In this document: positions 1 through 23,935 of the stretch, piece by piece | How the letters are laid out: every line of letters starts with the position of its first letter | How positions within the stretch are numbered: the stretch's first letter is position 1 | Source: Xylographa opegraphella | Lineage: Eukaryota | Length of the DNA stretch: 23,935 nucleotides | Assembly (NCBI GenBank): GCA_022813865.1 | Contig: JALDZX010000030.1 | Location: 248,001-271,935 of the forward strand | Direction of reading: 5' to 3' | Notes under the pieces: model-generated | What the model was told of the DNA's origin: nothing | What the model saw: the letters and a program-made list of their open reading frames with translations, nothing else | The model's database searches: none | Translations under genes and position numbers: made by a program

Positions 1-540
1 CTCTACCGGTGGGAAGGCAACGAGAACGCTCTTGCGCCTTTCGATGTCCCTTCAACGACCGGTCCTGGAAGTCCGAAGGCCAAGGGACTTGGAATACAGA
101 GCAAACCGGCTCTCATCGCTAATTTTGGTAGCGTGAAAGGAGTCCAAGTTGTTGGTGGTATGGTCTTCGATCCTCAACGAATGTGCTGGCTAAAGATGGC
201 ACCGAACGCCTCCAACCCTCGACACCACCGGAGTGAAAGCGGCGGAATGAGTCCTGCGACGGAAGATGATGAGGATGATGTCTTTGCAGGACTGGACGAT
301 CTGGAAGACGGACACAGTAAGAGCAGCATACTCGCGGGCCAAGAACGGAAGGAAGGAAACCTGGCGGATGACGAATGGCTTGTGGGAGAAGAGTTTGATG
401 TTGGTCCGGAATTCATCCGTAGGCAGCGAGCGGAGGAGGAAAAGTGGCGGAGAAAGGTCGATGGCTGGGTCGGGCAGGGCGCCGGCAGGGAGGACGGGGA
501 TGAGTGGAAATGGGCTATTCGGGGATTGGTGGGTTTGTGA
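1..540 (+). CDS. byr4: Byr4/Bfa1-family cytokinesis (SIN/MEN) regulator, C-terminal part (5'-truncated by the window edge)
   Basis: Frame 1 is open from base 1 to TGA at 538-540. It reads LYRWEGNENALAPFD...PALIANFGSVKGVQVVGGMVFDPQRMCWLK...DDVFAGLDDL...EEFDVGPEFIRRQRAEEEKWRRKV. The WEGNE and GM-FDP--M-W motifs match the repeated Byr4/Bfa1 C-terminal signature as I recall it. Confidence 0.85.
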   Translation, partial: LYRWEGNENALAPFDVPSTTGPGSPKAKGLGIQSKPALIANFGSVKGVQVVGGMVFDPQRMCWLKMAPNASNPRHHRSESGGMSPATEDDEDDVFAGLDDLEDGHSKSSILAGQERKEGNLADDEWLVGEEFDVGPEFIRRQRAEEEKWRRKVDGWVGQGAGREDGDEWKWAIRGLVGL

Positions 541-991
541 GGAAGGGAGGCTCGAGGCATCTTGCAAAATGTGTTGCTCCGAAACCTTAGAACTTCTTAA
601 CAGCTTAGTTACAAATCCATATTTGCCATGCGTCTTAGCGAAAACGTCGATGATTCCCATGAGGGCAACCGTCGGTTTCCTGACTCTCAAGACCATCAAG
701 TAGAGTAGACATGTTCGAGGCTATCAACCTATTCCGTCATCTGCTGCTCTACTCGGTGTTTCTGAGCGTTACGTACAACCAGATAGGTCCAGCGGAAGCA
801 ATCTTCGATGAATACGCCGTTCAACCAGGCACCAGTATGGGAAGTAATAAGGCAAGGAAGATTAGTGCACATAGGTGTCGGCTGCTCATGCCAAGTACCC
901 ATGGAAGCGGCCGTCAGAACATTATCCCAGGGATGTCACGTAACAGAGTAAGTAATGCTTCTTATTCTTCAACAGCGCCACACCCAGAAAC

Positions 992-999
992 TATATACA
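992..999 (-). promoter_or_regulatory. Puf3-type element UGUAUAUA in the 3' UTR of the complex I subunit mRNA
   Basis: Plus-strand tatataca reads TGTATATA on the minus strand, about 60 nt after the stop codon at 1061. It matches UGUAHAUA. A single 8-mer could occur by chance. Confidence 0.5.
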
Positions 1000-1060
1000 C
1001 ATTGAACACCGAGCGCAGAAGTACGCTAACAGAAACCCTGTCCCGATATCTATCTCATTG

Positions 1061-3619
1061 TCAAGCCCCGTAGGCCACTTGAGGCTGCGGCTCCCCGGGT
1101 GCCATGAAGTTTGTCTCGGGTCTGCCCTGCTCTTTTGCGGCGGAGCATCGTGCCATTGTGGGAGAACTATATCATCATAAGTCAGCGCAGCTCTTATTCT
1201 GCAGAATCATATATTCGAGGACAGGATGTGGATGGTCTTACCTTCGTGATATGACATCTGTAAAGAAAAAGTTTTTGATGGGATTCCTCAATGGCTCTCC
1301 AGAGGCCTTGCTTCCTTTGTTCTGGTCAACCAATTGGACCTTGCTCAATGCTCCCATCGAACTAGGCTCCACGATATCGTAACGTCTCAGGACAGGGCTG
1401 ATCTCTTCCATACGATCCCTGAGTGCTTCGATATCATCGTAAGGTAGCGGAGCGCCGAGATACTCGCTCACGGCCCTTATGATCTTCCAGTCGTCTCTGG
1501 CCGCTCCTGGCAGCGATGTAGCTGCTCTGGTCAATTGCACACGACCTTCTGTATTGACGTAAGTGACTGATTTCTCTGTGTAGGCAGCGCCGGGGAGGAT
1601 GACATCCGCGACCTGGGCGCCTCGATCCCCATGGTGACCTTGATAGACGACGAAAGAGTCTTTTGGAATATCGGAATCCGAAATTTCATCGGCACCGAGT
1701 AGCCATATCATTTTGGGTGTGGTAGATGCAACAGCAGGAGAAGGAGTTGTGAAGCCGACCTCATAAGCACCAGCACGTGACGCTGCACGTTGAAGAACGT
1801 TGTATCCTTGCCACTCGGGTGTGATGAAATTGGCCTTGTTTTTATCAACGAAGGAGCCAATAGTTTCGAAAATAGCTTTCGCGTCAGCGTGCTCGACTGC
1901 TCCGCTACCAACAATAATCATTGGCCGCTTAGCAGATTGAAGTTTCTTGCCGAAGGAGCCAGAGAGTGATTTCTTCAGCGCAGCGACATCCATACCCAGA
2001 TGTTCATACTCAAAAGTGCCCTCAAATGGCTCTCCTAATAGACCTATCTCGAGGTCCGAGCGGAGCCATTGTTTCCGTATCCGCGCATTCAGGTTGGCGG
2101 CTTCGTGGCGGGGATTAGTACCGACCAGCAGGATAGTGTCAGCTTCTTCGACACCGAAGATCTTAGAGTTCAGAAGATAGTTGGCACGAACATCAATACC
2201 ATGAGCTATAGGGTTGCTTCCGCCAGGTTGGTCAAGGGCCAGGTTGTCAGATCCAAGCTTGTTTGCGAGATCCTTCATTGCCACCAACGATTCTGTCTCA
2301 GTAAGATGACCTGCAATAACCTTAAACTCGTTCTCTTTAGGGGCGAGCTTCTCATAAGCAGACCCAACTTCACCGAGCGCTTGCGCCCAGGAAGCTGGCT
2401 CGAATTTGTTGTCTCGTCTTATCAGAGGAGTGGTTAATCTTTGAGTCTTGAGTCCATCGCAGGCGAAGCGGGTTTTATCGTTAATCCACTCTTCGTTTAT
2501 ATCATCGTTAAGTCTTGGTATAATTCTCATAACCTCAAGCCCTCGTGAATCGACTCTGATGTTGGAACCTAACCCGTCTAGTACATCAACCGACTCAGAG
2601 TGTGTAAGTTCCCAAGGTCTTGCTCGGAAAGCGTAAGGTTTTGAAGTCAGAGCGCCAACAGGACATAGGTCGATGACGTTGCCTGACATTTCAGAGTCGA
2701 GACTTGTCTCCAAGTACGTTCCAATCTGCATATCATTCCCTCTTCCTGTTGAGCCGAGTTCTGGTGCACCTGCGACATCGTTTGCGAACCGAATACACCT
2801 TGTACAATGTATGCACCGGTTCATCGAAGTTTTGATCAGCGGGCCAATGTTCTTGTCCTCCACAGCACGTTTGCCACCAATCTCATGAAACCGTCCTCTG
2901 TCCGCGCCGTACCGCATTGACTGATCTTGTAGATCGCACTCTCCCCCTTGATCACAAATGGGACAGTCGAGCGGATGGTTCGCAAGTAAGAACTCCATGA
3001 CGCCCTCCCGAGCCTTGTGTGCGAGGGGCGAGTCTGTCTTTACCACCATACCAGGTTGTACAGGCCATGCACATGATGCTACTGGCTTGGGCGCTCGCTC
3101 GACTTCAACCAGACACATCCGACCTAGTAATATGAGAATCCGTATTTGGTGTTGCTGTTATAGTAGTTATAGTAACTTACAGTTTCCCGCAATCATCAGC
3201 TTCCTAGATGGTGATATTTAGCAATGTCTATAAAGGAACTGGCGGAACTTGGCTTACTCGTGGTAGCAGTATCTACAATTATAGGGTCAGTAAGCAGAGA
3301 ATAGTTATCTTGACTGAAAGGACCTACCTGGGTATAGTGACGCCCGCCTTCTCGCAGGCTTGTATGAGTGCAGACCCCGCTGGAAGTGGTTAGCCATTGT
3401 GTTCTCCGCATCAAGCGCGGACTCCTACCCTCTATCGATACCTTCTTGCCATCTATCGTTTTGTTAGCTCGAGATCGTGGTATCTTCAGTAATAACTGTA
3501 CCTATCGTGAGCTCCACTTCCGCTTGCCTCGGGGGCGTTGAGACAAAACTCCTCGCCGCACGAGGATACACACGCCTGCCCGCTCTCGCAGCGGATCTAG
3601 CAAGCTGAGTCCGCAGCAT
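1061..3619 (-). CDS. nuo78: NADH:ubiquinone oxidoreductase 78/75-kDa subunit, mitochondrial (NDUFS1/NuoG homologue), ~739 aa
   Basis: Exons 3619-3502, 3452-3429, 3379-3328, 3272-3258, 3203-3181, 3123-1242 and 1166-1061. All junctions are GT-AG and the frame is conserved (2220 nt). The protein starts with an Arg-rich presequence MLRTQLARSAARAGRRVYPRAARSF. Fe-S motifs are IPRYCYHEKLMIAGNCRMC, HPLDCPICDQGGEC, CIHCTRC and CPVGAL. The C-terminus reads DVISRSSPTMARCS...YGA*. Confidence 0.97.
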
Positions 3620-3756
3620 ATTGGGCAGATGGCGCGAAGAAAAGGAAAATATCTGGATTGATAACGAAAGGAAAGTGAAGAACGACGAGTTGCTTGTATC
3701 GCCGCTTCAAAACAGTCCTGACGTTCACCAGCCTAACCCTGTCACTTTGAATTCCC

Positions 3757-3766
3757 CTGATTGGCT
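3757..3766 (-). promoter_or_regulatory. CCAAT box (AGCCAATCAG) upstream of nuo78
   Basis: The minus strand reads AGCCAATCAG, the extended NF-Y/Hap (CBC) consensus, about 140 bp upstream of the ATG of a respiratory Fe-S gene. Confidence 0.5.
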
Positions 3767-4999
3767 CGGCCACAAATGAGCGCTAGTGAACGGTTTTTCA
3801 AACTTGTGAGGCGGAAAATTTCCTTTTCTCCTCCATACTCATTATGAACATGATTTATTGTAGGAGAACTTGGCTATCGTGTTTCACGGTTATGCTTCAC
3901 TACCTTGTTCTCCTCTGCTACGTAGTTCAAGATCACGGTATCTACGACGGCGCTGTTTATGGGACGAGCTGAGGACTCTGATGATGTTCTGTTCTTACCG
4001 ATAGTTGCTACATTATTACGTGAAGTGTCAAAATCTGTATTTGGCAGATATTCATCAAGTTATCATAATCTTTACACTCATCAATGAAGTCTATCAAGTC
4101 AAGAGATGCCCCTGCAACTAGAATTGTGCCCTTTCCGCTTTATCTCGTGTCCTGCATTACCATGAACGTGCTAACAGGATAATGACCCAGATATCAATAT
4201 AATACTGAATACGATAACATTACTGAAAATCAGCTGCTTGGGGAGGCATTCTCCGGAAATGTATCTGCCGCACGATCCAATTTCTGTATGAGATCGTCCT
4301 TCTTTAGCATTTATAAATAATATCTATTCGGACGTTACATCCACCCTCGACCTATGGCATCCTCTTCTGCCTGCCGACCACACTATCGTACCTTTCACAG
4401 TTTTTACTAGTATTGTTTACTTACACAGACATACTACGCTAATCAGGCGTTACGTTTAAATGTGTCTCCAGCCATCCAAGCCATCGATAGGGTGGATACA
4501 TATGTTTACACCCATGAGTTCCTCAGCCCTCCCATTGCGGTGTTACAGAGTCTCTTCGATTGATGTTGCACAGGATAGTGAAGTGCGTGCGGTGGACTGA
4601 CAGTTGGTATTATACCTAGCATTGAATCGAACTTCCAATGGCGCTTGGCTGGCGGGCGGGAAGTGTGTGTTGCAAGAGATTTACAGAGGTGGCTGTACGC
4701 AGGCGTTGAAGGTAAAGAGACGTGGGAAGCTTGAGGGTTTACATCAAATGAGGCAGGGTCCTGTGTCCATCAATATCCCTGTCATGCCATCCTTGGCTAA
4801 AGGAGTCCTCTCATCCTGGCCGCCCAGATGGTCATATTAGGCATGAGATAGGTACACATTTCCATACTCTAGTGTACATTATACTAATTCCCGGATCGTG
4901 TTGAAATCATATTCCAGCCATGTGAGCCGATGAACTACCAGGTGCATTCCTTTCCAGTTACAAACCCTGAAGTCTTCTCACGTTTGTTGCACTATCATA

Positions 5000-6706
5000 T
5001 CATATCACAGCAATGGCATCCCTGCCTTTCCAGGTCTCCTCCTGGCGTGTGCCTGGCGGTAGCCAGGCATCCGCTCTGCTACCTGCCCGTGGTCTCCCGG
5101 GGCCCGCAGCGTCTATTCGCTTCTCGTCACCATTGACATAACCGTTCACGCCACCAAATATTTGTCCCGAGGTCATTGACAGCGGCGTCTCCATTATGCT
5201 TGCACCAGGATTGCCTTGCAGTGTAGATATTGACAACGGAAGAAGCGTTGCTTCAGATTTCATCTGATCAAGGCGTGCTCTGCGGTCAGCTTTTGCAGCA
5301 TCACTAGTACGGTCGTAAAGGTAAAGGCCGAGAAATGTCAAGGCTATGCCGCCAGCTTGGACACCTGTGGTACGATTGCCAAACCAGACGATAGCTGCGA
5401 CGATGACGAAGACACGCTTGATGAGCGAGGCAACCGAATAAGTGACCGGGGAGACCATAGATAGAAGGACGAAGGCGATGATGTTTTGTCCGAAGTGAAA
5501 GATTCCATTGAAGAGGAACTCGAGCGTGAGACGTCCATGATCGAGGGCGGAAGGTTTGTCAACCAGCTCAATGGAGCCATCGGCGTAGAAATCACGGAAC
5601 AAACCAAGACCTTCGGTCCACAGCCACAGAGGTAAAGTGAGCAGAAAGGCTAATCCAGAGCAGTAGCAAAGGAGGGTGAGCTTGTCGAGTTTGCGCTGCG
5701 GGTTAATGCTGTCGGCCTCAGCACGGGCAGCTTCGTTGAATAGCTTTTTAGAGAATATGTTTTGCGTGACAAAAATGAGAGCAGCGACAAAAGCGCAGAA
5801 GACCCCAGGGAGATTGCCTGAGAACTCGACCGAGCAGGCAAGAATGACACCGAGAGTTAACGGAATCAGGGAGAGGTAAGTAGCATTGGAGTAGTGGATA
5901 CGATAGATGAAACGGTAGGCCAGCACGGTAAAGAGCGGGGAGAGTCCTTTGATGGTATGGACGAGGGAGACCGGAATTTTCGAGGTGGCCGTGGATGAGA
6001 GGATATGGCCACCGATTTGGAAGAGGGCAAGTGGAAGGGTGGTGCGTACGACTTCGCGCGTTGGGTAGCGAATTCCATATCTTAAAGCTGTAACTGTGGT
6101 TTTCAGGGGAGGATATAGGTGTGCAACGTATGCGAAGAAAAGGCACCATAAGGAGACGAAGGCGAACTGGACAAGCGTGAGGGTTACAGGCTTGGGAAAG
6201 GCATTGAGAATAGACTTTGAGGATGTGTTTGTCAAAGCCGAACTCAGGTACCAGACCAGACATAGGGTCTAATTCAGCGGCTGTCAGTATTATATCATAT
6301 AGGACAACAGGGCTCATACAATCAATTTGAAAGACACGGGTGCCTTCAAAGCCTCCGCAATTTCGTGAGCGTTTGCGCTGACGCTGCCGTTCCTCGTCCG
6401 TATTGTCCTAATTGCCTCACTCAAACTCTTCTGACGACCATGCCGTGGCCCAGGAGGATGGGCACCTCCATTGCTCCGTACTAAATGGCTGTCTCTCCGC
6501 GCGTGCCATCTTTCACTGTGGAGAGCGCCATTCGGCTTTGCCGGGGCATTGGGGCTTGGTGTTCTCCGCCCCTGCCTTGCGGCATTATTTTCTTCCTCAT
6601 ATATCGTTAGATGTTCTCTAGGCCCCGGACATGGATCGAAGTCGGGGAATTTGAAGTTCTCTGATCGGTTGGAAGAAGAGGACCATCGCCGGTCTGCGTT
6701 GGTCAT
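5000..6706 (-). CDS. SLY41: Sly41-like triose-phosphate/nucleotide-sugar transporter (TPT/DMT family), ~551 aa
   Basis: Exons 6706-6320 and 6268-5000; intron 6319-6269 (gtatga...actgac...tag, phase 0). A disordered N-terminus (HGRQKSLSEAIRTIRTRNGSVSANAHEIAEALKAP) is followed by many hydrophobic segments. TPT motifs are WYLSSALTNTSSK, PVSLVHTIKGLSPLF, QNIFSKK and SPVTYSVASLIKRVFVI. Confidence 0.88.
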
Positions 6707-7266
6707 ATTCGAGTAGCCTTGCGGCGATGAAACTGATGTTCTCCGCAGAAGAGACAGAGGCTTTCAAAGGCATAGGCTCGGTCGGAAGGCATCACATCGA
6801 CTCGGTCATAACTAAAGTTAGCTATGCGGTGACCCGTAACCTGGAGTGGACGTTGCTTGATCGGTTGATCGCGGTATGCAAAAGCAAGGAAATGTGTAAC
6901 GATCGTCTCTTCCACATACAGAGCGGCGGATCTCGGACTCTGCTCCTTTCGCAGTTATCAGAATCGGCAATGAATTTCACCTACCATAAATCCCTAGAAG
7001 AATACGAGGTACTAGTATTTTCAGTTGCCGATCAAGCAATCTATTTCTGGGGAGCCAAGCCTTATTCCTTGACACATGATTGGTCGAGGATATGTGGGAC
7101 CAAAGTGTGGGCACGACTACAATCAATTCTATAAGCACGTTTCGCAATCCCCAAGTCCAGGCTTGAGCTTGAAAGCCGTTGACAAAGGTTCCGACAGCAA
7201 TGAACAGATTTCTCGGAGGCATATAACCAGACACCATACCGAAGTCGCGTCATTGACAGCGATGAC

Positions 7267-10122
7267 ATGGATCTCACAACTCAATGGCAAGTACTTGGGC
7301 CGTTTCAGATTGGCACAAGAGGTATGAACATGATCGTGCGGTTAACTCGAAAATCATCAAAGCGCTCATACACGACATAGAAGCTACCTGGGGTGCAGAT
7401 ACCTTGGCACGGCTTGGTGGATTTCCAAAGCTCTCGTACAACAAGGATTCCAGGTATTCGAGCTCTCTTAGCGCCAATGGCACTGTTGGCTGGACGCTTC
7501 ATGAAGCCGAAACGATTACCAAGCGTGAAGACTCTGTTGAGATTGCCATGACTTTCCAGTTTCCTCATATTGATTGGAAGTTTTTGCAGTCAATTTATGG
7601 ATGGTCAGCTTTACAATTCCAAGCCTGGGCTCGAGGAGACCTTTTGATAGAGGCGTCCATGCCTCAAGCTGTGGTCTTTCATACAGATAACGTGTTGGAG
7701 TTTTTTATTGATGGCGAGCCCTACTTTGGTGGAGATTTCTATGCTTATCGAAGAGCTCCTCTGGTGCTGCAATTGAAACCTGGTACTCATCGTATTGACG
7801 TCCGTCTGATAAGGGACGTACGCGCTATGGGTGGCATACTACCTCCAACACTCCGTGTAAACATCAAGGCAGAATTCTCAGCAGAGAAGCTAGCCGTTTT
7901 GAGTGATAAAATGATTCTGCCTGATTTGGTTGACGGTAAGCTAGCCAGTCATCAGGGATCAGTATCAGTTCGCAATGACAGCGACGATTGGATTGAGATC
8001 GTTGGGCTCGAATCTCCTGAAAATGTATTACAAAGCTTTCCATTCAGCAGTACACTAATGCTGACGTGACTTTAGCAGCTCACTTTACAACCCAATACGC
8101 ATCGAAGGTTAGCCCCTGGACAAGCTAGACCACTAAATGTTTATATTGGAAATGTGAAAACTGCAAACGAGTGCTTGCTCTTTCGTGTCAATTTCATTAT
8201 TGGAGAGTCTAGCCTTTTACAGAGTCATATTGTCTCTTTCGTCGTCACAAAGAGAAAGCTGCTTGAACCTCATAAGTACACCTTTCTTCATCCTAGTGGA
8301 ATTGTGTCCTATGCGATAATCCAACCACCCAGAGCTTTGGATCTGAAATCATCCCAAAAACTTCCGATTCTTCTTAATCTCCATGGCGCCGGACTTGAAG
8401 CCGATAGCGACCAAGTGCGCCATATGCTAGATTCAGCGACCAACATTAGAGCATGGACCCTTTTCCCTACAGGCGTAACCCCTTGGAGTGGAGACGACTG
8501 GCGTATATATTGGCTATCCACCGTTCTTTACCTCGTTGACAAGTCTCAGACACATGGGGCTTTGCAGATGTTAAAGCTGCAGTGGCTGCAGTGCCATTCT
8601 GGATTGAGGCAGTAGGGTGGACCGGTCCAGCTGCAGCTCTTGAGCAATGGTATGTTAGTGGACACTCAAATGGAGGTATGTATCACCATTTATGACAGCC
8701 TATTACCGACATAAGTATTATTAGGCCAAGGGACATGGTTCGTATTGTCTCATCAGCCGGATACGGTAATGGCTGCGGCCCCGGTATCAGGTTATTCTTC
8801 TATTCAGGGTGAGTGTGAATTACCCTTTCCGTGTACTTTGACTAAGCACAGCCATCAGCTTATGTTCCCTACCAGTTTTGGACGGAAATGGATCCCGGAA
8901 TGATGGCTGTGCTGCAGCTTTCGTTGGCAAATTATCGTCATGAGCTCTTCGTAGATAATTTTGTGGGAATTCCGATCCTACAACAACATGGGAGTAATGA
9001 TGATAATGTTCCCATATACCACTCTCGACGCTTGCGGCAACTCATACACGGCTCTGGATGGTCATCGAAATATGTTGAGCTGCTTGGAAAGGGTCACTGG
9101 TTTGAAGGAATAATGACAACGGAAGCAATGTGTGGATTTTATGATGATATCTCAACAAATGAAGGTTCCAAGCCGAGTTTACCCGATGAATTTTCTGTTG
9201 TTGTGCCAAGCTCAGGAGATATGGGCACTCGAGGGGGTATTCAGGTCGATCAATTGATCTCACCAGATCAGCTCGGCAGAGTTAACGTTGTCCAAAACAA
9301 GGATTTAGGAACATGGAGTTTGAGAACCTCAAATATTCGTCGTTTCCATCTTACTGAATGCAAATTTCGAGCTGAATCGATACACGCTATTGAGATTGAC
9401 GGAAGCCATCCAATACCACTAGCGTCCAAAAGAGATCCAGGGGAACAGTCATTTATCCAGTCTTCTGATAGCTTTTGGAGTGTAGGTGTCGTCTCTCGAT
9501 GTGTTTGGCTACCGATTAACGATGGTAGACAACGCAAGCAGAACACTGGAAGCATGTGTCACAGCGCTCCGGCCCACAGCTTGGAGCTCTAGATGCTATA
9601 TTGAGGACTAAGGGCCCGCTATTGATCCAGAGTCAAGGTAGCAACACCTTAAAGACTGCTCTGCAGATTGCTAGGAATCTTTATCAGTATTTTGGGGCTG
9701 ATTGCCCGATCACTGAGTCTGTTGACACCGATTATACCTTTCCGAGTAATGTTATTAGCATCTATCAAGGCGCTGATTCACTACCAGAAACTGCGCCAAC
9801 ATATCCTGTAGAGATTGATGCTACCAGAGGGATTTGTATTCGAAATGCCATGGGACGGCAAAAATGCTATCCGCTTACCGCTGGTATTGGGATCTTGTTC
9901 TTGCATCCTTTGCCAATGGAAAGACTGCAACTCGTCTTATGGGGATATGACGAAGCGGGATTGCGTTCCGCTTCGCGCCTCGTACCAATGCTTACCGGCG
10001 TGGGTCAAGCAGATTTTATAGTGACCAGTCCTAAATGTTCATGGAAAGGAGCAGCGGGAGTGATAGCAGCTGGATTTTTTGATGCTTCGTGGAATGTCTC
10101 TGCTGGGTCATACATGAGGTGA
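7267..10122 (+). CDS. Large uncharacterised alpha/beta-hydrolase (peptidase S9/esterase-like catalytic domain), ~850 aa; true start uncertain
   Basis: Exons 7267-7321, 7381-8024, 8076-8502, 8550-8675, 8725-8808, 8859-9481 and 9529-10122 join in frame (2553 nt). Motifs: WQVLGPFQIGTREATWGAD, LHGAG (oxyanion), nucleophile GHSNGG (split by an intron), HGSNDDNVP (Asp) and GKGHWF (His). An in-frame TGA at 7201 lies upstream of ATG 7267. Confidence 0.82.
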
Positions 10123-10678
10123 AGCCTGTTGGGCACAGTTTGGACGTGGATGTCGAGACGTGTTGCAATCTTGGGTTGTTGTGTTAATACCGGGTAACAC
10201 CGAACTCGGCAAGGCGGAACAGCATCAGAAATATAAATTTTCGTACCCGCATCTGCCATCATTTTCGTCCGCAACCTCCTTCCTAGCAGCACTCTCTTTG
10301 CCAGTGAAGTCCGCAAGACCATATAGAGCTTGAACTCACACGGGACGCACCTCTCATTTCTCGGTGTTAAGTTTTCATTGGAAAGGTCTTTCCCTTTGTT
10401 GACGTGTCAGCCGCAAGACGCAACTTCCGCGTTATCTAGGACCGCTTCCCACATTTATTTGATGATCTTTCGTAGACTTCTTTACACCTTCACACCACAT
10501 CGAGTACCTTTGCAATCATCTAGTCAATCGCTCTCTTGCACTAGCTGCTTAAGACTCCCACCGCTGTCACGCTCTGTGACATCTGCACCATAGTCAACAA
10601 AGCAGGCCGACTGCATTTGGACCTCATCTTCTTACATACTATCTCAAACATTGATTGAATCACTGCGAGCTTTTCATC

Positions 10679-13472
10679 ATGTCCTTGCATATGCCAAATA
10701 GCTCACCAACGCCTCGAGGCAAGCTCTCAGCTCAATTCATCATCCATGATGATAACGAGTCTGCGGATCAATCTCCCCCGTCTTTACGTGGGCCGGGTTC
10801 TGTAGGTTTTGCTTGTGGACCGACGTGGTTCATGCGGCTGACGTAGAGCCCACACAGGGATCCAAACACTTTATGACCCCAAAAGAAATTACAATTCCTT
10901 TGGTTTCTACAAAGCTCTGCAACATTCAGGCTCCGGCTATAAGCCGTTCCATATCAGCCTCTAAGGTCTGTTCTATACTATTCTTCGTGGGTTGTATCAT
11001 ATTACTTACAATTCTAAATGTTGAAGCTAGAACACAAGATCACCACTACAACCAGTGGCCAGGAGTCTTCCATGGACCAACTGCTTGCTAAGCTCTCGGA
11101 ACAACAGGTCTTGCTGGAACATCAGAAGAATTCTCTGAACTCTTCGGAGATCAACACAGCTTTCTTAGATGTTGATGGTTCAATGTCTAGTTCCGTTCCA
11201 CTCACTCCTGCTACGGACTCTTTCAGCGTAACACCAGGTACAGAAGATAGTGATGGAGAAAAGACAATTCAGCTGGACCCAGCAGAGATGCTTCGTCTTA
11301 AGAAGGAGCTTGACGCTGCTAAGAACAAGATAGCTCGCCAAGAGCAAGAGCTGTCTCAAACACGCATAATCAAGCATACGTTTGAGCAAGCAAGAGACCC
11401 CATGTTAGGACCAGCCACGATCAACAAGAGTGACCCTGTGGTTCGTACTATTGGCAATATTCAGGAGCCTTTTAGTGCAACGAATCGGCCTTTCGGCCAG
11501 CGTCCAGATATTATTGGCAACTATGATGATACTCGTTCTGACATTTCCGACGCCCTGTCTGCAGGAGCGTGCAATCGTACTCAGAACATCTGGTCTGGCA
11601 ACGCCACTCAAGGTTACAACCACGGTCTGCCCAGCCCTGGTAACCAGCAGTTTCAAGGACAAGCAAATATCTGGGGACAAGGAGGCAGGCAGTGGGGCAA
11701 TAGACCCATGGCGCCGGCATTGCCACCATTGATGGTGCCTCATCAACCACAACAGCAGATGAACCGCAACTATTCTGGCCCTGCCTCACCCATGTCAGGC
11801 GTCACCCACTACGGGAGTGACTTCGGTCAATTCCATGCTGCGCAAGGATTACGTCGTTCGAATACACAGAGCAGTCGCTCTGGCTCAGCTTTCGTACATA
11901 ATCGCAACATGGGTTGGGACGCGTATGCAAACAGCAACGATGGCAGTTTGATGAGTATGGGTCCACCGTCATCTTTTCAGCAAATGGGCATGTTTCAGGC
12001 GCCAATGTCGTATCAGCCACGTCCGATTGGTACACCCTTGTCTCCAACTGCTGCCGAGTTTACCACAAACAGTATCAGTACAAACCCATGGAACTCCACC
12101 GTGGGTCGCAACGAATCAGTTTAAAATGCTTAGCTAACATAATTGCAGGCTCCCTCATCTCCGGGACAGACTTATGTCTCTCCGTTAGAGCCGTTGAACT
12201 ACAGGCGACTCCTTGATCGAAGCGTTACCTGCAATTGGAAATACATCGTCGATAAGATTGTGTGCAACAACGATCAACAGGCTTCGATATTCTTGCAACA
12301 GAAACTTAAAGTTGGTACTGCTGAGCAGAAGTTCGAGATTGTAGAGGCCATTGTTGCACAAGCTTACCCATTAATGGTCAACCGCTTCGGAAACTTCCTT
12401 GTTCAGCGTTGCTTCGAACATGGAACTCCTGATCAGGTCATCTCAATTGCAAATGCCATTCGGGGCAATACGCTGAGTTTGAGCATGGATGCTTTTGGTT
12501 GTCATGTTGTTCAAAAAGCTTTCGATGCGGTTCCAGAAGACTACAAAGCAATTATGGTTCATGAACTCCTCCGCCGTATTCCAGAAACGGTCATTCACCG
12601 CTATGCTTGCCATGTCTGGCAGAAGTTATTTGAACTGCGTTGGAGCGACTCCCCACCACAGATCATGAAGTACGTCAACGAAGCATTACAAGGTATGTGG
12701 CATGAAGTCGCACTTGGGGAGACTGGCAGTTTGGTTGTCCAGAACATCTTTGAAAATTGTCTCGAGGAAGACAAGGTACGACCACCACCTTACTAATTTA
12801 GTGCCGTACTTGCTAATCATCAAATTCAGCGTCCCTGCATCAACGAGGTCCTAGCAAGTATCGATATCGTTGCTCATGGGCAATTCGGAAATTGGTGCAT
12901 TCAACATATCTGCGAGCATGGTGCACCGGCAGACCGTAGTCGTGCAGTCGACCACGTTCTTCGATACGCTACGGAATACAGTATGGACCAATTCGCCTCA
13001 AAAGTTGTAGAGAAGTGCCTCAAGATAGGCGGGGCCGACTTTCTTGAACGCTATTTGGAGCGTGTGTGTGATGGACGTGCCGATCGTCCTCGGATTCCTT
13101 TGATCGATAGTGAGTATCTTATAACCATTCGAAGTCTATCAGACTGACATGGAGCCAAGTCTCTAGTGACCAGTACGGGAATTACTTGATTCAGTACATT
13201 CTCACACATGCGAACGCGCAGCACCGCGAGATTGTAGCATCACACATTCGGTTCGTCAGGCCGTATATTCCACGTATTTGTGATAGCTAACTTCTGATAG
13301 CAAACATATGGTCTCACTTCGCGGTTCCAAGTTTGGATCTCGTGTTGGGATGCTTTGTTCCAATCCGGCTTACGCTACGCGTCCCGGCCCAGCTGTGGGA
13401 CAACCAGCTGTCAATCGCTACAACAACATCAACAATGTTTCAGCTAATCGGTTTGGACCTTCATACCGCTGA
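10679..13472 (+). CDS. Pumilio/PUF-family RNA-binding protein (Mpf1/Mcp2-like fungal subfamily), ~824 aa; first two exons less certain
   Basis: Exons 10679-10801, 10858-10965, 11027-12100, 12149-12775, 12830-13109, 13160-13250 and 13301-13472 (2475 nt). The N-terminal half has a coiled coil (EMLRLKKELDAAKNKIARQEQEL) and a Q/N/S/P-rich disordered region. Eight PUF repeats follow: DQQASIFLQ, NRFGNFLVQ, DAFGCHVVQ, HRYACHVWQ, GETGSLVVQ, GQFGNWCIQ, DQFASKVVE, DQYGNYLIQ. Confidence 0.9.
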
Positions 13473-14159
13473 GACATTTACAGATGAGACTACTCAGATA
13501 TTACTCCTATGGCTTGCATTCGTCGCTTAGCTTCTGCGCACTCAACATTCAGAAGACCCACAACATGATACACCGACACTTGCATTGCCTCGTAGCTCAT
13601 GGATGCTCCTTATCTATTCGACCTCATACGGGCCAGAATATGTTATCACCCTGCTGCAAACATGGATCGTACTCTCTTCTTGTATTCCCACTCGTTTAAC
13701 ATACTATCGTCAAGATTCTTTCATTTACTCGCAGCTCGTGGCTCGGCCTTTCAGCCTTTCAGAATCGCAGGGCACTTATACCCTCGAGCTCTTGGAAAGA
13801 TCACACCTTGAGAATACTAATTCAAAGGGGTCAAGTGTACGACAAGTGTCCTTGTATCTTGGTAGATACTTATGCTCTAAAGCTGGCAGACCTAGCAATC
13901 GTGCTTTTATGCTCATGTATGTTTTGTTTAGCAAAGTGGAGACGTGTCGTAACGTAATGGATGGTTCAAAGGAGAGCGTGCTGTCTTTACTTGATGTATT
14001 TGTATTCTTGTCCTGGTCTTTGGGACTCACGATAGAATGAATGAAAACTTGCATGAGAATTTTGCTGGTACCAACTAGCCTTAATGCAAAAGTCTTGAAC
14101 ATTTAATAATGCCAAAGATGGAATTACTGACCATCCTCTAACAGATTCTATTCAGTCAT

Positions 14160-14705
14160 TCAATTGGCTGCTACATTAGATCTAGCCGTCTCCCATGGCT
14201 TTCTCCGTTGAGGCCGCGTTGCCTGAGACGCCTGGCCATCAAGTACAGTATTCGGGATGTCTTTCACTCCTGGCACTGGTTGTCCACTGGTGATCAAATC
14301 TACAATATGACTAAAACTTAAAGGATAGGGAGCCGGAGGTTCTGCGGCCCTGTCTTCGAACTTCTCGGAGCTTTGGTTTACTGCATCTTCGAGCTTCATT
14401 TGGGTGGAAGACCCTAGCCGAGCATGCCATTCTCTGTAAGCATCGAAATCAACAGCCAGGTTGTGCTTCCTAGTCGAAATGTCAACCAGAGATAAAATAA
14501 TAAGGATTTCTAGTATAGCCAACCTGGAATAATAGAAGCACCTCGCCCGCAGTGTCAATTGTTCCGCTTGTTCGGGTTTCGGGTCAGGGCCAAGAATTGC
14601 ACGAAGCCCGCTTTGAAATTCTTCATCGGATGCCCATTGATAGGTATCGAGCTGATGGAAGAGTTCAGTGTCCACGGAACTGATAGAAGCCTCGATTAAC
14701 GCCAT
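14160..14705 (-). CDS. PEX39: PEX39-like peroxisomal PTS2-import factor (DUF5572 + HTH_76, C6orf226/YJR012C family), 163 aa spliced
   Basis: Exons 14705-14524 and 14469-14160; intron 14523-14470 (gttggc...gttgac...tag). The N-domain reads YQWASDEEFQSGL...ARCFYYSRKHNLAVDFDAYREW. The C-domain reads PYPLSFSHIVDLITSGQPVPGVKDIPNTVL and is followed by RRKPWE, the (R/K)PWE motif described for PEX39. Confidence 0.8.
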   Translation of the reverse strand: MALIEASISSVDTELFHQLDTYQWASDEEFQSGLRAILGPDPKPEQAEQLTLRARCFYYSRLAILEILIILSLVDISTRKHNLAVDFDAYREWHARLGSSTQMKLEDAVNQSSEKFEDRAAEPPAPYPLSFSHIVDLITSGQPVPGVKDIPNTVLDGQASQATRPQRRKPWETARSNVAAN

Positions 14706-15266
14706 TAGGAAATCCCTACGAAGTTTCGATTGAGGTAGTAAATGCTTATTGTCGGTGGCTGATATATTGAGCCTCTTATTGAGATAGAAACATTTCTTAT
14801 GTAATTTAATTTGTCAATACCAGATGTTTCGTAATTCAAGAGATCCAGTTGTGATGTCTCTATACAAGTGAATACTGGTAGTTCCAAAGTCACAACAAGA
14901 GCGATATTGAATCTCTAAGCATAGCGATGTCTTTCAACCATGAACAATGGTAGTCTAAAGTACATTGTCCTGAGTCTTTAGGCTAGATGGTAGCAGTGTT
15001 CGTCGATGAAACTAACGCCGAGGGCGTGCTTGGTTCAGCTGTGCTTTATAGGGCTGAAATATACAAGCTTCAACCATGGTTTGACGCTAGTGAAAGTTAA
15101 CTTCGCAAACATGCACAACACGCGATATTCGCCCGTCATTATCTCTCCTCCGACACTGCTCTCCATAACTACTACCACTTGATCACATCGTCAAGCCTCT
15201 CTGTATGGACTCACCCAAGATTATTTGAGCTTATCGTATAGAATTCACCACGCGGCAGCAAGGAAG

Positions 15267-17425
15267 ATGGCAGAATTTATCGGGTGAGGCTAGCAGTACC
15301 TTTTGCTGGTGACACTGGCTGATTTCACAGATCACGTATCTCACTTATCTCGAAACGAGACATTCGGTAGACTCTCCTTGTTATCCTTGCACCGGTCGCG
15401 TTGCTCATGGTTGGCTAGCTATGTTGGTACCCTCCATGAGATTAGTTCGGAAAACTCAACGGTCGCGCTCGAGCAGGTTGTCTCTTTCGGTACCGAGGGC
15501 AGGCGGCCAGATGATGAGGTTCCAGCGTCAGATAATGTCTACGAATACATAGTCTTTCGCGGAAGTGATGTTAAAGACTTGAGGATTGAAGAAGGGCCTA
15601 AAGAGAGCAACCCACCAAAGCCACCTGTACCTGACGATCCAGCTATCCTTGGGGTAAGCTTTCTTCATACGTGTTTCTTGATCAACGTCATGCAGGTGAT
15701 GAAATATTCGGATGTAAACACTATTTATACCTCCGAGAGCGCAAAACCATGTGGAGATTTCCGTTGCCTTCCTTCTGATGCTTCCAATCCTCTCATGTGC
15801 CGTCTTATACCGTATCATTTAAAATAACTAACTTTGTGCCTATCTCTGTATAGAGTGCAAGACGGCCACCTTCAGCTGCTGTATCGCAAGCACCTAAGGC
15901 AGCTCAGGCAGCCCAGGTACAAACACAAGCGACCCAATTGCAGCAACAAGGCCAAAACCAGCAACAACAGCCGCTACAAAGACCGCAGCAATCAATGCAT
16001 CCTCAGTTTCCTCAACAGCCGCCCTACCCTTACCAATATCCGCCACCTAATCAGCGGTTCGGTCCGCAGGCATTCCCCCCTGGTCCTGGCTTCCCAGGTA
16101 TGCCTTATGGAGCTCCTCCAGGTTGGTATCCACCTCCCGGATATGGCTACCCTCACATGCCTCCTAGCCAATTTCATTCTCACCAGATGCCAATTGGTCC
16201 GCCTGGGCAACAAATTCGTCAACCAGCGCCCCCACTTCCTCCGACTGCACCAAAGGCGCCAACTCCGACCACGTCTGCGGTGGACGAAGACCCAAAGCGC
16301 AGTATGGATGTCCCCTCTGAGCCAAGACCCATGGTTAAACTTCCAAATTCCTCTGCTACGCCAGCCTCTCTGCCGGTCATGGAGAACGCTCCGCCTCCAC
16401 CTGTTGAATCCAAGCCTGACGTTGCTGCCGCGCTTGCACCGCCAAGCAATGTGACCGCTCGTGATCCATCAGCGAGTAAACCATTACCAACTGGTCCGAA
16501 GAGTGGGCGCATCATACCGGTAGTACCTCTTCCGAGTCCAAACATCAAGCCTCATATAGCTGCCAATGGTGCCTTGAAAGCAGCCTCTGGTAACACTCTA
16601 CCTACTGCGCCTGTACAGGTTCCGGCACCTGTGTCCAACATCGCTACGGTTGCCAAAACGAAGACCATCGAGGAAGCTAATCGTGATGCTCGAGCCGCTG
16701 TAGCGGCAGCGATGGCGAAATTGCCTCCTGCTCCAGGACAGAAAAAGGTAACTGCTGCGGACAATGTTGGCGCAATGGACAACTTGACGAAGAAGGTTAA
16801 TGAAATGAGGACGAATGATAACATTAGAACATCACGTCAACCAGGTACCGGTGGATATGCAGCAGGGCACCGCGAGAGGGGGGGAAATCGCGGCGGACGT
16901 CGCCAATCTGAACAGCAGGGAAAGAAACTCGACCTTCCAAGCGCAGACTATGATTTTGAATCAGCCAATGCAAAGTTCAACAAACAGGATCTCGTCAAAG
17001 AGGCTATTGCTACAGGTGATCCTGTCGGAACCCCTGTGGATGGATCAACGACGAACGGCGTACATGAACTCGAGGGCACGAACACTGACAGGAAGGGAAG
17101 CGAAAGTAGTGCTTCTGCTGCGGGAGTGGCATATAACAAAAGTTCATCCTTTTTCGATAATATATCCAGTGAAAGTAAGGACAGGACCCAAGACGGCGGG
17201 AATAGGCTTGGTGGGCGGGAATTCCGTAGTGAGGAACGCCAGAAGAACCTAGAAACCTTCGGTCAAGGATCGGTAGACAATGGTTATCGTGGTGGACGAG
17301 GCGGCCGCGGAAGAGGCCGCGGCAGCTATGGCAGGGGTCGAGGCGGTCGAGGCGGCTATGAGCCAAGAGGTGCGCCACGAACTGGAGCCAGAGGCGGTCG
17401 AGGAGCCATTACATCGGAAGGCTGA
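15267..17425 (+). CDS. SCD6: Scd6/Lsm14/Sum2 translational repressor and decapping activator, ~619 aa
   Basis: Exons 15267-15283, 15331-15366, 15419-15653 and 15854-17425 (1860 nt). It contains an Lsm domain (MAEFIGSRISLISKRDIRYVGTLHEI...SFGTEGR...YEYIVFRGSDVKDL), DDPAI, a P/Q-rich linker, an FDF-type motif DYDFESANAKFNK, an FFD box (YNKSSSFFDNIS), a TFG box (EERQKNLETFG) and an RGG tail. Confidence 0.95.
15692..15781 (+). ncRNA. snR52: Intronic box C/D snoRNA, snR52 homologue (guide for 18S rRNA Am420, yeast numbering)
   Basis: It lies in the 200-nt SCD6 intron 15654-15853. Box C is GTGATGA at 15696-15702 and box D is CTGA at 15775-15778, with a GCA/TGC terminal stem. Candidate D' is CCGA at 15733-15736 and candidate C' is ATGTGGA at 15749-15755. 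The guide GTTGCCTTCCTT (15763-15774) pairs with 18S AAGGAAGGCAGC (one G:U), and the D+5 rule points to A420. Box D is 75 nt from the 3' splice site. Confidence 0.9.
17287..17405 (+). repeat. RGG/RG low-complexity coding repeat (Scd6 C-terminal tail)
   Basis: Recurrent (c/a)gaggc(g/c)g(c/t) units encode RGGRGGRGRGRGSYGRGRGGRGG...RGGRG. Confidence 0.8.
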
Positions 17426-17891
17426 AAGCCTCATGCTGGGGCCTGGGTCAGTTGCTCGTGTCACTCATTGCTTGACCAAAAGTTATCTACAGGACGGGCT
17501 TACTTGGCTGGATATAGCTAAGTATGGCTGTTGGCTGGTATGGATACAGTCACGGGATGGATACTCTACTTGTACTTTTACGTTTGAGCGGAGTGAAGTA
17601 GGATATTGGGGGATGAGACTGCGGCGGACTTAGCCTACTTTGCTCTGCGAATTCTGCTTTCGACATGTGCTTGTATGAAGACCAATAGCATATGTGCGAC
17701 GTCGAAACGTCCTATCGCTAATACAAATACTACCTGTCATAAGGTCATCAGTGAATTATAGATAGGTGACATGTATCGTGTTTAAAGCCTTTCGGTGCAT
17801 ACGTAGCGATTTCTCCATTCCAATGTCCTCCAAGCACAACACCTCACACCCCAATACAACGAATACCCCTCCAGACCGATCCCCGTCCCCT

Positions 17892-18377
17892 CTACTTCGA
17901 CAGCGGCGTATTCCGCAACCGATTCCCCGCCATCACGAACAAAGTCATACACATCCCCACCCCGGACAGGAAGACGCCCGTCCGCGTATTGGCCAGGGCC
18001 ACGCTCTCATTATTGATGTAGATCACATTATACACCACCCTGCTGACCAGGTACCCGCCACTCAGCGCGTTCAGCCACCAGTTGTCCACGCCGGCCACGT
18101 TGCCCGCCACCACGGCGGCGGCGAACAGGCCGATGTTCTCGAAGCCGTTCTGCTGCGCGCCCTCGGCGCGGATGACGCGGTTCTTCGTCGCCGCGTCGAG
18201 GGTCTGGTCGTCGGCGACTTTGCCGGCTAGTGAGCGTGGCTGCGTGAGGTCGAACTTGTGCGCCGACTTGCTGTCGTAGAGCTGGGTGGCGTAGGCGTGT
18301 GGGACGAGGGCGAGGACCCAGGCGGCGGGGATGGTGTAGAGGGAGAAGTTGCGCATGGGATCGAAGAGGGTGGCCAT
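17892..18377 (-). CDS. MAPEG-family membrane protein (glutathione/eicosanoid metabolism superfamily), 161 aa, intronless
   Basis: Hydrophobic helices surround RAEGAQQNGFENIGLFAAAVVAG and SRVVYNVIY, matching the MAPEG RA--A--N--E and R--Y motifs. Codons are strongly G/C-ending. Confidence 0.85.
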   Translation of the reverse strand: MATLFDPMRNFSLYTIPAAWVLALVPHAYATQLYDSKSAHKFDLTQPRSLAGKVADDQTLDAATKNRVIRAEGAQQNGFENIGLFAAAVVAGNVAGVDNWWLNALSGGYLVSRVVYNVIYINNESVALANTRTGVFLSGVGMCMTLFVMAGNRLRNTPLSK

Positions 18378-18802
18378 TTGGGGTGAGATTTCGGGGCTGA
18401 TTTGGGGACTTGGGGGGGGGAAGTGGAGATGTGAGGGAGTGAATTGATCGTGGATAGTTATACTCGTAGCTTGACCTACCTGCCTTATGTTATCCGTGGA
18501 GGTGAAGTTCCGGTACGCTTCTAGTCCCGGATAATGATCCCTGCCGGCGGAAATGCGGGTGCAAGATAATAGCGTTAGAGACTAATCCTTCTTGGTAATG
18601 GCTCGATCTCCCTATCGAAACTCAATCGGTTTGCGGACCTTGCCTTACATAAGGTACTTCGACGTTTTGATATTGAAGAGCGGAGACGTCGGACCAGAAC
18701 GCATAACCGATAGCTATGTCTAGCAATCTTGAGAATTCGAGGGTGCGGTAAAGCTTTCTACAAATAATCTGAAAGCAAAAGCTCATAACATCACAGATCA
18801 TA

Positions 18803-19525
18803 ATGCAGCGAGCTGTACTTCAACCTTTTCCTCCGTATGTGCACTCAAGCTTGGTTCTACCCCATCTGAACAACACTAATCCTTCGCCACGCCGATACCA
18901 TTCAGACTCGTCACCACCCCCAGATCTTCACTTTCTGAGTTGCAGCGCCTTGACACCCTCATTCAAAACCTGGAAGCGCACCACCGCAGCGTCAAGTCAG
19001 TCCTGTCCCGTGCTTCGCCAGCACTGCTATGTTACCCGTCTCACCTCATCTTCTTGAAGCCATCCCCCTCTTACTCACCGAGTATGTCCCCACACTGACT
19101 TACCACCAATCCTCTCCAGAGCCGCCCTCCTAGCCACTTCCGTATCTACACTCTCCACCCTCCACACCGGCCACCCCGCTACCGCCTCCACTACAGATCC
19201 TCGCCTTGCCAACCGCATCGCTCATCCTGCTCAGCCCATCCATAGCGACAGCGAAGACGCATTGCTGGCATCCTTGACAACCTCGTCTAAAGGCGGGCGC
19301 GCAAATTCCGGCCCCCACGTCGTGGCCATACCAAGGACCGAGGACAAATTCCTAGCCGAGCTGGGAACTGCTTTGGAGCAATTGCGTGGGTACGAGCGCG
19401 GCAGCACGGGTGTGGTGGACGGGCTGAAGGCGGAACGGGAAAGGGTTAGGGAGAAGGAGAGAGTGGAACAGATGGGAAAGGAGGGGGGGTATGATCGGGA
19501 GAGGGATCCGAGGTTGAGGCGGTGA
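18803..19525 (+). CDS. Hypothetical ~175-aa protein with coiled-coil segments and two DPR motifs
   Basis: Exons 18803-18834, 18906-18995 and 19120-19525. Introns are gtatgt..actaat..cag and gtcagt..actgac..cag, and the joined frame is open (528 nt). The product reads MQRAVLQPFPPLVTTPRSSLSELQRLDTLIQNLEAHHRSVKAALLATS...TTDPRLANR...GGYDRERDPRLRR*. Confidence 0.65.
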
Positions 19526-19574
19526 GGTTTCTGGTGAGGTGTGCGTTATGATTGAGCTTTTACGGACTGGCATT

Positions 19575-19979
19575 ATATTACCATGTTTAATTATGAACCC
19601 GAAATCGCTTTAAAAATAATCAGTTTGACAATTTTTAATCAATTTGATTTAAAACTTTACTTTAGGTCAATAAATACCCGTGTTCTTTGAGTCAATGATT
19701 GGAAATCAGTTCAAATCGTGAATCTTTGATTGAAATGGCGGAAATTCAACAAAAATGAAAGGTTCTCAAGAGTCAAATTCTTAAATTAATGCAGCGATTG
19801 ATTCACGCAGATCAAAAGTTACCGGAAAAATGGTTGATAAATCAAAGTATATAAGCCCTCTCGACACGCAGTCGAAGTCTATTAAATTTCATCGAAATTG
19901 AAGTTTTTATTCTTACTTCCATGAACCGGTACTCCCAATCTCCCTTTGAAGTTGAAACACAGAATATTGTATTATTCCA
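19575..19979. other. AT-rich non-coding block between convergent genes
   Basis: Hand counts give 25-35% GC over 19621-19800, against ~70% at 18121-18180. The block is dense in AATC/GATT/TCAA/TTGA words and has no ORF in the supplied track. Confidence 0.6.
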
Positions 19980-21675
19980 CTATGCGGATAGTTCATGCAC
20001 ATTCACTTCGCCCATAATCTCGTGAGCACCAATAGAGCCTTGCAATTCTCCTCTGATCTTTGGTAACCCGTATAATTCACTCGTGGGACATTGTTCTCCG
20101 TGAAGCTCGCCCGCGAGTTCCGTGTCACCGTACAGCTCGTTACCTGCACATTGAACTGCAAGCCCCTCAGCAATCTCTGCGAGAGCCCCGGTCGCGGCTT
20201 GCTTTTCTCGTCTTCTTTTGCCCTTTCGAGAGACCAAGACGAATATGCCGCCGAGTATCAGAGTAAACATCACTGGCAACACGACCTCGAGAGCGATCAG
20301 GCGACGAGAAAGAGAGAGCGGCTCCGACGTAGGTGGAAAACTTGTCGTGTTTGATGCAGCCAGAGCCAAAATTGTTTGAATATTTTCTGTTACGTTCTCT
20401 GCAAACACACATTGGTTGATAGAAAATTGCGAGCGTTCGTAATCAACAATCAAATATCTAAACTCTACGATTAGCTGAACAAACATCGATTCTGATATTA
20501 GGGGCTACTTACGACTCTTGCAAGAACACTCTGCCCAAAGTATACTGACTATCATTGGAGGCTCTTTTAATAGGAAAATAGCTCGACGAATTCGTCACGT
20601 TCGGATATGCAGTTGTGACTAGTTGGTCAAAACTCGCATAAGGCAACGTGATGTTAACTGTTTCACTGCTTGTATCGTCTGTTGCAATTCTGATCGTAAA
20701 ACTGGGATTTTGAGCAAGCAATGATTCGTGGAGTGAGTCATTTACAAGGTATAGCTCGGATAAGGGATCATATACGAGTCCAAATACTCGTTCGAAAGCC
20801 TGGCAGACATCAAGGGGAAGCCACATATGAGATATCGTGCTGTCAACACATGATAGTATTGGTTGAGCGAGAAGACTCCCGCCCAGACTGCGAGACCCTT
20901 CAGAAATATTATATGTGATCGATTGAACTCCTACAACCAGCTCGCGCGAGTTATCTGGGGCGAAGTCGAACAAGATGTCGCTCGGGACGTATTTAGATGC
21001 ATCATATCCTCCCAGAGTCAAGCTAGCCAAAGCTTCCTTCAGTCCTAACGAATTTGAGTAACTATTAAAAACGGCTATATTGAATCTTACTATACTTGGC
21101 TCCCGCAGTATATCCAAACGAGAGACTCGGAATCTGTAGGCTCCCTTTGAGAGTGTCCATCAAGCTTTCAGTCGAGTTCCAGAGCTCCGTCAGATTGGTT
21201 GGTCGCGGTGCAATACCCCAAGTAGCAATATAGAAGTCTTTTGCTGCGATCCCCGCCAGGATCTGATGTTCCACAACAAGGGCACCGGAGCCAGGGTAGC
21301 CCAGAGTGAGAGTATCAAATCCAAAATCGCCATTACCGTTATACCCTAGATTAAGTTCTGTGTCTAGAGCATACAGACCGGCATCGTCCCAAGTCGAGGA
21401 CTCATTGCTGTGGAATAGACCTCCACGCGAAGAGCCGCAGTCCGAGGGGTCCTGTTGGGTACATCCAGCGGGCACAACTACCCAGGGCTGAGGTGCTGTG
21501 GTCGAGATGAGGACATGGACGGTCTGGGGCGGTGTGCCCACGGAGAGGGCAAAGGATGACCAAGGACCGTCGTTGCCATCACTAACTGTTCATCAATAAA
21601 CGCGTGACATGGACTCGTCAAAAAAGAGAGCGCTTACAAAGCTTGGCTGGGAGCGATAACGATTGGGGAAATCAT
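19980..21675 (-). CDS. Membrane-anchored pepsin-like (A1) aspartic protease homologue, probably catalytically inactive, ~512 aa; N-terminus uncertain or eroded
   Basis: Exons 21675-21638, 21581-21091, 21044-20513 and 20457-19980 join in frame (1539 nt). Motifs: PSQAFDGNDGPWSSF, VGTPPQTVHVLIST (where DTG is expected), FGYTAGAKYR, SLTLGGYD, VDST, YTLGRVFLQESYLIVDYER. These are followed by a TM segment (LIALEVVLPVMFTLILGGIFVLV), a basic stop-transfer stretch and an EL-x-G repeat tail. Confidence 0.82.
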
Positions 21676-22432
21676 TTGGCCGCTTCGAAACACGCCAAGA
21701 ATTTTGAGATCTTCCTCTATTCGTCCAACGCAACAACATGGGATAAGAATGATAGAGCTCTCGTTCAAAGGAAGAAACTCCTGAAGAAATTTTCTCCTGT
21801 ATAATGGTAGCGTTCACGAGTTTTGAAGCACGTTTACCTTTGAATATTAATTGCCCATGGCTTTTCAACAATGCCTGCCCCGCGACTTCAATCATGCGCA
21901 AGCCCAATTTTACTCCGCCTCAATGATGCGCTGCTGGCTGCATACACTATCAACCATACTGTCCGTTGTCTCAAATCTTTGGAGTATGGGAGATGCACGT
22001 CCACTTTTGCGGTCATTCCTCCAAATTGCGTTGACCATGATTGGAGAGCTTCCGTGTGCGCAGTTACGCATGTACAGCCTCGTGCAAAGATTGGTTCAGG
22101 CTTACCAATGGCATGTTCAGTGACGATCCCTACAGAATCACTAATGCTCATGCAACGGGTTCGAACCGTTTCGTAAGGCTCTATCGCCTGCGTTCGCGAC
22201 TAGCCACTTTGATTTGCTGGAAATGATTAAGACAAGCGGACTGATGCCATAATGCGAGTTGAGCCTTCATGACTGACAGCTTAGATCCAGTATCCCTCTC
22301 TTCGGTTGCCCCGCCCTGCACTATCAATAGTCCTGCGTTCATGGGATTCTATATCATAGTATAATGTCTGCTTGATATCTCTATTGCGCACTGCTTCTCT
22401 CGCTTCGGTCATTTGAATAGACATCGTTCAGT

Positions 22433-23935
22433 ATGATGAAGCTACGTATTCTGTGTCTTGTGCTTCTTGACCTACTTCCACAATTCGTTACACAAGCAGG
22501 TAAAAGGTCTCGGCACCATGGCAGAACATAATAGTCCTGACAGATAATAGAAGGGCTCGCCTCCACAGTGATACCGTATAAAAATGTGACTGCAGCTGCC
22601 TCAATGCAGCAATGCTCGCCTTCGTGTTATATTAGTGCCGATGCTAATGTCTTTGTTTGGGTATCGAGTATTTCAGTTCAAACTGTGGCTACGTTGTTTG
22701 TCACGATCAACGATGCGAATGGAACGCAGCAAACTACCACGTCTCTCCAAGGTAACACTACGGTACAATTAAATGAACCTGGTCCGCTGGAATTTGAAAC
22801 GCCATGGCTGGTAAATAATACCATTCAGAAGCTGTTTTTTGGCCAAACTGTGTGGGTTTTACCGATTGTATCGGCCCTTGCTCTGATTGCTAACATACCC
22901 AAAGAACTTACCCAACTCCATACCTAATTGTCGATGGCTTCGATGTTGACCTGCAATACCCGACTACGATTGGCAACGTTGTTTCATGTAAAAGCACATG
23001 GATTCAAGACGCTCCCAGTAGCGTCTGGCAGTCGTTAAGTCCTCTGCCTACCAACACATCTTGGATAGATCTCCCGGCGCTATCACTTTACGTCAACGGC
23101 TATACAACATTCCTTGCGCCAATGGAGCGATCCGAGTTGGGACTACCAGACATATGCAGCCTTGTGACATATCAAACCATAGGAGCCCCTTCAATCAACC
23201 AACCTGTCCTCGCATTAACAGTCACCTTCATCATCTCGAATACTGCTACACAACTAGCTTTTACTACGTCAAAAAATCCAATAACGCCGACATTTACGTT
23301 TACAACCACTACGACCTCAGCTTCCCCTTCTAGTGCCATATTTTCCTTGCCTTCACAAACCAGCCGTTCGAAAACTTTTACGAAGATTCAAGCTGTAACA
23401 TCGAAAAGCTCGAGCTCTTCCTCTACTGTTTTAATGCCTGCTACTTTTGTCACACTGTTAACTATAAACAATCTCGCGCCTTCGGTATCATCGTCATTTA
23501 CGCCATCACCTGTAACACAAGCATCGACTGTAGCACTACCCGAGTCGGAAGTGTCTTACACTTCAGGCCTTCCCATATCAATAAGCGTAGTATCAATTTC
23601 AAGCGGACCTGTTTACATGAGTAGCATCGAAACACTCCCCACCAGCGAACCTTTTGTTACAGGTGGAGGAAGCTCTATTTTGCTTGCCACAGTGGCCATG
23701 ACGACGGTAGTCAGAATATCGACATTGGACCATAGCGTTGATACAGCCGCGAGCCCTGTGATTGTGATCGCCGGCTCTACAATCACAGCAAATTCAGTAT
23801 CCAACTATGTCTACGGCTCACAAACGCTCGTCCCTGGTGGTTCTGCCATTAGCGTCTCGAATACCCTTATTTCGCTTGCTCCTGAGGCCACGGTGCTAGT
23901 CATTGGCACGTCGACTGTCGAGCTTGATAGTAAAG
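22433..23935 (+). CDS. Secreted Ser/Thr-rich mucin/adhesin-like cell-surface protein (3'-truncated by the window edge)
   Basis: Exons 22433-22499, 22551-22851 and 22905 to beyond 23935. It has a signal-peptide-like start MMKLRILCLVLLDLLPQFVTQA, a Cys-containing N-domain with TYPTPY, many N-x-T/S sequons and a long S/T/P tract. It ends in a repeat-like unit, PVIVIAGSTITANSVSNYVYGSQTLVPGGSAISVSNTLISLAPEATVLVIGTST. The last exon is absent from the ORF track because it has no stop within the window. Confidence 0.8.

Follow-up and report, generated by a model that had tools for sequence, protein, structure and literature searches.

snR52, a family of box C/D snoRNAs, and its intronic location in moulds are already known (PMC2780460, PMC4138321, PMC2377427). 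N. crassa Nc CD42 (EU780965) is an intronic snR52 of 92 nt, backed by northern blot and RT (Liu et al. 2009, PMC2780460), and S. pombe snR52 (SPSNORNA.29) is intronic and carries a single guide, for 18S-Am423 (Diao et al. 2014, PMC4138321). A. fumigatus Afu-200 (AM921928) was cloned as a 91-nt C/D snoRNA cDNA assigned to ‘intron 3 (sense)’ of the protein-coding gene Afu1g12390, with Am415 and Gm1422 as predicted targets (Jochl et al. 2008, PMC2377427). An alignment of filamentous-fungal snR52 marks an extra pairing, S415-10, and an S1428 guide, with the L2921 guide confined to the Saccharomycotina rows (van Nues 2011, PMC3116282), and snR52 and snR56 make up the guide-switching clan CD_19 (Canzler et al. 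2018, PMC5824354). Relocation of snoRNA introns in fungi has also been described (PMC3596301, PMC5033589). Yeast SNR52 is a Pol III gene (PMC10557570), as a preliminary description of the locus reported here had stated.

This locus lies in a 23,935-nt stretch of the Xylographa opegraphella genome (the window), with snoRNA and host gene both on the + strand. The snoRNA (15690–15782) matches RF00335 (snoZ13_snr52) over the full model (positions 1–101) at 85 bits (cut-off 47; E 4.9e-16), far beyond chance, and bears out the preliminary description, which had named snR52 and proposed this Rfam search. It is the sole Rfam match in the window, whether at gathering score or at E ≤ 1, and the only RF00335 match in the assembly, where scoring covered 53 of 1322 candidates. 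Box C (GTGATGA, 15696–15702) and box D (CTGA, 15775–15778) are present at the previously given start positions, at the two ends of the RNA, and are enclosed by a terminal stem (15692–15694 with 15779–15781), from which the mature ends are predicted at ~15692 and ~15781. The stem had been noted before and is present, but short (3 bp, with one further pair beyond a mismatch). An internal motif is formed by box D′ (CCGA, 15733–15736) and box C′ (ATGTGGA, 15749–15755), and two further conserved elements, CGGATGT (15709–15715) and a GCGC in the D′–C′ loop (15739–15742), lie outside the boxes. The RNA folds no better than shuffled sequences (z about 0.1), folding energy being uninformative here.

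The host is a gene at 15267–17425 that encodes 619 aa, whose borders and exons (15267–15283, 15331–15366, 15419–15653 and 15854–17425) were placed from the sequence, and whose frame stays open throughout when intron 3 is spliced out. An LSM14 domain in exon 3 (PF12701, E 1.4e-24) and an FDF domain in exon 4 (PF09532, E 7.7e-21), both above the Pfam cut-off, identify it as SCD6/LSM14/Sum2; the translation also has a C-terminal RGG tract. Intron 3 (15654–15853), which carries the snoRNA, is in phase 0 after codon 96 and has GT–AG ends (GTAAGC...TAG) and a canonical branch site (ACTAACT, 15827–15833; branch A at 15831). If it were kept in the mRNA, translation would reach a stop at codon 154. The length of 200 nt and the 75 nt from box D to the acceptor are as given in the preliminary description, and its figure of 46–59 nt for most other introns fits the remaining two of SCD6 (47 and 52 nt). 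The donor of intron 2 (15367–15418), GTAGAC, is atypical and a canonical branch motif is lacking, so that this intron was delimited by the reading frame. A naive intron motif scan across the window was noisy, returning 41 candidates.

Relatives were fetched from metagenomes by an exact 21-nt 3′-end pattern, which yielded at least 115 stretches, 80 of them with wide flanks; because of selection on this 3′ end, the set cannot show guide conservation and under-samples divergent families. Clustering at 90% identity gave 84 clusters among the matches listed, here called distinct loci, which are not equivalent to independent lineages. All 20 metagenome loci tested passed the Rfam cut-off. In the matches listed, CGGATG is present in 111/111 loci with enough flank, compared with 3/107, 0/109 and 0/103 in control windows; this is an unanchored count, another count having been anchored on the motif itself. 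Boxes D′ and C′ co-vary: D′ position 2 and C′ position 5 are C-G in 58, U-U in 14, U-G in four and U-A in three of the 79 sequences that could be parsed, from 80 distinct sequences among the matches listed. Every invariant position is intact in the X. opegraphella copy.

A search with RF01960 found no 18S rDNA in the 24.7-Mb X. opegraphella assembly, and eight exact 12-mer matches in that assembly had no Rfam match. Surrogate rRNA was therefore used, comprising 49 eukaryotic rDNA stretches (L127–L175) from bacterial genome records; as these were fetched by exact target match, they give the position and context of the target, not its conservation. An Rfam 18S match was obtained for 11 of 12 surrogate contigs tested. 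The occurrence of eukaryotic rDNA contigs in many bacterial genome records (L127–L175) represents contamination. One match in a viral contig (L126) was a chance match rather than rRNA and was left out of the pairing analysis.

The D-box guide (15763–15774) forms 12 bp with 18S positions 412–423 of L135, a longer duplex than any other in the seven rRNA stretches that were scanned. The 12-nt guide proposed earlier therefore stands as a 12-bp pairing, although one of its pairs is G-U and 11 are Watson-Crick. On the surrogate rRNA, more than the 10 nt looked for thus end at box D, and D+5 falls on A416 of L135, which corresponds to a known methylated site, given as Am417 for N. crassa (with the same duplex), Am423 for S. 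pombe and S420 for yeast. The 6 nt of 18S immediately 5′ of the guide duplex find their complement in GGATGT at 15710–15715 (chance level 1.7%), a pairing already published as the S415-10 extra pairing (van Nues 2011, PMC3116282). From its boxes and guide, the snoRNA is predicted to direct 2′-O-methylation of 18S at the adenosine that corresponds to yeast A420.

Compared with S. cerevisiae snR52, the X. opegraphella RNA has the same D guide, 3′ end and Rfam family. In Supplementary Fig. S1 of van Nues 2011, the S. cerevisiae sequence ends in the same 16 nt, as the preliminary description had stated. S. cerevisiae snR52 differs in having the L2921 D′ guide and, in PMC3116282, in being without GGAUGU and GCGC. 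The earlier analogy to a double Am420/Um2921 guide accordingly holds for the Am420-equivalent D guide but not for Um2921, a guide seen in 0/80 distinct sequences among the matches listed, X. opegraphella included; nor did an exact pattern of box C plus the Um2921 guide match elsewhere in the X. opegraphella assembly, which is incomplete. N. crassa CD42 resembles the X. opegraphella RNA in being intronic, in having a single D guide (18S-Am417) and in an identical 16-nt 3′ end, but has a CUGA-type D′ box instead of CCGA. With S. pombe snR52 the elements CGGAUG and CCGAGAGCGCA are shared (PMC4138321). Afu-200 differs by an extra D′ guide for Gm1422 (snR56), which is absent in X. opegraphella.

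The Aspergillus-type D′ guide for Gm1428, missing from X. opegraphella snR52, is carried by 12 of the 80 distinct snR52 sequences among the matches listed, in keeping with the exchange of guides between snR52 and snR56 in clan CD_19. Two snR56-like C/D RNAs with the Gm1428 guide are present elsewhere in the X. opegraphella assembly, in intron-like context (C46:388254 and C172:205841, both on the − strand; L176 and L177). They have different D guides, neither of them for Am420, and score 42.8 and 37.5 bits, below the Rfam snR56 cut-off of 54, so that standard annotation would miss them. In X. opegraphella snR52 the sequence before D′ is variable among relatives and has no convincing rRNA target. 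An orphan D′ guide was considered here and rejected, since the best rRNA matches were of 6–9 bp, the longer ones contained 2–3 G-U pairs and the region is unconserved.

Assembly of snoRNPs coupled to splicing predicts a fixed distance between snoRNA and branch point. Box D lies 53 nt upstream of the branch A in X. opegraphella, close to the median of 55 nt (IQR 53–59, range 34–76) in 57 distinct SCD6 introns among the matches listed, and the 75 nt to the AG compare with a median of 72 nt in the same 57 introns. The donor is 42 nt from box C here and 35–93 nt from it in 56 orthologous introns among the matches listed. The snoRNA thus lies on the sense strand of an apparently spliceosomal intron with conserved branch-point spacing, which fits the processing from the intron that the preliminary description had proposed. 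It is very probably a true snR52 of the filamentous-fungus form with one guide, encoded within an SCD6 intron and likely set free once that intron has been spliced. In the sequence of events expected from C/D snoRNA biology, Pol II would transcribe SCD6 together with the snoRNA in intron 3, and Snu13, Nop56, Nop58 and Nop1 would assemble on the C/D and C′/D′ motifs, ~53 nt before the branch point. Dbr1 would then debranch the lariat, and Rat1/Xrn1 together with the exosome would trim it to an RNA ~90 nt long, whose D guide would pair with 18S, with GGAUGU as an extra anchor on the 6 nt just upstream, and Nop1 would methylate the D+5 adenosine. Release, trimming and methylation by Nop1 at D+5 are reviewed for C/D snoRNAs in PMC10557570.

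Host genes were first sorted into 59 SCD6, 22 other and three too short among the 84 distinct loci. The Pfam scan covered 104 of 119 nearby frames (the 15 left out come from L029, L043, L112, L025 and L018), and L027 and L125 were reassigned to SCD6 on fragment-level LSM14 matches, giving final counts of 61 in SCD6, 20 elsewhere and three too short among the matches listed. In 55 of the 59 SCD6 loci, again among the matches listed, the donor follows in frame a short DPA motif at the end of the LSM14 region, and the intron of these 55 thus sits at the codon boundary used in X. opegraphella. In 19 loci among the matches listed, basidiomycete Scd6 outscores the X. opegraphella protein, in L103 by one bit. 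For the window itself, SCD6 scores and snoRNA type both suggest a filamentous ascomycete. The L025 group is Agaricales-like: the L025 exon is 76% identical to Scd6 of Leucoagaricus gongylophorus, and the named matches listed are basidiomycetes. The same SCD6 boundary holds the intron in L016/L025, L018, L094 and L119. The presence of this boundary in Agaricales-type loci makes it probable that the arrangement is older than the split of Ascomycota and Basidiomycota, and there is a good chance that the snR52 intron has been at this one SCD6 codon boundary since before then. The distribution suggests that the old arrangement in Dikarya had snR52 in an SCD6 intron, the Pol III gene of yeast being a derived state, and that moves to other hosts came later.

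Among these other hosts, the gene for ATP synthase gamma carries snR52 in an intron in three loci (L060, at 1857–2114 on the + strand; L105; L121), where the snoRNA intron was likely relocated or duplicated. A DUF2408 gene is the host, again in an intron, in L012, and its flanking peptide is shared by L050 (group L050/L071) and L124; the snoRNA of the L012 group is very similar to the snoRNAs found in L023 and L123, both in SCD6. The remaining hosts outside SCD6 have no Pfam match, some of them having only 300 nt of flank. Such host changes of snR52 are an example of a described process, relocation of snoRNA introns, and not of a new one.

The preliminary description had gone further and tied rRNA methylation to expression of SCD6, a translational repressor. 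Co-transcription of the two does follow from the location. Two observations would suit a retention of SCD6 as host because rRNA methylation, or splicing of the host, is coupled to translational repression through Scd6: Pezizomycotina-type and Agaricales-type loci share the codon boundary, in what looks like a very old arrangement, and keeping intron 3 in the mRNA would truncate Scd6 at codon 154. Yet 20 of the 84 distinct loci among the matches listed are outside SCD6 (ATP synthase gamma, DUF2408 and hosts without Pfam match), so the pairing does not look obligatory, which weakens a regulatory tie and leaves the functional part of the earlier claim unsupported. S. cerevisiae, moreover, makes snR52 from an independent Pol III gene, and old snoRNA introns both persist and move without regulatory meaning (PMC3596301). 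Host–guest coupling is accordingly considered unlikely, with perhaps one chance in eight. Were it to hold, supply of 18S Am420 or splicing of SCD6 would be linked to translational repression in P-bodies. The most likely role of SCD6 is that of a long-standing snoRNA host whose expression is convenient.

That the X. opegraphella sequence is a decayed or silent copy of snR52 is very improbable: the short terminal stem might point that way, but every invariant position is intact, no other RF00335 match was obtained in the assembly (53 of 1322 candidates scored), and the two snR56-like RNAs are without the Am420 guide. Independent transcription of a snoRNA that merely overlaps the intron, from an internal Pol II promoter or by Pol III as for yeast SNR52 with its upstream A and B elements, is less probable still, since 14801–16200 has neither a strict B box nor a run of at least five T and the space after the donor is small (35–93 nt to box C in 56 introns among the matches listed, with tight branch-point spacing). 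The S. cerevisiae-type signals looked for in 14801–16200 were A and B boxes and a T-run terminator; a loose A-box/B-box pair at 15031/15079 was discarded because it fails the strict B box.

The conserved GCGC of the D′–C′ loop is a candidate for a second extra-pairing element of the intron-encoded snR52, opposite 18S positions 426–431 of L135. The loop reads GCGC in 68, GCGT in nine and GTGC in two of 80 distinct sequences among the matches listed, one being unparsed. Each of the 11 changes replaces C by U opposite a G, and 17 sequences contain a U that could form one more pair. In 18S, a GCGC lies 2–4 nt after the guide duplex, and the following 13 nt are identical in 41 of 43 rDNA loci; a GCGC as close as this occurs at 8% of 18S sites by chance. 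The text of the figure in van Nues 2011 carries no mark on the GCGC between D′ and C′. Pairing of this loop with 18S as a third contact is a possibility somewhat short of even odds and is offered as a lead only, as the changes may stem from few lineages and a compensatory change is impossible. A three-point clamp on 18S (GGAUGU, D guide and GCGC) would cover ~26 nt, overlap the U14 Cm414 site and set the order of snoRNP action. That such a clamp exists and that, in addition, host–guest coupling is what has kept the intron at its SCD6 boundary is unlikely.

A search for literature naming SCD6/LSM14 as the host of snR52 found none, although Canzler S9 and the supplements of Jochl et al. may state it. 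The Aspergillus/Penicillium-type snoRNAs of L066 and L087 sit in the SCD6 intron, and Afu1g12390, the host of Afu-200, is presumably the Sum2/SCD6 orthologue. By eye, the L066 snoRNA matches the P. chrysogenum row of the van Nues 2011 alignment. SCD6 is probably already known as a host of snR52. In X. opegraphella, protein-centred annotation misses a single-copy guide for rRNA methylation, and in moulds a knock-out of SCD6 would delete snR52 as well, a confound for Scd6 phenotypes.

Several loci have unusual arrangements. Tandem snR52 pairs ~220 nt apart are found in L030 (1992–2315) and L045 (1996–2312), both on the − strand, each copy in its own intron-like unit and the host without Pfam match; in Pleurotus, one intronic and two tandem snR52 matches have been reported (PMC5040776). 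In L015/L077, L029/L055 and L031, and in L044/L098, apparently non-coding exons hold snR52; they lie downstream of a gene with an eRF1 domain (L015), these snoRNAs carrying the Gm1428 guide, or of an RPL6 gene (L044).

Elsewhere in the window, several long frames at 6655–12124 and 22894–23934 gave no Pfam match. Pfam identified genes for the complex I 75-kDa subunit (1238–3157, −), a triose-phosphate transporter (5000–6268, −), a PUF-repeat protein (12143–13147, +) and an aspartyl protease, the last with a weak match (21065–21589, −). SCD6 is flanked by a gene for a KPWE-domain protein, divergent from it (14160–14813, −), and by one for a MAPEG protein in a G+C-rich stretch (0.61; 17892–18581, −).
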